Source of the DNA: Thermoplasmatota archaeon
GTDB lineage: Archaea; Thermoplasmatota; E2; JACPAO01; JAHFTW01
Direction of reading: 5' to 3'
Length of the DNA: 64,000 bases
NCBI GenBank assembly: GCA_038046785.1
Contig: JBBSVM010000001.1
Coordinates: 75,665-139,664, forward strand
Part shown: one piece after another, positions 1 to 64,000 of the stretch
Layout of the letters: each line of letters starts with the position of its first letter
Position numbering within the stretch: position 1 is the stretch's first letter
Translations under genes and position numbers: made by a program
The notes under the pieces: generated by a model
The model's database searches: none
What the model was told of the DNA's origin: nothing
Seen by the model: only the letters and a program-made list of their open reading frames with translations

Positions 1-441
1 TGCACGACGCAGCCCTGCACGCAGTGCAGCCGCATGGTCGCCAACTGCGGCATCAAGCGCGTCATCTTCCAGGAATCCTACCCCGATCCGCTCGCGATTG
101 GCATCCTGACCACGGCGGGCGTCGAGCTGTGGCGCTGGGATGGCACCGCAAACGCGGCGACCCGCATCGCAGGCAACACGTTCGAACAGGCGCAGGACGA
201 GCTGCGCCGACAGTGGCGCGAGGCGCCTCCCGCCCTCACGCCCAAGCTCCCGATGGCGGGCGAGGCTCCGTTCGCTCCGACACCGCGACCGCCGACCCCC
301 AGCACGACTCCATCGGTCCGCACGGTGGGCGACTGGACGGTGCGGGACCTCTCGGGAGCCCCCGACCGGGCCGAAGTCATCCGACGCCTGGCGCAAGAAA
401 AGGCTGAGAAGCGGCGCAAGGATCGAGAAGGGCTCGCGTAG
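1..441 (+). CDS. CMP/dCMP deaminase, 5' end cut by window edge, with Pro-rich/charged C-terminal tail
   Basis: Frame 1 from nt 1 reads CTTQPCTQCSRMVANCGIKRVIF, which is the PCxxC zinc motif plus GIKRVxF of cytidine/deoxycytidylate deaminases. The ORF runs to the stop at 441. Confidence 0.7.
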   Translation, partial: CTTQPCTQCSRMVANCGIKRVIFQESYPDPLAIGILTTAGVELWRWDGTANAATRIAGNTFEQAQDELRRQWREAPPALTPKLPMAGEAPFAPTPRPPTPSTTPSVRTVGDWTVRDLSGAPDRAEVIRRLAQEKAEKRRKDREGLA

Positions 442-447
442 AGGCCG

Positions 448-996
448 TCAGCGACCAAGCCGGTCCAGCAGCGCCGCGACCTTGGCACGGAACCCATCGA
501 GGGAGCCGTCATTGACGAGCATCTCGTCGGCCAGAGCAATGGTGCGCGAGATGCCCCAATTGAGTTCCCGCTCGTCGCGCGTTGCGAGGACGCCCCGGTC
601 CACCGAATCGTCGGCCCGGGCGCGCTTCACCATGCGCTCGAAGCGATGACCCTGGTCTGTGTGGATGGCGACCAGCGTGAAATCGGCGCCCAGCTCGCGC
701 CGGAAGACGGCAACCTCGTCGTTGCTGCGAATGCCATCAATGAGGACGAGGCGGCCGGCGGACGACGCCTTGATGCGTTCGACCGTGCGCAGCGCCCAGA
801 TGTCCTTGCCGTGCGATTCCCGCAGCCCGTTGGCGACCTCGCCGACATGCTTGGCGTCACGCGGCAGACCGCGCCGTTCGACCTCTTCCCAGATGAGGTC
901 GCCCATGCGAACGACCGTGGCGCCACGCGCTTTGGCGACCTCCATGGCCTCCGACTTGCCCGAGCCGGGCATGCCGGTGAATCCAAGGACGCGCAT
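448..996 (-). CDS. P-loop nucleotide kinase, UPF0200 / dephospho-CoA-kinase-like
   Basis: MRVLGFTGMPGSGKS Walker A lies directly after ATG 996. The track ORF extension up to 1599 is Arg-rich and overlaps a plus-strand gene. ATG 1032 is an alternative start. Confidence 0.7.
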   Translation of the reverse strand: MRVLGFTGMPGSGKSEAMEVAKARGATVVRMGDLIWEEVERRGLPRDAKHVGEVANGLRESHGKDIWALRTVERIKASSAGRLVLIDGIRSNDEVAVFRRELGADFTLVAIHTDQGHRFERMVKRARADDSVDRGVLATRDERELNWGISRTIALADEMLVNDGSLDGFRAKVAALLDRLGR

Positions 997-1068
997 GAGG
1001 CCGCCACCGTGCTGCGGGCGATAAACTCCCATGCCACGCTTCAAGAGAGGCGCTGCGCTACTCGCCGC

Positions 1069-1506
1069 ATGGACGAACCTGCCTGCTTGGAGACGTTGCG
1101 GCAGGATGGCTCCCCCGCAGCGTTGGTGGCGTACCACGCCCGGCACAAACTGGAGTTCATGGCGCACCGCCCGCTCTCCGCTGCAGCGCTTGGCCGCCTT
1201 GTTTCCGGCGCTGGCCTTGCCCCCCGCGAGTGTCTGGAGCGCTACCTCAACGACGCCGCCGGCTGCTTCGCCTTCCCGGTGACGCCGGGCGCGCTGGCAA
1301 ACGCCCTGCAGCATGGCTTTGGCATGGTGCACGAACAGACGACGCCCACCGAACGGCAAGAGGCACAGAAACTCACCGAGGCGGTGCGGCAGGGCGCGTC
1401 CCCCGCTTCCGCGCTGGCGCAGCTTCGCGCCTGGGCCGAACGGGCCGACGCCCCGGAGTGGCTGCGCACCCAGACGCTTCTCACCGGTGCCTGCCGGCAC
1501 GGCTGA
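1069..1506 (+). CDS. hypothetical protein
   Basis: In-frame ATG 1069 lies within track ORF 646..1506, whose upstream part is antisense to the kinase gene. GC-rich third positions; no motif recognised. Confidence 0.45.
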   Translation: MDEPACLETLRQDGSPAALVAYHARHKLEFMAHRPLSAAALGRLVSGAGLAPRECLERYLNDAAGCFAFPVTPGALANALQHGFGMVHEQTTPTERQEAQKLTEAVRQGASPASALAQLRAWAERADAPEWLRTQTLLTGACRHG

Positions 1507-1511
1507 TTCAG

Positions 1512-2294
1512 CTACGCTGGCTCGCGGTCGGGCCAGCGAGACCGAAGCGCGTCGTCGAGGAGGAAGGCGATGCCAATCAGTGCGGCGCCAAGCCCCCACG
1601 AACCGAGGACGTCGCTGATCCAGTGCGCCCGGAGGTGGACGCGGCTGATTCCCACCATGATGGCAATGCCGAGAGCGACACCCACTGCGACCGGGTCGAG
1701 GCGGTTGCGGCGCTGGACGGCACGCACGCCCATCAAAATCGCAAGGCCCCAGGAGACCGTTGCCCCCATGGTGTGGCCGCTGGGGTAGGCCCGGGACGGC
1801 TCGTCGGGGAACCGGCTGAGGTCTGCGGGCCGGAAACTCAAGTTGCCCAGCCGCGTGCGACCGTCCGTCTCGTTGACGAGGATGCCGCGGCCTGTCTCCG
1901 TATCGCCGAGGATGGTCTCGTTGTCGCCGGCTGCGATGCCGTCCACCACGTACTCGCCGTCTGCGGGGTAGGGTCGGCCATAAGCGCCCTTGAAGCCATC
2001 GACGAGCAGGCCGCCCGAGAGCGAGACCGCCACGAGGATGACGGCGCTTCGCCGCGCACCAACGCGCCAGCAGAACAGCGCCCCGAACACGGTGGCGGCG
2101 ACCGCCATCGTCTCGTCACCGGGGCTGGAGAACCAGCGCCAGGCGCGCTCCTGCGACTCGCCGAAGTTGGCGACGACGAAGCGGTCCACGATGAGGTCTG
2201 GCTCGTCGAAGAGGCCGGCGCCCACGAGGAGGCTGATGGCGAGGAAGAGTCCCGCTCCGGCCACGACGAGTGTTTGTGCCGTCTTGCGTTCCAT
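1512..2294 (-). CDS. PAP2-family phosphatase, membrane protein
   Basis: Carries the PAP2 signature blocks KGAYGRPYP, PSGH and SRVHLRAHWISDV, with hydrophobic helices at both ends. Confidence 0.8.
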   Translation of the reverse strand: MERKTAQTLVVAGAGLFLAISLLVGAGLFDEPDLIVDRFVVANFGESQERAWRWFSSPGDETMAVAATVFGALFCWRVGARRSAVILVAVSLSGGLLVDGFKGAYGRPYPADGEYVVDGIAAGDNETILGDTETGRGILVNETDGRTRLGNLSFRPADLSRFPDEPSRAYPSGHTMGATVSWGLAILMGVRAVQRRNRLDPVAVGVALGIAIMVGISRVHLRAHWISDVLGSWGLGAALIGIAFLLDDALRSRWPDREPA

Positions 2295-2297
2295 GCG

Positions 2298-3212
2298 CTA
2301 TGCCTTCTTCTGGCCGAAAATGATGGGTGCGGAGCGAGGTGCCGCGGCCGACGCCGCGGCGGGCGGGGCGCTCGTTGCCGGTGCGGCTGCGGTGGGTGCG
2401 CTCTGGCCCGGAAGCGCCATTTTGTCGAGGTCCGGCGGGACGCCGATGATGCTGTAGCCGGCATCGACGTAGAGCAGTTGTCCGGTGACACCCGATGCGA
2501 GGTCGGAGAGGAGGAAGAGCGCCGACTTGGCAACGTCCTGCTGGCTGACGTTGCGGCCGAGCGGTGCGCTGTGCTTCATCCAGTCGAGAATCATGCTGAA
2601 GCCGGGGACGCCGGAGGCGGCGAGCGTGCGAATGGGTCCCGCCGAGATGGTGTTGACGCGGACGGCTTTCTCGCGGCCGCAGGTGAAAGCGAGCTCGCGG
2701 GTGAGCTCCTGCAGGGCGGCCTTGGCGGCCGACATGACGCGGTAGCCAGGAACGAAGCGGTCGGCGCCGAGGTAGGTGAGACTGATGATGGCGCCGCCCG
2801 GGTTCATGGCGGGCATGGTGTGGCGCGTCAGGCGAACCAGCGAGTAGGCCGAGACCGTGAGCGCGGTGTTCCAGTCCGCCTCCGTCGTGCGCACCACCTC
2901 GTCCTGGAGAGCGCTTGCGGGAGCGAATCCAATGCAGTGCACCATCATGTCAAAGCCGCCGGGGTGCTTCTCGGCAGCCTGCTGGAAGAAGCCGGCGACC
3001 GACTCTTCGGTCGCGACGTCGCACTCGAGGTAGCCCTCAATCCACGGCTTGTCCTTGAAGAGCTGCAGGACGCGGCTCAGGAAGCGCTTCTGGTAGCCCA
3101 TGATGCAGGTGGCACCGTGCGCGGCCAATTCCTGGGCGATGGCCCAGGCGATGGAGTCGTCGGAGGCGACGCCGAAGATGAGGGCGCGCTTTCCCTTCAG
3201 GCTGAAGGTCAT
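2298..3212 (-). CDS. fabI: enoyl-[acyl-carrier-protein] reductase (FabI-like SDR) with Ala/Pro-rich C-terminal tail
   Basis: Track ORF 2298..3605 trimmed to ATG 3212 (MTFSLKGKRALIFGVASDDSIAW). The FabI-like core includes YRVMSAAKAALQ. The last ~45 aa are low-complexity Ala/Pro. Confidence 0.75.
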   Translation of the reverse strand: MTFSLKGKRALIFGVASDDSIAWAIAQELAAHGATCIMGYQKRFLSRVLQLFKDKPWIEGYLECDVATEESVAGFFQQAAEKHPGGFDMMVHCIGFAPASALQDEVVRTTEADWNTALTVSAYSLVRLTRHTMPAMNPGGAIISLTYLGADRFVPGYRVMSAAKAALQELTRELAFTCGREKAVRVNTISAGPIRTLAASGVPGFSMILDWMKHSAPLGRNVSQQDVAKSALFLLSDLASGVTGQLLYVDAGYSIIGVPPDLDKMALPGQSAPTAAAPATSAPPAAASAAAPRSAPIIFGQKKA

Positions 3213-3319
3213 GCGCTGCGGAACGACCCCGTGCTTGAAGGCTTTCCTTTCCACTTCCGGGCCGCTCCTGCCCTCGCACCACCGCAAACCCCTTGACGCC
3301 ACCCGGTCGTCGCCGCGCG

Positions 3320-4729
3320 ATGCGCGCCATCCCGCTCCTTGCCCTCGGCCTGCTGCTCTCCAGCCTGGTTGCCGGCTGCGTCGGCAACTCCACCCCCGCC
3401 GCCACGGCCGACCCATCGTCCGTTTCCCCCTTCCCGGCCGCCAACACCGGACCCGACGGCGAGTTCGTCCCCCACGTCGTGGTCGGCGTCCTCGACACCG
3501 GCGCCATTCCCTACCACGAGCAGTTCCGGCAGACGAGCCAGCCGGAACTCGCTTTCGAGCACCCGAGCAGTTACCTCTCCGGCTACCCCGCCGACACGCC
3601 TGCACTCCCCCTCACCCTCGAACTGCGCGACAACGAGGGCCGCCTCAACACCACCTCTGCCGATTACCTGAAGGCCGACGAGAAGCTCTGGGAAAGTGCC
3701 AAGGACCGCACCCTGCACTGGCTGCCCGGAACCCGCTTCGTCGGCAGCATCGGCTTCACGACGCCGCTTCCCGGCGGTGGCCACGGCTCCATGACGGCGG
3801 GCCGCACCGGCGCGCTCAACGTCAGCATCAACGACGGCCGCGTCCTCATGGTCGCCGTCACCGCGCCGCTCGCGCTCAACCTGGCGGTTGGCGAAGACGA
3901 GCAGGCGGAGGCGACGCGCTGGATGGCCGACCAACCGTTCATCGACATCCAGTCGCACTCCTGGGGCATGCCCTTCACCTGCGCCGGCATCGCCACGACC
4001 CAGATTTACGGCTGGGCGGAGGCGTTCAAGTACGCCCGCGAGAAGCAACTCGTCTTCGTGGCCGCCGGCAACGGCGCCGGCAACACCGGCATCACGCCCG
4101 GCTACCCGAGCCAGTGCCAGGACAACTCCGGCATCGCAGGCGTCGTCACGGTGGGCGCCAACGACAACGACGGCACCACGACCTGGGGCAACTTCTTCCC
4201 TGCCGTCTCGGGCGACGGCTGCGGCAACCCGAGCGTCAACGAGGCCACCACCAACGAGTTGGACAACTCCGGCGGCGGAACCTCCAGCGCCACCCCGTTT
4301 ACCGCAGGCGGCGCCGCGAGTCTTCTCCTTGAAGCGCGCCGCATCTTCCGCGACCCCAACGTCGGCGTGCGCGACGGCGTCATGGCGCGCGCCCAACCCG
4401 GCGCCATCCTGCCGGAGCAGGGCCCGCTCGCCGACGGCATCTTCACCATGGACGAGCTGAAATCGGTCCTGTTCCACACCGCACTCTCGCCGCCCACGCT
4501 CGATGAGTCGGACGGCGAGCAGTGCATGGTGGGCACCCGCGTCCCCACCGATCCAGAATCCCCCCTTGCGCCAGGCCTCTTCCCGTTCATCGGCTACGGC
4601 GAAGTGAACCGCATTTCCATCGCGCTTGGCATCGAGGTCCTCCAGGGAGTGAAGGCCGAGCCGGAGCGCGCCCGGGAAGACCAACTCTACCAGCAGGACC
4701 AGGACGCGCGCCGCGCCTTCTGGGGTTAG
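3320..4729 (+). CDS. subtilisin-like S8 serine peptidase, lipoprotein
   Basis: Signal peptide with lipobox LVAGC. Catalytic blocks are VGVLDTG (Asp), GHGSMTAG (His) and GGTSSATPFTAG (Ser). ATG 3320 chosen over TTG 3293. Confidence 0.85.
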   Translation: MRAIPLLALGLLLSSLVAGCVGNSTPAATADPSSVSPFPAANTGPDGEFVPHVVVGVLDTGAIPYHEQFRQTSQPELAFEHPSSYLSGYPADTPALPLTLELRDNEGRLNTTSADYLKADEKLWESAKDRTLHWLPGTRFVGSIGFTTPLPGGGHGSMTAGRTGALNVSINDGRVLMVAVTAPLALNLAVGEDEQAEATRWMADQPFIDIQSHSWGMPFTCAGIATTQIYGWAEAFKYAREKQLVFVAAGNGAGNTGITPGYPSQCQDNSGIAGVVTVGANDNDGTTTWGNFFPAVSGDGCGNPSVNEATTNELDNSGGGTSSATPFTAGGAASLLLEARRIFRDPNVGVRDGVMARAQPGAILPEQGPLADGIFTMDELKSVLFHTALSPPTLDESDGEQCMVGTRVPTDPESPLAPGLFPFIGYGEVNRISIALGIEVLQGVKAEPERAREDQLYQQDQDARRAFWG

Positions 4730-4732
4730 CCG

Positions 4733-5788
4733 CTACAACCAGCCGCCAATGGTCGGGTGGTCGAGGAACGCCGAATCGTAGAACCGCTCCGCTTCACCTG
4801 GGACCTGCTCCCACGACACACCCAGCCGGTGCAGGATGTCGGCGCGGATGGCAAGGCCGGCCGCGATGTCGGCGAAGCGAATCTCCGCCGCATCAACGAC
4901 GCCAATCTCGTAATCGGTATCGTCCACCAGATGAAAGATGGAGCCCGCCAGGAGGTCGCGCGTTGCAAGTCGCGCCATCACCGCAAAGAGTCCGTCGCGC
5001 ACGGCAGCGGGGAGGTCGGGCCATCCAGAGAACGTGCCAAGTCCTCGAATCGGCTCCAGACGTCCATCCTCCGTGAGCGTCTGTGCCGTGATGCCGGACG
5101 CGCCGCCTTGGAACCCGAGCCAGCGCAGGTCGGCGGCGAGATGGAACGGCCGCGCCACCGCTTCCGCCTCAGCAAACGGCGCAAGGGCGACCTGCCACGC
5201 CTCCGCCGGAGAGCCCGCTTCTTCGTCCTTCCCGGTCGGCGTGGGCGGCCAGCTTGCGGGGTTGAACCAGTTGGCTCCGCGCAGAAGGAGACGCGCAATT
5301 TCGGCATCGACGTCGCCCCAGACCCCGGCTTTCTTGGCGTTCGCTTCGAAGGCCCGGTGGACGGCGTCGGCTCGCTCCTGTTCGCGCCGCATCCGGAACG
5401 GCGACGCGGCGACGCCGATGTGCGATTGGTACTCCGCTTCCAAACTTGCGCCGGGCAACACCTCGACGCCGCGGCACGAACGGTTGACGTACACCTCCGT
5501 GCGGCGGCCAAAGTAGAGGTGGAACGGGAAATAGCGGCAGTGGGCGGGCCGCTCGTTGTAGGCGGTGCAGGCGCGGTTGGAGAGCAGCGTGCAGGCACCG
5601 CACCCACCTTGGAGCCCAAGCAGCGTCATGTCGCCGGAGCGGGTGACGGGCAGTGCGGGGAACGTCTTGCGCAAGGTGCCGAGTTCGAGGGCGGAAACCT
5701 GGGCAGTGAAGGTGCAGCAGAAGCCGCACCCTTCGAGGCAACGGTAGCTGAGACCCTGGAGTTCACCGGGGGGATGGTCCCCCGTCAA
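4733..5788 (-). CDS. YkgJ/UPF0153-type Cys-rich zinc/iron-chelating domain protein
   Basis: N-terminal CLEGCGFCC...CGAC...C..C pattern. The TTG start at 5788 overlaps the upstream stop (TTGA). Confidence 0.65.
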   Translation of the reverse strand: MTGDHPPGELQGLSYRCLEGCGFCCTFTAQVSALELGTLRKTFPALPVTRSGDMTLLGLQGGCGACTLLSNRACTAYNERPAHCRYFPFHLYFGRRTEVYVNRSCRGVEVLPGASLEAEYQSHIGVAASPFRMRREQERADAVHRAFEANAKKAGVWGDVDAEIARLLLRGANWFNPASWPPTPTGKDEEAGSPAEAWQVALAPFAEAEAVARPFHLAADLRWLGFQGGASGITAQTLTEDGRLEPIRGLGTFSGWPDLPAAVRDGLFAVMARLATRDLLAGSIFHLVDDTDYEIGVVDAAEIRFADIAAGLAIRADILHRLGVSWEQVPGEAERFYDSAFLDHPTIGGWL

Positions 5789-6225
5789 GCGCCACCGAGG
5801 CTCAAGCGGAAGGCGCGAGCCGTTTCGGGGCAGGCGCCGGAGAGCTCTGCGCTCGCGCCGAGGCTGCTGGGCAACTCGTTGCGCGCCAGTTCGCTCCAGC
5901 CCGAGCGGGCGAGAAGGTCAGGGATGGTGGTGGTGAGACCGTACGCCTGCTCGATGCCAGCCCGTCGCATCTCCTCGACGCCGCGCTCAAGGAGGATTCG
6001 ACCATGGCCCTTGCCGCGCATCCGGTCGTCCACAACGAGGGAGCGCAGGAGGGCGGTGTTGCCGTAGCGCTCGTAGCCGATGGCGCCAATGACACGGCTG
6101 TTCTCGCGCAACACGAACAGGTTGCCCATGTGGTCGCTGACCCCCTCGGTGGGAAGCTTGGACTGCTTGAGCAGGCTGGTGACCGCGCCGAGGTCCATGG
6201 GACGCGCGGGGTGCAAGGTGGCCAC
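5785..6225 (-). CDS. GNAT N-acetyltransferase, ArsN2-like
   Basis: Contains a GNAT core (LRSLVVDDRMRGKGHGRILLE) and a C-terminal Cys-containing tail. GTG 6225 is preferred because it restores the conserved N-terminus (ATLHPARPMDLGAV). ATG 6198 is an alternative start. Confidence 0.65.
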   Translation of the reverse strand: MATLHPARPMDLGAVTSLLKQSKLPTEGVSDHMGNLFVLRENSRVIGAIGYERYGNTALLRSLVVDDRMRGKGHGRILLERGVEEMRRAGIEQAYGLTTTIPDLLARSGWSELARNELPSSLGASAELSGACPETARAFRLSLGGA

Positions 6226-6226
6226 G

Positions 6227-6958
6227 CTACAGGGAGCGCGCCCGCCAGCTAAGGCCTTTGGCGCTGGCCGGCTCCTTGGCGTCGTTCTCCTCTTTGTACC
6301 CAACTTTGGCCGAGCGTGCAGAGGGGCAGAGGGTGGCGAGCGGGCAGACGCCGCAGCGCGGACGGCGCGCCACGCAGACCAGGCGCCCATGGTCGATGAC
6401 GCGGTGGGTATAGGCGGTCCAGCTCTCAGGGGGCAGCAACTGCTCCAGCGCGGCCGCAATGGTTTCCGGATTGGTGCCTTTGCTCAGTCCGAGGAATGCG
6501 TTGATGCGCACCATGTGGGTGTCCACCGTGACTCCGGCTCGGATGCCAAACGCGGTTCCGAGGACGGCGGTGGCAGTCTTGCGACCAACACCGGGCAGCG
6601 TGGTGAGTTCCTCGATCGTGCGCGGCACCTCGCCCGCAAACTCCTCAACAAGAAGGCCCGACAAAGCGCGGATGTTTTTCGCCTTGGCGCGCCACAAACC
6701 GATGGAGTCGATGGTGCGTTCGACCTCCCGCAGCGGCGCGGCGGCGAGGGCGACCGGCGTCGGCCAGCGCTTGAAGAGCGTGCGCGTCGCTTTGTTGACG
6801 GCAATATCGGTCGTCTGCGCCGAAAGCGCGGTTGCGACGAGGAGCTGGAACGGCGATGCGTGGTCGAGCGCACAGGTCGATTCCGGATAGGCCGACTCCA
6901 GCGCGGCGACGATGCGCAGGGCGCGCCGCGCCTTGTCCGCCTTCGTCTCCCTCGGCAC
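6227..6958 (-). CDS. nth: endonuclease III (DNA glycosylase/AP lyase)
   Basis: Carries the HhH-GPD motif LPGVGRKTA and the C-terminal 4Fe-4S cluster C-x6-C-x2-C-x5-C (CVARRPRCGVCPLATLC). GTG start at 6958; the track extension to 7300 was rejected. Confidence 0.85.
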   Translation of the reverse strand: MPRETKADKARRALRIVAALESAYPESTCALDHASPFQLLVATALSAQTTDIAVNKATRTLFKRWPTPVALAAAPLREVERTIDSIGLWRAKAKNIRALSGLLVEEFAGEVPRTIEELTTLPGVGRKTATAVLGTAFGIRAGVTVDTHMVRINAFLGLSKGTNPETIAAALEQLLPPESWTAYTHRVIDHGRLVCVARRPRCGVCPLATLCPSARSAKVGYKEENDAKEPASAKGLSWRARSL

Positions 6959-6990
6959 AACTCTTGCACGGGGCCAGAGTATGTGGACGT

Positions 6991-7377
6991 TCAGGCGCGG
7001 GGCGTCTTGTCCTGGACGAGGCCGATGATGTTGCCTTCGGTGTCCTCGAGGTAAGCAGAAAGGACGGGGCCGACATCCCGTTTCGGCAGGGCAACCTTGG
7101 CGCCGTTGGCCTGGGCCTTCGCGAGGGCGGCGTCGAGGTCGGCGACCTTGATGGTGACGACCGGGTGCTGGAGGACCGATTGACGCGTGAGCAGGCTGCC
7201 ATTGATGCGGGCCGGTTCTTTGGGCGCGAACGTCTTTGGGTCGATGGCCGTGGTTTTGGCAAACGCAAAGCCGATGCCGGGCGGGCGGTTCAACTCCCAA
7301 CCGAACGTCTGGCCGTAGAACTTCATGGCGCGCTCCATGTCGTCGGCGGGAAGTTCGAAGTGGACGACGGGGTCCAT
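6991..7377 (-). CDS. VOC (glyoxalase/bleomycin-resistance fold) family protein
   Basis: 128 aa. The N-terminus VHFELPADDMERAMKFYGQTFGW is typical of VOC proteins. Confidence 0.75.
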   Translation of the reverse strand: MDPVVHFELPADDMERAMKFYGQTFGWELNRPPGIGFAFAKTTAIDPKTFAPKEPARINGSLLTRQSVLQHPVVTIKVADLDAALAKAQANGAKVALPKRDVGPVLSAYLEDTEGNIIGLVQDKTPRA

Positions 7378-7450
7378 GCTAAAGGCAGCTACGTATTGCT
7401 GAATGAATTTTTTGTTGCCTTCTTGACCTTGGTCTTTACCCTACGCTGGC

Positions 7451-8392
7451 CTACTCTTGGAACATCGCTCCAAGTTCGGCCCGCCCAATAAGCTCCACGC
7501 CCGCGCGCTCAGCTAAGGAAATAGCTCCTTTTGTGAACGAACTACTTACTACAACTACGGCTCTAGAGCACGCATAGAATGTCTTTGCGGCAATTACTTC
7601 TTGAACGGCTGAGTTGCCAACGGGTGCATCCCAACGTTTCACCTGAATTGCGAGACGTTCGCCCCGGCCGTTTGCAATTAGATCTGCGCCTTGGTCACCG
7701 CTTCCGCCGTTCTTTAGCACCTTGTAGCCCATGGTTTCGTAGTACTTGGCAACAAAATCTTCGAACTCCGAGCCAGTCATGAAATCAATTGGCAGTTTGC
7801 TAGCTTTTGGCGCGCTTAGCGAGGCCTCATAGATTTTCAGAGACTCAATTTTTCCCGCAGTCTCCAATCTACGCAGCAAATCTGAGGGCACCGACAAGCT
7901 GCGGAAGGCAAGAAGTTGTAAAACTTGTGCAAGTTTTGTGGACGCATCTGTTCGAAATACTTTGGCCGTCGCGCTGACAATCTGGTCTACACTTTCGTCC
8001 GGGCCTAGTTCCAGCGTCGAAGCAAAATCTGCAATCTCCAGTGCTTTCTGCTCGCGATCCAAAATTCGTTGAAGCTGTTCACGATTGCCGAGGTAGCCTT
8101 TCAGAACAAGTAAGGCTTCGAATTTCTCAAGATCTGAGTCGCCATTTTCCAGATAGTTCCTTACCAAATCTCGATTAGCAGGCAACCCGAACCAGTCATT
8201 GGCACGCTTGTCTTTTTCCCGTACTTCTGCCTCCACCACGTCCCGTATCGCTGTTTCAGTTGGAAGCTCGCTCCCGGGCGGATGCACACGACGGCATCCA
8301 GCGCAAACCAACTTCTTGGTTCGGTTTTGCCACCAAAGTTTTGTCCCGCACGAGCACACTACGCGTGGTACAACCTCGCTTTTCCAAAACAT
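7451..8392 (-). CDS. Mrr-like restriction endonuclease domain protein with N-terminal zinc ribbon
   Basis: The C-terminus (GDQGADLIANGRGERLAIQVKRW..VGNSAVQEV) matches the Mrr_cat D-(D/E)xK core. The N-terminus has a CSCG...CAGC ribbon. The gene is visibly AT-richer than its neighbours. Confidence 0.75.
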   Translation of the reverse strand: MFWKSEVVPRVVCSCGTKLWWQNRTKKLVCAGCRRVHPPGSELPTETAIRDVVEAEVREKDKRANDWFGLPANRDLVRNYLENGDSDLEKFEALLVLKGYLGNREQLQRILDREQKALEIADFASTLELGPDESVDQIVSATAKVFRTDASTKLAQVLQLLAFRSLSVPSDLLRRLETAGKIESLKIYEASLSAPKASKLPIDFMTGSEFEDFVAKYYETMGYKVLKNGGSGDQGADLIANGRGERLAIQVKRWDAPVGNSAVQEVIAAKTFYACSRAVVVVSSSFTKGAISLAERAGVELIGRAELGAMFQE

Positions 8393-8395
8393 AAT

Positions 8396-9226
8396 CTAGT
8401 TGCCGCTGAAATTTGCGACGCGCTTCTCGACATAGGCAGCGATGCCTTCCTTGGCATCCTTGCTCGCGAACAGTTTGGCCTGCAGCTCGCGCTCCAGGGC
8501 GAGGCCGTACTCGAGGGGCAGCTCGGTGCCGCTCTGGACGCTGCGCTTGATGTGGCCGGCGGCCCAGGCGGCCTTGTTGGGGATGGTGAACTGGCCGGCG
8601 TAGTCCAGGATGGCTTGGCGGAAGCTGGCGGCGTCGCCGCCCTCGATGCGCTGGATGATGCCGAGCTCGAGCGCCTCCTCGAAGCTGATGTTGTTGCCGG
8701 TGACCATCATCTCGATGGCCTTGCCCTTGCCAACGATGCGGGCGAGGCGCTGCGTGCCACCGGTGCCAGCGAGGACACCGAGGTTGATTTCCGGGAGGCC
8801 GGTCTTGCCCGCGTCCTTGCGGGCGATGCGGATGTCGGCCGCCATGGCGATCTCGAGACCGCCGCCGACGGCGTGGCCGTTGAGCGCCGCGATGACCAGT
8901 TTCGGGGTCTGCTCGAGGCGCGAGAGCGTCTCGTTGGCGTGCAGGCAGAAATAATACTTGAAGCCGGGCGTGACACTGTTGAGCATCTGGATGCTCGCGC
9001 CCGCGGAGAAGAACTTCTCGCCGTTTCCGGTGAGAACGATGACGTGCACGTTGTCGTCGAAGCGCGCCTTGAGGACGGCCTCGTCGATGTCGCGCATCAT
9101 GAGGTGCGTGTAGGTGTTCGGGCCCGACTTGCCGGGTGCGAGCGGGGCGCCGGCCGCGTCGGAGGCGAGCTCGATGACGGCGATGCCGTTCGGGGTCGTC
9201 GCGTAGTTGACGAGCTTGTTCGTCAT
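8396..9226 (-). CDS. enoyl-CoA hydratase/isomerase (crotonase) family
   Basis: Crotonase blocks FSAGASI and ALNGHAVGGGLEIAMAADIRIA are present. Start is uncertain: ATG 9226 or ATG 9268. Confidence 0.85.
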   Translation of the reverse strand: MTNKLVNYATTPNGIAVIELASDAAGAPLAPGKSGPNTYTHLMMRDIDEAVLKARFDDNVHVIVLTGNGEKFFSAGASIQMLNSVTPGFKYYFCLHANETLSRLEQTPKLVIAALNGHAVGGGLEIAMAADIRIARKDAGKTGLPEINLGVLAGTGGTQRLARIVGKGKAIEMMVTGNNISFEEALELGIIQRIEGGDAASFRQAILDYAGQFTIPNKAAWAAGHIKRSVQSGTELPLEYGLALERELQAKLFASKDAKEGIAAYVEKRVANFSGN

Positions 9227-9326
9227 CGCGGTGAACTTGAGGGTCGCTTGAGCGGTGGCCTGGGCCATGGCCAAACCACAGGTGGGCGCCATTTGAATCC
9301 TGCTCCCGGCCCCTCCTGTGGCTGGC

Positions 9327-10043
9327 CTACAGGACGTAGGCGTAGAGGAACCAGAAGTGCATGGCCGACCCGAGGATGACGAGGAGGTGCCACGCCTCAT
9401 GGTCGCCCATCCAGCGGAACCCCGTCAGGTTGGTGAACAGGGTTGGCCGGTCACGCACGTAGAGGAACGCACCGCCGGAATAGACCAGGCCGCCACCGAT
9501 CAGCCAGCCCATGCCGCCCACGTCAAGGCGCGCCAGCAAGACGGGCGCGGCGATGACGGCGCACCAGCCGAGCGCCGTGTAGCCGAGGATGTGCACCCAT
9601 TTCGGTCCGAGTGGGACGGTGAGCGCGAGGACGAGGCCGACGATGGCGACCCCCCAGGCGAGCGCGAAGAGCACCCAGCCGAGCGTCCCCCCCACCAGGA
9701 GGAGGGCGACCGGGCTGTAGGTTCCGGCGATGAGGAGGTAGATGGCGACGTGGTCGAGCCGTTCCAGCCAGTGCTCGGCGCGCGCCCCGGGGACAGCGTG
9801 GTAGAGCGCGCTCATCGTGTAGAGCGCGACCAGGCCGAACGCGTAGAGCGCGACGGTCGCAAGGGCGAGCGGCTCGTCTGCGCGGACAAGCAGCAGCGGC
9901 AGCACAACGATGGCGACGCCGCCGGCCGCCATGTGGCTGATGCTGTTGAAGCGCTGGCGCAGCCCCACAACCCGTCCACTCGGTCGGGCCACTTGAAACC
10001 ACGCGCCGGCCCCCTGTCGCAAAACCGCTTGCTTATCTGCCAA
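9327..10043 (-). CDS. hemolysin III / PAQR family channel protein
   Basis: Seven hydrophobic segments with conserved SALYH, DHVAIYLLIAGTY and HEAWH blocks. TTG start. Confidence 0.8.
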   Translation of the reverse strand: MADKQAVLRQGAGAWFQVARPSGRVVGLRQRFNSISHMAAGGVAIVVLPLLLVRADEPLALATVALYAFGLVALYTMSALYHAVPGARAEHWLERLDHVAIYLLIAGTYSPVALLLVGGTLGWVLFALAWGVAIVGLVLALTVPLGPKWVHILGYTALGWCAVIAAPVLLARLDVGGMGWLIGGGLVYSGGAFLYVRDRPTLFTNLTGFRWMGDHEAWHLLVILGSAMHFWFLYAYVL

Positions 10044-10053
10044 GCAAAATGGA

Positions 10054-10380
10054 ATGGTGGTCGTGGAAGGCTGGCACCGGGTTCTTGGCGCGGGAGAGCT
10101 GGAAGAAGGTGTTCCGCGCTTGGTCGAAGTGGCGGGCCGCCTTGTCGCCGTCGCCTTGGTCGGGGGCGAACTGGTGGCCGTCGATGGTCAGTGCCCGCAC
10201 AAGTTCGGCGACCTTTCGCAGGGGGCCTGGAAGGACGGATGCGTCACCTGTCCGGTCCACACCGCAACGTTCGACTGCGCCTCGGGCGCTCCCAAACCGG
10301 GCAGCGAATGGGCGGGCCATCTTCCCGTCCACGAGGCGCGCATCAACGACGGCAACGTCGAAGTCCGCCTGAACGGTTAA
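10054..10380 (+). CDS. Rieske [2Fe-2S] ferredoxin-like protein
   Basis: Rieske ligand boxes CPHKFGDL and CPVH, spaced about 20 aa apart, in a 108-aa protein. Confidence 0.8.
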   Translation: MVVVEGWHRVLGAGELEEGVPRLVEVAGRLVAVALVGGELVAVDGQCPHKFGDLSQGAWKDGCVTCPVHTATFDCASGAPKPGSEWAGHLPVHEARINDGNVEVRLNG

Positions 10381-10394
10381 TCGTCTCCGACGAA

Positions 10395-10434
10395 CCACAG
10401 ATTTCACAGATGCCGTATCTGTGCAATCTGGGGT
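10395..10434. repeat. short copy of the palindromic CAGAT-unit junction repeat (CACAGAT variant)
   Basis: CCACAGATTTCACAGAT-GCCGT-ATCTGTGCAATCTGGGG lies in the 73-nt spacer between convergent stops (10380 and 10454). Confidence 0.8.
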
Positions 10435-10453
10435 TCCGTCGTCACGTTGGCGG

Positions 10454-11239
10454 TCAGATGGAGAAAAGCCGCCCGCCATCGACCGGCATGACGATGCCGC
10501 GCACGAACGACGCGGCAGGACTGCAGAGGAACGCGATGACCGCGCCGAGCTCGGTGGGCGTACCAAGGCGCCCCTCCGGTGTCGCGTCGATCCAGCTCTG
10601 CCGGATGGCTTTGGCGCCCTTGCCGGTGCGCAGGCCCATCTCCGTCTCCAAGTGCCCCAGCCGTTCGGTGTCGACGTAGCCGGGGAGGATGCTGTTGATG
10701 GTGATGCCGGGCGGCAACTCGCGGCTGAGGGTCTTGGCCCAACTCGCCATCGTGGCGCGGATGCTGTTGCTCACGCCGAGGCCGGCAATCGGCTCGCGAA
10801 CGCTGGAAGACAGAACGTTGACGATGCGGCCGTAGCCGGACTCTTTCATGCCGGGCAGCAGAGCCTGGACGAGCAGGTGGCTCGCCAGCAGATGGCGACC
10901 ATAGGGCTTGAGGAAGTCCGCCTCTTTCGCCTCCAGCAACGGCCCCGAGGGCGGCCCTCCGGTGTTGTTGATGAGGATTTGGATGGGGCCTGCCTTTTCC
11001 AGGTGCGCCTTCACTTGGCGCTCCAGGCCGGCGCGGTCGTCGAGGTCGGCCACCAGCATGTGCGTCTCCTGGGCGCCGGCATTCTTCAGGATGGGACGCA
11101 GCGCCGCAAGCTTGTCCGGGCTGCGGGCGAGCAGGGTAATGGTGGCGCCCAAACTGGCCAGTTCCATCGCGGCTGCCTTGCCGATGCCTTGGCTGGCGCC
11201 GCAGACCAGGGCGTGCCGTCCCGTGAGGTCAAGGTCCAC
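10454..11239 (-). CDS. SDR-family oxidoreductase (FabG-like)
   Basis: Carries the TGxxxGIG-type motif VCGASQGIGKA and the NNTG block. Last gene of the kynurenine-type operon. Confidence 0.85.
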   Translation of the reverse strand: MDLDLTGRHALVCGASQGIGKAAAMELASLGATITLLARSPDKLAALRPILKNAGAQETHMLVADLDDRAGLERQVKAHLEKAGPIQILINNTGGPPSGPLLEAKEADFLKPYGRHLLASHLLVQALLPGMKESGYGRIVNVLSSSVREPIAGLGVSNSIRATMASWAKTLSRELPPGITINSILPGYVDTERLGHLETEMGLRTGKGAKAIRQSWIDATPEGRLGTPTELGAVIAFLCSPAASFVRGIVMPVDGGRLFSI

Positions 11240-11269
11240 GCCGTGGCGACCGATGAGGGCGCTTTGATG

Positions 11270-11983
11270 CTACCGCTGATGTTCCCGGAGGACGGCGCGC
11301 ACCGGGCTCGCGTCGGCGTCCTCAAGCCGCAACGGCAAGGCGACGAGTTCGTAGTGGCCCGGCTTGACATGCGAAAGGACAAGCCCCTCCAGGTTCATCA
11401 TGCCGTGCCGGAAGAGCGCACGATGGGCAGGGAGCCCTTTGGAGTCGAACAGATCGGTGCTTGGCGTGTCGAAGCCGACGAGCACGACGCCGCGCTTGCC
11501 CAGGGCGTCGATGAGATCGGGCTCGGGCGCGGCGAAGTCGGAGTTCCAGTTCTCGGGGTCGGGGAAGGTCCCGGTCTTGAACAGGATGCGCGGCGCCGTC
11601 GGCTCCTGCACGAGGTCAACGAGGCCGAACCGTGTGCCGCGCTTGGCACGAACCTCGACCACTTGGCAGGGGCCGACGTAGGCGTCGAGCGGGAGGTCGC
11701 TGATGGCGCGCCCCTCATGGTGATAGTGCTGCGGGGCGTCGGTGTGGGCCCCGACATGGTAAGACGAATGGAAGTCGCCGAGGTCGATGCCGCCGCCTTC
11801 TGCCAAGCGTGCCGTCTTGCGCGCCGTGAAGGGAACGTCGCCGGGCCAGTTTGCGATGCGCGGGGAGACAAGCGGGCTGATGTCGAGGACGCGCGAAGCC
11901 TGCGAACTTGCTGCGGCGGAACCGGACGCGTCGGCCACCTGGTCGGCCAAGGTCTTGGCGTCGCGCCACGCTCCGGCCTTCAT
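11270..11983 (-). CDS. kynB: kynurenine formamidase / cyclase-family arylformamidase
   Basis: Cyclase-family metal motif HVGAHTDAPQH. The start overlaps the upstream stop (ATGA at 11980-11983). Confidence 0.75.
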   Translation of the reverse strand: MKAGAWRDAKTLADQVADASGSAAASSQASRVLDISPLVSPRIANWPGDVPFTARKTARLAEGGGIDLGDFHSSYHVGAHTDAPQHYHHEGRAISDLPLDAYVGPCQVVEVRAKRGTRFGLVDLVQEPTAPRILFKTGTFPDPENWNSDFAAPEPDLIDALGKRGVVLVGFDTPSTDLFDSKGLPAHRALFRHGMMNLEGLVLSHVKPGHYELVALPLRLEDADASPVRAVLREHQR

Positions 11984-13506
11984 CGGTTCTGTCCAATGTG
12001 CGCCACGACCTTGAACTCGACGGCAATCGGCGTCGGCAGCGCCTCGACCTGGACCGTCGTCCGCGTTGCTTGGATTTTGCCGAACGCCTTAGCGTACTCT
12101 TCGTTGAACGCCTTGAAATCGCGCTTCATGTCGGTGAGGAAGACCTGGACATCGAAGACGTCGGCAAGCGTCGCGCCCGATTCTTTGAGGACCGCCTCGA
12201 CGTTGGCGACGACCTGCCGCGTCTGCGCGACGATGTCGTACGCGAGCGGTTTGCCGGCGGCGTCGCGCGTCGGGCCGCCGGGGATGGCATCCGTACCGGG
12301 TGTGCGAGGTCCGATGCCGGCAAGGAAGAGCAGGTCGCCGACGCGGCGGGCGTGCGCGTAGGCGCCAACCGGCTTGGGCGCTGACTTTGCGTGGACGATG
12401 GCCTTGCTCGCCGGAGGAGTCGCCGAACTGGGCGCACCAGGATATCCTGCGCCACTGTCCTCATCCGCAGAGGAATGCGCGCCGCTCCAACGCTCGGTCT
12501 CGTCCGAGGTCTCGAACGCATTTGCCCCTCCGAGGACGTTGCGGTCGCCGTGGTGCTCGTCGGGGTCCGCCTCGTCGTACTCCTTGTCGGCCGCTGCTTT
12601 GCCGGTTGGAACCAGTTCGACGATGGCGGCGCCGGTACCGTAGATGGCCTCGTAGGCGTGCACGGTGCCGGCGAAATTGTTTGACTGGCCGGAAACGGCG
12701 GCGAGCCACCAGACCGCCTTCATCTTGGAGTCGCCGTTGGCCTGGCTGGCAAACTCGCGGGCGAGTTGGCTGGCATCCTCCAAACGGCCGCGGGAGAGGA
12801 ACTCGAGGTACTTGCGGTTCCACTCGTCGTCCTTGCGGCTGTGGATTTTGTCCTCCTTGAACGGAACGACGCCGCTGAAGAGCCGGTTGGAGAGCGCGGT
12901 GACGGCGACGGCGACGACGCGCAGACCGCGCTCGGCGATGGCTTCGCGCGCCGCCTTGCCAAGCACGATGGTCTCGGCGCGGTCGGCGTACATGTTGCAC
13001 GACACGATGCTGGCGGGAATCTTGTTGTCGGGGTTGAGAAGTTTCAGCGCGACGACGCTGCCGGTGTCCACGGGGAAACCGCGGTAGGAGACGGCGCGCA
13101 TCTCCAGGCCGCGCTTCTGGCCCGCCGCGACGTAGGCTTCGCCGAACGGCTTGTCCACGCGCAGCTTGTAAGGGATGACGCCGAGCTCGTGCCACTCCTC
13201 GTCCACGTGCGTCCACGCCGGTGCAGGGTCGGTCTGCACCTGGTGGCCGATGACGCTGGGCCAACGCGTCGAATAGAGAATGAGCAGGTCCGGCTTGAGT
13301 TCCTGGATGCGCTTTCGGACCTTCCCATAGGCGTCGCGGATGCGACGGTAGCCCGGGTTCGCGTCGGGCACCAGGAGCGGGTGCGGCAGGTGCGGGACAA
13401 TGAATGAGGCGACGACGCCCGACTGGGCCGCAGATTTCGCAGATTGCGCAGAGCTCCGACGGTTCTGCGAGGTCTGCGGAATCTGCGGTTTGGTCCGGCG
13501 CGTCAT
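11980..13506 (-). CDS. fusion of a LigB-type extradiol dioxygenase subunit (AmnA-like) and a RidA/YjgF deaminase domain, with a repeat-encoded N-terminal extension
   Basis: The N-terminal half resembles class III extradiol dioxygenase subunits (IVPHLPHPLL...). An acidic linker (DKEYDEADPDEHH...SADEDSG) follows. The C-terminal ~130 aa are RidA-like (VGAYAHARRVGDLLFLAGIGP...VEFKVVA). ATG 13506 overlaps the upstream stop (ATGA). Confidence 0.8.
   Translation of the reverse strand: MTRRTKPQIPQTSQNRRSSAQSAKSAAQSGVVASFIVPHLPHPLLVPDANPGYRRIRDAYGKVRKRIQELKPDLLILYSTRWPSVIGHQVQTDPAPAWTHVDEEWHELGVIPYKLRVDKPFGEAYVAAGQKRGLEMRAVSYRGFPVDTGSVVALKLLNPDNKIPASIVSCNMYADRAETIVLGKAAREAIAERGLRVVAVAVTALSNRLFSGVVPFKEDKIHSRKDDEWNRKYLEFLSRGRLEDASQLAREFASQANGDSKMKAVWWLAAVSGQSNNFAGTVHAYEAIYGTGAAIVELVPTGKAAADKEYDEADPDEHHGDRNVLGGANAFETSDETERWSGAHSSADEDSGAGYPGAPSSATPPASKAIVHAKSAPKPVGAYAHARRVGDLLFLAGIGPRTPGTDAIPGGPTRDAAGKPLAYDIVAQTRQVVANVEAVLKESGATLADVFDVQVFLTDMKRDFKAFNEEYAKAFGKIQATRTTVQVEALPTPIAVEFKVVAHIGQNR
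13427..13490. repeat. palindromic CGCAGAT-unit junction repeat, read in frame
   Basis: CCGCAGATTTCGCAGATTGCGCAGA-GCTCCGACGGT-TCTGCGAGGTCTGCGGAATCTGCGG lies within codons ~6-27 of the CDS ending at 13506. Confidence 0.85.
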
Positions 13507-14519
13507 GTCATCAACCTCGGCGTGACCTGGCGCGTCTTGGGATTGGGGTCCCACTCCAGCACGGCGTTGCCAGTGCCGATGACGGTGCCGTAGCCGTGGA
13601 GCTCTGCGGGATACGAAGGAAAGTCGAGCGCCGCGAGAAGCCACGACAAGCAGCCGGCGTCCGCTTCCGACGTCGCCTGGTCGATGAGGTCAGGCAGTTC
13701 GTCGAAGAGCTGCTTCCCTTTGCCGTCGCGGGCGAGGCCGATGGCGTGCATGTCCCACAAGTGCTGCCCGTGGTGGTAGATGTGCTCGTGGCTCATGTCC
13801 TCGGGCACCTTCGGCTCGCGGGTGAAGTGGCGGTGGCTGATGCTGTTGCTGGCGAGCAGCAAGGCGCGCTTGCCGGAAGCTTCGATGGCCTCCCGCGTCG
13901 CCTGGCCGAGGGCACGCATCTGCTCTTGGCCGACCTCGTTCGAGTAGTCGTTGTAGACGCGGCAGGAACTGATTCCGACGATGGGTTTGTCCCACTTCGG
14001 GTTCACGAGGTGGCACGCGGCGATGGTACCGTAGTCGATGCGGTACTCGGGGTTACGCATCATCTTCATCGTGAGCCCCTTCTTGGCGCCGCGGGCCGCG
14101 ATGTCCTCGGCCAACTCCACATCGACGTCGAAGTCGAAGTTGTAGCGGAACAGGTTGGGGAAGATGGGGTCCACGCTGAGCGATTTGAAGTGCGGAACGC
14201 CAAGAATGTGGTGGCCGACCCGGGTGCGCCAGTGCGGCGAGTGCACCAAAATGACATCGTAGTCGCGGGTGGCGCGGGCGAGACTGTGTCGGAGACGCTC
14301 GTAGCCCCAACGGATTGTCTCCCAGCCACCTTCACTGCGCGCCTCGTTCTGTTTCGGATTGTCGGCGTAGACGAGATGCGGCGGGTGCGGCGTGAGACAG
14401 CCGGCGACAATGGAGCCGCCTCCGGCCCGAACCGCAGATGACGCAGAGCGCGCAGACCGAACGTTCTTCTGCGCAATCTGCGCGATCTGCGGTTTGGTCG
14501 GGCGCTGTTTGCTGGCCAT
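13503..14519 (-). CDS. LigB-family extradiol ring-cleavage dioxygenase, catalytic (AmnB-like) subunit, with a repeat-encoded N-terminal extension
   Basis: Class III dioxygenase blocks are present (TPHPPHLVY, VLVHSPHW, SNSISHRH). There is no ATG/GTG/TTG between the repeat and the conserved domain. ATG 14519 lies 1 nt from the upstream stop. Confidence 0.85.
   Translation of the reverse strand: MASKQRPTKPQIAQIAQKNVRSARSASSAVRAGGGSIVAGCLTPHPPHLVYADNPKQNEARSEGGWETIRWGYERLRHSLARATRDYDVILVHSPHWRTRVGHHILGVPHFKSLSVDPIFPNLFRYNFDFDVDVELAEDIAARGAKKGLTMKMMRNPEYRIDYGTIAACHLVNPKWDKPIVGISSCRVYNDYSNEVGQEQMRALGQATREAIEASGKRALLLASNSISHRHFTREPKVPEDMSHEHIYHHGQHLWDMHAIGLARDGKGKQLFDELPDLIDQATSEADAGCLSWLLAALDFPSYPAELHGYGTVIGTGNAVLEWDPNPKTRQVTPRLMT
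14431..14493. repeat. palindromic CGCAGAT-unit junction repeat, read in frame
   Basis: CCGCAGATGACGCAGAGCGCGCAGA-CCGAACGTTCT-TCTGCGCAATCTGCGCGATCTGCGG. Confidence 0.85.
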
Positions 14520-14520
14520 C

Positions 14521-16065
14521 TCAGGTCTCCTTCATCGTGATGTTCTTCGCCTCGGAATAGAAATCGACCGACCACTCGCCGCCTTCGCGGCCGACGCCGG
14601 ACTCTTTGGAGCCGCCAAATGCGGTGGCAAGGTCGCGCACAAGCCAGCAGTTCACCCAGACCATGCCGGTCTCCAGTCGCTCCGCAACGCGGCGCGCTTT
14701 CGTCGCGTCTTTCGTCCAGACGGTGGCCGTCAGGCCATAGCGGACGCCGTTCGCCAACGCAATGGCTTCGGCTTCATCCCTGAAGGACTGCACGGTGACG
14801 ACGGGTCCAAAAATCTCCTCTTGGATGAGCCGACTCTCCTGCACGACGCCGGTGACGAGGGCGGGGGTCAGGAACGCGCCGTCGGCAAGCTCGCCTGCGA
14901 TGGTCGGCCGGTCGCCGCCGCAGAAAACCTTGGCCTCTTTGCGCGCCAAGTCAAGGTAGCCTTCGACCTTGGTGCGATGCGCAAGCGAGTTGAGGGGACC
15001 GATGTCGGTCGCCTCGTCGCGCGGGTCGCCCACCTTGAGCGCTTTCACCGCTGCCTCCAGCTTTGACAAGAATTTGGCCAACAAGCTCTGCTCGACGAGG
15101 ACGCGGCTCGTGCAGAGGCAAACCTGGCCGCCGTTCGTGAAACCGCCGCGAACCACGCCTGCGACCGCAGCATCGAGGTCACAGTCCGCGAAAACAACCG
15201 CAGGATTCTTGCCGCCGAGCTCCAGGCTGAGTTTCTTGGGCGGGCCAGAGGCGGCGGCCTGCGCAACTTTGGCGCCTGTGGCTGTGCCACCGGTGAAACT
15301 CACGGCACGGACGTCCGGGTTCCGGATGAGCGGGTCGCCCGCCTCGGGACCGAGCCCCTGCACGACGTTGTAAAGTCCGTCGGGGAGGCCCGCCTCGGCA
15401 AGCAGGTCGGCAAGAGCGTCGGCGGTGCGCGGCGTCAACTCGCTCGGCTTCGCGACGACCGCATTGCCGAGACCGAGCGCGGGGGCGACCTTCCAGGTCA
15501 GCAAGTAGAGTGGGAGGTTCCAGGGCGTGACGAGGCCGACGACGCCGACCGGAGTGCGCGATGTGGAGTGGACCCAGCCGTCGCTGTGGAACTCCGGCTC
15601 TGTGCGCTGCTCGAGGAAGTCGGCGTAGAAGCGGAAGTTGCGCGCGGCCCGTGGGATGTCGAGCGTGCGGGCGAGTCGAATGGGTTTGCCCGTGTCTTCC
15701 GACTCCATGCGCGCGAGCCGGTCAAGGTCGCGCTCGATGAGTTCTGCGGTGCGGCGCAGGATGCGGCAACGCTCGGCAAGTTCGAGGCTTGCCCACGAGG
15801 GCTGCGCCTTCGTCGCGGCGACCACCGCGGCATCGACGTCCTCGGCGTTGCCGCGCGGGACCTTGCACAGCACGACGTTGCGCGCCGGGTCCACGTTGTC
15901 GAGGTAGGCACCGGATGCGGGCGCCATCTTGCGGCCGCCAATGCGCTGCGACAGGCGCGGAACCGATTCGGCTTGAACATCGCGCTTGGCGTGGCCGTAG
16001 GCGCGGGCAAGGTCGCGTTGCGCCACTTCACGGTCGCGCTGGAGCCAGCCGAATCCTTCGCTCAC
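14521..16065 (-). CDS. NAD(P)-dependent aldehyde dehydrogenase (2-aminomuconate/2-hydroxymuconate semialdehyde dehydrogenase-like)
   Basis: ALDH blocks FTGGTATG, LELGGKNP and a catalytic Cys region (GQVCLCTSR). The GTG start overlaps the upstream stop (GTGA at 16062-16065). About 30 aa of extra N-terminus. Confidence 0.85.
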   Translation of the reverse strand: MSEGFGWLQRDREVAQRDLARAYGHAKRDVQAESVPRLSQRIGGRKMAPASGAYLDNVDPARNVVLCKVPRGNAEDVDAAVVAATKAQPSWASLELAERCRILRRTAELIERDLDRLARMESEDTGKPIRLARTLDIPRAARNFRFYADFLEQRTEPEFHSDGWVHSTSRTPVGVVGLVTPWNLPLYLLTWKVAPALGLGNAVVAKPSELTPRTADALADLLAEAGLPDGLYNVVQGLGPEAGDPLIRNPDVRAVSFTGGTATGAKVAQAAASGPPKKLSLELGGKNPAVVFADCDLDAAVAGVVRGGFTNGGQVCLCTSRVLVEQSLLAKFLSKLEAAVKALKVGDPRDEATDIGPLNSLAHRTKVEGYLDLARKEAKVFCGGDRPTIAGELADGAFLTPALVTGVVQESRLIQEEIFGPVVTVQSFRDEAEAIALANGVRYGLTATVWTKDATKARRVAERLETGMVWVNCWLVRDLATAFGGSKESGVGREGGEWSVDFYSEAKNITMKET

Positions 16066-17294
16066 GGCTCATGCCCCCGCATCAACGGCTGGCTGCCGAT
16101 GTAGTCGTCGTTGTCGTAGGTCCAGTGGTCGGTGTCAGGGTCCCACTCGTCCCATGTCGCAATCGAGCCGAGCGCCTTCAGGAACTTCGGCGGGACGACG
16201 CCCGGAACAATGAACGCCTTCTGCCGGTGCAGCGGGTAGGGGTTGCGCAGCGTGAAGCCGAGGACGCCGAGAATGGCACGCGCGACATACCAGGTCGCCC
16301 TCGGGTTCCAGCCATGCGCGATCTTGACGACGACGCCGAGGCCGTCGGGGTAGTCGGGATGCTCGATGGCGAGGCCGAGCAGGCCGTCGGCGCCTTCCTT
16401 GGCGATGACTTTGCCGCCGCACGATTTCAGGATGGTCGTGTCGAGCCGGTTGAAGCCGCCCACAAGGTCCGGGTTGCGCACCATCGCCTCCCATACCCAG
16501 TCCTTCTTGCGCGTCTTGGCGAGGTGGGCGTAGAGGATGGCGAGCTCGTTGACCGTGTTGCTGAGCGTTGGCAGGCCGCAGCCGTCGCGCGCCGTGCGGG
16601 CGGGGGTCCACTTCGGGCCGAGGATATCGGCGACGACCTTCGTGTAGGCCTGGAACCAGGGGTGCTGCGGCAGCAGGTAGCCGATGCGCGGCCAGCCTTT
16701 CGCCTTGCAGCCGGCAAGGATGGCGGCGTGCTCACCTGAGCAGGTGTGGTACCAGCGGCGCGGACGGCGCACGCTGCGGCCAAACGGGACGAGCGGCAGA
16801 TCGAGCGGCGCCTGCATGAGGCCCCACTCCGTCTCATGGAGAAGGCTCTGCGCGGCTGCGACGTGCTCGGTGTCGCCGTTGTGTGAGGCGAGCGCGATGG
16901 CTTTCTGCTCCCACGATGACGTTGCCAGCTCTTTTGCGAACACTTTCATCGCGAGCGGCTTCATCATGCTGCGGCCGTAGCAGAGAACGTTGCCGCCGAA
17001 CGAGTGAATGAGTTTGCCACCGTGCGCCCACGCGACGGCGCCGTGAATGGTCGTCTCCGAAATGCCGAGGCGACGGTAGTCCACGAGTGGCTCCCACTCG
17101 ACGTCGCGGCCCGTGGGGATTCCTTTCTCGCGTGTGCCAAGAGGGCCCTCTGGGTAGAGCTCGGAGCCGGGGCCCTGAATGCGGTCGCCTTGGCCGTCAC
17201 TGCGAGCGCCCGTTTTGGTCGCAGATTTCACAGATTTGCGCAGAACGCGTTTCTGTGGCTTCTGCGCAATCTGCGACTTCGTCCGGCGCGTCAC
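16062..17294 (-). CDS. asparaginase-II (PF06089-like) family protein with a repeat-encoded N-terminal extension
   Basis: The family core contains the RDGCGLP block. Track ORF 16062..18071 was trimmed to GTG 17294, which overlaps the LLM gene stop (GTGA). About 55 aa precede the conserved domain. Confidence 0.7.
   Translation of the reverse strand: MTRRTKSQIAQKPQKRVLRKSVKSATKTGARSDGQGDRIQGPGSELYPEGPLGTREKGIPTGRDVEWEPLVDYRRLGISETTIHGAVAWAHGGKLIHSFGGNVLCYGRSMMKPLAMKVFAKELATSSWEQKAIALASHNGDTEHVAAAQSLLHETEWGLMQAPLDLPLVPFGRSVRRPRRWYHTCSGEHAAILAGCKAKGWPRIGYLLPQHPWFQAYTKVVADILGPKWTPARTARDGCGLPTLSNTVNELAILYAHLAKTRKKDWVWEAMVRNPDLVGGFNRLDTTILKSCGGKVIAKEGADGLLGLAIEHPDYPDGLGVVVKIAHGWNPRATWYVARAILGVLGFTLRNPYPLHRQKAFIVPGVVPPKFLKALGSIATWDEWDPDTDHWTYDNDDYIGSQPLMRGHEP
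17217..17277. repeat. palindromic CGCAGAT-unit junction repeat, read in frame
   Basis: TCGCAGATTTCACAGATTTGCGCAGA-ACGCGTT-TCTGTGGCTTCTGCGCAATCTGCGA. Confidence 0.85.
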
Positions 17295-18553
17295 GCGGCG
17301 ACCTCCTTGCGAGCGAGTTTGGGCGTGACTTTCTCCATGAAAGCCGCCATGTTGCGAATGACGCGGTCGGAATCGTGGTTGAAGAAATCGAACCAGAGCA
17401 TGAGACGGTCGTCGGAGTGGTAGCGCGCGGCAAGCTGTTGCGCAACGTCGTCGGCGGTGCCGATGACAGCGTTGTCGGACGCCTCGCCGACTTTCTTCGG
17501 GTCGAGGGTGCCCTCCAGGGCGTTCCAATATGCGGCGAGCGCTGCCTTCGCCTCCGCCTGCGCGGCGGCGCGCCGTTGCTCGGGCGAGAGGACCGGCTCC
17601 TCGTTGAGGAAGACCAGGACGGTGCGCGGCATGTAGCTGCGTTTCCACGGGCCGCCCTCCTTGTGGAACACCTTGCGCATCCGTTCGTGCGTCGCGTCGA
17701 TGACGGTGCCCGGCGTGATGCTCAAATTGGCGACGTGGGCGGGCAGGAACTTGTTGGCGAGTTCGTGCGCCTGAGGATCGTGCGAGCCGACGACGAGCTG
17801 CACCAGTTCGCGGCGCCACGCCTGCGGGATAATTTTGAGGGGGTCGAAATGGAACTGCTTCGGGACGCGGATGCGTTCGTTTTCTCCCCCCGCCATCGAC
17901 GAGAGCCTGCCTTCCGCTTTCGCCGCGTCGCGTGCCTTCAGCCACTCCGGCTCGCTGCGGAAGTCTGCGCGGCCGATGGTGCGTTCCGGGACCTGGCCGC
18001 CAGCCAGCGTCTCTCCCGAGAGCAGCCTGGAGAAAACCTCGCAGGCCTCGAGAAAGACGGTGCCTTTCCACAACCCGAAGGGCAGCGCTTTCTCGAGCGG
18101 AGTGCGCGGCTCGATGCCGTAGGCGCGATTCATGTAATCGAAACGGCCGGCACTGAAGCCGACGTGGATGCGGCGCCGTTCGGCGGGGTCGAGGCCGTGC
18201 AGGGCCGCGAACATCGCGATGCGCTCCGCCGCGGCGACCGGGCCGCCGTTGCAGAGGATGTTCATGACGGCAGAGCCCACCTCGATGCGCTTGGTGCGGC
18301 GGAAGATCGCATGGGCGAACTGCAGCATGTCTGCGTTGAGGCCGACCTCCCCCTGCCAGTGCGGGATGACGGGAAGCCGGTTGCCCTTCTGCACTTCACT
18401 GCTAAGATGGCTTTCCGCGAGCCAGGCGACGCCGAAGCCGAGCCGATCCGCCGCCTCGATTTGCGCCATCGCGTTGGCGAACATCTCGCGCTCCGTCGGC
18501 GTGCGCCCCGCGACGGGGGTCTGGCTGATGGAGAGGAAAAGGTCGAACTCCAC
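17291..18553 (-). CDS. LLM-class (luciferase-like) flavin-dependent oxidoreductase
   Basis: 420 aa. The N-terminus EFDLFLS...AEAADRLGFGVAWLAESH is typical of luciferase-like monooxygenases. GTG start. Confidence 0.7.
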   Translation of the reverse strand: MEFDLFLSISQTPVAGRTPTEREMFANAMAQIEAADRLGFGVAWLAESHLSSEVQKGNRLPVIPHWQGEVGLNADMLQFAHAIFRRTKRIEVGSAVMNILCNGGPVAAAERIAMFAALHGLDPAERRRIHVGFSAGRFDYMNRAYGIEPRTPLEKALPFGLWKGTVFLEACEVFSRLLSGETLAGGQVPERTIGRADFRSEPEWLKARDAAKAEGRLSSMAGGENERIRVPKQFHFDPLKIIPQAWRRELVQLVVGSHDPQAHELANKFLPAHVANLSITPGTVIDATHERMRKVFHKEGGPWKRSYMPRTVLVFLNEEPVLSPEQRRAAAQAEAKAALAAYWNALEGTLDPKKVGEASDNAVIGTADDVAQQLAARYHSDDRLMLWFDFFNHDSDRVIRNMAAFMEKVTPKLARKEVAA

Positions 18554-18596
18554 GTCAAACCGTCCAGGGGTTGGTGCGCTTGAAGCCTGCGGACGG

Positions 18597-19415
18597 CTAC
18601 GCCGGGCTCGTCCCGGCTTGGTGCGTCACTTGGTTGCGCACGGTCCAGAGGGCGGGCCAGAGGGCGCCCTGGACATCCACCTCAAGCTGATGGACGGCAT
18701 AGCCCTTCAGGCTCTTGACGTCGCGGCCGATGATGCGCTTGACCAGGGCGAGGTGGGTCTGGCGCCAGAGCGTGAACGCCATGTCGACATCAGTCATCAT
18801 CTCAAGCAGCCGCAGGACATCGGGCTGCGAGCGAGGCTGGACGTAGATGGAGAGGATGTCGCTCTTGCGTCGCTTGAGGAGATCCTGGACTTTGGGCCAG
18901 AGGGCGGGCGCCTGCTGCTGAATCTGCCGGAACCCGGGCGACTCGGCGCCGGAGCCCTGTCCGAGAGCGGCGCGAATGACGTGGAAGTCCCACGGCGTCA
19001 TCGTCTCCAGGACCCGCAGCGCTTCCGTGTTGATGCGGAGCGTCGCGGAGGCACGCGCGAGAAGGGGATAGGCCTCAACCAGGCGGTCCTGCTCGATGAG
19101 GGTGCCAACACTCTTCAGCTCGAAGAGAACCAGCTTACACCACAGCTCGAACGACTGGTGCACAACTTGGAACATCAGTTCATCGTGGTGGACCCGCTCG
19201 CCCTCGGATTTCTGCAGCGCAAGCAGTTCCGGCACGCGCATGTAGGTCTCGTAGTCGGTGGTCTTGCCACTGGAGAGTCGTTGTGGGTTGTTGTGGCCAA
19301 TGGGGCCGACGCCGGAGACCGCTGAGGCGGCGGCGGCGACCCAGTCGCCCGCCTTCCCGGCCGCCCGTTTCGCCTTCTCCTTGATGCCCGTTCCTTTCGT
19401 GGAGGGGGGTTCCAT
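18597..19415 (-). CDS. kynA: tryptophan 2,3-dioxygenase
   Basis: TDYETYMRVPELLALQ...HDELMFQVVHQSFELW matches the TDO signature region. ATG 19415 preferred over GTG 19430. Confidence 0.8.
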   Translation of the reverse strand: MEPPSTKGTGIKEKAKRAAGKAGDWVAAAASAVSGVGPIGHNNPQRLSSGKTTDYETYMRVPELLALQKSEGERVHHDELMFQVVHQSFELWCKLVLFELKSVGTLIEQDRLVEAYPLLARASATLRINTEALRVLETMTPWDFHVIRAALGQGSGAESPGFRQIQQQAPALWPKVQDLLKRRKSDILSIYVQPRSQPDVLRLLEMMTDVDMAFTLWRQTHLALVKRIIGRDVKSLKGYAVHQLEVDVQGALWPALWTVRNQVTHQAGTSPA

Positions 19416-19501
19416 TGTACAAAACCGCACATCAATCCAGGTTGAACCCGCTCTTGAATCTTGCCGTTTCTCTCATATCCAAGGCGCGCCCATCTCTTGG
19501 T

Positions 19502-19696
19502 ATGGCTGGATTCTTCATCGCCGTTGCTGGGGGCGCGCTTCGCCTCACGGTCAAGTACCTCCTGGTCCCCGTCCTGGTTAGTGTCGCCACCGCCCTCGTC
19601 GCCGACGAGGTTGCCAAGAGGATGCGGCGCCGCACCGAGGCAATTGACGCCCGCCTCGCGGCGAACCGCCGGGTGCAATCCGCGCTCGCAGCCTGA
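19502..19696 (+). CDS. small membrane protein, hypothetical
   Basis: In-frame ATG 19502. Two hydrophobic stretches are followed by a basic tail. Divergent from kynA. Confidence 0.4.
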   Translation: MAGFFIAVAGGALRLTVKYLLVPVLVSVATALVADEVAKRMRRRTEAIDARLAANRRVQSALAA

Positions 19697-19749
19697 TCGG
19701 ACCCCGTTCGGCTCCGTTCGGCCTTAAATGGCCTCGCCTTCGCACCGCC

Positions 19750-20937
19750 GTGGCCGTCGATTTCACCCTCACGGATGAGCAGCGTTTGATTCGCGACATG
19801 ACGCGCGCCTTCGTCAACGAGCACATCACCCCCGAGATTGTCCGGGTCTGGGAGCAGGCGGGCGACCACCCGCACGACATCTACGAGAAGATGGCTGCAC
19901 AGGGCTTGCTTGGTGCTCCGTTCCCCACCGAATACGGCGGCGGCGGCCTCGACGCGGTAAGCTACGCCATCCTCACCGAGGAGCTCGCGAAGGGCTGCAG
20001 CAGCCTGCGCACCTCCATCTCCGTGCACGGCTCGCTGTGCGGTTCCACCCTCAAGGGTTTCGCCTCCGCCGAGCAGAAGAAGAAGTGGCTCCCCGACATG
20101 GCCGCCGGCAAGAAGCTCGGCGCCTGGGCGCTCACCGAACCGGGCTCCGGCTCCGACGCCGCCGGCATGTCCACCACCGCCAAACTGGAGGGCAACCACT
20201 ACGTCCTCAACGGCACGAAAGCGTGGATCTCGAACGGCGGCATCGCCGATCATGTCATCGTCTACGCCAAGACCAACCCCGCCCTCAAGCACAAGGGCAT
20301 CAGCTGCTTCATGGTCGAGAAGGGCACCGAAGGGTTCGAGTGCGTTGGCGTCGAGACCAAGAACAAGCTCGGTCTGCGCAGCAGCCCGACCGCAACACTC
20401 GCTTTCACCGATTGCCGCATCCCGAAAGAGAACCTCATCGGCAAAGAGGGCGACGGGTGGAAGAACGCCATGTACGTTCTCAACCACGGCCGCCTTTCTG
20501 TGGCAGCCGGTGGAGTTGGAATCGCCCAAGCCGCGTACGAGGCGAGCCTGAAGTACGCGAGCGAACGCAGCGCCTTCGGCCGCCCCATCGGCAACTACCA
20601 GCTCGTCCAGGCGATGCTCGCCGACATGGATGTACAGATTCAGGCGGGCCGCCTCCTCGTGTGGGAAGCCGCCCGCAGCCGCGAGGCGTACGACCGCGGC
20701 GAAATCACGCGCGACCAGTGGACCCTCGCCGTCAGCCGCGCCAAGCTGTTTGTGGCCGAGATGAGCCTCAAGGTGTGCGAGGACGCCATCCAGGTGCACG
20801 GCGCCAACGGCTACACCGACGCCTACCCCGTGGAGCGCTACTGGCGCGATGCGAAGATTCTGGGGATTTACGAGGGCACGAACCAAATTCAACGCCTCAT
20901 CATTGGTCGGCTTGTGACTGGCTTGCGCGACACGTAG
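19750..20937 (+). CDS. acyl-CoA dehydrogenase
   Basis: Full-length ACAD architecture with the C-terminal [12 protein letters not shown] block. Confidence 0.9.
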
Positions 20938-21669
20938 ATGCCCACCGCCGTGCGTCCGTCGTCCGTCAAGGCGACGGTCGCCCGTTTGGAACAGCAGCTC
21001 GCCGAGCAGGGAACCCCTGCGCGCGCCGCCAGCGCCAAGGCCTACCTCAAGTCCGACCTCGAGTTCCTCGGCGCCGACATCCCGAGTGTCCGCCGCGTCG
21101 CCGTCGCGTTCACGAAAGAGGAGCCCGAGATGGACCACCTGCGTCTTCTGGCCATCGCGACGGCACTCTGGAAGCCGCCCGTCTTCGAGTTGCGCGCCCT
21201 CGCCGTCGCCCTTCTCGAGCGCAAGCAGAAACTCCTCGCCGCCGCCGACCTGGACGCGCTGGAGAAGATGACGCGCGAGGCGAAGACCTGGGCGCTCAGC
21301 GACTGGCTCGCCATTCACGTTGTCGGAGCCATCGTGCGCCGCGAGCCGAGTGAGCTTCGCCGCCTCGACCGCTGGGCGAAGGACGACGATTTTTGGGTGC
21401 GGCGTCTCGCCCTCATCTGCCAACGCGTCGATTTCGCGAAAGGAGAAGGCGACTGGCCGGGCTTCGTGCGCCGCGCCGACGCGATGCTCGCCGAGAAAGA
21501 GTTCTTTGTTCGCAAGGCGATTGGCTGGATGCTGCGTGAACGGAGCAAGTTGCGACCCGAGGAGGTCGTCGCATTCGTCGGGCCGCGCAAAGAGCGCATG
21601 GCGGGCCTCACGTTCCGCGAAGCGACGCGCAACCTCGCCGACGGCCACCGCGTCGCACTTGGGCTCTAA
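20938..21669 (+). CDS. DNA alkylation repair protein (AlkD-like HEAT repeat family)
   Basis: Family-typical blocks AYLKSDLEFLG, DDFWVRR and FVRKAIGWMLRE. The start abuts the ACAD stop. Confidence 0.7.
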   Translation: MPTAVRPSSVKATVARLEQQLAEQGTPARAASAKAYLKSDLEFLGADIPSVRRVAVAFTKEEPEMDHLRLLAIATALWKPPVFELRALAVALLERKQKLLAAADLDALEKMTREAKTWALSDWLAIHVVGAIVRREPSELRRLDRWAKDDDFWVRRLALICQRVDFAKGEGDWPGFVRRADAMLAEKEFFVRKAIGWMLRERSKLRPEEVVAFVGPRKERMAGLTFREATRNLADGHRVALGL

Positions 21670-22709
21670 CGTTTCGGCTCGGGCCCAAGGTAGAGGCCAC
21701 GCCGGAAGCGCGGAATGAAAGCCATGAGGACGGCGAGCCGCGACAGTTCGGTGCGATCGAAGCGGCCCTCAGTAAGCCAGCCGATGGCGCCTGTCGTGGA
21801 GCCGATGCGTGGGTCGTTGGCGATGGGCCCCAGGACGTCGCTCACCATTTCGCCCTTGATGGCCCTCGTCGTGAGCCACTCCGGGTAATGGAACGCCGGC
21901 CCCCAGCCGTGCGTTTCCCAGCCGTTGCGGTCCAAGATGGCGCACGCCTGCGCCTCCAGGTAGCCCTCGTGGCCGGGGAACGGGATGAGCCCCGCCTCGA
22001 TGCCGACGGCATAGTCCGCGTCCGGCCAGGCGGCCAGGGCGGCACGAGCGCGGTTCTGGGCGCCGGTCAATGTCTCTCCGTCGCGCGGCTGCTCGGCGAC
22101 ACCGCTTGCCACCGCGAATCCTTTGACATCGGTGGCAATGCGCGTGGTGCGGGTGAACTCCTCGAGAACGGCGGCGACCTTGACGCCGTTGGCGGAGCCC
22201 ACCGCGACGCGGAGGGGCTGCAGGCGGCGGCCGTCGGCGTCGATGTGCCCCGCCGCGATGCGGGTGGCGCTGATGGGAAGGAGGTCCTCGGCGAGGACAT
22301 GCGGAACGACGCGCACATCGAGAGCCGGAAGGCGGCGTTCCAGGCGAGCACGGTTGATGGCTTCGGCGCCGCGCTCGGTCTCCGGACTCACGACGATGCG
22401 ATCGTAAGGACCCGTTGCCGCCGGACCCGCCCCGTCGGAGAGCGGGCGCACAGCGAGGGCTCCGCGGTAACCCGCCTCGTCGAGGTAGCGGCGCACCCGC
22501 TCGGCACGCTCGGCCCAGGGCGCCACGGTGCGACCGGGGCGGGCGGCGAGCGGGCCCTCGGTGAGCCCGACGAAGAGGTCGGTCGCTCCCTCGGCGGCGG
22601 CGCGCAGCAGGGCGCGATGGCCGGCATGGAGGGGGTCGAAGGTTCCGCCCAGACAGACCCGCACGGCACGCGGAGCCCCAGCGCTCAAGATAGCGCCTTC
22701 GCCAGGCAA
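21666..22709 (-). CDS. fusion of archaeal-type phosphopantetheine adenylyltransferase and YjjX/DUF84 non-canonical NTP phosphatase
   Basis: The N-terminal half has the nucleotidyltransferase block GGTFDPLHAGH plus ISATRI. The C-terminal half is YjjX-like (VGSANGVKV...SGVAEQP...GAQNRA...GIEAG). Confidence 0.75.
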   Translation of the reverse strand: MPGEGAILSAGAPRAVRVCLGGTFDPLHAGHRALLRAAAEGATDLFVGLTEGPLAARPGRTVAPWAERAERVRRYLDEAGYRGALAVRPLSDGAGPAATGPYDRIVVSPETERGAEAINRARLERRLPALDVRVVPHVLAEDLLPISATRIAAGHIDADGRRLQPLRVAVGSANGVKVAAVLEEFTRTTRIATDVKGFAVASGVAEQPRDGETLTGAQNRARAALAAWPDADYAVGIEAGLIPFPGHEGYLEAQACAILDRNGWETHGWGPAFHYPEWLTTRAIKGEMVSDVLGPIANDPRIGSTTGAIGWLTEGRFDRTELSRLAVLMAFIPRFRRGLYLGPEPKR

Positions 22710-22738
22710 CTTTTAGGTCGGATGCCCATCGAGGCGGC

Positions 22739-23548
22739 ATGGCGCACCGTCTCGCCGTCATCGGGCCCGGCAACATGGCTTCCGCCGTCGTGCGCGGCCT
22801 GCTCGCCACGAAATGGGCGACGCCGTCGCAGATGGCCGCCATCCACCCCAAGCGCGAACGGACGGCCGCACTTTCCAAAACGCTCGGCATCGAGGTTGTC
22901 TCCGCCATGAAGGCGGTGGTCGGGGCCGAAGTCATCCTGCTTGGCGTCAAGCCGCAAATCCTCCCTGAGGTTCTCGCCGAGCTGGCGCGCCACGTTCAGC
23001 CGGGCCAGGTTGTCCTCAGCATGGCGGCCGGTTTCCCGACGCGCCGCATCGAATCGGCCCTCGGCGACGTTCCGGTCGTGCGTGCCATGCCCAATGTTGC
23101 CGCCACCGTCGGGCTGGGGGCGACCGCCATCTGCCCTGGTCGCAACGCCAGCAAGGCGCACCTCGCCGTCGCGCGCGAGATTTTCGGCGCCGTCGGCACC
23201 GTCGAGGAGGTCTCCGAGAGTCTGATGGATGCGGTGACCGGCCTGTCGGGGACCGGGCCGATGTATGTCTTCCATTTCGTCGAGGCGATGGCGGATGCCG
23301 GCGTCAAGGTCGGCCTGTCGCGCGAGGTCGCGACACGGTTGGCCATCCAGACCCTCATCGGCTCCGCCCACTTGGCGCGCGATTCGCACCTCCACGCCGC
23401 CGCCCTCAAAGACCAGGTCACCAGCCCCGGCGGCACCGCCATCGCGGCGCTTCATGTCCTGCGCCGGGAAGGGTTCCAAGCCATCGTCATGGACGCCGTC
23501 GAGGCCGCGACCAAGCGGAGCGCCGAGCTGGGCCAGGCTCCCCATTGA
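22739..23548 (+). CDS. proC: pyrroline-5-carboxylate reductase
   Basis: VIGPGNMASA Rossmann start and the C-terminal SPGGTAIAAL block. Confidence 0.9.
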   Translation: MAHRLAVIGPGNMASAVVRGLLATKWATPSQMAAIHPKRERTAALSKTLGIEVVSAMKAVVGAEVILLGVKPQILPEVLAELARHVQPGQVVLSMAAGFPTRRIESALGDVPVVRAMPNVAATVGLGATAICPGRNASKAHLAVAREIFGAVGTVEEVSESLMDAVTGLSGTGPMYVFHFVEAMADAGVKVGLSREVATRLAIQTLIGSAHLARDSHLHAAALKDQVTSPGGTAIAALHVLRREGFQAIVMDAVEAATKRSAELGQAPH

Positions 23549-23591
23549 GCGGCGGCAGCTTCACAAAAGGCGGTCCAGTCGCAGCCCCTGC

Positions 23592-23663
23592 GCCGACGTA
23601 GCACAGCGGTAGTGCAGCTGTCTTGTAAACAGCAGGTCGTGTGTTCAAATCACACCGTCGGCT
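23592..23663 (+). tRNA. tRNA-Thr (UGU)
   Basis: Hand-folded cloverleaf: acceptor GCCGACG/CGTCGGC, anticodon loop CTTGTAA, T arm GTGTG-TTCAAAT-CACAC. No encoded CCA. Confidence 0.9.
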
Positions 23664-23689
23664 TTCATTGGCAGTTCGGCAGGCCTGCG

Positions 23690-23748
23690 CGGTCCGCAAT
23701 GGAATGCGGACCGTGCCGTCCAACGTGATTGACCTTCGTTTGAAGGTC
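23690..23748 (+). other. conserved two-hairpin module downstream of tRNA-Thr
   Basis: A 9-bp hairpin CGGTCCGCA/TGCGGACCG is followed by TGCCGTCCAACGTGATT and a 7-bp hairpin GACCTTC-GTTT-GAAGGTC. It is homologous to 51182-51240 on the minus strand. Confidence 0.6.
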
Positions 23749-23770
23749 GAGTGGGATCACACCGTCGGCT
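23744..23770 (+). repeat. partial duplicate of the tRNA-Thr 3' half (att-like remnant)
   Basis: AGGTCGAGTGGGATCACACCGTCGGCT compares with tRNA nt 23634-23663. The last 15 nt, ATCACACCGTCGGCT, are identical. Confidence 0.8.
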
Positions 23771-23873
23771 CTCCAGAGAAACGCGTCCTCGTGCCGCCTG
23801 CGGCCACGCCGTTGCCGCAACTTTCGCTTCACCCCCCAAGAGGCTCAAACGACTGCCCGCATTGGACTGTGGC

Positions 23874-24098
23874 GTGACCGTCTCCCCAGCTGCCCACGAG
23901 GTGCTCGGCTGCCTCGCCGCCTTCGACCACTCCGGCCCCCACCGCACCCCGCCGCTGCGCCGTCGCACCCATCTGAGTGAGGAGTCCTACCGCGCGGCGC
24001 TGCACGAACTCTCCGACCTCGGCCTCGTCCGGTTGGAGCAAGAAGACCTCTGGGTCACCACGCTCGGCAGCCACATCGTCGACGCGGCGTTTGCCTGA
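23874..24098 (+). CDS. small winged-helix-like protein, hypothetical
   Basis: In-frame GTG 23874 within track ORF 23751..24098. The segment LSEESYRAALHELSDLGLVRLE resembles a wHTH recognition region. Confidence 0.4.
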   Translation: MTVSPAAHEVLGCLAAFDHSGPHRTPPLRRRTHLSEESYRAALHELSDLGLVRLEQEDLWVTTLGSHIVDAAFA

Positions 24099-24134
24099 CG
24101 GACTCCTTTTCATCCGGCCCTTCATCCCAACCGT

Positions 24135-24812
24135 GTGCTCAAAGTCGCCCCCAGCATCCTCTCGGCTGACTTCTCCCGCCTCGGCGCCGACATCGCCGCC
24201 GTCGAGAAAGCGGGCGCCGACTGGCTGCACGTGGACGTCATGGATGGCCGCTTCGTGCCGAACATCACGCTTGGCCCCCCCATCGTGAAGGCCATCCGGC
24301 CGCACACGAAGCTCCTACTCGACTGCCACCTCATGATTGTTGAGCCAGAGAAATTCATTGCCGACTTCGCCGCCGCCGGCGCCGACAGCATCACCGTCCA
24401 CGCCGAGGCGTGCACCCACCTGCACCGCACCATCCAGCAGATCAAGGCGCTCGGCAAGAGGGCGGGTGTCAGCCTCAACCCCGCCACACACGAATCCATC
24501 CTGGAGTACGTCATCAAGGAGGTGGACCTCGTCCTCGTGATGTCGGTCAACCCCGGTTTTGGCGGCCAATCCTTCATCGAAGCGGTCGTGCCAAAGATTG
24601 AGCGCATCGCCAAGATGGCCACCGCCGCCGGTCGCGGCAAGACCCTGCCACCGCTCGAAATCCAAGTGGATGGCGGCATCAACGGCGAGACCGCGCGCAT
24701 CGTCGAGAAGGCGGGCGCCACCGTCGCCGTCGCCGGCTCGTTCATCTACGGCTCCAAGGACATCGCCAAAGCCATCAAGGCGGTGCGCGGGACGCAGAAG
24801 CGGCTGGCGTAA
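24135..24812 (+). CDS. rpe: ribulose-phosphate 3-epimerase
   Basis: APSILSADF, HVDVMDG and MSVNPGFGGQ blocks. Confidence 0.9.
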   Translation: MLKVAPSILSADFSRLGADIAAVEKAGADWLHVDVMDGRFVPNITLGPPIVKAIRPHTKLLLDCHLMIVEPEKFIADFAAAGADSITVHAEACTHLHRTIQQIKALGKRAGVSLNPATHESILEYVIKEVDLVLVMSVNPGFGGQSFIEAVVPKIERIAKMATAAGRGKTLPPLEIQVDGGINGETARIVEKAGATVAVAGSFIYGSKDIAKAIKAVRGTQKRLA

Positions 24813-24884
24813 CCCCGAGGCGAACTCGACACTCCAAGCGCTTCACCACCAACCTCTTAGCCTGGATTTGGAGGTCGGTGGCTG

Positions 24885-25520
24885 ATGCTGTTGGCCTTGA
24901 TGAATCGAAACTCGTCCCGCGCTCTTGGCCTTCGAGCGGCAGTCATCATCCTGGTTTTTGCGTTGGCCGGCTGCGCGGATTCCAAAGCTGCGGGCACATC
25001 ATCGAACTCGCCGTCGGCTCCGTCGTCTGCGGTTTCTGCGTCCCTTGCGCCGTCAACTCCCAACAGCCAACCCATCCCATGGACCGTTAAGGCCGTTGAA
25101 TGGAACGGCGACATCGGAACCGTCCAGTGTGTGTTTGGCGCTCCGGCAGTTCCTTCTGGCTGTTTCGTTCCCGGTCTCCCTTCACCCACCAACCCCGAGG
25201 CCCCGAACACGTTCGAATCGGAAACCCAGGGCCCCGTCATGCTCGCAGGGAACCTGACGTTGACCTGGCAGCCCACCACGATGCTGACACAATCCCTCTG
25301 GGTTCGGTTCTTCGAAAGCGAGGGGGACCGCCGCCTTTTGCTCAACATCACCGGCACGTCGCCTCTTGCTCTGCCTCTCGACAGTCTGAACCTCACCGCC
25401 AACGCCCGGTTGCAGACCTACATTCTGCCTGCAGCCAACCAAGTCGGTGGCGCCCAAGTCCTGTTCGCCGCTGGACAACCCATCAGCCTAAGCGGTACTG
25501 TGCTGAGCCGACCCACCTAA
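24885..25520 (+). CDS. lipoprotein, hypothetical
   Basis: Signal peptide with lipobox LAGC, followed by a Ser/Pro-rich linker. Confidence 0.65.
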   Translation: MLLALMNRNSSRALGLRAAVIILVFALAGCADSKAAGTSSNSPSAPSSAVSASLAPSTPNSQPIPWTVKAVEWNGDIGTVQCVFGAPAVPSGCFVPGLPSPTNPEAPNTFESETQGPVMLAGNLTLTWQPTTMLTQSLWVRFFESEGDRRLLLNITGTSPLALPLDSLNLTANARLQTYILPAANQVGGAQVLFAAGQPISLSGTVLSRPT

Positions 25521-25670
25521 CCAATCCGCTCTGCTCAGAAGCGCAAATCTGGGGCGTTCCCCTTTTGTATGGGGTCCATGTGCGACAGTTCGTGCTCTCG
25601 CATACGAGAGCCTGATTTCGGGCGGTTCCCAACCGACGCCACGTTCCCGGAATCAGGTTTGCATCCAAAC

Positions 25671-25745
25671 GGCCCGGTTAGTGTAGCCTGGTTAACATAT
25701 GGGATTGTGGCTCCCTTGTGCGGGGTTCAAATCCCCGATCGGGCC
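25671..25745 (+). tRNA. tRNA-His (GUG) with genome-encoded G-1
   Basis: Acceptor GCCCGGT/ATCGGGC is preceded by an extra G that pairs with C73. Anticodon loop TTGTGGC; T loop TTCAAAT. Confidence 0.9.
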
Positions 25746-25750
25746 CCTTC

Positions 25751-26011
25751 ATGTCCGCAGCGGCGACTCTGCCTTCAGCGACTCCTGAGGTTGCCGACAA
25801 AAAGCGGCCGGCGAGCCATTGGTGGCGTAAACTCGCGGCGTTGCTCCTGGTTCTCATCTCCGTGACCAGCGGCATGCTTGGCCTCGGCCTCACCACCTCC
25901 GGCAATCTCTGGGGAATCGCCTTGATGATCGTCATGCCGCTTGGCATTTACGCCGCCTCCCGCGTTACCCCCGAAGCAGGAACGACCGGCTACTTCGACC
26001 GGAACATCTGA
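25751..26011 (+). CDS. small membrane protein, hypothetical
   Basis: ATG 25751 lies 5 nt after tRNA-His. Two TM helices. Confidence 0.45.
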   Translation: MSAAATLPSATPEVADKKRPASHWWRKLAALLLVLISVTSGMLGLGLTTSGNLWGIALMIVMPLGIYAASRVTPEAGTTGYFDRNI

Positions 26012-26039
26012 CCCGCCTCCACCTGCGGTTTGAAGTGCC

Positions 26040-27131
26040 ATGGCGCGATGGCGCGTTGTGGCGGAGTTCACGATTGGCCCCTGGAGCCTCGTTTCCGCCC
26101 GCCTCCTCGCCGTCGGCGTCGTCGCCTACGCGGTCGCGGCCGGCTTCACAGCGCGGCGCGGATTTGCCGAGACGCGTCCCGATCGCTATTCCACGTTGGG
26201 CACCACGGCAACCCTCGCCTGCCTTGCGGTCCTGCTCTGGGTGGTGGGACCGCGCGCCCTTCCAGCGCCTTTCGCGCCCGCCCTTCTGCTCGTCCTCGTC
26301 TCCTCCGCGGTCTTCTCGCTCGCCTACACGGCACTCCAGCTCCAGCGGCTCGTGGACCGGCTGCGTGATGCTCTGCCCGCGCTGCCCACCGCTGGCCCCC
26401 AGGACGCAGAGACGCGGCGCAAGACGCCCCACCTGCTGATGGGACTGATTCTCGCATCCTACGCGGGCATCGGCCACTTCATCGTCTTGGGGCTGTCGCG
26501 CATTGGGCTCGGTGACCCCGGCGAGCCGCGCAGCAACCTCCTTGCCGCCGTCGCCGAGCCGTGGCCGGTCTCCGGCCATCTCGTGGCGCTTTGGTGGGTC
26601 CTCTTCCTCCTGTTTGCTCTCCTTCCCGTTGAACTCATCCGGCTGCGCACCCCCGACGCGCCCTTCCCGTTCAAGCGCACCATCCTGAGCCGGCTGCGCA
26701 GCCGCGAGGAGGGGTTGATGGGAGCGCACATCCACATGACTGCGGCCCTCGCCACCGCCTGGCTCCTTGTTGCCGCCGACCCCGAACAGTGGCGCACGGG
26801 GATTCCTGCCTGCCTCGCCATCCTCGCGGTCACGGTGTTCGCCGACTCCGCGAGCGCTCTGGCCGGCAAGCGCTGGGGGCGGCGCAAATGGTTCCACAAC
26901 CGCGACAAGTCCTGGCTCGGCTCCGCCGCGGGAACCGCCGTGGCGTTCCTGGTCTGCCTCCCACTCTTGGGGGCTCCGGTCGCAGTCCTTGCTGCAGCGC
27001 TGTTCTTGTTGGTGGACCTTCTCGCGCCGGTCCCATTCCCGCTCTCGGACAACCTGCTGAATCCGCTCGGACTTGCCGCCGTCCTCGTCGCTGCGCAAGG
27101 GCACATCGATCCGCTGCTCCCCTGGTTCTGA
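26040..27131 (+). CDS. polyprenol/dolichol kinase-like, CTP-transferase-1 family membrane protein
   Basis: Multi-TM protein whose C-terminal block FADSASALAGKRWGRRKW..RDKSWLGSAAG resembles dolichol/phytol kinase and CdsA-type motifs. Confidence 0.55.
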   Translation: MARWRVVAEFTIGPWSLVSARLLAVGVVAYAVAAGFTARRGFAETRPDRYSTLGTTATLACLAVLLWVVGPRALPAPFAPALLLVLVSSAVFSLAYTALQLQRLVDRLRDALPALPTAGPQDAETRRKTPHLLMGLILASYAGIGHFIVLGLSRIGLGDPGEPRSNLLAAVAEPWPVSGHLVALWWVLFLLFALLPVELIRLRTPDAPFPFKRTILSRLRSREEGLMGAHIHMTAALATAWLLVAADPEQWRTGIPACLAILAVTVFADSASALAGKRWGRRKWFHNRDKSWLGSAAGTAVAFLVCLPLLGAPVAVLAAALFLLVDLLAPVPFPLSDNLLNPLGLAAVLVAAQGHIDPLLPWF

Positions 27132-27189
27132 ACCGCCACGCAGAGAGGCCGACGGGCACCCTTTTGACGCCGAGGCAAGGTGGGCCTTC

Positions 27190-28359
27190 GTGAGCCGCCG
27201 CGTCGCGTTGGTATCTGCCGGGATGTCCCGTTTCGGCAACCGTCCCGAGGCGACTCCCAAGGCCCTCTTTGACGAAGCATGGCGCGAGATGGCCGCGCGC
27301 GCTCCCAAATGGAACGGCAAGGCGGACGAAGCTTGGATTGGAACCGTCGGCTTCGGCGGCCACCAGCCCGGCAACTCCGCGGCCCTGTTCCTTCAGGGCA
27401 CAGCGAGCCTTGGCGCCCCTGCACACCGCGTCGAAAACGCCTGCGCTTCCAGTGGCTTCGCCATCCGTGACGCCTGGCTTGCCATCCGCAGCGGGGCCGT
27501 CGACGTCGCGGTCGCCGCCGGCGTCGAATCGATGAATCCCTTCAGCAAGGCGCACCGCGGCTACTGGCTTGGTGTCTCCGGCGACACGGAGGTCGAGCGC
27601 GCAAGCGGCCTCACGTTCCCCGGCGTCTATGCCATGATGGCGCGAGCTCACATGGACACGTTCGGCACGACGCGTGAGCAGCTCGCCGCCGTCGCCGTCA
27701 AGAACCACGCCTTCGGGGCGCACAACCCGCACGCCCAGTTCCAGAAACCCACGACGCTCGAGAAAGCACTCGCGGCCCCCATGATCGCCGACCCCCTCGG
27801 TCTCTTCGACTGCTGCAGCACGACCGACGGCGCTGCGACGCTGCTACTCGTCTCCGAGGAGCGCGTCTCGGAGTTCACGGACAAGCCCATCTGGCTCACC
27901 GGCTCCGGCGCCGCCACCGACACACTCGCCCTGCACGACCGCAAGAGCTTGACGACGGTGGCCGCCGCAACGCAGGCAGCAGCACAGGCGTTCAAGGGAA
28001 CCGGCAGGACGGTGGCGGACCTCGACTTCGCCGAAGTCCACGACTGTTTCACCATCGCAGAGATCCTCGCCATCGAATCCATCGGCCTCGTCAAAGCCGG
28101 TCAAGGCGGGCCCGCCACCGCGGCGGGCCGCACCAACGCGGGAGGCGACCTCGCCACCGTGAACCCCTCTGGCGGCCTCAAGGCGAAGGGGCACCCGCTG
28201 GGTGCGACGGGCGCAGGGCAGGCGGTCGAAGTGTTCGAACAGTTCCACAGCCTCGCCGGCGGCCGCGCCGTCCCCGACGCCCGACTCGCCCTGACGCACA
28301 ACGTCGGCGGCTCGGGCGCCACCTGTGCAGTCCATGTCTGGGAAAAGGGGTGGGCGTGA
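27190..28359 (+). CDS. thiolase (archaeal acetyl-CoA acetyltransferase / SCP-x type)
   Basis: Active-site Cys block VENACASSG and the C-terminal GGLKAKGHPLGATG. GTG 27190 gives the typical VALVSAGMSRFG N-terminus. Confidence 0.85.
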   Translation: MSRRVALVSAGMSRFGNRPEATPKALFDEAWREMAARAPKWNGKADEAWIGTVGFGGHQPGNSAALFLQGTASLGAPAHRVENACASSGFAIRDAWLAIRSGAVDVAVAAGVESMNPFSKAHRGYWLGVSGDTEVERASGLTFPGVYAMMARAHMDTFGTTREQLAAVAVKNHAFGAHNPHAQFQKPTTLEKALAAPMIADPLGLFDCCSTTDGAATLLLVSEERVSEFTDKPIWLTGSGAATDTLALHDRKSLTTVAAATQAAAQAFKGTGRTVADLDFAEVHDCFTIAEILAIESIGLVKAGQGGPATAAGRTNAGGDLATVNPSGGLKAKGHPLGATGAGQAVEVFEQFHSLAGGRAVPDARLALTHNVGGSGATCAVHVWEKGWA

Positions 28360-29054
28360 TGTTCGCGCTTGCCATGCCGCGCACGAAGCGGGGCATGAAA
28401 CTGCAGTTCAGCTTCGACGAGGACGAACTGAGTCTCGCCTGGGACGCCGTGCGCAAGGCGGCCCTCCCGGCCGGCTCCAAGGTCGCGGCGCACGGATTCG
28501 AGAAGCCCATCCCCGCCTGGTTCTGGATGGGCACCGGCCTCGTCGCTGCCGACGACGCGTCGCACCATCTGCGCGCCATTGCCACGACGCTCGGCCCCAG
28601 CGTCGCCATTCACTCCGCCGGACCCGCCCCTGATGTTGAGGCCGCCGCAAAGCTTGCCTACGATGCGACGACCGCGCGCCGCGAGGATGCGTGGCAGCGT
28701 CACCGCAACGCCCGCGATGCACCCGATACGGAAGCGGATTCGCCGCTCGGCGCCTACGTCACGCAGGCGCGGCACGACGAGGTGACCACCTCCCGCATGC
28801 GGCTTCCCAACGGCACCGTCGTAAGCTGGACCCAAGTCGGTGCAGGTGCTGCCCCCACCGAATTCGCGCGCTGGCAGGAAGCGTTCGGCCCCTACCACAC
28901 GGTGATGATCGCATTCCCCGACGGCACGCGCACGGTCGGGCTCTGGTGTGGCGAGTCGCCGCCCACGAACGGACAGGCCGTTCAGCCTGCTCTGCGCCGG
29001 CTCTGGAAAACGCAGACGGCGTGGCGGCACGGCGTGGTGTTTGTTCCCGCCTAA
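28359..29054 (+). CDS. DUF35 OB-fold protein (thiolase partner) with an unrecognised N-terminal domain
   Basis: The C-terminal ~90 aa are OB-fold-like (GTVVSWTQV...PYHTVMIAFPDGTRTVG). ATG overlaps the thiolase stop (TGATG). No CxxC zinc ribbon is seen. Confidence 0.55.
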   Translation: MFALAMPRTKRGMKLQFSFDEDELSLAWDAVRKAALPAGSKVAAHGFEKPIPAWFWMGTGLVAADDASHHLRAIATTLGPSVAIHSAGPAPDVEAAAKLAYDATTARREDAWQRHRNARDAPDTEADSPLGAYVTQARHDEVTTSRMRLPNGTVVSWTQVGAGAAPTEFARWQEAFGPYHTVMIAFPDGTRTVGLWCGESPPTNGQAVQPALRRLWKTQTAWRHGVVFVPA

Positions 29055-29120
29055 TCTCCAGGTGTTCTTCTCCTGTCGGCGGCGCAACCCTTTAACGGCT
29101 CATCCCACCATGGCGAAACC

Positions 29121-30389
29121 GTGCCCACCGACGTCCTTGTGGAGAACTTCCATGTCAAGGGCTCGCCAAAGCGCAACTGGCCCAAGAAAATCGTCTGGTG
29201 GGACGAGACCCTGCGCGACGGCGAGCAGACCCCGGGCGTCTACTACACGCACGACGAGAAGCTGGAGCTTGCCCGCCTCATCTCCGAGACCGGCGTCGAT
29301 GTGATGAACGTCGGCATCCCCGCCATCTCCCCCAACGAGCTGAAGGCTGTGAAGGCGATTGCCAACGCCGGCCTCGACGCCAGCATCCTCGGTGCCGCGC
29401 GCACCGTGCGCAGCGACATCGACGCCGTCATCGCCTCCGACGCTCCCGAGATTGCCGCGTTCATCGCCGCCTCCGACGTCCACCTCAAGCACAAGCTCAA
29501 CATCACACGCGAGAAGTGCATCGAGATCGCGGTTGACTCCGTGCAGTACGCGAAGGACCACGGCCTCAAGGTCACCTTCGTCACCGAGGACACCGTGCGC
29601 GCCGACATGGGTTTCGTGACAACGCTCTACCAGGCCGCCATCGACGCAGGCGCGAAACGCGTCCTTTTCTGTGACACCGTTGGCGTCATGACACCAAGCA
29701 CCATCGGCTGGTGGCTCGACGAAATGGTGGGTCGCGTCAACCGCAAGGTCGAGTACGGCGTGCACCTGCACAACGACTTCGGCTTCGCTGCCGCCAACAC
29801 CCTCACCGCCCTCGAGCACGGCATCCCCTGCGTCAACACCACCGTGAACGGCATCGGCGAGCGCGCCGGCAATGCCAGCTTCGAGGAGGTCGTCATGGCC
29901 CTCGAGGACCTCTACGAGCGCCCCAGCGGCATCGACAAGGCAAAGCTGTTCGCCCTGAGCCGCCGCGTCGAGGAGTGCACCGGCGTCCCGGTCGCCTTCA
30001 ACAAGGCGGTCGTCGGTTACAACGCCTTCACGCACGAGTCCGGCATCCACACGGATGGCGTCATCAAGAAGGCGGCCACCTACGAACCGATGAAGGTCGA
30101 GGAGCTCGGACGCCGGCGCCGCTTCGTTTTCGGCAAGCACACCGGGACCCGCGCCGTCGAGACCCGCATCACGGAGGCGGGCCTTGCTGCAACGAAGGAG
30201 CAGCTGCTCGCCATCGCCAACGACATCAAGGTCCACACCGAGGAGCACACGAAGGAGTACGTGCGCGACTTCATCGCCGCGTACCGCACCTGGGACCGCG
30301 ACAACAAGGGTGTTTCACCGGAAGTGTTCTGGGCCATCGCGAAGAAGCACGGCATCAAGGTGCCGAGCAAGATTCCGTTGACTGTTTAG
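29121..30389 (+). CDS. HMGL-like DRE-TIM synthase (2-isopropylmalate / homocitrate / citramalate synthase family)
   Basis: LRDGEQ, HLHNDFGFAAAN and HESGIH blocks. Substrate cannot be assigned from sequence alone. Confidence 0.8.
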   Translation: MPTDVLVENFHVKGSPKRNWPKKIVWWDETLRDGEQTPGVYYTHDEKLELARLISETGVDVMNVGIPAISPNELKAVKAIANAGLDASILGAARTVRSDIDAVIASDAPEIAAFIAASDVHLKHKLNITREKCIEIAVDSVQYAKDHGLKVTFVTEDTVRADMGFVTTLYQAAIDAGAKRVLFCDTVGVMTPSTIGWWLDEMVGRVNRKVEYGVHLHNDFGFAAANTLTALEHGIPCVNTTVNGIGERAGNASFEEVVMALEDLYERPSGIDKAKLFALSRRVEECTGVPVAFNKAVVGYNAFTHESGIHTDGVIKKAATYEPMKVEELGRRRRFVFGKHTGTRAVETRITEAGLAATKEQLLAIANDIKVHTEEHTKEYVRDFIAAYRTWDRDNKGVSPEVFWAIAKKHGIKVPSKIPLTV

Positions 30390-30390
30390 G

Positions 30391-30470
30391 TCGCAGATTG
30401 CGCCGATTTCTCAGATTTTTCCTTCGCGCAGAACGGCGAGTCTGCGTCATCTGAGCAATCTGCGCCAAGC
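30391..30470. repeat. palindromic CGCAGAT-unit junction repeat, non-coding copy
   Basis: GTCGCAGATTGCGCCGATTTCTCAGATT...GCGCAGAACGGCGAG-TCTGCGTCATCTGAGCAATCTGCGCC fills the 85-nt spacer between convergent stops (30389 and 30475). Confidence 0.85.
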
Positions 30471-30474
30471 GTCG

Positions 30475-32031
30475 TCAGATGACCGTGCTGTGCCCCTTCT
30501 TCGGCAGCGGGTGGTGCTTGTTCGCCGTCGCGGCAAGGCGCGCAATGAGTTCGCTGCGCAACTGGCTCGGCGGGACGATGTGGTCCACGATGAGGTCGTT
30601 GGCGGTGACATGGATGTCGATGTCGCGCTTGTACTCGGAGCGCTTGGCTGCGATGAACGCTTCCCGCTCTTTTCCGGCGGGGACTTTGGCGATGTGGTTG
30701 GCGTAGACGGCGTTGATGGCCGCCTCCGCACCCATCACGGCAATCTCGGCGCCGGGGAGGGCCAGCGTCGCATCCGGCTCGAAGGCGGGGCCGCACATCG
30801 CGTAGATGCCGGCGCCGTACGCTTTGCGCACGACGACGCAGAACTTGGGAACCGCCGCGGTGCTCGTTGCGTAGATGAATTTCTTGCCGCGTTTGAGGAT
30901 GCCCTGCGCTTCCACTTCGCTGCCGACCATGAAGCCGGGCGTGTCGCAGAGGTAAATGAGCGGGACGTTGAAGGCGTCGCAGGCGGTGATGAACTCGGCC
31001 GCCTTGTCGGCGCTGTGCGGGAAGATGGCGCCCGCCCGCACCGCCGAATTGTTCGCGACGATGCCGACGACGTGGCCGCCGATGCGGGCGAAGCCGGTGC
31101 GCAACTCCTCTGCGTGACTCGCCTTGATTTCGAACCAGGAATCGCCGTCGACGAGACGGACAATCAGCTCGCGCATCTCGAACGCCTTGTTGGGGTCCTC
31201 CGGCACGAGGGCGGCGATGCTTGCAGTGGGCGAGGCAGGGTCGCGGCTCTCGAAGCGGGCCGGCCGCTCGTCGCAGTTGTCCGGCAGGTAGCTCATCAGT
31301 TTCCACGCGGCGAGAGCTGCCTCTTGCTCGGTCTCCACGACGACATGGCACTGGCCTGACTGCTCCATGTGGAAGTCGGCGCCGCCGAGCTCCTGCATGC
31401 CAATTTTTTCGCCGGTCACCATCTCGACCATGCGCGGGCTTGCGATGCAGAGCGCGCTCATGCCGCGCACCATGATCATGAAGTCGCAGAAGATGGGCGT
31501 GTAGGCGGCACCCGCGACGCAGGGACCGTACAGGACCGCCACCTGGGGGATTTTCCCCGAAAGCAGGCTGTGGTTGTAGAAGTATTTCCCGATGCCGCGG
31601 ATGTTGGCGAAGAAGCCCGCCTGGTCGGTGATGCGAGCACCGGAGGAGTCAATGAGGTAGAGCACCGGCTTCTGCGAGCGCAGCGCGCGGTCCTGGACGC
31701 GGATGAACTTCTCGACGCCGCGCTCCGCCATGCTGCCGGCCTTCACCGTGTAGTCGTTGGCGATGACGTAGAGGGTGCGCTCGCCCATCCTGGCAGCGCC
31801 GGTCACCATGCCGTCGGCGGCAAGCCCCTCCTCGGCACGCAGGTTGTTGGCGAAGAGGCCATCCTCGAACGCAAGCCCGTCGGGGAAGAAGAGGTTCAAG
31901 CGGTCGCGCACGAACAGCTTGCCCTCCTCGGCCAGCTTGTCGTGGTACTTTGCGGGGCCGCCTTTCTTGAGGCGCTCGATGTCGGCCTGGATGGATGCCT
32001 CGCGGTCCGTCGTCTTCCCGCTCACGGCCAT
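30475..32031 (-). CDS. acyl-CoA carboxylase carboxyltransferase (beta) subunit
   Basis: PccB/12S-type sequence (VIANDYTVKAGSM, DSSGARI, CDTPGFMVG). Track ORF trimmed to ATG 32031. Confidence 0.9.
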   Translation of the reverse strand: MAVSGKTTDREASIQADIERLKKGGPAKYHDKLAEEGKLFVRDRLNLFFPDGLAFEDGLFANNLRAEEGLAADGMVTGAARMGERTLYVIANDYTVKAGSMAERGVEKFIRVQDRALRSQKPVLYLIDSSGARITDQAGFFANIRGIGKYFYNHSLLSGKIPQVAVLYGPCVAGAAYTPIFCDFMIMVRGMSALCIASPRMVEMVTGEKIGMQELGGADFHMEQSGQCHVVVETEQEAALAAWKLMSYLPDNCDERPARFESRDPASPTASIAALVPEDPNKAFEMRELIVRLVDGDSWFEIKASHAEELRTGFARIGGHVVGIVANNSAVRAGAIFPHSADKAAEFITACDAFNVPLIYLCDTPGFMVGSEVEAQGILKRGKKFIYATSTAAVPKFCVVVRKAYGAGIYAMCGPAFEPDATLALPGAEIAVMGAEAAINAVYANHIAKVPAGKEREAFIAAKRSEYKRDIDIHVTANDLIVDHIVPPSQLRSELIARLAATANKHHPLPKKGHSTVI

Positions 32032-32050
32032 CGCACCGCCCTGAGGTTCT

Positions 32051-32488
32051 TCAAGGCGCTGGACCCAATTCGAGGACCACTTGGCTTGTTTCCAGAGTAG
32101 CGCCGGGCATGAGATGGATGGCCGTGACGGTGCCAGCCGCAGGGGCTCGCACCTCATTCTGCATCTTCATCGCCTCCAGCACGAACAGAACATCGCCGCG
32201 CTCGACGCGTTGACCGAGGGTGACGCGCAGGGATTCGAGCTTGCCTGTCATGGGTGGCTTGACCCGCACAGGTCCCGACGAGGCGGCGCCACCTTCTCCC
32301 GCCAGCAGGTCGAGCTCCAGGATGGTGTAGGTCACCTCGCGGTCGGCGATGCGGGCGCGACCGGGGGCGAGAAGCGCAACGTCATGGCGGGCGAGCGGGA
32401 ACGATTCGCCATCCACGGTAACGGTGCGCCCCTTGTGATCCACCACCACTTCGTACGACAGCCCATCCACGACGATGGTCGCCTTCAT
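32051..32488 (-). CDS. biotin carboxyl carrier protein
   Basis: Biotinyl-lysine motif EAMKMQNE. ATG 32488 overlaps the accC stop (ATGA). Confidence 0.85.
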   Translation of the reverse strand: MKATIVVDGLSYEVVVDHKGRTVTVDGESFPLARHDVALLAPGRARIADREVTYTILELDLLAGEGGAASSGPVRVKPPMTGKLESLRVTLGQRVERGDVLFVLEAMKMQNEVRAPAAGTVTAIHLMPGATLETSQVVLELGPAP

Positions 32489-34017
32489 CCCTCCACCTCC
32501 CACGATCGGCGCGCTCCGGCGGCGACGATTTTGGGCATGCTGGCGCGCAGATGCGACCCCGCCAAGCCGCCACCCGGGGCCGCATCGAGAGCGGAGACGA
32601 GGGCCGCAACCGAGGCGCGGTTGGCTTTGCGCTTCACCTCGTTCGTGCGGCTGATCTGGCCCGCGATGTCCGCCTCTTCCAGGAAGCGGGTGCTGATGCG
32701 GCCGGCGCGGAACTCGGGGTGGACGAAGAGCGCCTGGTGGAACACGTTGTTCGTGGCGAAACCCTCCAGTTCCAGCTCGCCAAGAGCGCGCACCATGCGA
32801 TCGCAGGCGGCATCGCGGCTTCCGGCGTGAACCAGGAGTTTCGCCACCATCGAATCGTAATGGCTCGGCACGGTCCACCCTTCGCGCAGTCCTGAATCAA
32901 CGCGCACACCGGGGCCCGATGGGGGGTTCCAGCGCCGCACCGGACCGGGGCAGGGAGCGAAGTTGTTGGCGGGATCTTCGGCGTTGATGCGCGCCTCGAA
33001 AGCGTGACCGCGCAAGACGATGTCCGATTGTTGGAGTGTGAGCTTCCCGCCCGCCGCGATGCGCAGCTGCCACTGCACGAGGTCGACCCCGGTGACCAGT
33101 TCGGTGACCGGGTGCTCGACCTGGAGGCGGGTGTTCATCTCATTGAAGAAGAACTGCCCCGCCTCGCCCGGCTTGGCACCCTCCGTGTAGAGGAACTCCA
33201 TGGTTCCAGCATTGGTGTAGCCGACCCGCTTGGCGAGCGCCACCGCTTTGGCTCCGATGTCGGCGCGCTGCGTCGGCGAAAGGGCAGGGCTTGGCGCCTC
33301 CTCGACCAGCTTCTGGTGGCGACGCTGGATGCTGCACTCCCGCTCGCCCAGGTGGATGACGTTGCCGTGCTTGTCACCGAGAATCTGCACCTCGATGTGG
33401 CGCGGCCGCTCGATGAATTTCTCCAGGAAGACATCGGGGACGCCGAAGGCGCTCGCAGCCTGCGCCGTCGCTGCGGCGAACTGCTCGGGCAAATCGGCAG
33501 CTTTCCGGACAATCCTCATTCCGATGCCGCCGCCGCCTGCCGCCGCCTTGAGCATGACCGGGTAGCCGACGCGCTCCGCCTCACTCGCGGCGTGCTTGGC
33601 ATCGCGCAGCGTCGTGGAGCCAGGGGCAATGGGGACGCCAGCCGCAGCCGCCTCGGCACGGGCGCGGGTTTTGTCGCCCATGCGCTCCATCGCCGCAGGC
33701 GGGGGACCAACCCAGGCAAGCCCAGCCTTCTCGACGGCACGGGCGAAATCGGCGCGCTCGCTGAGGAAACCATAGCCGGGATGGATGGCGTCGCAGCCGG
33801 TGTCGAGCGCGGCCTGGATGATGCGTTCGCCGACGAGGTACGATTCGCGGCTCGGGGCGGGGCCGATTTTGACGGCCCGGTCCGCCATCTGCGTCCAGAG
33901 ACCGCCGGCATCCGCGTCGGAGTGGATGGCGACGGAGCCGATTCCCAGCTCCCGGCAGGCCCGGATGACGCGCACCGCGATTTCGGAGCGGTTGGCCACC
34001 AGAACCCGTTTCAACAC
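32485..34017 (-). CDS. accC: biotin carboxylase subunit of acyl-CoA carboxylase
   Basis: ATP-grasp biotin carboxylase along its whole length (RVLVANRSEIAVR, MNTRLQVEHPVTE). Confidence 0.9.
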   Translation of the reverse strand: MLKRVLVANRSEIAVRVIRACRELGIGSVAIHSDADAGGLWTQMADRAVKIGPAPSRESYLVGERIIQAALDTGCDAIHPGYGFLSERADFARAVEKAGLAWVGPPPAAMERMGDKTRARAEAAAAGVPIAPGSTTLRDAKHAASEAERVGYPVMLKAAAGGGGIGMRIVRKAADLPEQFAAATAQAASAFGVPDVFLEKFIERPRHIEVQILGDKHGNVIHLGERECSIQRRHQKLVEEAPSPALSPTQRADIGAKAVALAKRVGYTNAGTMEFLYTEGAKPGEAGQFFFNEMNTRLQVEHPVTELVTGVDLVQWQLRIAAGGKLTLQQSDIVLRGHAFEARINAEDPANNFAPCPGPVRRWNPPSGPGVRVDSGLREGWTVPSHYDSMVAKLLVHAGSRDAACDRMVRALGELELEGFATNNVFHQALFVHPEFRAGRISTRFLEEADIAGQISRTNEVKRKANRASVAALVSALDAAPGGGLAGSHLRASMPKIVAAGARRSWEVEG

Positions 34018-34066
34018 GGATTGGCCAGACGAAGGGGCTTGAAAAGCTCACGATGGGCCGCCTGGA

Positions 34067-34103
34067 ACACAGATTTCACAGATGCCTCTGTGAGCCGCTC
34101 TGG
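34067..34103. repeat. short/decayed copy of the CAGAT-unit repeat
   Basis: ACACAGATTTCACAGATGCC-TCTGTGAGCCGCTCTGG. The left arm is nearly identical to the copy at 10395. Confidence 0.65.
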
Positions 34104-34142
34104 CTGGAATTCGTTCGTGGGTATTCGCTTCCCGCCAAAATG

Positions 34143-34259
34143 TCACAGATTGCGGCTCGGCCAAACTCCAGTCTCATCTGCGCAATTTTGGCGCAACCTC
34201 CGCTTGTCCTTTGAATGAGATTCCCTAACGTTGCGCGAACGAATCTGCGGAATCTGTGG
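34143..34259. repeat. cluster of CAGAT/ATCTG units (one or two decayed repeat copies)
   Basis: Units TCACAGATTGCGG, CATCTGCGCAATTTTGGCGCAA and GAATCTGCGGAATCTGTGG lie in the lon/accC spacer. Confidence 0.6.
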
Positions 34260-34278
34260 TCCAGGGCGGCGCGAACGT

Positions 34279-36312
34279 CTACGTCCGGGCGTGGACTTTG
34301 CGGTGCAGCGCGTTCTGGACCTGCACCTTACGCTTGGCGGCGCCGGGGGCAAGGGCGTGGTCGAGCACCTCGGCGAGGTCTTCGGCGAGGAGGATCTCGA
34401 TGCGGCTGCGGTAGGAGTGCTCCAAGAGGATGTCGTCCTTGTTGCTGTGCGGTACGACGGCGCGCCGGTAGCCGAGGTCGGCGGCGCCCTCCACCATCTG
34501 TGTGATGCCTTCCACGGCGCGCAGACGGCCGGTGACGGCGAGGCTGCCGAGGATGACGGTGTCCTGGCGCACCGGGAGATCCTCGAGGGCGCTGATGCAG
34601 GCGACCGCCGAGGCGGCGCTCAAGGCCTGAACGTCGGCGCCCGCCTGCTGAAGCAGCGACTGGACATGCAAGTCGATGCCTGCCATGTCCGAGCCGCGCA
34701 ATCGTTTGACGACGGCGCCCACAGTGTCTGCGACGGTGGCGTCTCGTTCCAGGCCTCCGCCGAAGAAGAGAGTGCCTTTCTGGCGGTCGCTGCTGATGGT
34801 GGCGTCGGCTTCGACGGGGACGACGATGCCGGCCGGCTCGCCGGTTTCGCCGGTTCCCATGAAGGCGCAACCGATGGCAGTTCCAACCTTCTCGCCGCCC
34901 ACCGTGAGCGCCTCTTTGGCGGTCGCGACCTCGATGCCGCGGCGCGTGACTTGGTATTCCAGGCTCTGGCTCATGCGCTTGGCACCCAGGACATGGTCCA
35001 CGGTGACGCTGGTCGCATTCTCGTCGCGCGCAATATCGCCAGCGGTGCGCACCAGGCCGCCCAGTTCGCGCAGTCGGAGCGTGAGTTTGCCTGTGTGGCC
35101 GCTGCGGCGCTGCGCTTCGCGAATGACCTCGGCGACGGCGCCGCCATCAAAGTGCGGGATGCGACCGTCGCGGCGCACTTCCTGGGCGACGAAGCGAACC
35201 AGTTTGCGACGGTTGGCGTCGGTGTCCTCCATGACCGCGCGCACGTACACTTCGTAGCCGTAGCCGCGAATGCGGCTGCGCAGCGCAGGGTGAAGGCCCT
35301 GGAAGCGCGAGTCGGTCGGATTGAGAACATCCATGTTGCCCGCGGCGACCAGGATGAAATCGCACGGGATGGGCTCAGTCTTGGCTTGCGCTCCCGAGGA
35401 TTTCTCGGACTGACCGGTGATGCTGTACTTGCGGTCCTGCATCGCGGTGAGGAGTGCCTGCTGCGAGTCGAGGCGCAGGACGTTGATCTCGTCGATGAAC
35501 AGGAGTCCTTTGTTGGCGCGGTGGATGGCGCCCGGCTCGACGCGCAGGTGGGTCGGCGTCTCAAGACCGCCCGACTGGAACGGGTCGTGTCGAACGTCGC
35601 CAAGCAGCGCGCCGGCGTGGGCTCCGGTGCCATCGACATAGGGGGCGGGGGAGACGCCAGCTGGCCGTTCGATGATGAGATTGGGCACCAGCTTTCCCGG
35701 CTTGGCGCCGAACTGGCGCGCCACGAAGAGGAAGAACAGCGTCACCAAGATGCAGAGCACCAACGTGGTGATGCCGCCGGTCCCGCCGATGGAGTAGAGC
35801 GCGTAGAATCCCGCCGAAAGAATGGCGAGAGCCAGCAGAACCTCGATGCCGGTGAAGAGCCGGGTGAGCCGCTTGGCGCGCTGCTGCGCGTGGAGGGAGA
35901 GCGAGCGCCCTTCGCCCGCAGGCAGGGTGCGGACGTGCGGGACGTTCTGGTCCTTGACGTTGGGCAGGATAATGACATCGTCGAGAGGCGTGGCGGGGAG
36001 AATCTGCGCCATCGCCTTGGCAATCATCGACTTTCCGGTGCCGGGGTCGCCCAGCAGGAGTAGGTGGCGGCGCTGGCGGGCCGCCTTCTTGGCGACCTCG
36101 ACCGCCTCCTCTTGGCCGATGACTTCGTCGATGAGCAGCTCGGGCAGCGGCAAATCCGCGGTGCTGGCCAGCCCTTCGGCCTCAATCCAGGCGTGCGGGT
36201 CGCTGAGCTTGAGACCGTGGCCGTTGCTTGCAGGCTCCTTGGCTTTGCCCTTCGTCGACACTTTCGCCTTGGCGGGCGTTGCGGACACCTTGAACAGTTT
36301 GCGTGACATCAC
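34279..36312 (-). CDS. lonB: archaeal membrane-bound Lon protease (LonB)
   Basis: Walker A GDPGTGKS. Two TM helices are inserted in the AAA+ module. C-terminal Ser-Lys protease domain. Confidence 0.9.
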   Translation of the reverse strand: MMSRKLFKVSATPAKAKVSTKGKAKEPASNGHGLKLSDPHAWIEAEGLASTADLPLPELLIDEVIGQEEAVEVAKKAARQRRHLLLLGDPGTGKSMIAKAMAQILPATPLDDVIILPNVKDQNVPHVRTLPAGEGRSLSLHAQQRAKRLTRLFTGIEVLLALAILSAGFYALYSIGGTGGITTLVLCILVTLFFLFVARQFGAKPGKLVPNLIIERPAGVSPAPYVDGTGAHAGALLGDVRHDPFQSGGLETPTHLRVEPGAIHRANKGLLFIDEINVLRLDSQQALLTAMQDRKYSITGQSEKSSGAQAKTEPIPCDFILVAAGNMDVLNPTDSRFQGLHPALRSRIRGYGYEVYVRAVMEDTDANRRKLVRFVAQEVRRDGRIPHFDGGAVAEVIREAQRRSGHTGKLTLRLRELGGLVRTAGDIARDENATSVTVDHVLGAKRMSQSLEYQVTRRGIEVATAKEALTVGGEKVGTAIGCAFMGTGETGEPAGIVVPVEADATISSDRQKGTLFFGGGLERDATVADTVGAVVKRLRGSDMAGIDLHVQSLLQQAGADVQALSAASAVACISALEDLPVRQDTVILGSLAVTGRLRAVEGITQMVEGAADLGYRRAVVPHSNKDDILLEHSYRSRIEILLAEDLAEVLDHALAPGAAKRKVQVQNALHRKVHART

Positions 36313-38426
36313 TTGGCCTCCGCGACCGCGAAGTGGGCAACGCGGCGTTTGACGGTGAGCAGGTAGGTGACCATGCTGATGGCGGCGAGCCCCAGCACGG
36401 AGCCGACGGCGGTGATGGCGGCATTGGGCAGGCCAAGCGCGGTGGCAAGCGGCGGCGGCGGCACGTTGGCGGGCGGGATGGGGAGCTGGCAGGCGGTGCT
36501 GGCGGGTGCTGCCAGGATGGAGCCGACCTGCATGGCGCCGTAGTCATTGACGGCGAAGGTGAGGACATCCTCGCCGATGGCGTTTTTGTGGGCGACGAGG
36601 CCGTCCTGCGTGTCGTCGAAGAGACTGGGTTGGATGGTGTACGCCTCGAGGTTCTGCGGGTCGACGCCGGTGCCGAGCTGCATGACCGAGGCGGCGATGG
36701 CGCCCGGGAAGGTGCACTGGTTGAAGCTCACCACGAGCTTCTGGAAGTCGGTGAGCTGCGGCGACGGCGGGACCGGATTGGTGGGGTCCACAACAGGTGG
36801 CGGCTGGTTGGGGTCGGTCGTCTCCGCGGTCCGGTTGCTCTGCCACTCCATGTAGACAATGGCGACGGTCTTCTCGGTCGGCGTGATGGCGAGAGCGTTC
36901 ACGTTGAGGTCGAAGGTGTCGTGGTTGCCAAGCAGGCGATGCAGCTCCGGCCCCATGTCGGAGCCTGTCGCCTCCCACTGCGTGCCATAGTAGCCGAAGC
37001 TCCCTTGGATGCGCGCCGGCTGCGTCGCGCCCTGCTTGAGCGTGGAGACGATGGCGAAGTAGCCGTCCGGCGTCGCGGCGAGAATCGGGTGGCCGCCGCG
37101 CAGGCCGGTCGTGGAGACGTAGGTGGTGTTGCCGGTGAGCGGATCGAGCGCCCAGATGTCGATGTCGCCGATGCGGGCGCGGCTGCGGTGGCTGTAGCCG
37201 TTGTCCACGACGCAGGCAACGTAGATGCGCCCATCCCAGGCGACCGGGTTGCTGGCATCCATGCAGGGGCCGATGAGTTGTGAACTGTTGAGCCGGGCAT
37301 CGAGCCGTTTCCAGTCGTTCTTGTCGTTCACAGTGCCGATGGTGGCGTCAATCCAGCCCGCGTAGCCGGTCGTGCTGTTGCGGTAGTCCACCGCTTTCTC
37401 GAACCAGACGGCGGCGACACGCTCTTCGGAGCGGTTGACCGGGTTCGCCTCTTGGCCAATCTGCGTCTCGTTGGCGGGCGGCGGCACGGTGCCGTTGGCG
37501 GTCAGCGTGTAGTTGGCAAACGGTGGCGGCGGGATGCGCGGCGGGATGTTGAGCACGTACGCGTTGGCGATGATGTTGGTGGGCGAGCGGCTGCGGACGT
37601 AGTGGCCGGAGGTGTAGCTGCTGCTCGCCGAGTTCTGCTCGCTCGAGTGGCCCGCCTTGTAGAGACCGATGAGTCCCTGGTAGCCCGTCGTTTCGTTGCC
37701 GTTGGGGAGGCTCCAGAGGTAGAGAATGTAGTTGTTGCCGCGCGAGTCGGTGGCGATGCTTGCCGATTCGCCGAGGAACGCGAGGCCGTTCCCGCCGCCG
37801 CCGTAGGATGTCGGCTGGTCGGTCCAGCTGAGTCCCTGGTTGCCGGTCGTGAACGCGGTGTGGGTGAGATCGTTGCGGCTGCGCGGGGTTGGCCCGTTCG
37901 GGGCGGGGTTGCCGTGCAGGGCGACGAACGCCATGCCGCTCGGGTCGTCGGGGTCGATGGCGAGTTGCGGGTTGCCGAAATGGTAGTCGGAATCGTAGAC
38001 TCGGAAGGGGCAGCCGTACACGGTGCGGTCCGGGTCGGACGGGTCCACGAACTGCTGCAAGTAGTCCTGGTTCGTCGTCGGTGGGCAGCTGAACTGCAGT
38101 TGGGCGGGAGCAGCCGCAGCGTTTCGATATCCGGTGTCGAGCGGGATGGGAGTGAGAGCGTGGCTGACCAACATGCGGCCGTGGCGCAGCGTGTTGAGGT
38201 CAACGACTCCGGGAAGTGGCATCAGGTCGAGCGCCGTCGCCGCAGGGGCGAGGGCCGCGGGGGAGAATGGCTGTGCGGAGGAGGAAGCCGTGGCAAGGTT
38301 GGGGGTCGCAGCAGACGGAGCCGAAGCGCCGGGAACTGCAAGACCCGCCAAGTGGGCGGAACTGGGGGCAACCAGGAGAACGAGAGCCACGCTGACGATG
38401 AGGCGGGCCCAGGGTCGGTCCAGCAT
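36309..38426 (-). CDS. secreted, C-terminally membrane-anchored protein of unknown function (one Asp-box-like motif)
   Basis: Signal peptide ...APSSA/HLAG. Contains TGNQGLSWT, a BNR/Asp-box-like motif, and a C-terminal TM helix plus basic tail. The stop overlaps the lon start. Confidence 0.65.
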   Translation of the reverse strand: MLDRPWARLIVSVALVLLVAPSSAHLAGLAVPGASAPSAATPNLATASSSAQPFSPAALAPAATALDLMPLPGVVDLNTLRHGRMLVSHALTPIPLDTGYRNAAAAPAQLQFSCPPTTNQDYLQQFVDPSDPDRTVYGCPFRVYDSDYHFGNPQLAIDPDDPSGMAFVALHGNPAPNGPTPRSRNDLTHTAFTTGNQGLSWTDQPTSYGGGGNGLAFLGESASIATDSRGNNYILYLWSLPNGNETTGYQGLIGLYKAGHSSEQNSASSSYTSGHYVRSRSPTNIIANAYVLNIPPRIPPPPFANYTLTANGTVPPPANETQIGQEANPVNRSEERVAAVWFEKAVDYRNSTTGYAGWIDATIGTVNDKNDWKRLDARLNSSQLIGPCMDASNPVAWDGRIYVACVVDNGYSHRSRARIGDIDIWALDPLTGNTTYVSTTGLRGGHPILAATPDGYFAIVSTLKQGATQPARIQGSFGYYGTQWEATGSDMGPELHRLLGNHDTFDLNVNALAITPTEKTVAIVYMEWQSNRTAETTDPNQPPPVVDPTNPVPPSPQLTDFQKLVVSFNQCTFPGAIAASVMQLGTGVDPQNLEAYTIQPSLFDDTQDGLVAHKNAIGEDVLTFAVNDYGAMQVGSILAAPASTACQLPIPPANVPPPPLATALGLPNAAITAVGSVLGLAAISMVTYLLTVKRRVAHFAVAEAK

Positions 38427-38518
38427 TGCGCGACCACGACCGCGGCGCGGGATAAGCGTTGCCTTCCCCTGACAGAACGGTGACGTCGGTTTGTGAAACC
38501 GTTTCGCTTCGCCACGCG

Positions 38519-39985
38519 CTACTTGTTCAAGGCGTGAATCGCTTTTCCGTGCAGCGCTTCGGCGGCTTCCATGAGGCCCTCGCTGAGCGTCGGGTGGGGG
38601 TGGACGGTGAGCGACAGATCCTCCACGGTGGCGCCCATCTCGAGGGCGAGCGCCGCCTCTGCGATGAGGTCGGAAGCTCCGGGGCCGAGAATGTGCACAC
38701 CGAGCAGGCGGTCGCTCTTCTTGTCACCGATGACCTTGTAGAAGCCGTCCGTCTCCGAGGCGGCCATCGCGCGGCCGAGGGCGGCGACGTTGAAGGTGCC
38801 AACCTTGACGTCGTGGCCCGCCGCCTTCGCCTGCGCTTCCGTCATCCCAGCGGTGGCAATTTCGGGGTCGGTGAAGATGACGCCCGGGATGGTGGCGAAA
38901 TCGGCCGCTGCGCCGGACTTCTTGCCCGCAAGTGTCGCAGCGATGACTTCAGCAGCGACGACGCCTTCCTTGCTCGCTTTGTGCGCAAGCATCGGACCGT
39001 GCGTGATGTCCCCGATGGCGAAGACCGTGGCGACGTTGCTGCGTTTTTGCAGGTCCGTCACCACGAAGCCGCGCTCGTCGAGCTTGACGCCCGCCTTCTC
39101 CAGGCCAAGCCCCTTCGTGTTGGGGCGACGGCCGACGGAGACGAGGACGACGTCGGCGTCGATGGTCTGCTCGGAGCCCTTGACCTCGAAGGTGACTTTG
39201 ACGCCGGAGCCGGAGACCTTGGCCTCCTTGGCGCGAGCGCCGAGGTGAAGGTCCCATTTGCGGCGCTTGAGGATGCGTTCCAGCCCTTTTGCGATCTCGG
39301 CGTCCACGCCGGGGACGAGCTGGTCCATCATCTCGACGACGGTGACCTTGCTGCCCAGGTTGGCGTAGGCGCAGCCGAGTTCGAGGCCGATGACGCCGCC
39401 GCCGATGACGACCAGGTGCTTCGGCACTTCCTGCAGTTCGAGGGCGCCGGTGCTGCTGACGATGCGCTTCTCGTCGAACTTGAAGCCCGGAATCTCGATG
39501 GTGCTCGAGCCTGTGGCGAGGATGACGTTCTTCGCCTGGAGGGTGCGCTTGGCGAGCCCAGCGACGTCGATGACGCCGGCGCCAGCGAGTGTGGCGCGGC
39601 CGTTCACAACCTCGACCTTGTTCGCCTTCAGAAGCCCGGCGACGCCGCCCGTGAGCTTGTCCACGATGCCTTGCTTCCATTTCACGAGCTTCGGCATCTC
39701 GATGATGGGATCGGCGAAGGTCAATCCCTTCTCGGCGCCGTGGATGGCGTGCTTGTAGTCCTTCGCGGCCGAGATGACAGCCTTGGACGGAATGCAACCG
39801 ACGTTGAGGCAGACGCCGCCGAGCTTGCCCTCCTCGATGACCACGGTCTTGAGCCCAAGCTGGCCGGCGCGGATGGCCGCGACGTAGCCGCCGGGACCGG
39901 CGCCGATGATGGCGACGTCGTACATGGATGGGCTGGACGCGCCGGATTTGCCGGATTGCGCACTCTGCGGCGGCATCTGCTCCAT
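38519..39985 (-). CDS. lpdA: dihydrolipoyl dehydrogenase (E3)
   Basis: YDVAIIGAGPGGY FAD motif and redox-active GGVCLNVGCIPSK. The start is ambiguous (ATG 39985, GTG 39994, or ATG 39925 directly before YDV). Confidence 0.9.
   Translation of the reverse strand: MEQMPPQSAQSGKSGASSPSMYDVAIIGAGPGGYVAAIRAGQLGLKTVVIEEGKLGGVCLNVGCIPSKAVISAAKDYKHAIHGAEKGLTFADPIIEMPKLVKWKQGIVDKLTGGVAGLLKANKVEVVNGRATLAGAGVIDVAGLAKRTLQAKNVILATGSSTIEIPGFKFDEKRIVSSTGALELQEVPKHLVVIGGGVIGLELGCAYANLGSKVTVVEMMDQLVPGVDAEIAKGLERILKRRKWDLHLGARAKEAKVSGSGVKVTFEVKGSEQTIDADVVLVSVGRRPNTKGLGLEKAGVKLDERGFVVTDLQKRSNVATVFAIGDITHGPMLAHKASKEGVVAAEVIAATLAGKKSGAAADFATIPGVIFTDPEIATAGMTEAQAKAAGHDVKVGTFNVAALGRAMAASETDGFYKVIGDKKSDRLLGVHILGPGASDLIAEAALALEMGATVEDLSLTVHPHPTLSEGLMEAAEALHGKAIHALNK
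39941..39982. repeat. decayed in-frame copy of the junction repeat inside the E3 N-terminal extension
   Basis: Plus strand GCCGGATTTGCCGGATTGCGCAC-TCTGCGGCGGCATCTGC encodes PPQSAQSGKSGASS on the minus strand, comparable to SSAQSAKSAAQSG in the CDS ending at 13506. Confidence 0.55.
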
Positions 39986-40013
39986 GACGCCCACGACTAC
40001 GCCTCCCCGACGA

Positions 40014-40075
40014 GTCGCAGATTACTCAGATTGCGCAGAACGGAGGTAATCTGAGAAATCTGCGCAATCTGCGAC
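40014..40075. repeat. palindromic CGCAGAT-unit junction repeat at the E2/E3 junction
   Basis: GTCGCAGATTACTCAGATTGCGCAGA-ACGGAGGT-AATCTGAGAAATCTGCGCAATCTGCGAC. It lies inside a 29-codon ORF (40086..39997) that starts immediately after the E2 stop. Confidence 0.85.
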
Positions 40076-40086
40076 CGGTAGGGCAT

Positions 40087-41481
40087 TTACAACGCCTCCA
40101 ACAAGAGGAGTTGCGGGTTCTCCAGGTACTGCTTCAGCGTGTTGGCGAACAGGGCGCCGTTGTAGCCGTCCACGATGCGGTGGTCGAACGAGAACGAGAG
40201 GTTCATGCGCCAGCCGATGACGATGGCTCCATTCTTGACGACGGGCACCTGTTTCATCTCGTGGACGCCCATGATGGCGACCTCGGGGTAGTTCAGGATG
40301 GGCGTCGCGAGCAGGCCGCCCATCTTTCCGAGGCTGGTGATGGTGAAGGTCGAGCCCGAGAGCTCCTCGAGCTTGGCCTTGCCCGCCTTCGTGCGCTCGG
40401 AGAGGTCAGCAATCTCCTTGGCAACGTCAAGCATCGACTTCTTGTCGGCGTCCTTGACGACCGGCACAATGAGGCCGGCATCGGTCGCCGTCGCGATGCC
40501 GAGGTGGATGTAGCGTTTCTTGACAATCTCCGAGGTGGTCTCGTCGAAGGCGACGTTGACGTCGGGGTGCTTCTTCAGTGCCGCGACGGCGGCTTTCGCG
40601 ATGAAGGGCAGGAACGTCAGCTTGACGCCCTTCTCCTCCGCGAGTCCCTTGGCAGAGTCCCGCAGGGCGACGAGTTGGTCGCAGTCCACTTCGGCGACGT
40701 AGGTGAAGTGGGTCGCAGTGAACTTGCTGCGCTCCATCGCTTTGCTGATGGTGCGGCGCAGGCCACGCAGCGGGACGCGCTCCTCGCGGTTCGCGTCGCT
40801 GCTGTACTTGACGTCCGTGTAGCTGAAACGCGCTCCGCCAACACCTGACGGGGCGGCGGATTCTGCGGCGGGCGCGGAGCCCACGGCGCCGCTGCCGAAC
40901 TTCACCAAATCGTCTGCGGTGACGCGGCCGTTCTGTCCGGTGCCGAGAATCTGGTTGATGTCGAGGCCCAGTTCGCGCGCCTTCTTGCGAATGGCGGGCG
41001 CGGCGGTCGCTTTGTAGCCGGCGGGAACGCTGGAGCGGGCTGCGGCGGGCGTGGAAGCGGTGGCGCCTTTGCGCTCGATGATCTTGGTCGCAGCAGCAAT
41101 CTCCTTGGGCAGCTCGAAGAGTGTCTTCTCTTCCTTGGCTTCGGCTTTCGCCTCAGCCTTCGCGGGCTTGGCCTCGCTCTTGGGCGTGGGCGCCGTCGGG
41201 GCGGGCGCCGCGGCCGGAGCCGCAGGGGCAGAACTGGCCTCGCCCGCTTCAAGGATCTCCACGATGACCTGGCCCACTTTCGCCATCTGGCCTTCGGCGA
41301 CGTGCTGCTTGGCGATGGTGCCCTTGCGCGGGCTGGTGAGCTCGACGGTCGCCTTGTCGGTCATGACCTCGACGAACGGCTCGTCCTCCTTGACGGCGTC
41401 GCCCTCTTTCTTGATCCAGCGGACGATTTCGCCCTCCTGGATGCCTTCGCCGATGTCGGGCAGTTTGAACTTGAAGGTCAT
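40087..41481 (-). CDS. dihydrolipoamide acyltransferase (E2) of a 2-oxoacid dehydrogenase complex
   Basis: Lipoyl domain (EVMTDKATVEL), Ala/Pro linker, a peripheral subunit-binding domain, and a catalytic domain with DHRIVDG. Trimmed to ATG 41481. Confidence 0.9.
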   Translation of the reverse strand: MTFKFKLPDIGEGIQEGEIVRWIKKEGDAVKEDEPFVEVMTDKATVELTSPRKGTIAKQHVAEGQMAKVGQVIVEILEAGEASSAPAAPAAAPAPTAPTPKSEAKPAKAEAKAEAKEEKTLFELPKEIAAATKIIERKGATASTPAAARSSVPAGYKATAAPAIRKKARELGLDINQILGTGQNGRVTADDLVKFGSGAVGSAPAAESAAPSGVGGARFSYTDVKYSSDANREERVPLRGLRRTISKAMERSKFTATHFTYVAEVDCDQLVALRDSAKGLAEEKGVKLTFLPFIAKAAVAALKKHPDVNVAFDETTSEIVKKRYIHLGIATATDAGLIVPVVKDADKKSMLDVAKEIADLSERTKAGKAKLEELSGSTFTITSLGKMGGLLATPILNYPEVAIMGVHEMKQVPVVKNGAIVIGWRMNLSFSFDHRIVDGYNGALFANTLKQYLENPQLLLLEAL

Positions 41482-41492
41482 CGCGGTGGCTC

Positions 41493-42467
41493 CTAGAAGT
41501 TGATGGTCTCCTCGATGGCCGCCAGCACTTTGTTGGCGTTGGGCATGTAGAGGTTCTCCAGCGTGTAGGGAAACGGCGTGTCGTAGCCGGTGACGCGCTT
41601 CACGGGTGCGAGCAAGTGTTCGATGGCGTGCTCGGCGATGGTGGCGCTGACCTCGCTCGCGAAGCCGCCGGTGAGGGGGGCCTCGTTGACGATGACGGCG
41701 CGGCCGGTCTTGCGCACCGAGTCGAGAACGGTGGCGCGGTCCCACGGGTTGATGGTGCGCAAATCGATGACTTCGCAGGAGATGTTCGCCTTCTCGGCGG
41801 CCTCGGCGGCGGCGGTGCAGAGCGGCAGCATGGCGCCGTACGACACCAGGGTGACATCGTCGCCTTCGCGAACGACCGCAGCCTTGCCAATCGGCGTCGT
41901 GTAGTACTCCTCGGGGACGTCCGCCTTGACGGCGCGGTAAATCTTCTTGGGCTCCATGAAGATGACTGGGTCGTTGCTGGCGATGCTGGCGTGCAGGAGG
42001 CCCTTGGCATCCACCGGGTTGGAGGGGATGACGACGGTCAAGCCAGGTGTGTGCGCGAAGTACGCCTCGCCAGATTGGCTGTGGTAGTGGCCGCCGCGGA
42101 TGCCGCCGCCGTACGGCGTGCGGATGACCATCGGGACGGAGTATTGGCCGCCCGAGCGGTAGCGAATCTTCGCCGCTTCCGACACGATTTGGTCGAAGGC
42201 GGGGAAGATGAAATCCTGGAACTGGATTTCGGGGACGGGGCGCAGGCCGTAGAGCGCCATGCCGATGGCTCCGCCAACGATGAGAGACTCGTTGAGCGGG
42301 GTGTCGAGGACGCGCGCGTCACCGTACTTGGCCCACAGGCCGTCGGTGGCGCGGAAGACGCCACCGTTCTTTCCGACGTCCTCACCGAGGATGACGACGT
42401 TGGCGTCGCGCCCCATGGCTTGGTCGAGGGTGTGCGTGACGGCTTGGATGAGTGTCATGACGGTCAT
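41493..42467 (-). CDS. 2-oxoacid dehydrogenase E1 component beta subunit
   Basis: Transketolase-like pyrimidine-binding and C-terminal domains; 324 aa. Confidence 0.9.
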   Translation of the reverse strand: MTVMTLIQAVTHTLDQAMGRDANVVILGEDVGKNGGVFRATDGLWAKYGDARVLDTPLNESLIVGGAIGMALYGLRPVPEIQFQDFIFPAFDQIVSEAAKIRYRSGGQYSVPMVIRTPYGGGIRGGHYHSQSGEAYFAHTPGLTVVIPSNPVDAKGLLHASIASNDPVIFMEPKKIYRAVKADVPEEYYTTPIGKAAVVREGDDVTLVSYGAMLPLCTAAAEAAEKANISCEVIDLRTINPWDRATVLDSVRKTGRAVIVNEAPLTGGFASEVSATIAEHAIEHLLAPVKRVTGYDTPFPYTLENLYMPNANKVLAAIEETINF

Positions 42468-42468
42468 G

Positions 42469-42702
42469 TTAGGCGACCTCCTTGCGAGAGTGGGGTTCCC
42501 CTTTTACTGCAGTGCGCCGCCTTGCGGCGATGAAGTAGAATGTCGCGCTCACAAAGCAGACGATACCGCCCAACATCGGCGCGCTCGACCCAGTGCCAAG
42601 CGCGTGGCCCAGATAGGTTACCATGAAGGCTACCCCGACGAGGGACAAAGCTCCGCCAGCAGCCATGAAGGGACTCAATTCCGGCATGGTCTGAGCGGAC
42701 AT
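42469..42702 (-). CDS. small two-TM membrane protein embedded in the OADH operon
   Basis: 77-aa ORF. Its ATG shares 1 nt with the E1alpha stop (TGATG), and its own stop lies 1 nt before the E1beta start. Two hydrophobic helices. Confidence 0.55.
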   Translation of the reverse strand: MSAQTMPELSPFMAAGGALSLVGVAFMVTYLGHALGTGSSAPMLGGIVCFVSATFYFIAARRRTAVKGEPHSRKEVA

Positions 42703-43790
42703 CAATGCGCCCCCGGGATGCCGTGCTCGTTGAAGTCCTTCATCATCGCCGCCTGCTGCTCCTTGAGGATGGGCGGGAGGTTCTCGTAGACGTCCTCGAA
42801 CATCGTCTCCGCCGGCGAGTGAGGGCCGTTCTTCTCGGCCTCCCGGACCGCGGAGTCGACTTCGAGGATGGCGGCCTTGGCGACGGCGTCCATCTCCGCC
42901 TGAGTGAGAATCTTGTTGCGCAGGAGGTATGCCTCGAAGCGCTTGAGCGGGTCCTTCTCGGCCCACTTCTTGAACTCCTCGGGCGGGCAGTAGCGGCTCG
43001 GGTCGTCCGACGTGCTGTGCGCGCTCATGCGGAAGGTGACGAGCTCGATGAGCGTCGGGCCTTCGCCGTTGCGGGCGCGTTCGACGGCGTCGGCGGTGAC
43101 CTTGTAGACGGCGAGGATGTCGTTGCCGTCCACTTGGATGCCGGGCATCCCATAGGCGGCCGCCTTGATGGCGTACGATTCGGAGGCGCTCTGTTTCGCA
43201 GAGGGGACCGAAATGGCCCACTGGTTGTTCTCCAACATGAAGATGCAAGGGGACTTGGTGACGGCAGCCATGTTGAGGCCGCTGTGGAAGTCGATTTCCG
43301 AGCTGGAGCCGTCGCCGAAGCTGGTCATCGCGACCTGCTTGGTGCCCTTGAGCTTCATCGCGTAGGCGGCACCGGCGGCCTGCACGATCTGCGTGCCGAG
43401 CGGGCTGCTGATGGAGAAGAAATTGATGTCCTTGAAGGAATAGTGGACCGGCATCTGGCGGCCCTTGATTTCGTCGGCGGCGTTGCCGAAGCACTGGTTG
43501 GCCATGCGCAGCATCGAGACGCCGCGAAGCAGAGGTGTGCCCGGGTTGCGGTAGTGCGGGAAAATCCAGTCATCCTCGTTGAGGGCATACGCGGCCCCGA
43601 TGTGGCACGCCTCCTGCCCCAAGCAGGAGAGGTAGAAGCCGATGCGGCCCTGGCGCTGGAGAAGAATGAGTTTCTCGTCCATCTTGCGGATGCGCACCAT
43701 CGTGGTGTGGAGCCGCTTGAGGTCGGTGTCGGAGAGGTCCAACCCGAGGTCTTTCTTCTTGCTCTCCAGAAGGCTCAAAGGTTCCGCCAT
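42702..43790 (-). CDS. 2-oxoacid dehydrogenase E1 component alpha subunit (TPP-dependent)
   Basis: TPP-binding block SFGDGSSSEIDFHSGLN. Trimmed to ATG 43790. Confidence 0.9.
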   Translation of the reverse strand: MAEPLSLLESKKKDLGLDLSDTDLKRLHTTMVRIRKMDEKLILLQRQGRIGFYLSCLGQEACHIGAAYALNEDDWIFPHYRNPGTPLLRGVSMLRMANQCFGNAADEIKGRQMPVHYSFKDINFFSISSPLGTQIVQAAGAAYAMKLKGTKQVAMTSFGDGSSSEIDFHSGLNMAAVTKSPCIFMLENNQWAISVPSAKQSASESYAIKAAAYGMPGIQVDGNDILAVYKVTADAVERARNGEGPTLIELVTFRMSAHSTSDDPSRYCPPEEFKKWAEKDPLKRFEAYLLRNKILTQAEMDAVAKAAILEVDSAVREAEKNGPHSPAETMFEDVYENLPPILKEQQAAMMKDFNEHGIPGAH

Positions 43791-43944
43791 TGGGCTCAAG
43801 TCCCGCCAGAAGGGGGTGCCGCTTAAGCCTGAGCCAAGAAACATGAAAGCAAAATCATGGATTCTTGGCCGATGGTGGAAATCGTTCAGCCCAATCTTCG
43901 CACCGGTGCGGACTGAGATTGAAAACCTGTTCCGAACCGGGTGG

Positions 43945-44550
43945 CTACGCGATTCGCGAAGCTTCGGCCCGGTCGAGGTGCCAGTTCACGACGCTGATGG
44001 CGTGGTTGCCATGCATCCAGGCCGGTCCCAAACTGACACGCTTGGCGCCGCGCCGCTCCAGCAGCGCGTACTCGTCTGCCGCAAACGGGACGTGATCGGA
44101 GAGGAGGAACAAGGGGTCGGCTGGCGGCATCCAGTCGGCGATGCCCTCGCCCTCCGGGTCGAGCAGGACGAGGTCGCCTTTGCCTGCCAAATCGTCCAGG
44201 AGCCCCTCGAGCCCGAATGCGGCCACCGACAAGCCCGCCTGCGCCTCCTCCCAGTCGGGGACCGACCAAGGGGTGGCGAGCGCCTGCTGCAGCCGCGCTG
44301 CGGTCGAGCGCTCGTCGGGGTGGAGCATCTGGATGCGCGACCCTTCGATGCGCACGGTGCGGCCCCGGCCGGCGTCGCGCTCCAGAACGGCGTAGAACTC
44401 CGCGTCGCGGCGCAAGCCGTGGCTCAGGAAGAGGGCGGACTGGATGTTGCGGCAGAGCAGGTCGACGCGGCCCGCCTTGCCGGCGAGGTCGTTGAGGCTC
44501 CAGGCACCCGACGGGTCGGCGGTGTGGCTGACGGTGACGAAGCGGCGCAA
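43945..44550 (-). CDS. trmY: tRNA (pseudouridine54-N1)-methyltransferase, SPOUT family
   Basis: The N-terminus RRFVTV...DLAGKAGRVDLLCR and the protein size match archaeal TrmY/DUF358. TTG start. Confidence 0.7.
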   Translation of the reverse strand: MRRFVTVSHTADPSGAWSLNDLAGKAGRVDLLCRNIQSALFLSHGLRRDAEFYAVLERDAGRGRTVRIEGSRIQMLHPDERSTAARLQQALATPWSVPDWEEAQAGLSVAAFGLEGLLDDLAGKGDLVLLDPEGEGIADWMPPADPLFLLSDHVPFAADEYALLERRGAKRVSLGPAWMHGNHAISVVNWHLDRAEASRIA

Positions 44551-44558
44551 ACGGGGCC

Positions 44559-45914
44559 TCAGCGTCCGCCCGCCATTCCGCCGCCGCGCTGCCCGGGCAT
44601 TCCGCGCATCATTTGGCGTTGGAGCTTGCGGTTGCTGCCGAAGCCCTTCATCATTCCTTTCGTCGTCTCGTAGTACTTGAGAAGCTCGCGCACCTCGTTC
44701 GTGGTGCGGCCCGCTCCGCGCGCGATGCGGCCGATGCGGGGCGCCTTGAGCAGATTCGGCTCGTCGCGCTCATCCTCCGTCATGGAGTCGAGGATGACCC
44801 TGTAGGTCTTCATCTTGGCTTGCGTGCCCTCCATGTCGCGACCCTGAAGCATCTGCCCCATTTGGCCCGGCAGCATGGAGGCGACTTTGCCAAGGGGCCC
44901 CATCTTGGTGACCATGTCCATCTGCTCGCGCATGTCGTTGAGGCTGAAGCGGCCCGACAACATCTTGCGGGCCATCTTGTCGGCGTCCTTGCCCTCGGAA
45001 GCGGCTTTCGCTTTCTCCAGCAATGCCTCCAAGTCGCCCATGCCGAGCAGGCGGCCGATGAAGCGCTTCGGGTCGAGCGGTTCGAGTTCGTCCACGTGCT
45101 CGCCGGTGCCGATGAAGACGACGGGGGCTTGCGTGACGGCGACGGCGGACATTGCGCCGCCGCCCTTCGCAGTGCCGTCGAGTTTGGTGATGATGACGCC
45201 GGTGACTTGGACGGCGTCGTGGAACGCCTTCGCCTGCGACTCCGCCTGCTGGCCGACGGCGGCATCCATGACGAGGAATTTCTCGTCCGGCTTGGCCGCC
45301 GCGAAGATCTCCTTCATCTCTTCGATGAGCGACTCTTCCAGCTTGTCGCGGCCGGCGGTGTCGACGATGATGATGTCGGATTTCTTCTTCAGCTCGGCCA
45401 GGCCGCGCGTGACGATGCCTGCGGCGTTGCGCTCGCCCTTCTCGCCGTAGAAGGCGACCTGCACCTTGTCGGCGAGCTGCTTGAGCTGGTCGTGCGCGGC
45501 GGGACGGTGGACGTCGGCGGCGATGACGCCGATGCGCATGCCCTTTTTCTTGAAGTGGAGGGCGAGCTTGCCAGTCGTGGTCGTCTTGCCTTGGCCATAC
45601 AGGCCGACCATCATGATGGTCTGCTTCTTGAGCGGAATCTGGCGCGGCGCGCCGAGGATTTTGACGAGTTCGTCGTGGACGATGCGGACGACATGCTCGC
45701 GGTTCGACATGCCGGCGAGCGGCTTTTCCTCGAGGGCGCGCTTCTCGATGATTTTGCTGAGCGCCAGCACCTGCTTGACGTTCATGTCGGCCGAGATGAG
45801 GGCGCGCTGGATGTCGCGCGTCACCTCCTTGATGAGCGTCGCGTCGATGTGACCGGCGTTGGCGAGCTTCTTCAGGGTGGACCTGAGGGATTCGCCAAGA
45901 CCTTCCATGACCAT
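44559..45914 (-). CDS. srp54: signal recognition particle protein SRP54
   Basis: N and G domains (GLYGQGKTTT, DTAGR, TKLDG) plus a Met-rich M domain. Confidence 0.95.
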   Translation of the reverse strand: MVMEGLGESLRSTLKKLANAGHIDATLIKEVTRDIQRALISADMNVKQVLALSKIIEKRALEEKPLAGMSNREHVVRIVHDELVKILGAPRQIPLKKQTIMMVGLYGQGKTTTTGKLALHFKKKGMRIGVIAADVHRPAAHDQLKQLADKVQVAFYGEKGERNAAGIVTRGLAELKKKSDIIIVDTAGRDKLEESLIEEMKEIFAAAKPDEKFLVMDAAVGQQAESQAKAFHDAVQVTGVIITKLDGTAKGGGAMSAVAVTQAPVVFIGTGEHVDELEPLDPKRFIGRLLGMGDLEALLEKAKAASEGKDADKMARKMLSGRFSLNDMREQMDMVTKMGPLGKVASMLPGQMGQMLQGRDMEGTQAKMKTYRVILDSMTEDERDEPNLLKAPRIGRIARGAGRTTNEVRELLKYYETTKGMMKGFGSNRKLQRQMMRGMPGQRGGGMAGGR

Positions 45915-45950
45915 GGCCGGTTCGACGGATTGCAGGTATTTGAACAGCGT

Positions 45951-46139
45951 TCAGAGGACGGCGAGGAGTTCGGCGACCGTGATTCCCGATTGCGCCAGAA
46001 TCTCATGGAGTGTTCCGGTGTCCAGAGCATCGTGAAGGAGCACAACGGCGCGGCGGCCGTCCGCCTCTCGCTTCAGGGTGAGATGGCTGCCTTTCTGGTG
46101 GTGCGGTTCGAAACCGATTCGACCCATTGCGCGCACCAA
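45951..46139 (-). CDS. hicA: HicA-like mRNA interferase toxin (start uncertain)
   Basis: GFEPHHQKGSHLTLKR...GTLHEILAQSGI matches the HicA fold signature. Conserved residues (KLPRSLPARRLV) extend upstream of the first canonical start (TTG 46139) to a CTG at 46172. Confidence 0.6.
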   Translation of the reverse strand: MVRAMGRIGFEPHHQKGSHLTLKREADGRRAVVLLHDALDTGTLHEILAQSGITVAELLAVL

Positions 46140-46168
46140 TCGCCGTGCAGGAAGGGAGCGTGGAAGTT

Positions 46169-46411
46169 TCAGCCGACCACCACCAAGGAGGCGTCGAGAT
46201 GGTCTTCGGGGACCGTCTCTCCATCCAGCTCCAGGCTTTCGGTGTAGGCCTGGATGGCCTCCTTGATGTTCTCGAGCGCCTCGGCTTGGGTGCGGCCTTG
46301 GCTGATGCAGCCGGGCAAGCTTGGGCAATGGACCACCCACCATCCTTCCTCGCCGGGCCGGAGGAGGACTTGGCGCTTGGCAGCCATCGTGGCGAATTGC
46401 GTATTGGCCAT
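46169..46411 (-). CDS. hicB: HicB-family antitoxin (UPF0150)
   Basis: 80 aa. CPSLPGCISQGRTQAEALENIKEAI is the classic HicB N-domain. Confidence 0.8.
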   Translation of the reverse strand: MANTQFATMAAKRQVLLRPGEEGWWVVHCPSLPGCISQGRTQAEALENIKEAIQAYTESLELDGETVPEDHLDASLVVVG

Positions 46412-46479
46412 ACTTGACGCTTGCGAAGGCAGAACTCGCTATCGCCGCCCCGGACTGGCCGCGGCCTGTGCGGTTTCAC

Positions 46480-46710
46480 TCAGCCCACAATCAAGTCCAA
46501 AGCGACGCCGAGTCCCTTCGGCTCCTCGCGCAGCCCCGGCAGCGCCCGTTTGGCCCGCTTTACGACGCCCCGCGCCGCGCCGGCTTTCATGCCGTCGGCG
46601 CGCAGCTGGAAGTAGAGCCGGCGCAGCGTTTTGCGAATCCCGAGCCAGTTCCAGCGCCGGCACGCCAAGGCGCCAAGCAGGGCGTCCTTCACCAGGTCGC
46701 GTCGGGTCAC
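46480..46710 (-). CDS. small basic protein, hypothetical
   Basis: GTG 46710 lies 2 nt after the pepA stop. 76 aa, GC-rich third positions, no motif recognised. Confidence 0.35.
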   Translation of the reverse strand: MTRRDLVKDALLGALACRRWNWLGIRKTLRRLYFQLRADGMKAGAARGVVKRAKRALPGLREEPKGLGVALDLIVG

Positions 46711-46712
46711 AC

Positions 46713-48212
46713 TCACTCCGCAAGGATGCGGGCCAGGACGATGCGCAGGCCAGCCGCCGTCGGCCCCTTGGCGAAGTAGTCCACGCCTGGCGTCCACGCT
46801 TTCGAGGCGATGTCGAGGTGGGCCCACTTCGTCTCCTTGGCGAAGTGCTTCAGGAACGAGCCGCCGATGCTGGTGCCGGCGCGGCTGGTGAGGCTGATGT
46901 TCTGCAGGTCGGCGTAGGCGCCCTTGTTGGCCTCGTCGTACTCCTCGCCCTGCGGCAGCTGCCACGCCTTGTCGCCGGCCGCCTTGGAGTCGGCGACGAG
47001 CTGCTCGGCGAACTTGTCCTGGTTGCTCATGACCGCGACGTAGGTCGGGCCGACGGCGTAGTCGCAGGCGCCCGTGAGTGTTGCCATGTCGATGATCCAG
47101 GTCGGCTGGAACGTCTGCGCGTGCGCGAGGGCATCGGCCAAGATGAGGCGGCCCTCGGCGTCGGTGTTGAGCACCTCGATGGTGGTGCCGTCCTTCGCGG
47201 TGACGATGTCGCCGGGGCGCTGCGCCGTGCCGGAGGGCATGTTCTCGACGCAGGGGGTGATCCCGATGACGCGATGCTTGACGCCGAGGCGCTTCAGGAT
47301 GCCCATCAGCGCGATGGTGTTGCAGGCGCCAATCTTGTCGTACTTCATCTCCCACATCTTGTCGCCCGGCTTGAGCGAGATGCCGCCGGAGTCAAAGCAG
47401 ACGCCCTTCCCGACCACGACGAGCGTTTTCTTGGCGCCCTTCGGGTGGTAATCCATCGTGATGAGTTTCTCTTCGTTGACGGAACCCTGCGCGACGCCGC
47501 AGAGGGCGTTGTAGCCCTCCTTGCGGAGTTGGTCGCGTCCCTTGATGGCGATGGTGAAGCCGTGCTTCTTGGCGCGCTCTTGAGCAGCGGCGGCAAGGAA
47601 GGTGGGGGTGGCGATGTTGGCGGGCGTGTTGGAGAGAATGCGCGAATCGTTGACCGCCTCTGAGACCAAGGCGGCGCGCTCAATCGCCTTTTTCGCCGCG
47701 TTGCCGGCGGCGCCGGCCGGGACGAGAACCTGGAGCGTCGCCAGCTTCACCGGCTTGGGCGGAGCGGGTTCGCCCTTCTTCGGCGTCTCGTCCTTCTTCG
47801 ATTTCCACTGATCGAAGTCGAGGGCGCCGATGAGGCAGCCGTGCGTGACCGCCTGCGCGGCCGCCGCGTCCTTCCAAGTGTCGAGGACCAGCGTCGTGGC
47901 GGCGACGGTGCAGCCGAGGCCTGCCGCCGCGCGGGCGCCCAGGTTGGCCAGCGTGCCAATCTTCTCCTGCGTCAGCGCCTTCACGTCGCCGAGGCCAACG
48001 AAGATGACCCAGCCTTTCGAGGAGGGCAGGGTGCGCACGGTCTTGAACGGCAAGGACACGTTCTTGTTCGCGAGAAGGGCATGCACCGCCATGTCGGCGC
48101 CCTCGTCGAGGCCGAGTGCCTTGAGGCCGGGCGCCTTGCGGTCCTTGTCCACCCCGAGGATGAACGCGCTGGCCTTCAGATTGGTCGCGGAGACGGGGAC
48201 GACGGTGACCAT
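46713..48212 (-). CDS. pepA: leucyl aminopeptidase (M17)
   Basis: NTDAEGRLILADAL signature and VGKGVCFDSGGISLKP. Confidence 0.9.
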   Translation of the reverse strand: MVTVVPVSATNLKASAFILGVDKDRKAPGLKALGLDEGADMAVHALLANKNVSLPFKTVRTLPSSKGWVIFVGLGDVKALTQEKIGTLANLGARAAAGLGCTVAATTLVLDTWKDAAAAQAVTHGCLIGALDFDQWKSKKDETPKKGEPAPPKPVKLATLQVLVPAGAAGNAAKKAIERAALVSEAVNDSRILSNTPANIATPTFLAAAAQERAKKHGFTIAIKGRDQLRKEGYNALCGVAQGSVNEEKLITMDYHPKGAKKTLVVVGKGVCFDSGGISLKPGDKMWEMKYDKIGACNTIALMGILKRLGVKHRVIGITPCVENMPSGTAQRPGDIVTAKDGTTIEVLNTDAEGRLILADALAHAQTFQPTWIIDMATLTGACDYAVGPTYVAVMSNQDKFAEQLVADSKAAGDKAWQLPQGEEYDEANKGAYADLQNISLTSRAGTSIGGSFLKHFAKETKWAHLDIASKAWTPGVDYFAKGPTAAGLRIVLARILAE

Positions 48213-48262
48213 GCCTGCGCCAACGGGGGCGGGCTCTTAACGAAGGCGCCCGGTGCTGGCGC

Positions 48263-48520
48263 GTGGACTTGGCCGAGCGGACGCGCGATTTCCTCGCCGA
48301 CCCGGTGCCGCTGCTCGCCGATGGCTGCGCGGCGAGGCAGAACGGCGCGGCCGCGGACGCCACGACGGTCGCAACGTTGCTGCGCGGTGCCGTCGTCGAG
48401 GACCTTGCGGTGAAGCGCAACGTCGTGTTCCTGCAATGGCGCGCCTCCGCGGCGCACGGTGCCGCCGTCGTTGCGTGGGACCAGGACGGGCGCGTCACCG
48501 CGCTCGACATCTGGGACTAA
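48263..48520 (+). CDS. hypothetical protein
   Basis: 85-aa ORF with a GTG start and strongly GC-biased third positions. It lies in the gap between pepA and the HAD gene. Confidence 0.45.
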   Translation: MDLAERTRDFLADPVPLLADGCAARQNGAAADATTVATLLRGAVVEDLAVKRNVVFLQWRASAAHGAAVVAWDQDGRVTALDIWD

Positions 48521-49245
48521 TTGGTATGCCGCAAAACAAGCGGCAGCATCTGGTCGAGCGGACCATCCTCGATGGTCCAGGTCGCATGGTCACGCGTATA
48601 GTCGTCCTCGGGGTGGAACGCGATGCTGCGGCCAGCGACTTCGAACATGCTGACGTCGGGAAGCGAGTTGCCAATCGAGAGAACGCGCTCGAGCGGGATG
48701 CCCAGTTCCTTCGCGAAGCGGACAACGGGGGCGGCCTTGTCGTTGAGCGGCGTGCGGACGACTCCTTCGCCAGTGATGTGGCCCGCGTGGTCGTACACGA
48801 AGCCGTTGGCAGCGACGCGCGGGATGCCAAGCCGTTTCGCGACCGCTTCCGCCATGACATCGACACCGCCCGAGACGATGGCGACCTCGATGCCCTCGGC
48901 CTTGAGCGTCTCGACGGTGCGCTCGACGCCAGCCATGAATGGCGGCGTGCGGAAAATGTGCTCGAAATCGGAGCGCGCGAGCTTGGGTTTCAGCTTGAGC
49001 CAGAGCGCCGCGTCGCGGCGGATGAACTCCTTGTCATCGAACTCGCCGTTGAGGTACGCCCGCAGGCTCGCCTCGTTCTGCACGCCGAAATGCTTGTGCA
49101 CCATCACCCAGGAGGAGCCGACGTCAATGAGGACGCCATCCATGTCGAAGCAGACCAACTCGACGGGAACCTCGGGGCCCGGCATCGGTGTCTTGGGACG
49201 CACCACGCGGTGCTTATGGTAGAAATTCGCCAGCGCGTCCTTCAC
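48517..49245 (-). CDS. HAD-superfamily phosphatase (phosphoserine phosphatase-like)
   Basis: HAD motif I CFDMDGVLI and motif IV-like GNSLPD. GTG 49245 overlaps the upstream stop (GTGA). ATG 49185 is an alternative start. Confidence 0.75.
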   Translation of the reverse strand: MKDALANFYHKHRVVRPKTPMPGPEVPVELVCFDMDGVLIDVGSSWVMVHKHFGVQNEASLRAYLNGEFDDKEFIRRDAALWLKLKPKLARSDFEHIFRTPPFMAGVERTVETLKAEGIEVAIVSGGVDVMAEAVAKRLGIPRVAANGFVYDHAGHITGEGVVRTPLNDKAAPVVRFAKELGIPLERVLSIGNSLPDVSMFEVAGRSIAFHPEDDYTRDHATWTIEDGPLDQMLPLVLRHTN

Positions 49246-49982
49246 GCGACCGGCTCCTTGAGGCCGGAGAATGTGATGCGGCTGTCGAAGTCTTTGGCGC
49301 CCGTGAGGACGAAGGCGGAAGTGTTCGGGGTCGGGCTGGTGAGGCTGCGGCCGACGGTGACGAACAGCGTGTCGCCCGCCACGAAGGCGCCTTCGCCGTC
49401 GGGCGCCGTCGCGGAGAAGCTCAGCTCGTAGTCCCCCGGGGCGACCGTGGGGCCGCCCGGTCCGCTGCAGACTCCGCCGTAAAACACCTTGTCCGGGTCT
49501 TGGCCGCCCTGGTCGTCGGGGCTGCGCACCGCAGCCTGCAGGCTCCACGGGCAGGAGGGCTCCCCCTCGGGCAACCCGACGAGCTGGTCCACGACGCGGA
49601 CCCAGATGGTGGCGTCGAATGCCGAGAGCCTTCCGTTGCTGCGAAGTGCGTACGTCCAGAAGGCGTCTGCTCCGCCGAAGCCAGCACCGCTGCTGGCGGG
49701 CAGTTCCGTCTGGTTTGGTTCGACGCCGGTCGGAATCGTCCCGTTCATGCCGCCCGCGCTGTCGAAGTGCAGGGTGTCGGTGAGGACGACCGGCTTCGGC
49801 TTGGGAGTCAAGCTGGTGGAACTGCTGGAGGGTGCCGCACTCGAAGCGGATGACTCGGTCGCGCTCTCGGCACAGCCGGAGAGCAGCAGCAGAACGGAGG
49901 CCACCACGAGGACGCGCACGACCTTGTCACAGGGGGCGCCACAAAGGCGTTTGGGGCCGCAGCCCTCAAGAAGCAGCGCCAT
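49242..49982 (-). CDS. lipoprotein, hypothetical
   Basis: Lipobox LLSGC followed by a Ser-rich linker. The start may be an internal GTG (VVRVLVV). Confidence 0.6.
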   Translation of the reverse strand: MALLLEGCGPKRLCGAPCDKVVRVLVVASVLLLLSGCAESATESSASSAAPSSSSTSLTPKPKPVVLTDTLHFDSAGGMNGTIPTGVEPNQTELPASSGAGFGGADAFWTYALRSNGRLSAFDATIWVRVVDQLVGLPEGEPSCPWSLQAAVRSPDDQGGQDPDKVFYGGVCSGPGGPTVAPGDYELSFSATAPDGEGAFVAGDTLFVTVGRSLTSPTPNTSAFVLTGAKDFDSRITFSGLKEPVA

Positions 49983-49990
49983 CCTGGCTT

Positions 49991-50301
49991 GGCTGACCCC
50001 CTCGCCCCAGAGCGGCTAACGGTGCCCGCAAGGGAACTGAGGAAGGTCGCCACATCTCTGACAAGGAACAGTGCCGCACAAGCGGTGGACTGGAGACGGT
50101 CCGTCGGGGCGCAGAAACGACACAGCCAGCCGCATGGAATGAGAGGGATGTGCCCTCGACGTCGCGGCTGGATTTGCTGAAACGTGCCATCGACCCTGGG
50201 ATGCAAGCCCGCAAGGGCGCGCAGTCGGATGCCGCTTGCCGGCCACCCGCGAGGGTGCCCGGGAAACAGAATGGCGCCTACTCGGGGCTGGGGGGTCACC
50301 T
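49991..50301 (+). ncRNA. rnpB: RNase P RNA (type A-like)
   Basis: The ~310-nt region has no credible ORF. CR-I-like GAGGAAGGUCGCC (50039-50051) can pair with ACAGAAUGGCGCCUAC (50266-50281) to form P4 with a bulged U. The termini pair as P1/P2 (UGACCCCC..GCCCC with GGGGC..GGGGGUCA). There is also a P3-like hairpin with a GCAA loop and a GCAGAAAC-type J11/12 stretch. Confidence 0.75.
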
Positions 50302-50451
50302 CGCTTCGCTCGGTGCCCCATCCCCGCCCCGAGCATCCGCTCGGGCCTTCGGCCCTCGCTGCGCCGGAGCGCTGCTGCGCTCCGTCGCCTACTCGGCCAG
50401 GGCTTCGCCCTGGACCCCTACGTTCATGGCAAAGGTCCGTGTCGCTCTCTT

Positions 50452-50820
50452 GTGGCTGGAAAACCGGTCGGCTTTGCGCTTGCCTTGGTTGCTGTCTTCC
50501 TTGGCGCCGTCGTCGTTGGTCGCCTTCTGCTCGTCGGGAACGCGGCGTGGGGGTTGGTGCTTCTTGCCTCGCCGTTCCTTGTGGTCCTGATGGCTCGATT
50601 GGCGGGTCTGCCCGCCGCCCTCCTTGTCCTCGCCGTCTTCGTCCTCGTGGCGCTCGCCAGCCGCAGCCTGCTCGCGGAGCCGAAGGCTGGCTGGGTCGTG
50701 TTTCTTCTCGTGCCGGTGGCGGCGCTCACGACGGGGCTCGCTGCCTCGGTCGTCAAAGCGCTCACAGCGAAAGGAACGGGAGATGAAAAACGGGGGAAGG
50801 AAGGGGAAAAGGAAATCTGA
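50452..50820 (+). CDS. membrane protein, hypothetical
   Basis: In-frame GTG 50452 in track ORF 50236..50820. Four hydrophobic helices and a Lys/Glu-rich tail. Confidence 0.45.
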   Translation: MAGKPVGFALALVAVFLGAVVVGRLLLVGNAAWGLVLLASPFLVVLMARLAGLPAALLVLAVFVLVALASRSLLAEPKAGWVVFLLVPVAALTTGLAASVVKALTAKGTGDEKRGKEGEKEI

Positions 50821-50826
50821 CGCGAT

Positions 50827-51048
50827 TTACTTCTTCGCGGCGGCCTTGTTGGCCAGGAACGGCAGGCCGGTGCGGGCGTTGATGCCGACCTTCTTGCCGG
50901 CCGGCATGTCGCTCCACTTGCAGCCGGGCTTCAGCTTGGCGCCGATCTTGCAGAAGAAGTAGATCTGCTGCTTGCGGCCGCCCTTGAGCTCGACGCTGCG
51001 CGTCGCCAGGTGGTAGACTCCCTTCGTGGTCTTGTGTTCGTATGGCAT
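50827..51048 (-). CDS. small basic protein, hypothetical
   Basis: 73 aa from ATG 51048 (MPYEHKTTKGVYHLATRSVELKGGRKQQIYFF...). A TTATAG box lies ~40 nt upstream on the coding strand. Confidence 0.55.
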   Translation of the reverse strand: MPYEHKTTKGVYHLATRSVELKGGRKQQIYFFCKIGAKLKPGCKWSDMPAGKKVGINARTGLPFLANKAAAKK

Positions 51049-51181
51049 AGTGGCATCCCGCCAGGAGTGGAACGGTGATGCCACGGCTATAACCTTGCCG
51101 AAACGCAACAGGAGGGCTCCAGGAGGGCGAAAACGGCATCTCCCCATCTGTTGCCTCCTGGTTCCCTCCTGGACCGGTTCC

Positions 51182-51240
51182 AACCTTCAAACGAAGGCTG
51201 GTCACCTTGGACGGCAGGGCCCTTGTTCCGCGGCGGGCCC
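51182..51240 (-). other. conserved two-hairpin module downstream of tRNA-Tyr
   Basis: In minus sense: GGGCCC...GGGCCC hairpin, then TGCCGTCCAAGGTGACC, then hairpin AGCCTTC-GTTT-GAAGGTT. 29 of 35 nt are identical to the tRNA-Thr-linked copy. Confidence 0.6.
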
Positions 51241-51322
51241 CACCGGCAGGTCCTGGCTTTCGCTCGGAGATTTCTGAGGAAAGGGCGGTGGAGAACCGCA
51301 CAGGGCCGATGACCCTCCCAAG

Positions 51323-51396
51323 TCGGGACTACCGGATTTGAACCGGTGTACTCCAGATTTACAGTCTGGCGCCTAACCGAGCTAGACTAAGTCCCG
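51323..51396 (-). tRNA. tRNA-Tyr (GUA)
   Basis: The reverse complement folds with acceptor CGGGACT/AGTCCCG, anticodon loop CTGTAAA and T arm ACCGG-TTCAAAT-CCGGT. No CCA. Confidence 0.9.
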
Positions 51397-51445
51397 ATCC
51401 GGTTGGATTGGGGCGCCAGCGGGACCAGCCCGCAAGCGGCGCGAC

Positions 51446-51922
51446 TTGGAGGGGGTTCTTGATGATTGTCCTCCTTCCCTCCGCGTGGCTCGCTCCTTTC
51501 GCCTCGGACTGCGCGACCGTGACACTTGGCTGACGGTGCTGGTCGTGGCGTCGGCTCTCGCTGTTTTCGTGGCGTCCTGGATGTGGGCAAACCGTGGCGG
51601 GTTGGGGCCACTTACGCTTCTGCTTCCGTTCATCGTTTTTCTGCCGGCCGGCCTTCTGGCGCCCCGGCGCTGGCTGGCAATCTGGCTTACCACGACAGCG
51701 GGCGTCGGTTTGGTTTCCTACATCGCAGGCGAGGTGGCCGTCGAAATCCGGAACTGCGCGCCACGCGCCCTTCATTGCGACGAGGGCGGGTTCGCCGTCG
51801 TCCTGTTCGGAGTCTTCACCATCCTGGCCGGCTGCAGCGTGCTCTGGGGTTCCCTGTTGCGCATCGGCTTGCGTCGGCGTCGGCGCGGCTTAAATCAGGC
51901 CGCCGAGTGGCCCCCGACATGA
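51446..51922 (+). CDS. membrane protein, hypothetical
   Basis: Four TM helices. The stop overlaps the gcvH start (ATGA), which supports translation. The 5' end (TTG 51446) is uncertain. Confidence 0.5.
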   Translation: MEGVLDDCPPSLRVARSFRLGLRDRDTWLTVLVVASALAVFVASWMWANRGGLGPLTLLLPFIVFLPAGLLAPRRWLAIWLTTTAGVGLVSYIAGEVAVEIRNCAPRALHCDEGGFAVVLFGVFTILAGCSVLWGSLLRIGLRRRRRGLNQAAEWPPT

Positions 51923-52302
51923 GCAACACGCCGGCCGACCTCCTCTACTCCAAGAGCCACGAATGGGTCCGCATCGAGGGCCAGACGGCGACCATCGGCA
52001 TCACCGACCACGCTCAAGAAGCGCTCAACGACATCGTCTACGTCGAACTGCCGAAGAAAGGCGAATCGTTCGAACTGGAAGCGGAGTTCGGCGTCGTCGA
52101 GTCCGTGAAGTCGGTCTCCGACCTCTACATGCCCATCGCCGGCACCGTCCTCGACGTCAACGGCAGCCTGGACGACGCCCCGGAGACCCTGAACGAGGAC
52201 CCGTACGGCAAGGGCTGGCTCATCCGCGTCAAACTCAAGGACCCGGCGCAGGCCAAACAGCTGCTCTCCGCCGCCGGCTACCTCGCAACGCTGGGCAACT
52301 GA
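51919..52302 (+). CDS. gcvH: glycine cleavage system H protein
   Basis: Lipoyl-lysine block VESVKSVSDLY and YSKSHEWV. Confidence 0.9.
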   Translation: MSNTPADLLYSKSHEWVRIEGQTATIGITDHAQEALNDIVYVELPKKGESFELEAEFGVVESVKSVSDLYMPIAGTVLDVNGSLDDAPETLNEDPYGKGWLIRVKLKDPAQAKQLLSAAGYLATLGN

Positions 52303-52357
52303 GTCGCCAACCCCTCCGCCGCGAGGGCTTAAGGCGCGTTCCGGGGTCGCGCGGCCG

Positions 52358-53710
52358 ATGCACCTGATCCCCAACCACGCTCTCGAGGCCGAGATGGCCG
52401 CCGCGGCGGGCGTGCGCAGCGCGAAGGAGCTCTTCTCGGAGATTCCCGCCAGCCTGCGCATCGCGGGGCTCAAGCTGCCGACTGCGGAGCCGGAGCGGCA
52501 CATGGCGCGCCGGCTGCGCACGCTGCTTGCCAAGAACCACTCCTACGAGCGCATGCCGAACTTCCTCGGCGGCGGCCACAAGCCGCAGCTCGTCCCCGCC
52601 GCCGTGCGCGCCGTCGCCCACCGCCAGGAGTTCATCACGAGCTACACGCCGTACCAGCCCGAGGTGAGCCAGGGCCTCCTCCAGGTCATCTTCGAGTACC
52701 AATCGCTCATGTGCGACATCACTCGCATGGAGGTCTCGAACGCGGGCATGTACGACCAGCCCACGGCGCTCGGCGAGGCCGCCCTCATGGCAACGCGCGT
52801 CAACGACCGCATGCGGTTCCTGGTTCCTGAGCACCTGAGCTGGGAGAAACACAGCATTCTGCGCAACTACACCGTCGGCCCCGGCATCCAGCTCGACACG
52901 TATGGCTACGACCCGGTAACGGGCCGCAGCGACCTCGCGAGCCTTGCCGCAAAACTCGGCCCCGATGTCTCGGGCGTCTACCTCGAGAACCCCAACCATT
53001 TCGGCGTCTTCGAGGAGGAGGCCAAGAAGGTCGGTGAACTCGCGCACGCCGCCGGCGCCCTCTTCGTCATGGGCGTCGACCTGACCGCGCTTGGCGTCTC
53101 GGCCCCGCCCGGCAACCTCGGCGCCGACATCGTCGTCGCGGAGGGATCCTGCTTCGGCGGCGCCCCCGCCCTCGGCGGTCCGCTGCTTGGCACCATGCTC
53201 AGCACGGAGGCCATCGTGCGCAAGATGCCCGGCCGCATCATCGGTGCCACGAAGGACGAGTCCGGCAAACGCGGCTTCGTCATGACGTTGCAGGCGCGCG
53301 AGCAGCACATCCGCCGCGCCAAGGCGACCTCGAACATCTGCTCGAACGAGGCGCTGATTGCCAACCAAGCCGCCATCCACCTCACGATGCTCGGCCGCAC
53401 CGGCCTGCGCACGATGGGTCTGCAGAACCTGGAGGCGGGCGCCAAACTGGAGCAGGCGCTTGCCGCCGGAGGGCTGACGCGTCGATTCACGGGCGCCATC
53501 TACAACGAGGTTGTCACGCAAGTCGCCGACCCGAAGGCCTTCCACGAGAAGGCGCTCTCGCTTGGCGTCCACGCCGGACACCCCCTCGTCGCCGATGTCG
53601 CAGCCCTTCGCAACTGTCTGCTCTGGGGCAGCACGCCCATCCACAACGACGAGGATTATGCTCGCCTTGCCGCCGCGGTCAAGCCCGACCTCAAGGCGGT
53701 GAAGGCATGA
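52358..53710 (+). CDS. gcvPA: glycine dehydrogenase (decarboxylating) subunit 1
   Basis: Full-length GcvPA-like sequence (SYTPYQPEVSQG). Confidence 0.9.
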   Translation: MHLIPNHALEAEMAAAAGVRSAKELFSEIPASLRIAGLKLPTAEPERHMARRLRTLLAKNHSYERMPNFLGGGHKPQLVPAAVRAVAHRQEFITSYTPYQPEVSQGLLQVIFEYQSLMCDITRMEVSNAGMYDQPTALGEAALMATRVNDRMRFLVPEHLSWEKHSILRNYTVGPGIQLDTYGYDPVTGRSDLASLAAKLGPDVSGVYLENPNHFGVFEEEAKKVGELAHAAGALFVMGVDLTALGVSAPPGNLGADIVVAEGSCFGGAPALGGPLLGTMLSTEAIVRKMPGRIIGATKDESGKRGFVMTLQAREQHIRRAKATSNICSNEALIANQAAIHLTMLGRTGLRTMGLQNLEAGAKLEQALAAGGLTRRFTGAIYNEVVTQVADPKAFHEKALSLGVHAGHPLVADVAALRNCLLWGSTPIHNDEDYARLAAAVKPDLKAVKA

Positions 53711-55233
53711 GCGCCTCCCCACTGGCCCTTAAGACCCCGACACCGGGCGTGAGTCTGATGGTGATTCCGCACGAGGTGCCTCTCGTCGTCGAAGAGGCGC
53801 GCCCCGGCCAGACCGGCACCTACCAGGGACCCGCGGACGAGCGCCTCGCCGCAAGCCGCGTTCCCAAGGCGCTGCAGTGGAGCCCCGGAAACGAGCGCGA
53901 CTTCGGCCTCAGCGAGCCGCAGACGGTCGCCCATTTCACCAAGCTCTCGCAGAAGAACTTCGGCAATGACACGGCGCTCTACCCGCTCGGCTCCTGCACG
54001 ATGAAGCACAACCCGAAGGCGTGCGACGAGATGGGCACGCTCTCCACGGTCAACCTGATCCACCCCGGCCAGGACGCGCGCACCATCCAGGGCAGCCTGG
54101 AGATTTTCTGGGAGCTGGAACGCTGGCTCGCCGAGGTCACCGGCATGGACGCCGTGTCGCTGCAACCCGCCGCCGGCGCGCAGGGCGAGTTCCTCGGCCT
54201 GCTCGTCATGCGGGCCTACCATGACTCGCGCGGCGAAGGCCACCGCGACGAGATTGTCCTGCCCGACACGGCGCACGGCACCAACCCGGCCACGGCGTCG
54301 ATGGCGGGCTACAAGGTCGTGGAGATTCCAAGCGGCCCCGACGGCCTCGTCGACCTCGCAGCACTCAAGGCGGCCGTTGGCCCCAAGACAGCCGGTTTCA
54401 TGCTCACCAACCCGAACACGGTGGGCATCTTCGAGAAGAACATCCAGACGGTCGCCAAGATCATTCATGACGCGGGCGGCCTTCTGTACTACGATGGCGC
54501 CAACCTCAACGCCATCACAGGCCAGGCGCGCCCTGGCGACATGGGCTTCGACGTCGTCCACATCAACTTGCACAAGACGTTCGCCGTGCCGCATGGCGGC
54601 GGCGGACCCGGCTCCGGCCCCATCGGGGTCAAGCGTCGCCTCGAGCCGTTCCTGCCGGTGCCGCGCATCATCAAGCGCCCCGGCATCGGCTTCGACGCGG
54701 AGGGCATGGACAAGCACCCGCAATCGGTGGGCAAGATCAAGGCGGGCTACGGCCAGGGCGCGGCACTCGTGCGCGCCTACAGTTACATGTGCATGCTCGG
54801 CGGCGAGGGCATCGCGCGCGCAGCCGAAATTGCCTGCTTGAACGCCAACTACGTCAAGGCAAAACTCGCCGGGACCCTCGACTTCCCGCACCCCGGCCGG
54901 TCGATGCACGAGTTCGTCGCTTCCGCGTCGGGTCTCAAGAAACGCACCACCATCACGGCGGGCGATGTCGGCAAGCGGCTCCTGGACTACGGCCTGCACG
55001 CTCCGACAGTCTACTTCCCGCTCTTGGTGCCCGAGGCCATCATGTTCGAGCCGACCGAATCCGCCACCAAGGCGGAGCTGGACCGGTTCATCGCCGCGGT
55101 CCAAGCCATCGCCGCAGAAGACCCCGCCATCGTCCACGCCGCTCCGCACACGACGCCCGTGAAACGGCTCGACGAGGCGCTCGCCGCGAAGAAACTGGTT
55201 CTGCGCTGGCACACCCTCGACCGACTCGGTTGA
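53707..55233 (+). CDS. gcvPB: glycine dehydrogenase (decarboxylating) subunit 2
   Basis: PLP-lysine region NLHKTF. ATGA overlap with gcvPA. Confidence 0.9.
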   Translation: MSASPLALKTPTPGVSLMVIPHEVPLVVEEARPGQTGTYQGPADERLAASRVPKALQWSPGNERDFGLSEPQTVAHFTKLSQKNFGNDTALYPLGSCTMKHNPKACDEMGTLSTVNLIHPGQDARTIQGSLEIFWELERWLAEVTGMDAVSLQPAAGAQGEFLGLLVMRAYHDSRGEGHRDEIVLPDTAHGTNPATASMAGYKVVEIPSGPDGLVDLAALKAAVGPKTAGFMLTNPNTVGIFEKNIQTVAKIIHDAGGLLYYDGANLNAITGQARPGDMGFDVVHINLHKTFAVPHGGGGPGSGPIGVKRRLEPFLPVPRIIKRPGIGFDAEGMDKHPQSVGKIKAGYGQGAALVRAYSYMCMLGGEGIARAAEIACLNANYVKAKLAGTLDFPHPGRSMHEFVASASGLKKRTTITAGDVGKRLLDYGLHAPTVYFPLLVPEAIMFEPTESATKAELDRFIAAVQAIAAEDPAIVHAAPHTTPVKRLDEALAAKKLVLRWHTLDRLG

Positions 55234-55351
55234 GGGCCCGCGCAGGGGCTCAAATGCGGTTGCGCAAGCCAGACAGGCCCCTTCGGGTCGGTCCGGGGGG
55301 TTTGGAAACGGTCATCTCCCCCATCGGTCTCCACGCGCCGTTCAGCCTGCG

Positions 55352-56524
55352 ATGACGAAGCTTCGCGTCGGATTGCTCGTGAACCCGGTTGCCGGTCTCG
55401 GGGGCCCTGCCGCCTTCAAGGGCTCCGACGGTCACTGGAAAGAGGCGCTCGCCGCCGGTTACCTCCCAACCGCGCCGGAGCGAGCGCGCAAGTTCGTCGA
55501 GCTCGTCGGCGACGCGGTCGAGTGGTGGACCGTTCCTGGCGCGATGGGCGGCGACCATGTGCGGCAGGCACGCCTTGTCCTCACCGATGCTGCCTTCACG
55601 ATGGGCGCGACCAGCAGCGACGACACCGTGCGAGCCGCACAAGCGCTCGTGGCCGCCAAACTGGACCTCATCTGTTTCCTGGGCGGGGACGGCACCGCCA
55701 CCGACCTGTCGCGTGCCGTCGGAACAACGCAGCCGACTCTCGGTGTGCCGGCCGGCGTCAAAATCACCAGCCCCGTCTACACCCACGATGTCGCCGAGGC
55801 GGCCTGGCTCGTGGCGCAGTTGCGTCCCGGCTTCGAGACCATCCTGCGCGACACCACCGACCTCGACGAAGAGGCATACCGGGCCGGCGACGTCGACATC
55901 ACGCTGACGGGCAACCTGCGCGTCCCGCTCAGCCCCGCCATCCAGGACGGCAAGGTGGCCACCGCAACAGAGACACCGCTCGGCCCGCTCGTCGAGCAGC
56001 TCCTGCGCGAGTGGGACTCCGAGGCGCTCACGTTCGTCGGCGCCGGCTCCGTCTGCCAAGCGGTGAAGGCGCAGTTCTGGGGCAAGCCGACGCTGCTCGG
56101 CGTGGACGCCATCCTCGGCTCCCGCATCGTCCAGGCGGACCTCGACGCGCACCGCATCGAGGCGCTCGTCGCCGAGCAGAAGGCGAAGGGCGCCCCGCTG
56201 CGCATCATCCTCTCAACCATTGGCGGACAGGGCATGCTGCTGGGCCGCGGCACGCAGATGTTCACGCCCGCCATCCTGCGAAGTGTGGGCTGGGAGAACC
56301 TCAAGGTGGTCGCCCCGCCCGAGAAGCTGCTCGGCCTCAAAGGACTCCACATCGACACCGGCGATGCCGCCCTCGACGCCTCCGCGCCCAAGCACATCCG
56401 CGTCATCACCGGCTGGAACGAGACGCGGCTCCTGCGCCTGCTTGCCGGTGCGCGCGCCCCGCCCGAAGCCAACGGCAACGGGGACGCCAAAGCTGCTCCC
56501 GCGCCCACCCCGCCCACCCCGTAG
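55352..56524 (+). CDS. ATP-NAD kinase family protein
   Basis: GGDGT motif (FLGGDGTATD). N-terminus VGLLVNPVAGLGG. Confidence 0.65.
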   Translation: MTKLRVGLLVNPVAGLGGPAAFKGSDGHWKEALAAGYLPTAPERARKFVELVGDAVEWWTVPGAMGGDHVRQARLVLTDAAFTMGATSSDDTVRAAQALVAAKLDLICFLGGDGTATDLSRAVGTTQPTLGVPAGVKITSPVYTHDVAEAAWLVAQLRPGFETILRDTTDLDEEAYRAGDVDITLTGNLRVPLSPAIQDGKVATATETPLGPLVEQLLREWDSEALTFVGAGSVCQAVKAQFWGKPTLLGVDAILGSRIVQADLDAHRIEALVAEQKAKGAPLRIILSTIGGQGMLLGRGTQMFTPAILRSVGWENLKVVAPPEKLLGLKGLHIDTGDAALDASAPKHIRVITGWNETRLLRLLAGARAPPEANGNGDAKAAPAPTPPTP

Positions 56525-56559
56525 CGACGCTTTTTCACGCGGGCCCCCGTCGCGGCCGC

Positions 56560-56958
56560 ATGGATTTGGAGAGCGCCACCGCCACGCCGACCAGCCCCGT
56601 CGCCGTCACCATCCGGGCCCGTCACCACGCCATCGTGCAGGACAAGCCGGTCGCCTCGGGCGGCAAGGACGCAGGGCCGATGGCGTCCGAACTCCTGCTC
56701 GCCTCCCTTCTCGCTTGCCAGCACAGCACCTTCGTCAAAGTGGCGACCAAGCGCCGCGTCGTCGCCGCGGTCGCCTCGCTCGACGGCGAGCTTGCGTTCG
56801 CCAATGGCGACATTGCCGCGATCCGAGTCCACTTCGTCCTCGACGCCCCCGCTGCCACCGACGAACAGGTCGCGACCCTCCTGCGCCTCACCGACAAGGC
56901 GTGCACCATCAGCCAGGCGCTCAAGCTCCCCGTCGAGGCCCGCTTCACCCGCGCGTAG
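56560..56958 (+). CDS. OsmC/Ohr family protein
   Basis: 132 aa from in-frame ATG 56560. Two-Cys pattern (LLACQ...DKACTIS) typical of OsmC. Confidence 0.7.
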   Translation: MDLESATATPTSPVAVTIRARHHAIVQDKPVASGGKDAGPMASELLLASLLACQHSTFVKVATKRRVVAAVASLDGELAFANGDIAAIRVHFVLDAPAATDEQVATLLRLTDKACTISQALKLPVEARFTRA

Positions 56959-56998
56959 CCTCCCAAGCGCCTATCAGCAGGGCCGGTGTCGCCACGTT

Positions 56999-57667
56999 GT
57001 GCGCGTCGCCTTCGCCGTCGCAGCCATGGCGGCTCTCCTGCTGTCCGGCTGCGCCTCCGCCCCGCACCGCGTCACCGTCGCCCAGGCTGCCCTCGACGGC
57101 TCCGGCCTCGCCTGGACGCGCAGCGACCTCGCACCCGTCACGTCGGGCTGGTTCGGAGCCGGCCTCGTCGAAACGGACTACACCTTCTCGCCGGCGAACG
57201 AACCGCCCTATGCTGGACTGCTGCAGCTCTTCGGCCTTCGTGACGACATGCAGCACTCCACCACCGAACTGCTCGCCCTCGCACGCTCCAGCGTTGAGAA
57301 CGCCACCGCCGCCAACGGAATCGAAGTCGAAGGTGCTGCGACGGAAGGAAGCCGCACCCTGCGCAACGGGCTTGCCACCCGCTGGTTCACGCTGGAAGGC
57401 ACCGTCGTGGACGCGTCCGGGCTCTTCTCCCGCGAGACCCGCGTGCGCATCCTGGGTGAAACGGGCTACGACGCCGCAAGCAAGACGCACGTGGTCGCCG
57501 TCGCCATCGCCCAAGTGGATGCCACCACCTGCCCGCCCATTGTCGGGCCCTGCACGACCCGCACCGACTTGACCACCTGGACCAGCCTGGTTGGCGACAC
57601 GCGCGGCACCATCTCCAACGCCAAGAGCAGCCACGGACTCATCGACAACCTGGTGAGCCATGACTGA
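56999..57667 (+). CDS. lipoprotein, hypothetical
   Basis: GTG 56999. Lipobox LLSGC. Confidence 0.6.
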   Translation: MRVAFAVAAMAALLLSGCASAPHRVTVAQAALDGSGLAWTRSDLAPVTSGWFGAGLVETDYTFSPANEPPYAGLLQLFGLRDDMQHSTTELLALARSSVENATAANGIEVEGAATEGSRTLRNGLATRWFTLEGTVVDASGLFSRETRVRILGETGYDAASKTHVVAVAIAQVDATTCPPIVGPCTTRTDLTTWTSLVGDTRGTISNAKSSHGLIDNLVSHD

Positions 57668-58685
57668 ACCTTCCATCACCAAGCAGCCGCCCGTCGCGCG
57701 CTTTGCCGCCGGGCCGACCATCCGTGAATGGAGCCGCAAGAACGGATTCTCCGACTGGATGGTGGCGCGCCTCGTCCAGCTCACCGACCGCCCCAACGAC
57801 CTCCTCGAAGGTTTGCTCGCCAAGCCGCCGCGTTACATCCGCGCCAACCCGTTGCGCATCTCCGTTGAGGAGCTGAAAAAGCGGTTGGAGAACAAGAACT
57901 TCAGCGTCGCTCGCAACGAGCTCGACCCCAACGTGCTCAAGATTCGCCAGGCGCCCATGAGTCCGGGTGCAACCATCGAGCACATGCTGGGGATGAGCAC
58001 GCCGCAGGACCTTGCTTCTGCCTCTGCACCGCTCGCACTCGGGGCTCAACCCGGCGACATCGTCGCGGACCTCGCGGCGGCACCCGGCATCAAGACGCTG
58101 CACATCGCAGGCGACCTCGCGACCGGCCGGCGTGCGGAAGTTGGCGCCATCGTCGCGGTGGAGCCGGACAAGGAACGAATGCTGGGGCTGCGCTTCAATC
58201 TGGAGCGCTGCGGCGCGACGAGCGTCGTCCTGCGCCAGGAGCGCGCCCAGGACACGCCAGGCGAAGCGTGGGCCGACCGCGTCCTTCTCGACGCGCCCTG
58301 CACCGGCGAAGGGACCATCCCGAAAGACAAGAACCGCCGCTTTGCCAAGCCCGAAGAAATTTCCCAGAACGTCATTTTGCAACGCGAGCTGCTTGCTGCC
58401 GCCGACCGCATCCTCAAACCGGGCGGGACCTTGGTTTACGCCACCTGCACCTTTGCCCCCGAGGAGAACGAGGCGCAGCTCCAGACCTTGCTCGAGAAGG
58501 GCTACCGCATGGAGCCGCTTGACTTCGAATCGGTCGGCTCCGTCCCTCTCGCAAAGGGCGTCACGACTTGGCCCGGGTTCACGCTGGACTCGTCGCTCTC
58601 CAAGGCGCGCCGCTTCCTTCCGGGCATCCACCCGACGCTCGGCTTCTTCGTCGCCAAGCTCACGAAACGGGAGGGAGCGCCGTGA
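57660..58685 (+). CDS. RsmB/NOL1/NOP2/Sun-family RNA cytosine-C5 methyltransferase
   Basis: SAM site DLAAAPGIKT. Motif IV DAPCTGEGT and motif VI TCTFAPEENE. Confidence 0.85.
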   Translation: MTEPSITKQPPVARFAAGPTIREWSRKNGFSDWMVARLVQLTDRPNDLLEGLLAKPPRYIRANPLRISVEELKKRLENKNFSVARNELDPNVLKIRQAPMSPGATIEHMLGMSTPQDLASASAPLALGAQPGDIVADLAAAPGIKTLHIAGDLATGRRAEVGAIVAVEPDKERMLGLRFNLERCGATSVVLRQERAQDTPGEAWADRVLLDAPCTGEGTIPKDKNRRFAKPEEISQNVILQRELLAAADRILKPGGTLVYATCTFAPEENEAQLQTLLEKGYRMEPLDFESVGSVPLAKGVTTWPGFTLDSSLSKARRFLPGIHPTLGFFVAKLTKREGAP

Positions 58686-59197
58686 GGCTCGCCACCGTCG
58701 CGGAGGAGAACGCCCTGCTTGGCTTCCTGAACGCCATGGAGGAGGGTCTTGCGGACCGAGTGGTGGGCGACGGAGCCCTCGGCGTCGTCGAGCGCGACGG
58801 CATCCGCTTCGTTGTGGTGACCAGCCAACGCGTCGCGGGGCTTCCCGAAGCGCTGCTCGCAAACGCCCTCTCGGTCGGGCTGCCGCTCGGCGTCCTCGAA
58901 GGAGACGGCTTCCAACTCGACCTGCAAGGCGCGATGCGGGTCGCCAACCACACCAAGGCGCAAACGCTTCGCGTCACCGAACAGTCGGCGCAGCTGTTCC
59001 TGTACGGCCGCAACGTTCTGGGCGACTCCATTCTGTGGCATGAACCGAGCCTGCGGCGCGGCGACGCCTGCATCGTCTGCAACGGCCGCGGCGAGGCGCT
59101 TGGGCTCGGCGTCGTCGTCGGGCCCTTCAAAGGTCCGCGGCAAGCGGTGCGCCCGGTGCAGGACCTGGGAACCTACCTGAGGGACCAGCATGAGTGA
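58682..59197 (+). CDS. PUA-domain protein (NIP7/UPF0113-like)
   Basis: The GTG start overlaps the methyltransferase stop (GTGA). C-terminal PUA-like segment (GDACIVCNGRGEALGLGV). Confidence 0.65.
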   Translation: MRLATVAEENALLGFLNAMEEGLADRVVGDGALGVVERDGIRFVVVTSQRVAGLPEALLANALSVGLPLGVLEGDGFQLDLQGAMRVANHTKAQTLRVTEQSAQLFLYGRNVLGDSILWHEPSLRRGDACIVCNGRGEALGLGVVVGPFKGPRQAVRPVQDLGTYLRDQHE

Positions 59198-59600
59198 GCC
59201 GCCCGCCGCACCCAAACTGGAGTACACCGTCATCGTCGCGCTGCGCTCGGGACCCGCCGGCAAGGAGTTCCTCATGGTGCGCCACCGCGAGCGCGGCTGG
59301 GAACTGCCGGGTGGAAAACTTGAGCCAAGCGAAGGGCCGGTGCACTGCGCCCTGCGCGAGTTCCGCGAAGAGACCGGCCACCTGCTTGCCGCGCCGCATT
59401 ACGTCCTCAAACAGCGCAAGCCCAACGGCATCTGCCACGTCTTCACCGGCGGCCTTGGCGTCGCCGTCGAGGGCAAAGGGGCCGACGAGGCGGTGGCGGA
59501 GCACGCCTGGTTCAGCAAACTGCCGCGCGGCGAAGGTCTTGCGTTCCCAGACGATCCCTATGCCGAGATTGGGGCGAAGCTCGGCATCGACTTCGGTTGA
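59190..59600 (+). CDS. NUDIX hydrolase
   Basis: Nudix box GGKLEPSEGPVHCALREFREETG. Confidence 0.85.
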   Translation: MSEPPAAPKLEYTVIVALRSGPAGKEFLMVRHRERGWELPGGKLEPSEGPVHCALREFREETGHLLAAPHYVLKQRKPNGICHVFTGGLGVAVEGKGADEAVAEHAWFSKLPRGEGLAFPDDPYAEIGAKLGIDFG

Positions 59601-59607
59601 CCCGCAC

Positions 59608-60138
59608 TCAACCGTACAGGCTGCTCCACAAATCCGCGAACTCGTCCTTCAGATTGGGCGTCGGCTTGTAGGCGAGAAGAAGTGCGAGGAGACCGGGCCG
59701 GTCGGTCGGCTCGAAGCGCCCATCCGCATCCTTGCGCACGACGCCAGCCGCCTCCAGCTTGCGCAGGTGGAAGCTCAACTTGCTCTTGCCGAGGTCCAGG
59801 TCGTCGCAGATGCGCTTGTGCTGCAGTGGCCCCTCCTGATCGAGGAGATGAAGCGTGATTTGCAGCGGCAGCTTGGCGCGCAGCGCGGCAAGCTGATCGC
59901 GCTGCCGCGCCGTCGGAGCGGGACCATTCCCGGCCTCCCCCGCCGCGTAGAGCCGGACGTAGCGCTCGTCGCGCTCCTGACGCAGCAACCCGTTTTGCGC
60001 CAGGATGGCGATGTGGTACTCCACCAGCGCGACGGAGGTGTCGAGCTGGCGCGCCAACTCCCGCACGTGCAAGCCAGGGTAGGCCTGGATGGTCGCGACG
60101 ATGCGGCGGCGGATGTCGAGGTCGAGCAGCCTGCTCAT
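59608..60138 (-). CDS. ArsR-type winged-helix transcriptional regulator (two wHTH modules)
   Basis: The segments RRRIVATIQAYPGLHVRELARQL and HKRICDDLDLGKSKLSFHLRKLEAAGVV both look like ArsR HTH units. Confidence 0.7.
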   Translation of the reverse strand: MSRLLDLDIRRRIVATIQAYPGLHVRELARQLDTSVALVEYHIAILAQNGLLRQERDERYVRLYAAGEAGNGPAPTARQRDQLAALRAKLPLQITLHLLDQEGPLQHKRICDDLDLGKSKLSFHLRKLEAAGVVRKDADGRFEPTDRPGLLALLLAYKPTPNLKDEFADLWSSLYG

Positions 60139-60461
60139 TTCGACCTGCGCGCGAACGGCAGGAAGGGGGCGACCAGGCAGCCGACGATGGCGAGGTCGAA
60201 GGCGCTGTTGAGCACCTCAAGCGCGCCGTGCGTGAGCGGGAAGCTGGAGGGGTGGTCGAGGTGCTCCTGGCTCGGGTTGACGTAGAGGGCGTAGAAGGTG
60301 ATGAGACTCTTCACGCAAAACAGGACGAAGGCGGCCGTCACCCAGTTGAGCTGCGCCTTTCCGCTGGCGGTGCGGGCGCGGTAGGCGAGCACGGCGAGGA
60401 GGAAGCTCAGGAAGGCGACGCCTCCGACCAGGACCAGGGAGACGGTGGCGCTGTCCATCAT
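60135..60461 (-). CDS. membrane protein, hypothetical
   Basis: 108 aa from ATG 60461. Three TM helices. The stop overlaps the regulator start (ATGA). Confidence 0.55.
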   Translation of the reverse strand: MMDSATVSLVLVGGVAFLSFLLAVLAYRARTASGKAQLNWVTAAFVLFCVKSLITFYALYVNPSQEHLDHPSSFPLTHGALEVLNSAFDLAIVGCLVAPFLPFARRSK

Positions 60462-60501
60462 GGTGGACGGCGAGATGCAACCGGACTTATGAGGGCCCCG
60501 T

Positions 60502-61542
60502 TCAGCGGCGGCGCGCCAGGCCGGCAAGACCCAGCAGGGCAAGGCCAAGCAGCGGACCGACGCCGGGGGAGGCGACGCTTGCAGCCTGTTCGGCGCTCAC
60601 GACGAGGTCGCCCACGGTGAGTGTGCCGTCCGGTTGCAGCGTGAGGGGAAGGCGGCCGCCCACGTCGGTGAAGATGTCCAGTTCGAGCGGCCCGTTGCCG
60701 GAGCCAAGGTCGGCGTCGAGTGTGAATTCCAGGGAACCTTTGGCAGGGATGGAGGCGAAGGTGGTGCCTCCGAGCGTGTAGGTCCATCCCGCGACGTTGC
60801 GGGGCTGAACGTAGACGTGCTGTCCGCCATCCTTGAGCGCGCTGGTGGCGAGGATGATGTAGGCGCCGGGGCCGGTTGCGCGGGCGCTCGGGATGAGGTA
60901 GATGCCCGGGCCCTGGGCTGGAACCGAGGCGACGTTCACGCCTTCGTCAGCGATGGCGGTCGGGTCCTCGTAGAACAGGAGTCCATTGGTGCCGGGGATC
61001 GGGATGCCGCCCGGGGCGACGTCGCGCAGATCGCCGTCCTTGCGCGACTCCACGAGGCTCACGCCGATGGCGTCGCCGGGCTTGATTCCGACGCTTGCGA
61101 AGCTGGTGAAGGCGCGCAGGACGCTGGTGGAACGGGAGTCGGTCTCGACCTCGACGAGGAGGCTGTCGAAGTCGCTGCTGAACGCGACGCCGTCTGTCGT
61201 GGTGAGGGTGCGCTCGACCGGGCCTTGCGGCGTGGTGATGGTGAAGGTGACGGTCCAGGTGCCCTGGCCGACGGCGAGCGACTCCGCCATGAGGCCGTAC
61301 AGTTCGGCGCGCAGGTAGAAGCCGTCGCCTGCCGCACCGGAGCCGACGCTCGGGTCGTGCGCGAAGCCGATGAAGATGGCGTTGATGTCGAAGCCGCCGT
61401 ACGGCTCGATGGAGTCCGTGCCTTCGTCGCTGAGCAGGTACATCTCCAGCTCGTTCGCCTCGACGACGCCGTGAGCGCTGGCGGGGGGAACGGAGGCCAG
61501 AAGAGTCGTGGCCAGGAGGGCAACGATGAGCCGGATGCGCAC
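60502..61542 (-). CDS. secreted paralog 1 of an unrecognised surface-protein family, C-terminal TM/RRR anchor
   Basis: GTG 61542. Signal peptide ends PPASA/HG. C-terminus GPLLGLALLGLAGLARRR. Shares blocks with the two following genes. Confidence 0.65.
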   Translation of the reverse strand: MRIRLIVALLATTLLASVPPASAHGVVEANELEMYLLSDEGTDSIEPYGGFDINAIFIGFAHDPSVGSGAAGDGFYLRAELYGLMAESLAVGQGTWTVTFTITTPQGPVERTLTTTDGVAFSSDFDSLLVEVETDSRSTSVLRAFTSFASVGIKPGDAIGVSLVESRKDGDLRDVAPGGIPIPGTNGLLFYEDPTAIADEGVNVASVPAQGPGIYLIPSARATGPGAYIILATSALKDGGQHVYVQPRNVAGWTYTLGGTTFASIPAKGSLEFTLDADLGSGNGPLELDIFTDVGGRLPLTLQPDGTLTVGDLVVSAEQAASVASPGVGPLLGLALLGLAGLARRR

Positions 61543-61600
61543 GCCGCGCCATGAAGGACACCCTTGAAGAGCGTTGAGTCGGGGGACGCGGAGCGCAGCA

Positions 61601-61640
61601 CATTTTTGTTGTTCAAACAACGACAAAGGTTATGTTGCCC
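61601..61640. promoter_or_regulatory. AT-rich divergent promoter region with an imperfect palindrome
   Basis: CATTTTTGTTGTTCAAACAACGACAAAGGTTATGTTG is the only AT-rich stretch between the divergent paralog genes. GGTTATGT lies ~25 nt before GTG 61658, so a leaderless start is possible. Confidence 0.3.
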
Positions 61641-61657
61641 CCACTTTTGGTCAATCT

Positions 61658-62737
61658 GTGAACAAGCTTCTCGCCGCAGTCGTGGTTGGACTTGCCGCCC
61701 TCGCCTTGCTTGCCCCCACCGCCATCGGACATGGCGCTGCCGCCGCGCGCGAGATCGATACCCGCATCCTCGCCGACGACGACGGCCTCATCGGCTACGG
61801 CCCCGACTCCTGCTCCGCCGCCCCGGTCTGCCCGCTCTCAAACGGCGCGCTGGACCTCCTCTCGCTCGACATCCGCGAGGCAAAGAACGAGACGGGCGCG
61901 CACGTCCTCTGGTTTCGCGCCGTCTATCAGACCGACCATGTCGGCATCCCGGCCGAGCTGCACCTCACCTTCACCGCCGCCGGCGCCGAGCATGAATTCG
62001 AGTGGAGCTCCACCGACCTGACTGCATTCTCCTCGACCACCTTCGCCGCAGTCGCCGGTCCAACGCCGGTGGGCGACGGCCACCCCCAGGCGGTCGATGG
62101 CATGGTGCTTGCCTCGGCTCTGGGCCTTTCCCCGGGCGACGTCATCAGCGACCTCGCCATGGAGTCGCACGGCGAATCCGGAGAAGACCTGATGCCGGGC
62201 GGCTGGACCGTCCAAGGCATTCCGTTCGACCCCGTCCCCAACCCCGCCTCCGAACTGGAGGAGCACGAGCACTACGACGGCACTTACACGCTGCTTGGCC
62301 CAGCCCCGCTCGTCACCGCGATTCTCAGTGACCGTTCGGCAGGCGCCGCCCGCAGCGCCACCCTGACGGTCACCAATGCGCTTGCCGGAACTGCACAGTT
62401 CACCATGTTCGATGTGGTCCCCGCAGCGCTTGCGACTCTTGACCTCGCCTCGCTCGCCCTCGATGGCGCCGCCACCAAGAGCGCCGTCCTCACCGTCGCC
62501 CCCGACGCCTTCGGCACGCTCACCGTCACGGTTCGCAGCGACCTCGGCGCCTACCAAGTGCTCAGCCTCGACCTCGGCGCGGCACCCATTCCGGCGACAC
62601 CTTCCCACAATGGCACCGCGCACGACCATGACGACGCGGACGGCCACCATGACGGGGAGGCCAACAAGGCGTCGCCGCTGCCGCTGCCCTTCCTTGCCAT
62701 CGCGGCCGCAGTGCTTCTGGCCCGCCGCCGCGCCTGA
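61658..62737 (+). CDS. secreted paralog 2, His/Asp-rich pre-anchor segment, C-terminal TM/RRR anchor
   Basis: GTG 61658. Signal peptide ends TAIG/HG. Contains HNGTAHDHDDADGHHDGE before the PLPFLAIAAAVLLARRRA anchor. Confidence 0.65.
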   Translation: MNKLLAAVVVGLAALALLAPTAIGHGAAAAREIDTRILADDDGLIGYGPDSCSAAPVCPLSNGALDLLSLDIREAKNETGAHVLWFRAVYQTDHVGIPAELHLTFTAAGAEHEFEWSSTDLTAFSSTTFAAVAGPTPVGDGHPQAVDGMVLASALGLSPGDVISDLAMESHGESGEDLMPGGWTVQGIPFDPVPNPASELEEHEHYDGTYTLLGPAPLVTAILSDRSAGAARSATLTVTNALAGTAQFTMFDVVPAALATLDLASLALDGAATKSAVLTVAPDAFGTLTVTVRSDLGAYQVLSLDLGAAPIPATPSHNGTAHDHDDADGHHDGEANKASPLPLPFLAIAAAVLLARRRA

Positions 62738-62796
62738 GCACTCAACAACAACCCTTTTTCCCTCGTTCCGGTCTCGACAAAACGTTGGCCCCTCCC

Positions 62797-63879
62797 ATGC
62801 GCGCGACCCTGTTCCTTGCCCTCGCCGCCCTGGCCGTCGCGGCCCTTCCCTCCGCCTCGGCCCACGGCGCTCCTACCCCCGTGGACTTCATGGCGCGCCT
62901 GCTCGCCGACGACAACGATGACTGCGGCGCTCACGGCGACCCCAACCCGGCAGGCAGTTGCCGCGGCTCGGATGACCTCATCGCCCTCGACGTCCAGGAA
63001 AAAGCCAACGGCGAAGCAACCACACTTGTGTTCCGTTTCTGGCTCGACAAAGGCACCACATTCCCCGTCACCAACACGCTCACCTTCCAAGCGGGAGGCG
63101 CCGCGAAGAGTTTCGCCATCAAGACAACGAACGGTCAATCCTACACGGTGGAGTCCGGCTTCGACGCCGTCGCGGCTCCCAAGAGCGTCAACGATGGAAC
63201 GCGCTCCACGGTGGACGCCTCCGTGGACGCCGCCAAAGTGGGCGCCATTGGCACAAAGCTGACCAGCATCAAGGTGGAGTCGAAGTCCGGAAGCAACCTG
63301 GGCGATTACATGCCGGGCGGCTGCCGCAACAACCTCGGCGAGTGCAGCGGAACCGACCAGGAAACGCGGTACAGCACCGACTACACTCTGCGCGGCCCGG
63401 CCTACTACGCCAAGATGGATGCGCCCACGACACCGATTCGCGTCCCCGCCGGCGGCGACTCCCAGCTGACCCAGATTACGCTCACCAACTCGCTCTCCAA
63501 GTCGGCGCAGACCCTCACCCTCACGCTCACCGGCGCGAACGGCGTCTCGGGCGGGTTCCACGCGGGCGAGCCAACCTCCGCATCGCAGTACACTTCGACG
63601 AAGCAGGTGGCGCTCCAGGGCAAGCAGCAGACCGTCCTCCACCTGCGCCTCCACGGCGATACCATCGATGCGGCCGGAACCCTGACGCTCACGCTCACCA
63701 CCGACCTGGGCGGCCGCGTCGTCGCACAGATTCCCTACGAAGTGGTTCCCTCCGGCTCCGCCACGGACCTGCCCACGACGGCGTCGTCCCCCGCCACCTC
63801 GAGCAAAGGCTCCCCCGCCGCTGCGGCTCCCCTGGTCGCCCTTGGCCTCCTCGCCATCGCCCTTCGCCGGCGGTCCTGA
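62797..63879 (+). CDS. secreted paralog 3, C-terminal TM/RRR anchor
   Basis: ATG 62797. Signal peptide ends SASA/HG. Shares LLADD, LD(L/V), LTF(T/Q)A.G, (D/E)(L/Y)MPGG and YTL.GPA blocks with paralog 2. Confidence 0.65.
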   Translation: MRATLFLALAALAVAALPSASAHGAPTPVDFMARLLADDNDDCGAHGDPNPAGSCRGSDDLIALDVQEKANGEATTLVFRFWLDKGTTFPVTNTLTFQAGGAAKSFAIKTTNGQSYTVESGFDAVAAPKSVNDGTRSTVDASVDAAKVGAIGTKLTSIKVESKSGSNLGDYMPGGCRNNLGECSGTDQETRYSTDYTLRGPAYYAKMDAPTTPIRVPAGGDSQLTQITLTNSLSKSAQTLTLTLTGANGVSGGFHAGEPTSASQYTSTKQVALQGKQQTVLHLRLHGDTIDAAGTLTLTLTTDLGGRVVAQIPYEVVPSGSATDLPTTASSPATSSKGSPAAAAPLVALGLLAIALRRRS

Positions 63880-64000
63880 ATGGGAACTTGGCGCACCTGC
63901 GGGGCGCTCCTCCTCTTCGTCGCCCTCGTTGCCGCGCTGCCAACTGCCGCGGCGCACGCAGAGGTCGCATCGAGCGAGCCTGCGGCCGGGGCCCACCTCG
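63880..64000 (+). CDS. CopC-like copper-binding protein, 3' end cut by window edge
   Basis: Signal peptide ends TAAA/HAEV. The segment HAEVASSEPAAGAHL resembles the mature CopC/YobA N-terminus (H-x-x-L-x-x-S-x-P-x-x-G). Confidence 0.5.
   Translation, partial: MGTWRTCGALLLFVALVAALPTAAAHAEVASSEPAAGAHL

Follow-up and report, generated by a model that had tools for sequence, protein, structure and literature searches.

A multi-copy palindromic repeat, probably exonised at stop/start junctions of an archaeal enzyme operon

Introduction

Three enzymes of one pathway, encoded together in a Thermoplasmatota archaeon, begin with similar basic tails of about 30 residues (28-35), each standing ahead of an intact catalytic domain. 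The DNA behind each tail is a palindromic repeat, which raises the question of whether the tails are there for the sake of the peptide, for the sake of the hairpin or for neither. A preliminary description of the window (the whole 64-kb stretch of DNA analyzed here) had offered three hypotheses: a shared targeting or scaffolding tag, mobile repeats exonised as disordered tails and a hairpin that couples translation. Its coordinates and three N-terminal peptides proved exact in the sequence, and the near-identical flanks that it reported for two copies (xTGACGCGCCGGACSAARYCGCAGATT) are real. Among the hypotheses, we find that exonised mobile repeats fit best, that the tag is not supported and that the coupling hairpin gains no positive support.

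Results

A palindromic repeat family inside and outside genes

The repeat is built from 9-nt units, CGCAGATTN (C-R-C-N-G-A-T-T-N), with two or three in tandem per arm and a short loop between the arms. The nonamer itself is not palindromic, and a hairpin needs two opposed arrays, which form an imperfect palindrome of 60-95 nt overall (80-95 nt in the three genic copies, all on the minus strand). The pattern CGCAGATTGCGCAGA, allowing up to 3 mismatches, has 29 matches in the window compared to 4.3 ± 2.1 expected, a count reached by none of 100 shuffles. At least seven copies lie in the 64 kb, three in frame and at least four non-coding (Table 1); the non-coding copies were absent from the preliminary description. 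The genic copies have predicted folds of -49 to -62 kcal/mol (z = -3.9 to -5.9), and in two of the three the start codon lies at the base of the predicted stem. Each of the four non-coding copies begins 0-14 nt past a stop codon, and one is a composite in which one copy is nested within another. We found no target-site duplications around the copies, and neither the window nor the archaeal loci examined contain a transposase or a PDDEXK_3 gene. Overall, the copies form a family whose behavior resembles that of REP or MITE elements.

Table 1. Repeat copies, host genes and junctions in the window
Feature	Position	Strand	Details
Host operon segment	11980..18553	-	Pfam; synteny in relatives
LigB+RidA fusion (AmnA-like)	11980-13506	-	Pfam
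AmnB-like LigB	13503-14519	-	Pfam
Aldehyde dehydrogenase (ALDH)	14521-16065	-	Pfam
Asparaginase_II-like gene	16062-17294	-	Pfam
Luciferase-like monooxygenase	17291-18553	-	Pfam
TDO	18597-19430		Upstream of host operon segment
Cyclase + SDR			Downstream of host operon segment
Repeat copy 1	13411..13504	-	Core arms 13428-13488; residues 1-32 of LigB(AmnA-like)/RidA fusion (MTRRTKPQIPQTSQNRRSSAQSAKSAAQSG...); predicted fold -55.9 kcal/mol, z = -5.9
Repeat copy 2	14422..14504	-	Residues 6-33 of AmnB-like LigB dioxygenase (..RPTKPQIAQIAQKNVRSARSASSAVRAG..); predicted fold -62 kcal/mol, z = -5.5
Repeat copy 3	17204..17292	-	Residues 1-30 of Asparaginase_II-like protein (VTRRTKSQIAQKPQKRVLRKSVKSATKTG); predicted fold -48.9 kcal/mol, z = -3.9
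AmnB-like/AmnA-like ATGA stop/start overlap	13503..13506	-	GAGGT Shine-Dalgarno-like motif 13514-13518
ALDH/AmnB-like junction	14517..14532	-	ALDH stop TGA 14521-14523, 1-nt spacer, ATG 14517-14519
AAGGAGA Shine-Dalgarno-like motif	14526-14532	-	Precedes AmnB-like ATG
Luciferase-like/Asparaginase_II-like junction	17291..17308	-	GTGA overlap 17291-17294; AAGGAGGT Shine-Dalgarno-like motif 17301-17308
Non-coding copy	10383..10443	.	Unit CACAGATT; between convergent stops of Rieske (+, ends 10380) and SDR (-, ends 10454) genes; predicted fold -32.1 kcal/mol, z = -5.3
Non-coding copy	30389..30466	.	Directly after TAG of HMGL-like gene (+, ends 30389); far end 9 nt short of carboxyl-transferase gene stop (-, ends 30475)
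Non-coding composite copy	34061..34265	-	Outer arms 34240-34265 + 34061-84; interior ~150 nt with second hairpin 34133-34193; starts 14 nt past LonB stop; upstream of biotin carboxylase gene
Non-coding copy	40007..40078	-	Between E2 acyltransferase (stop 40087) and E3 dehydrogenase (start ~39994); spanned by 29-codon ORF (TAAATG...TAG), unfused to E3; predicted fold -42.7 kcal/mol, z = -5.3

Outside the window, the three-unit array also has matches in many bacterial phyla and in Thermoplasmatota, in at least 120 stretches altogether. In bacteria the nonamer arrays are linked to GxxExxY/PDDEXK_3 genes: they bracket 47 of 60 such genes, compared to 1 of 60 shuffled controls; the bacterial loci counted are those most closely related to a query that was itself assembled from loci selected for their arrays.

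Gain, loss and upkeep of the palindrome in relatives

Orthologues from a sister clade begin directly at the catalytic domain, and the outgroup L012 has an empty site, 'ATGA GCACGGGCGTC', encoding MSTGVIAGF. In L012 the ATGA is followed by MSTGVIAGFVVPG; in the window it is followed by the element and then by GVVASFIVPH. Read against L012, copy 1 is, by all appearances, a clean in-frame insertion. Hairpins are kept at the same three junctions in nine of ten related assemblies, and palindromy is maintained there although the ALDH is only 58-70% identical. Neutral selfish DNA does not usually persist in this way, and selection on the hairpin is possible. L159 lacks one hairpin. The closest relative, L001 (94% AmnB identity), lacks all three and keeps the operon, the overlaps and short basic tails. 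The repeat also occurs in the AmnA-RidA linker of L002, L004, L005, L006 and L007; L007 has it within its LUX gene as well, and L002 has it at the C-terminal end of ASPG2.

The preliminary description had suggested aligning orthologues to see whether the peptide or the palindrome is conserved, and the answer is the palindrome (about 84% Watson-Crick, with covarying arms). Among the junction hairpins (25, in 10 genomes), complementarity between the arms reaches 0.85, compared to a left-arm identity of only 0.54 to orthologous copies. A 23-element alignment has 83.2% pairing cells, compared to 73.1% in shuffles, and 78 cells changed on both sides, compared to 36.5; none of 500 shuffles reached either value. 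The tails, on the other hand, are 13% identical among orthologues, compared to 83% for the domain. Their net charge is basic, +3 to +11, in 19 of 19 tailed orthologues, including L001 and P0007-P0009, in which the palindrome has decayed or been deleted. This uniform charge might reflect selection on the peptide.

The covariation would also suit a different account, in which the hairpins act as RNA (or DNA) elements and are kept at cistron junctions for that function, and their translation is a forced by-product of compact overlaps. Possible roles include making downstream initiation depend on termination, protecting the upstream mRNA from 3' exonucleases and marking processing sites. Persistence at the same junctions with covarying arms would suit such elements, as would the start codons at stem bases and the position of all non-coding copies just past stops, where 3'-end hairpins would lie. 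In L005 and L006 the outer unit differs by a compensatory change (CCACGG/CCGTGG and CCGCGG/CCGCGG) around a common loop, and in L160 and L162, where gene callers place GTG starts inside the right arm, the hairpin is common but its translation is not. However, DNA-level quasipalindrome correction can yield the same covariation, and L001 manages the operon and its overlaps with none of the three hairpins. Copies in linkers and between convergent genes have no start codon to serve, and the spacing between start codon and stem ranges widely, +7 to +53 nt. Arm mismatches on the mRNA strand comprise 14 G.U and 33 A.C, the opposite of what RNA-level selection would leave, although this test is confounded, as TAA is avoided in the right arm. 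Termination-reinitiation coupling at overlapping stop/start codons is reported for Haloferax and E. coli; it resembles the present junctions in its ATGA/GTGA overlaps and in having a Shine-Dalgarno-like motif within the last stretch of the preceding gene. Coupling of that type needs no downstream hairpin, and the nearest relative has the overlaps alone. What survives of the proposed coupling hairpin is its persistence at junctions with covariation; coupling itself does not need it, and wobble pairs are not enriched. We consider functional hairpins an unlikely explanation, albeit one with a real claim to attention.

The tails as peptides

Pfam places LigB from residues 36 and 42 in the two dioxygenase proteins, and Asparaginase_II from residue 73 of the third. 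In the alignment with the solved AmnB homologue 3vsg_B, its residue 3 falls opposite query residue 35. The conserved domain begins at residues 33-35 in the two dioxygenases, and the conserved region of the Asparaginase_II-like protein opens at 'QGPGSE', around residue 40.

Three enzymes of one pathway with similar, uniformly basic tails, rich in Gln, Ser, Ala and Lys, could suggest a shared tag that co-localises, scaffolds or targets them. We regard this as very unlikely. The three N-termini look homologous because one DNA repeat is read in the same frame, and the similarity of the peptides is a by-product of the shared repeat. Besides the low identity among orthologous tails, the tails switch between Q and R with changes in the repeat unit. 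A single subfamily, CACCGATGT, is read in different frames within one genome, as STDVTEPTDV in one protein and PPMSPMTPM in another, and the frame used in L002 ASPG2 gives an acidic peptide. Elsewhere in the window the element lies in non-coding DNA, and both the sister clade and solved bacterial homologues do without tails. The AmnB-like tail lacks RR, and where RR occurs in the tails the sequence has no Tat-like hydrophobic stretch after it. Residues 1-30 of the AmnB-like protein have low predicted-structure confidence (AlphaFold pLDDT 43-47). We detected no peptide family matching the tails, and the window genes that we scanned include none for a shell or a scaffold.

Evidence that the repeat is translated

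All three genes start at a junction with the upstream stop, as first described: two through 4-nt overlaps and one 1 nt past the stop (TGA/ATG, 14517-14523). Shine-Dalgarno-like motifs lie 6-8 nt 5' of the annotated starts; AGGAGG is kept ahead of the AmnB-like start in L001, L005 and L006, and no conserved motif of this kind occurs 3' of the hairpin. Public assemblies, whose genes were called independently, also place the starts at these overlaps. Apart from codon 1, there is no ATG, GTG or TTG in codons 1-40 of the AmnA-like gene or 1-45 of the AmnB-like gene, in agreement with the earlier reading. Because no second in-frame start precedes the conserved domain in either dioxygenase gene, we infer that the repeat must be translated there; the strict argument applies to these two genes only, as the Asparaginase_II-like gene has in-frame GTGs at codon 22 (inside the right arm) and codon 71. 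Furthermore, the ancestral Met of the sister clade, 'MKGRIVAGCL', has become Gly in tailed orthologues, 'GKG[RS]IVAGCL', which are otherwise 75-94% identical. The alternative that translation really begins further downstream, at a non-canonical or mis-called codon, and that the repeats are ordinary intercistronic spacers could appeal to those GTGs, to the right-arm starts called in L160 and L162 and to the published caution that REPs mapped to predicted N-termini frequently lie outside genes (PMC3733652), but the lack of start codons in the dioxygenases, the placement of the Shine-Dalgarno-like motifs and the lost Met leave it the slimmest chance of all. The evidence supports in-frame read-through of the repeat, as originally proposed.

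Discussion

Taken together, these observations point to selfish palindromic repeats that were exonised, survive after stops and in disordered segments, and give rise to the tails as a by-product, a reading to which we assign a probability of roughly 0.6. Non-coding and linker copies, the use of two frames, the contrast between tail and domain identity and the low pLDDT all fit it.

The closest parallel is the RPE of Rickettsia (Ogata et al. 2000, 2002, via PMC10969869, PMC3733652), which makes in-frame fusions (PMC10969869). In these accounts, RPEs are multi-copy palindromes that also occur in non-coding DNA and insert in frame into unrelated genes, leaving the fold intact and adding a repeat-encoded peptide, as here. 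The present host is instead an archaeon, and the arms are tandem 9-nt units, whereas the accounts give the RPE a 100-150-bp consensus encoding a conserved peptide. In the present case the peptide lacks such conservation, the reading frame can vary and the main insertion sites are stop/start overlaps, where N-terminal tails result, and linkers; the likeness drawn here is one of description.

The GTAG- and CGTC-tagged REP/BIME/REPIN elements share the distribution of the repeat: they lie between convergent or same-direction genes within about 20 bp of the end of the upstream ORF, are sometimes intragenic, including at N-termini, vary in copy between species and form long hairpins as inverted dimers (Di Nocera et al. 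2013, PMC3733652). A REP unit has a 6-13-bp stem, a 4-5-nt loop and a GTAG/CGTC tag (PMC3733652), in contrast to the non-palindromic nonamer. The REP partner gene is a RAYT, a Y1 transposase; here we saw no RAYT, and the partner in bacteria is the GxxExxY/PDDEXK_3 protein. As in MITE-like elements, terminal inverted repeats enclose a short non-coding interior of variable length (5-200 nt), copies are numerous and can nest one within another, and a longer form with the same ends carries a gene (in bacteria, for the present repeat). The repeat differs from them in the missing target-site duplications, and its mobility is putative; the gene of the long form encodes a small PD-(D/E)XK-fold protein that is not a known transposase.

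If exonisation of a selfish repeat is correct, copies would survive where they are harmless, directly 3' of stops and in disordered protein segments. Where the next start overlaps or abuts the upstream stop (ATGA, GTGA, TGAnATG), a copy just past the stop would therefore also fall just past the start, and it would persist only if its length is divisible by three and the frame through it is free of stops. Ribosomes would start at the Shine-Dalgarno-preceded codon, or re-initiate after terminating on the overlapping stop, and then traverse the hairpin, adding the basic and probably disordered tail. The element has probably spread, and its palindrome is kept among relatives; template-switch 'quasipalindrome correction', conversion between copies and re-insertion are possible routes of upkeep. 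On our analysis, the repeat appears to work much as RPE, REP and MITE elements do, in what would be a new family and in an archaeon.

A DNA palindrome is read in frame at the start of three operon enzymes

The minus strand of the window carries, at 10454-19430, a kynurenine/2-aminophenol-type cluster of this Thermoplasmatota archaeon, with tryptophan 2,3-dioxygenase (TDO), a cyclase-type formamidase, an AmnB/AmnA-like dioxygenase, an aldehyde dehydrogenase (ALDH) and a RidA domain fused to the AmnA-like subunit (Table). The nearest AmnB homologs and their loci belong to Thermoplasmata/Thermoplasmatota MAGs, and operon synteny is shared with loci L001-L007, L159, L160 and L162 from other genomes. 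An archaeal-type RNase P RNA and three tRNA genes first pointed to an archaeal source, and together with these homologs they place the window in a GC-rich member of the Thermoplasmatota. Outside the archaea, the AmnB sequences nearest to it come from bacteria and are 60-72% identical.

The preliminary description proposed that the AmnA-like/RidA fusion, the AmnB-like dioxygenase and the Asparaginase_II-like protein (ASPG2) begin with related basic peptides encoded by a palindromic repeat. Checked against the sequence, all three peptides match exactly, as do the ATGA overlap at 13503-13506, the GTGA overlap at 17291-17294 and the 1-nt spacer after the ALDH stop; the near-identical flanks of two copies are also as described. 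The repeat forms an imperfect palindrome with two to three tandem 9-nt units (CGCAGATTN) per arm, set on an outer stem (GACGCGCCGGAC.../...GTCGGGCGTC). Matches to its core pattern number 29 in the window compared to 4.3 expected, and the three coding copies have predicted folds of -49 to -62 kcal/mol (z = -3.9 to -5.9). Sliding-window RNAfold was dropped as too noisy, since most windows of this GC-rich DNA pass -42 kcal/mol. We conclude that a single palindromic DNA repeat, read in frame, accounts for all three tails.

The claim that the dioxygenase subunits have no alternative start also holds: codon 1 is the sole candidate within codons 1-40 of the AmnA-like gene and 1-45 of the AmnB-like gene. 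In the Asparaginase_II-like gene there are two further in-frame GTGs, one at codon 71 and one at codon 22, the latter within the right arm. Shine-Dalgarno-like sequences precede all three starts, with AAGGAGGT lying 6 nt upstream of the GTG, AAGGAGA 8 nt upstream of one ATG and GAGGT 7 nt upstream of the other; AGGAGG is found again at the ALDH>AmnB junction (upstream gene first) in relatives. Because residue 3 of the solved bacterial AmnB homolog 3vsg_B aligns with residue 35 of the query, the AmnB-like protein carries about 32 extra residues. An ATT following a GGAGG downstream of the hairpin was considered as the AmnB start and rejected, as this motif is not conserved in relatives. N-terminal extensions of 30-50 residues are also present on TDO, ALDH and the cyclase, and these are not encoded by the repeat.

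Table. Features of the window and of bacterial loci carrying nonamer arrays
Feature	Sequence	Coordinates	Strand	Basis or context
SDR	window	10454-11239	minus	Pfam
Cyclase	window	11270-11983	minus	Pfam
LigB+RidA fusion (AmnA-like)	window	11980-13506	minus	Pfam
AmnB-like LigB dioxygenase	window	13503-14519	minus	Pfam
Aldehyde dehydrogenase (ALDH)	window	14521-16065	minus	Pfam
Asparaginase_II-like protein (ASPG2)	window	16062-17294	minus	Pfam
Luciferase-like monooxygenase (LUX)	window	17291-18553	minus	Pfam
Tryptophan 2,3-dioxygenase (TDO)	window	18597-19430	minus	Pfam
tRNA genes (three)	window	23592-23663; 25672-25745; 51323-51396		
Archaeal RNase P RNA	window	50000-50292		117.8 bits
Non-coding copy	window	10383-10443		between convergent stops of Rieske and SDR genes
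Non-coding copy	window	30389-30466		between convergent stops of HMGL-like and carboxyl-transferase genes
Non-coding copy	window	34061-34265		downstream of lonB; different second hairpin (34133-34193) nested in loop
Non-coding copy	window	40007-40078		between E2 and E3 genes, 2-oxoacid dehydrogenase cluster
GxxExxY/PDDEXK_3 gene bracketed by inverted nonamer arrays (C[AG]C[AG]GATTN)	L110	2651-3117		
Same	L128	678-1231		
Same	L117	4493-4992		
Same	L064	3278-3752		
Same	L163-L242 (in 47 of 60 analysable loci)			

The palindrome is kept and the peptide is not

Comparison of orthologs shows that the palindrome is kept with compensatory changes and that the peptide is not. Over 19 orthologs, the tails are 13% identical compared to 83% for the domain. 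The 9-nt unit varies among copies and genomes (CGCAGAT, CACAGAT, CACGGAT, CGCGGAT, CGCGGAA, CACCGAT, CACTGAA and CGGGGAT), yet both arms of each element still match, and tail residues exchange Q for R as the unit dictates (QIAQ to PRIAR). In L002, subfamily CACCGATGT gives STDVTEPTDV at the ASPG2 N-terminus and PPMSPMTPM in the AmnA-RidA linker. Mean arm complementarity is 0.85 over 25 junction elements, whose left arms are 0.54 identical to orthologous copies and 0.58 identical to other copies in the same genome.

We aligned 23 elements, orthologs and paralogs mixed, after trimming them to three units in register. Pairing cells made up 83.2% compared to 73.1% in shuffles, and cells changed on both sides numbered 78 compared to 36.5; neither value was reached in 500 shuffles, and slid controls paired at 25-44%. 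Position 4 of the unit appears as G-C, A-U, C-G and U-A pairs. Position 9 is unpaired in 19-20 of the 23 elements, leaving 8-bp helices parted by single mismatches. In coding copies this follows from the reading frame, because the right-arm NAA codon cannot be TAA; in bacterial non-coding copies position 9 is usually paired (TTA/TAA).

A functional junction hairpin, which might act in translational coupling or as a regulatory RNA, is a live but unproven rival to the reading as tolerated mobile repeats. Persistence of hairpins at three junctions leaves room for an RNA role, and the structure is conserved with compensatory changes, as expected of a coupling or regulatory mRNA hairpin, in an alignment that mixes orthologs and paralogs and whose result DNA-level processes could also yield. 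Template switching at the DNA level can likewise maintain palindromes. The strand-specific signature of RNA pairing, with G.U tolerated on the transcribed sense, is not seen. Arm mismatches on the mRNA strand comprise 14 G.U and 33 A.C (binomial p = 0.008), opposite to the prediction of sense-RNA selection, in a test confounded by coding since the right arm must avoid TAA. The stem lies anywhere between +7 and +53 nt relative to the start codon, and L001 lacks the hairpins altogether. Given the wobble result, the spread in spacing and the absence of hairpins from L001, there is no sign that the hairpin is required.

As proteins, the tails contain many A, K, S, R and P residues and few D and E, with a net charge that is always positive (+3 to +11). 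AlphaFold2 modeled residues 1-30 of the AmnB-like protein with a pLDDT of 43-47 and a confident domain beyond (34-sequence alignment). A word-index search gave no candidate for a related peptide family, and phmmer against 1.84 billion representatives returned one spurious repeat protein. Two tails contain 'TRR', and a Tat signal was rejected for want of a hydrophobic stretch after RR and of any RR in the AmnB-like tail. With 13% tail identity, no peptide family in these searches and pLDDT below 50, the proposal of a shared targeting or encapsulation tag (Tat, microcompartment or encapsulin cargo) is not supported.

Gain, loss and turnover at cistron junctions

In the sister clade (loci L008-L014 and L018; proteins P0012, P0017 and P0019-25), AmnB begins straight at 'M(S)KGRIVAGCL'. 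In the outgroup L012, the AmnB>AmnA junction consists of a simple ATGA overlap and then MSTGVIAGFVVPG; compared with this site, the window copy has the look of a clean insertion, in frame, immediately after the ATGA. No clear direct target-site duplication was found at AmnB>AmnA, in the single pair of filled (window) and empty (L012) sites.

Within the window's own clade, L002, L004, L005, L006, L007, L159, L160 and L162 have hairpins at the three junctions where the window has them, with the exception of LUX>ASPG2 in L159, and the one junction covered by the L003 contig also has a hairpin. L001, the closest relative (94% AmnB identity), has none at the three junctions and keeps short basic tails, MTRKPRARTTTKGERG and MTAKPAARRKAPPAVTTDGQGDRI, whose DNA looks like the outer stem that would remain after deletion of the core. 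At AmnB>AmnA, L001 (6930-6975) and L002 (6985-7030) have a different 10-bp stem, GATGACATGA...TCATGTCATC, in which the stop/start overlap itself pairs with a downstream segment.

The relatives carry additional copies in frame in the AmnA-RidA linker (two in L002, and in L004, L005, L006 and L007), within LUX of L007 and near the ASPG2 C-terminus of L002. Public gene calls begin at the right-arm GTG for LUX>ASPG2 in L160 and AmnB>AmnA in L162, so that the hairpin may be only partly translated at these two junctions. In L159, subfamily CACCGAT sits at AmnB>AmnA, and in L002 and L160 it sits at LUX>ASPG2; such placement of one subfamily at different junctions across genomes suggests turnover or conversion between copies. 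The ALDH>AmnB elements of L005 and L006 have the same loop with a compensatory change in the outer unit, and some copies therefore descend in place.

Non-coding copies and known repeat families

All four non-coding copies in the window start 0-14 nt past a stop codon, two between convergent genes and two between genes in the same direction. The nesting downstream of lonB is of a kind known for mobile repeats. At E2>E3 (39999-40089), a 29-codon ORF (MPYRSQIAQISQITSVLRNLSNLRLVGEA) spans the hairpin, beginning with TAAATG directly past the E2 stop and ending 4 nt ahead of the E3 GTG; its forward arm is read in the frame used in the three enzymes and its reverse arm in a different one. A hairpin of another unit (CCAGGAGGG / CCCTCCTGG), resembling Shine-Dalgarno and anti-Shine-Dalgarno sequences, lies at 51100-51180, about 140 nt from the tRNA gene at 51323-51396 (-39.7 kcal/mol, z = -3.2).

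Rickettsia provide the best-known case of protein-coding palindromic repeats. Like those RPE, our repeat lies in frame within protein-coding genes, in three window copies and more in the linkers and genes of relatives. It is set apart from RPE by description: RPE encode a conserved peptide, whereas here the tails diverge and a single subfamily occurs in two reading frames.

REP units of the GTAG and CGTC super-families are 20-40-bp stem-loops with a 6-13-bp stem, a 4-5-nt loop and a terminal GTAG or CGTC tag, and are also distributed just past upstream stop codons (PMC3733652). Our repeat resembles them in where it lies, near the 3' end of the preceding ORF and between convergent or same-direction genes, but differs in being built from a non-palindromic 9-nt repeat. 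CGTC occurs in the outer stem of some copies only (GGTTCGTCGG), and membership in the CGTC-REPs was rejected on unit structure. The flanked gene is RAYT (a Y1 transposase) for REP and PDDEXK_3 for bacterial nonamer arrays; no RAYT was seen among the part of the window's genes scanned with Pfam. With MITEs, the repeat shares high copy number, terminal inverted repeats, a short non-coding interior of 5 to ~200 nt and a nested copy. For the autonomous partner that a MITE has, nonamer arrays in bacteria bracket GxxExxY/PDDEXK_3 genes, whose product is no proven transposase. By analogy, then, the repeat behaves like RPE and intragenic REPs/MITEs (PMC10969869, PMC3733652), and by unit structure it is not a member of these families.

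A gathering-threshold Rfam scan of the window and 15 bacterial loci found no hairpin family, and literature searches returned only primers for the repeat sequence and nothing relevant for the translated peptides. No description of this nonamer-array family turned up in Rfam or in the literature searched. Plasmid BLAST with the consensus hairpin matched just two unannotated Gemmatirosa megaplasmids.

Nonamer arrays bracket GxxExxY/PDDEXK_3 genes in bacteria

The exact array CGCAGATTNCGCAGATTNCGCAGA occurs in at least 120 stretches of species-representative genomes, compared to about 0.1 expected by chance for 22 fixed bases by our own estimate. The bacterial matches listed span Verrucomicrobia, Planctomycetes, Acidobacteria, Gemmatimonadetes, Chloroflexi, Cyanobacteria, Bacteroidetes, Nitrospirota, NC10 and several Proteobacteria, and those listed also include one further Thermoplasmatota MAG. 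L048, the second archaeal match, was left out for its ambiguous context. Typically, ..ATCCGCAGATTNCGCAGATTNCGCAGAT is followed by a loop of 5-200 nt and then ATCTGCGNAATCTGCGNAATCTGCGGAT... A search for a long autonomous element showed that array pairs 0.15-4 kb apart are mostly separate hairpins, and our lead came from ORFs adjacent to the arrays. At four of the array loci, a gene of about 130 codons takes the place of the 'loop', and it matches PF13366 PDDEXK_3 and TIGR04256 GxxExxY.

We then sampled such genes by protein pattern alone, confirming 595 of 600 stretches and keeping 80. Inverted repeats flanked the gene at 47 of 60 analysable loci compared to 1 of 60 shuffled controls, in a sample made up of the loci closest to a query that had itself been derived from array-selected loci, and nonamer arrays formed the arms in 46 of the 47. 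The end of the ORF often lies inside the downstream array ('...SKSAKSA'). Arrays and gene together may represent the hairpin element in a form that carries a gene. PDDEXK_3 is listed as a family of unknown function that has been transferred between Bacteria and Archaea (PMC3424549); no PDDEXK_3/GxxExxY homolog was found in the archaeal loci examined.

Discussion

Of the earlier proposals, exonised mobile repeats carried as disordered tails is the best supported, and the position of the repeat, with the overlapping start codon on one side and an undamaged catalytic domain on the other, is what makes it tolerable. We put at roughly one in three (0.35) the probability of a broader reading, in which nonamer-array hairpins would be the gene-less miniature of an undescribed selfish element of Bacteria and Archaea. 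Its full form would hold a GxxExxY/PDDEXK_3 (PD-(D/E)XK-fold) gene within the same inverted 9-nt arrays; it would repeatedly add low-complexity N-terminal tails and linkers to proteins, with some copies long retained at cistron junctions in this Thermoplasmatota clade.

The repeat sets an annotation trap: unrelated enzymes seem to have a homologous N-terminal 'domain' or signal whose source is a DNA repeat and which can be mistaken for a targeting tag. It also extends protein-coding palindromic repeats to Archaea. At the operon's junctions, versions with and without a hairpin of about -50 kcal/mol right after an overlapping start codon form natural pairs, which could serve the study of archaeal ribosome re-initiation and structure unwinding. 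Should the GxxExxY/PDDEXK_3 link hold, it would offer a first clue to what a very common but uncharacterized protein family does, and would point to a candidate new type of small mobile element.

Follow-up and report, generated by a model that had tools for sequence, protein, structure and literature searches.

The best available analogy for the proteins described here is provided by YcnI of Bacillus subtilis, which binds Cu(II) via its N-terminal His27 and Glu50, has a C-terminal transmembrane helix, and is encoded next to YcnJ, a CopC-CopD protein with whose CopC domain it exchanges Cu(II) (PMC8424229, PMC12362106). In YcnI and in PcuD of Bradyrhizobium (DUF1775, PF07987), the signal peptide is succeeded by a conserved histidine, and an extracytoplasmic β-sandwich is held on a single C-terminal transmembrane helix; an HTH regulator and a CopC-CopD fusion (YcnJ) are encoded nearby. 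A mature N-terminal histidine is also present in CopC itself (PF04234, C0-1 type) and in the histidine-brace proteins of the LPMO type (AA9/AA10, X325, PmoF), which are secreted β-sandwiches that often begin with His-Gly. The “signal strapping” proteins (DUF4198, DUF6702, and the anglerases Ang-1 and Ang-2), in which a signal peptide likewise precedes a histidine on a β-sandwich, are located beside, or fused to, membrane permeases and have been proposed to fish for metal ions (PMC12537917).

We analysed a 64,000-nucleotide stretch of DNA from a Thermoplasmatota archaeon (the window), at one end of which three paralogous genes for surface proteins are followed by a CopC-CopD gene. On balance, with confidence only a little above even, we propose that the products of the three genes are metal-binding proteins, tethered to the membrane on its extracytoplasmic side, that they belong to a new archaeal family, and that they are partners of the co-transcribed CopC-CopD copper transporter. 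Because of their predicted N-terminal histidine and their position directly before CopC-CopD, these proteins are most likely copper-capturing helpers of the transporter. The features are as follows:

59608-60138, minus strand: transcription regulator of 176 aa containing two winged-helix domains, conserved beside the module
60135-60461, minus strand: small membrane protein of 108 aa, whose hydrophobic segments would fit about three transmembrane helices
60502-61542, minus strand: paralogue 1, GTG start, 346 aa, divergently transcribed; predicted mature N-terminus HGVVE (His codon 61471-61473); C-terminal helix ending ...LARRR
61611-61633, no strand assigned: conserved element GTTCAAA-N3-CGACAAAGGTTAT between the divergent genes
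61658-62737, plus strand: paralogue 2, GTG start, 359 aa; predicted mature N-terminus HGAAAAREID (His codon 61730-61732); C-terminal helix ending ...LARRRA
62606-62659, plus strand: His/Asp-rich membrane-proximal stretch HNGTAHDHDDADGHHDGE within paralogue 2
62797-63879, plus strand: paralogue 3 (P0001), ATG start, 360 aa; predicted mature N-terminus HGAPTPVD (His codon 62863-62865); C-terminal helix ending ...ALRRRS
63880-64000, plus strand: first 40 codons of the CopC-CopD fusion (561 aa, continuing past the window); predicted mature N-terminus HAEVASSEPAAG (His codon 63955-63957)

For gene starts we follow the public calls, which are shorter than alternative open reading frames that overlap head to head. 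Apart from one shared block in paralogue 1, the sequence features of the initial annotation hold: the three neighbouring, homologous genes of ~350 codons, one of them divergent, are present, as are the hydrophobic C-terminal anchor with its RRR end and the His/Asp-rich stretch of paralogue 2. All three proteins have a Sec-type signal peptide in which A/G-x-A/G is followed by His-Gly (PPASA|HG, TAIG|HG, and SASA|HG in paralogues 1, 2, and 3, respectively), again as first noticed. The proposed shared blocks LLADD/LLSDE, LTFT/LTFQ, D(L/Y)MPGG or DVAPGG, and YTL.GPA were likewise found, except that the last of these is missing from paralogue 1. Paralogue 3 carries the motifs LLADDNDDC...C, DLIALDVQE, DGTR, and GDYMPGG, paralogue 2 the subfamily motif GDGHP, and paralogue 1 lacks Met172, Glu68, and the cysteine pair in the residue table of the family alignment.

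Paralogues 2 and 3 are clearly related by BLASTP (E = 3e-16), paralogues 1 and 3 only weakly (E = 7e-4), and paralogues 1 and 2 gave no significant BLASTP similarity. Paralogue 1 nevertheless matched, with 55 bits (E = 3e-19), a profile of 26 other members of the family from which it had been left out, which places all three proteins in one family, with paralogue 1 as a divergent member; the profile score of paralogue 2 is 132.6 bits. The family comprises at least 322 clusters at 50% identity, and its named members all come from Thermoplasmatota metagenome genomes. A Pfam scan of the three window proteins (E ≤ 1) returned no match, a search of PDB sequences with the family profile (E ≤ 10) returned none, NCBIfam has no matching model, and the source annotations read “hypothetical protein” throughout. 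By these sequence comparisons the surface-protein family is undescribed, in agreement with the earlier suggestion. The Pfam scan thus gave no hit of the window proteins to PF04234, DUF4198, or DUF6702; the latter two are families of bacteria, while all named proteins of the present family are from archaea.

Of the 173 aligned members, 166 have an N-terminus, and 159 of these carry a histidine at the predicted +1 position; in alignments of 32 and 34 sequences it is the sole invariant N-domain residue. The seven members without it keep the other conserved residues. None of the three results that the initial annotation had named as refuting its proposal was obtained, and its interpretation is supported. 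At 96%, the histidine is more conserved than in DUF4198 (79%) or DUF6702 (65%; PMC12537917). The cleavage site was predicted from the −3/−1 rule only. Among the 173 aligned members, position −1 is Ala (136), Gly (25), or Ser (5), position −3 is Ala (129) or Val (30), and a helix-breaking proline stands at −5 in 129; these residues place the predicted signal peptidase I cut directly before the histidine and give no indication of cleavage elsewhere. A 705-residue secreted protein of an unrelated family (36309-38426) does show the SSA|HL junction that had been pointed out, but the feature is not general there: where a signal peptide could be recognised, only 9 of 20 homologues have His+1; we used this family, from the same lineage, as a control for His+1.

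The other candidate ligands Asp38, Asp41, Asp42, Asp60, Glu68, Asp133, Asp170, and Met172 are 83-98% conserved, but no further histidine reaches 40% conservation family-wide. His135 is 67% conserved, only within the paralogue-2-type subgroup, and the D-G-H motif, which paralogue-3-type members lack, occurs in 24 of the 36 members of the paralogue-2 type. The two-histidine brace of LPMO- or CopC-type proteins, as first envisaged, is therefore not supported. A YcnI-like site composed of one histidine and a carboxylate (PMC8424229, PMC12362106), which matches the missing second histidine, appears to be the better analogy. The analogy has its limits: YcnI shows no sequence similarity to the family (no DUF1775 match at E ≤ 1, and no PDB chain at E ≤ 10), and its copper site employs Glu and Trp, whereas no Trp is found among the conserved top-ranked positions of the family alignment. 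The family proteins also differ from YcnI in having two domains, in being ~2.5 times larger, in being archaeal, and in occurring as one to three paralogues per locus. The D-G-H-P loop of paralogue-2-type members resembles the D-x-H ligands of CopC; however, hhalign against the 12 co-encoded CopC domains aligned only the signal peptide and the histidine (30 columns) and gave no homology between the domains themselves.

AlphaFold2 confidently predicts mature paralogue 3, with a pLDDT of 86.2 and a pTM of 0.81, and its N-domain alone with values of 88.8 and 0.88, respectively. In the model, a β-sandwich N-domain is followed by an Ig-like domain and, after a linker, by a clear transmembrane helix (residues 322-337); the first ten residues are ordered (pLDDT 83-88). 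A Foldseek search of the PDB with the N-domain model gave no significant fold match (best E 0.018, TM ≤ 0.37). The 50 matches listed include Ig V domains, CBM9, and amylase N-domains; YcnI (7MEK, 7ME6, 3ESM), CopC, and LPMO entries are not among these 50, where a weaker resemblance could lie further down. At least four histidines within 20 residues are present in the linker of 26 of the 163 full-length members. The C-terminal region recalls PGF-CTERM/archaeosortase signals in having (S/T)P.P (PGF in some relatives), a hydrophobic helix, and a basic tail, but the family scores below threshold for these and related sorting-signal models: the window proteins reach 12.7-16.7 bits with the MYXO-CTERM and GC_trans_RRR models, and some relatives with a literal PGF motif reach 13.3-18.1 bits with PGF_CTERM (TIGR04126; cut-off 24.5).

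The gene downstream of paralogue 3 (...PTAAA|HAEVASSEPAAGAHL) begins with an ATG that abuts the paralogue 3 stop codon TGA. It had been taken for CopC with a mature N-terminal histidine; a CopC domain of this kind is indeed encoded, but the full gene on the parent contig (11084-12769 of locus L001) specifies a CopC-CopD fusion, with PF04234 (52.9 bits) and PF05425 (50.2 bits) both above threshold and no YtkA-like C-terminal domain (Pfam, E ≤ 0.01). The best solved relative of the CopC domain is that of B. subtilis YcnJ (9C14, E = 7.5e-7), with which its His1 and D-x-H align, and His26, Asp111, and His113 of the domain are invariant across 12 loci. CopC-CopD adjoins family genes in 12 of 14 distinct loci, with the family genes almost always directly upstream, so that the co-occurrence with copper-handling genes anticipated by the initial annotation is borne out; in L006 and L017 no CopCD was found within the flanks read. 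Synteny of GcvP, NAD kinase, OsmC, RsmB, and NUDIX genes, common to several loci, implies that this co-occurrence partly reflects common descent, although it extends to otherwise differing gene contexts (L003, L004, L012, and L015).

About 16 of the 173 members contain a cupredoxin-like insert, six of which keep the type-1 copper loop YHCHPHP(W/L/Y)M; two members exceed the PF00127 cut-off of 21.2 bits (P0128, 35.7 bits; P0170, 27.3 bits). The fused cupredoxin looks circularly permuted, most of the inserts lack the Cys, and one cupredoxin-bearing member fills the paralogue-2 slot of the same syntenic operon. A multicopper oxidase gene is a neighbour in L003, and genes for a CsoR-type repressor and a P-type ATPase are neighbours in L017; NikR_C, Zip, and CDF genes (L004 and L015) and HupE_UreJ_2 (L017) are further metal-related neighbours. 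With the CopCD adjacency, the cupredoxin fusions, and such copper-type neighbours, the sequence-based link to copper is much stronger than the initial annotation could have seen.

The regulator gene encodes a protein matching HTH_20, HTH_24, HTH_HVO_0163_N (48.5 bits), and the ArsR-type HTH_5 (47.2 bits). Homologues lie beside family genes in L003, L004, L005, L006, L008, L010, and L014, and the gene table of L016 contains an HTH gene of the same type. The small membrane protein, which has no Pfam match and is co-transcribed with the regulator, could act as a membrane sensor or partner; its homologues are paired with the HTH gene in at least eight loci, and Lys51, His78 (xHExLEL), and Asp89 are invariant in their alignment. 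The conserved intergenic element is probably a BRE/TATA-type promoter with, possibly, a candidate operator; related motifs, GTTCAAA ... (C/T)GACAAA-NN-TTAT, are found upstream of family genes in L003, L004, L005, L007, L008, L010, L012, L013, and L014.

Other roles for the surface proteins were considered. They might soak up or buffer copper at the surface, sequestering Cu(II) that is in excess, possibly by taking it from CopC, and limiting its entry, thus serving protection rather than uptake. CopC and CopD were originally known from resistance operons, His/Asp-rich linkers and the presence of one to three paralogues per locus would raise capacity, and a paralogue-1-like member in L017 adjoins a CsoR-type repressor (PF02583) and a P-type ATPase, a typical efflux pair. 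In vitro, Cu(II) prefers the direction from the CopC domain of YcnJ to YcnI, for which a storage or regulatory role has been proposed; however, C0-1-type CopC-CopD fusions such as YcnJ are required under copper limitation (PMC12362106), and the window locus itself is without efflux genes. We regard a copper sponge of this kind as unlikely. A metal other than copper, i.e. capture of nickel, zinc, or another divalent ion by the N-terminal histidine domain as in DUF4198 and the anglerases, seems more doubtful still. NikR_C lies directly beside family genes, with Zip and CDF transporter genes nearby, in L004 and L015, and HupE_UreJ_2 is encoded in L017; these neighbours keep nickel or zinc in play, nickel-preferring N-terminal-His proteins are documented (PMC12537917), and the numerous conserved carboxylates would suit harder metal ions. 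Against this, the translationally coupled CopC-CopD is the immediate neighbour in most loci, L015 encodes CopC-CopD too, upstream of its NikR_C gene, and the cupredoxin fusions and multicopper oxidase neighbour indicate copper.

We also give little credence to the proteins being redox enzymes, either performing an LPMO-like oxidation of a surface polymer or, with a cupredoxin as electron donor, converting Cu(II) to Cu(I) ahead of import. An N-terminal histidine on a β-sandwich is an LPMO-type hallmark (PMC10952591), and in six relatives a complete type-1 copper loop for electron transfer is part of the same chain; but, besides the missing family-wide second histidine and the loss of Cys from most inserts, the window proteins have no cupredoxin domain (Pfam scan), and the 50 Foldseek matches listed include no LPMO, X325, or other copper-enzyme structure. 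Unlike LPMO-type proteins, moreover, the family proteins are tethered to the membrane, and their genes share an operon with that of a transporter. It is very improbable that these are ordinary surface, adhesion, or envelope glycoproteins in which the histidine serves signal-peptide processing or folding and binds no metal. Among the listed fold matches, the best are tandem Ig-like domains of a generic kind, the C-terminal tail has a weak likeness to archaeal sorting signals, and His+1 is fairly common in the control family; yet the needs of signal peptidase leave unexplained such conservation at one position beside variable neighbours, and one would have to put down to coincidence the tight linkage to CopCD and other metal genes as well as the His-rich linkers and cupredoxin fusions.

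The best reading, by analogy, is that the family binds Cu(II) at the surface in concert with CopCD, as an archaeal counterpart, though not a homologue, of Bacillus YcnI, and that the role shown for YcnI with YcnJ is reached here with an unrelated fold. Each protein would be exported by the Sec pathway, and signal peptidase cleavage after A/G-x-A/G would expose His1, whose free amino group and imidazole could chelate Cu(II), with conserved carboxylates probably, and Met172 possibly, completing the site. In paralogue-2-type proteins, the histidine of the D-G-H-P loop may add to the metal site. A flexible linker of ~25 residues, His/Asp-rich in paralogue 2, and the RRR stop-transfer helix would hold the two β-sandwich domains above the membrane, where Cu(II) may be captured, buffered, or passed to the His1/Asp/His site of the CopC domain, which would then supply CopD. 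The HTH regulator and the small membrane protein probably control expression.

A bolder extension of this copper-helper reading, which we hold to be rather unlikely, is that the family represents new-fold, redox-active archaeal cuproproteins with an N-terminal histidine, in which a type-1 cupredoxin, fused or as a partner, feeds His1 with electrons, so that Cu(II) would be reduced to Cu(I) on the cell surface before import by CopD, or a surface substrate would be oxidised. The oxidation state of the copper taken up by CopD is not settled in the literature; a redox role, if true, would fill this gap by indicating which state CopCD transports.

The initial annotation described three homologous genes for surface proteins, each with an A-x-A-type cleavage site followed by His-Gly and a tail ending in RRR, and all three are present with these features. 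They lie in the window (G+C ~67%) with the following neighbours and with a secreted protein that serves as a control:

36309-38426, minus strand: 705-aa secreted protein with SSA/HL, a C-terminal transmembrane helix and a strongly conserved tail, YLLTVKRRVAHFAVAEAK
59608-60138, minus strand: two-winged-helix regulator (HVO_0163_N and ArsR HTH_5 winged helices)
60135-60461, minus strand: small membrane protein (90-108 aa among homologues) with invariant Lys, His (xHExLEL) and Asp
60502-61542, minus strand: paralogue 1, 346 aa
61611-61633: conserved DNA element, GTTCAAA-N3-5-(C/T)GACAAA-NN-TTAT, overlapping an imperfect palindrome, TTTGTTGTTCAAACAACGACAAA
61658-62737, plus strand: paralogue 2, 359 aa
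62797-63879, plus strand: paralogue 3, 360 aa

The shorter starts of paralogues 1 and 2 used here are the gene calls of a public contig carrying an identical copy of the region; a mechanical ORF list gives longer, head-to-head overlapping versions. In each of the three N-termini, a short basic segment precedes a hydrophobic core, a small-x-small motif and then His-Gly (PPASA/HG, TAIG/HG and SASA/HG; the slash marks the predicted cleavage), while at each C-terminus a linker rich in Ser/Thr/Pro or His/Asp leads into a hydrophobic helix and RRR. To see whether this tail is a general sorting signal, the other window proteins were searched for it; it is confined to the three paralogues. The His/Asp-rich stretch reported for paralogue 2 is likewise present, as a linker with at least four His in 20 residues. 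BLASTP relates paralogue 2 to paralogue 3 (E = 3e-16), relates paralogue 1 to paralogue 3 marginally (7e-4) and finds no match between paralogues 1 and 2; against a profile from 26 other family members, with no window protein included, paralogue 2 nevertheless scores 133 bits and paralogue 1 reaches 55 bits (E = 3e-19), which backs the kinship. Given weak or absent pairwise matches yet a clear profile score, paralogue 1 is, as judged by sequence, a divergent family member, in which Met172, Glu68 and the Cys pair are missing and His1, Asp38 and Asp170 are retained (numbering of the paralogue 3 precursor).

Conservation was counted in 173 members aligned to the family profile, 166 of which have an N-terminus. 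The predicted first residue after cleavage (+1, His1) is His in 159 of these 166 (96%), and this His is the sole invariant residue of the N-terminal domain in 32- and 34-sequence alignments. The seven members without it keep the other conserved residues, and a search for residues lost jointly in them revealed no pattern. Position -1 is occupied by A (136), G (25) or S (5), position -3 by A (129) or V (30), and Pro is usual at -5 (129 members); because the -1/-3 residues fit the classical signal peptidase I pattern, cleavage is predicted directly before His, in agreement with the original proposal. Variation is limited at the next three positions as well, with G in 111 members, A in 126 and P in 112, so the mature end is typically H-G-A-P. 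Retention of the predicted N-terminal His at this level is not a habit of the lineage: in the unrelated 705-aa secreted control from the same window, which has no Pfam match, only 9 of 20 homologues have His at +1. His at +1 is therefore not a family feature of the control, and the earlier remark on its SSA/HL holds as a reading of that protein but does not generalise.

The best-conserved positions are D170 (98%), D38 (95%), E68 (91%), D133, D41, R80, D60, M172 (84%) and D42, which fall in the motifs LLaDxxDD, DLiALDvxE, DG(T/H)(R/P) and GDxMPGG. Across the family there is no second conserved His, and the two-His brace of LPMO/CopC type envisaged in the initial annotation is unsupported at that level. 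Within the paralogue-2-type subgroup (36 sequences, Pro at 136), His135 occurs in 67%, making a D-G-H-P reminiscent of the D-x-H copper ligands in CopC; the counterpart in paralogue-3-type proteins is D-G-T-R.

A word-indexed search with paralogue 3 retrieved 33 proteins, those named being from Thermoplasmatota or Thermoplasmata metagenome genomes, and no Pfam domain or functional name attaches to any of the 33. When 1.84 billion representatives were searched exhaustively with a profile, 322 clusters were retrieved at E <= 1e-3, of which 185 reached E <= 1e-30. Looking up the clusters of ten divergent members yielded hardly any further taxonomy. The claim of a previously undescribed family is borne out: Pfam and NCBIfam scans of paralogues 1-3 gave no match above threshold, the family profile had no match at E <= 10 among the sequences of all PDB chains, text searches for the family found nothing, and no database model exists for it. 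Literature searches on Thermoplasmatota with CopD, or on the neighbouring HVO_0163 and DUF7471 families, returned nothing relevant.

The AlphaFold2 models of mature paralogue 3 (pLDDT 86.2, pTM 0.81) and of its N-domain alone (pLDDT 88.8, pTM 0.88) are confident predictions. The former has an ordered N-terminal arm followed by a beta-sandwich of ~180 residues, an Ig-like domain (183-295), a disordered linker (304-321) and a helix (322-337). Foldseek comparison of the whole model returned only generic tandem Ig-like domains (e.g. transglutaminase C-terminal barrels, beta-galactosidase Ig domains; TM <= 0.31), and that of the N-domain gave nothing better than E = 0.018 and TM 0.37, the 50 matches listed being Ig V domains, CBM9 and amylase N-domains. 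YcnI (7MEK, 7ME6, 3ESM), CopC, PCuAC and LPMO are all absent from the 50 N-domain matches listed, and homology to any of them is not supported, since nothing better than that E value was obtained. An hhalign comparison of the family (alignment A4) with twelve co-encoded CopC domains (alignment A6) gave 85% probability over 30 columns, covering only the signal peptide and the A-x-A/H junction; the signal peptides of the two are alike enough to match, and the mature domains are unrelated. Secreted-protein families that start with His are an active research topic, and the present family is absent from those described (PMC12537917). The family is new and so is its predicted fold; its functional kind is already known.

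The gene downstream of paralogue 3, previously annotated as CopC, starts on the base after the paralogue 3 stop codon and reads ...TAAA/HAEVASSEPAAG. A CopC domain is indeed present, with His after TAAA, but the protein is not CopC alone: on the parent contig (L001) it has 561 aa and both CopC and CopD domains above Pfam thresholds, i.e. it is a CopC-CopD fusion (CopCD). His1, Asp111 and His113 are invariant in the CopC domains of the co-encoded proteins; among solved structures, the B. subtilis YcnJ CopC domain (9C14) is the best relative of these domains. Past the window end (L001 12400-12769), the fusion has an extra C-terminal extracytoplasmic segment of ~110 residues after the CopD helices; it contains no Pfam domain at E <= 0.01 and would parallel the YtkA domain of YcnJ.

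A tight-alignment search for related loci gave only two from genome contigs and two from metagenome contigs, and the neighbourhood statistics therefore rest on 14 distinct loci, found mostly via exact-protein look-ups. Each has one to three family genes. The suggested co-occurrence with copper-handling genes is evident, with CopCD adjoining family genes in 12 of the 14 loci (directly downstream in 11, just upstream in L015). Several loci have wider synteny in common and cannot count as independent cases, but the link persists in four loci with other surroundings: L003, where a multicopper oxidase adjoins family genes and CopCD; L004 and L015, whose islands also hold NikR_C, Zip and CDF genes; and L012, with an adjoining integrase. 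In L015, CopCD lies upstream, followed by NikR_C, and Zip and CDF lie downstream; its family member P0028 (7001-8761) is called as 586 aa, its C-terminus running into a multi-helix membrane domain, and is either a real fusion or the product of a missed stop or frameshift. The closest sequenced relative, Thermoplasmata archaeon nzgw65, has two copies of the module on different contigs (L008, L009), one with three paralogues in the window arrangement and the other with two, each with its own CopCD gene.

Both loci with no CopCD in the flanks read are still metal-flavoured. L006 keeps the regulator pair, and in L017 (8801-10968) the paralogue-1-like P0139 adjoins a CsoR/RcnR-type repressor (PF02583), a P-type ATPase and a HupE_UreJ_2 permease, a hint that proteins of the paralogue-1 branch may act in another metal pathway, possibly efflux. 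Beside the module the small membrane protein is invariably paired with the HTH regulator; the pair, present in at least eight loci, could be a membrane-bound metal sensor with its transcription factor. At least nine other loci (L003, L004, L005, L007, L008, L010, L012, L013, L014) have the element of 61611-61633 upstream of their first family gene; its sequence is probably a BRE/TATA promoter and may also hold an operator that the adjacent HTH regulator binds.

In about 16 of the 173 members, an extra module of ~100 residues separates the Ig-like domain from the linker. In six of these members (P0105, P0116, P0121, P0128, P0160, P0170) it carries the Cys-His-Met loop known from blue copper proteins, YHCHPHP(W/L/Y)M; the Pfam Copper-bind threshold is exceeded in two of the six, and one has partial matches to amicyanin and plastocyanin. 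The fused cupredoxin looks circularly permuted, because this loop precedes the GDTVxWxN...H..MG half. The insert is also found in about ten more members, with YH(N/D/Q)HH or similar (e.g. YHNHH, YHDHH) replacing the Cys. One cupredoxin-bearing member sits in the paralogue-2 slot of the same syntenic operon; P0128 is at L016 6001-7353. Of 163 full-length members, 26 have a His-rich linker (at least four His in 20 residues), window paralogue 2 among them.

How CopD-type importers are supplied with copper is still under investigation even in Bacillus, and to our knowledge the question is essentially unstudied in archaea. The closest functional precedent for the family, by analogy, is the B. subtilis DUF1775 protein YcnI, which is exported, begins with His27 after cleavage, binds one Cu(II) through its N-terminal amine, imidazole and Glu50, has a C-terminal helix tether and is encoded with the CopC-CopD protein YcnJ; it exchanges Cu(II) with the YcnJ CopC domain, and both proteins are required under copper limitation (PMC8424229, PMC12362106). 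The family matches this logic point by point (predicted His start, C-terminal helix, CopC-CopD neighbour) but fails the DUF1775 tests of sequence and fold, and we therefore read it as a non-homologous archaeal analogue of YcnI and not as a DUF1775 member. The likeliest chemistry would be a one-His site completed by carboxylates, with Met172 perhaps added, or His135 in paralogue-2-type proteins. Rival readings differ in where the copper would go (uptake, buffering or protection), in which metal would be bound and in whether the proteins would play a redox role.

The confidently predicted beta-sandwich domain, which lacks a solved relative, lends itself well to structure determination and to work on metal-site chemistry, and the natural blue-copper fusions and His-rich linkers could reveal whether uptake involves a redox step. 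The signature A-x-A/H-G-A-P ... LLaDxxDD ... DLiALDvxE ... GDxMPGG can serve to annotate more than 300 "hypothetical" protein clusters. If the family is an independent archaeal counterpart of YcnI, a tethered copper binder with an N-terminal His beside CopCD would be a recurrent solution.
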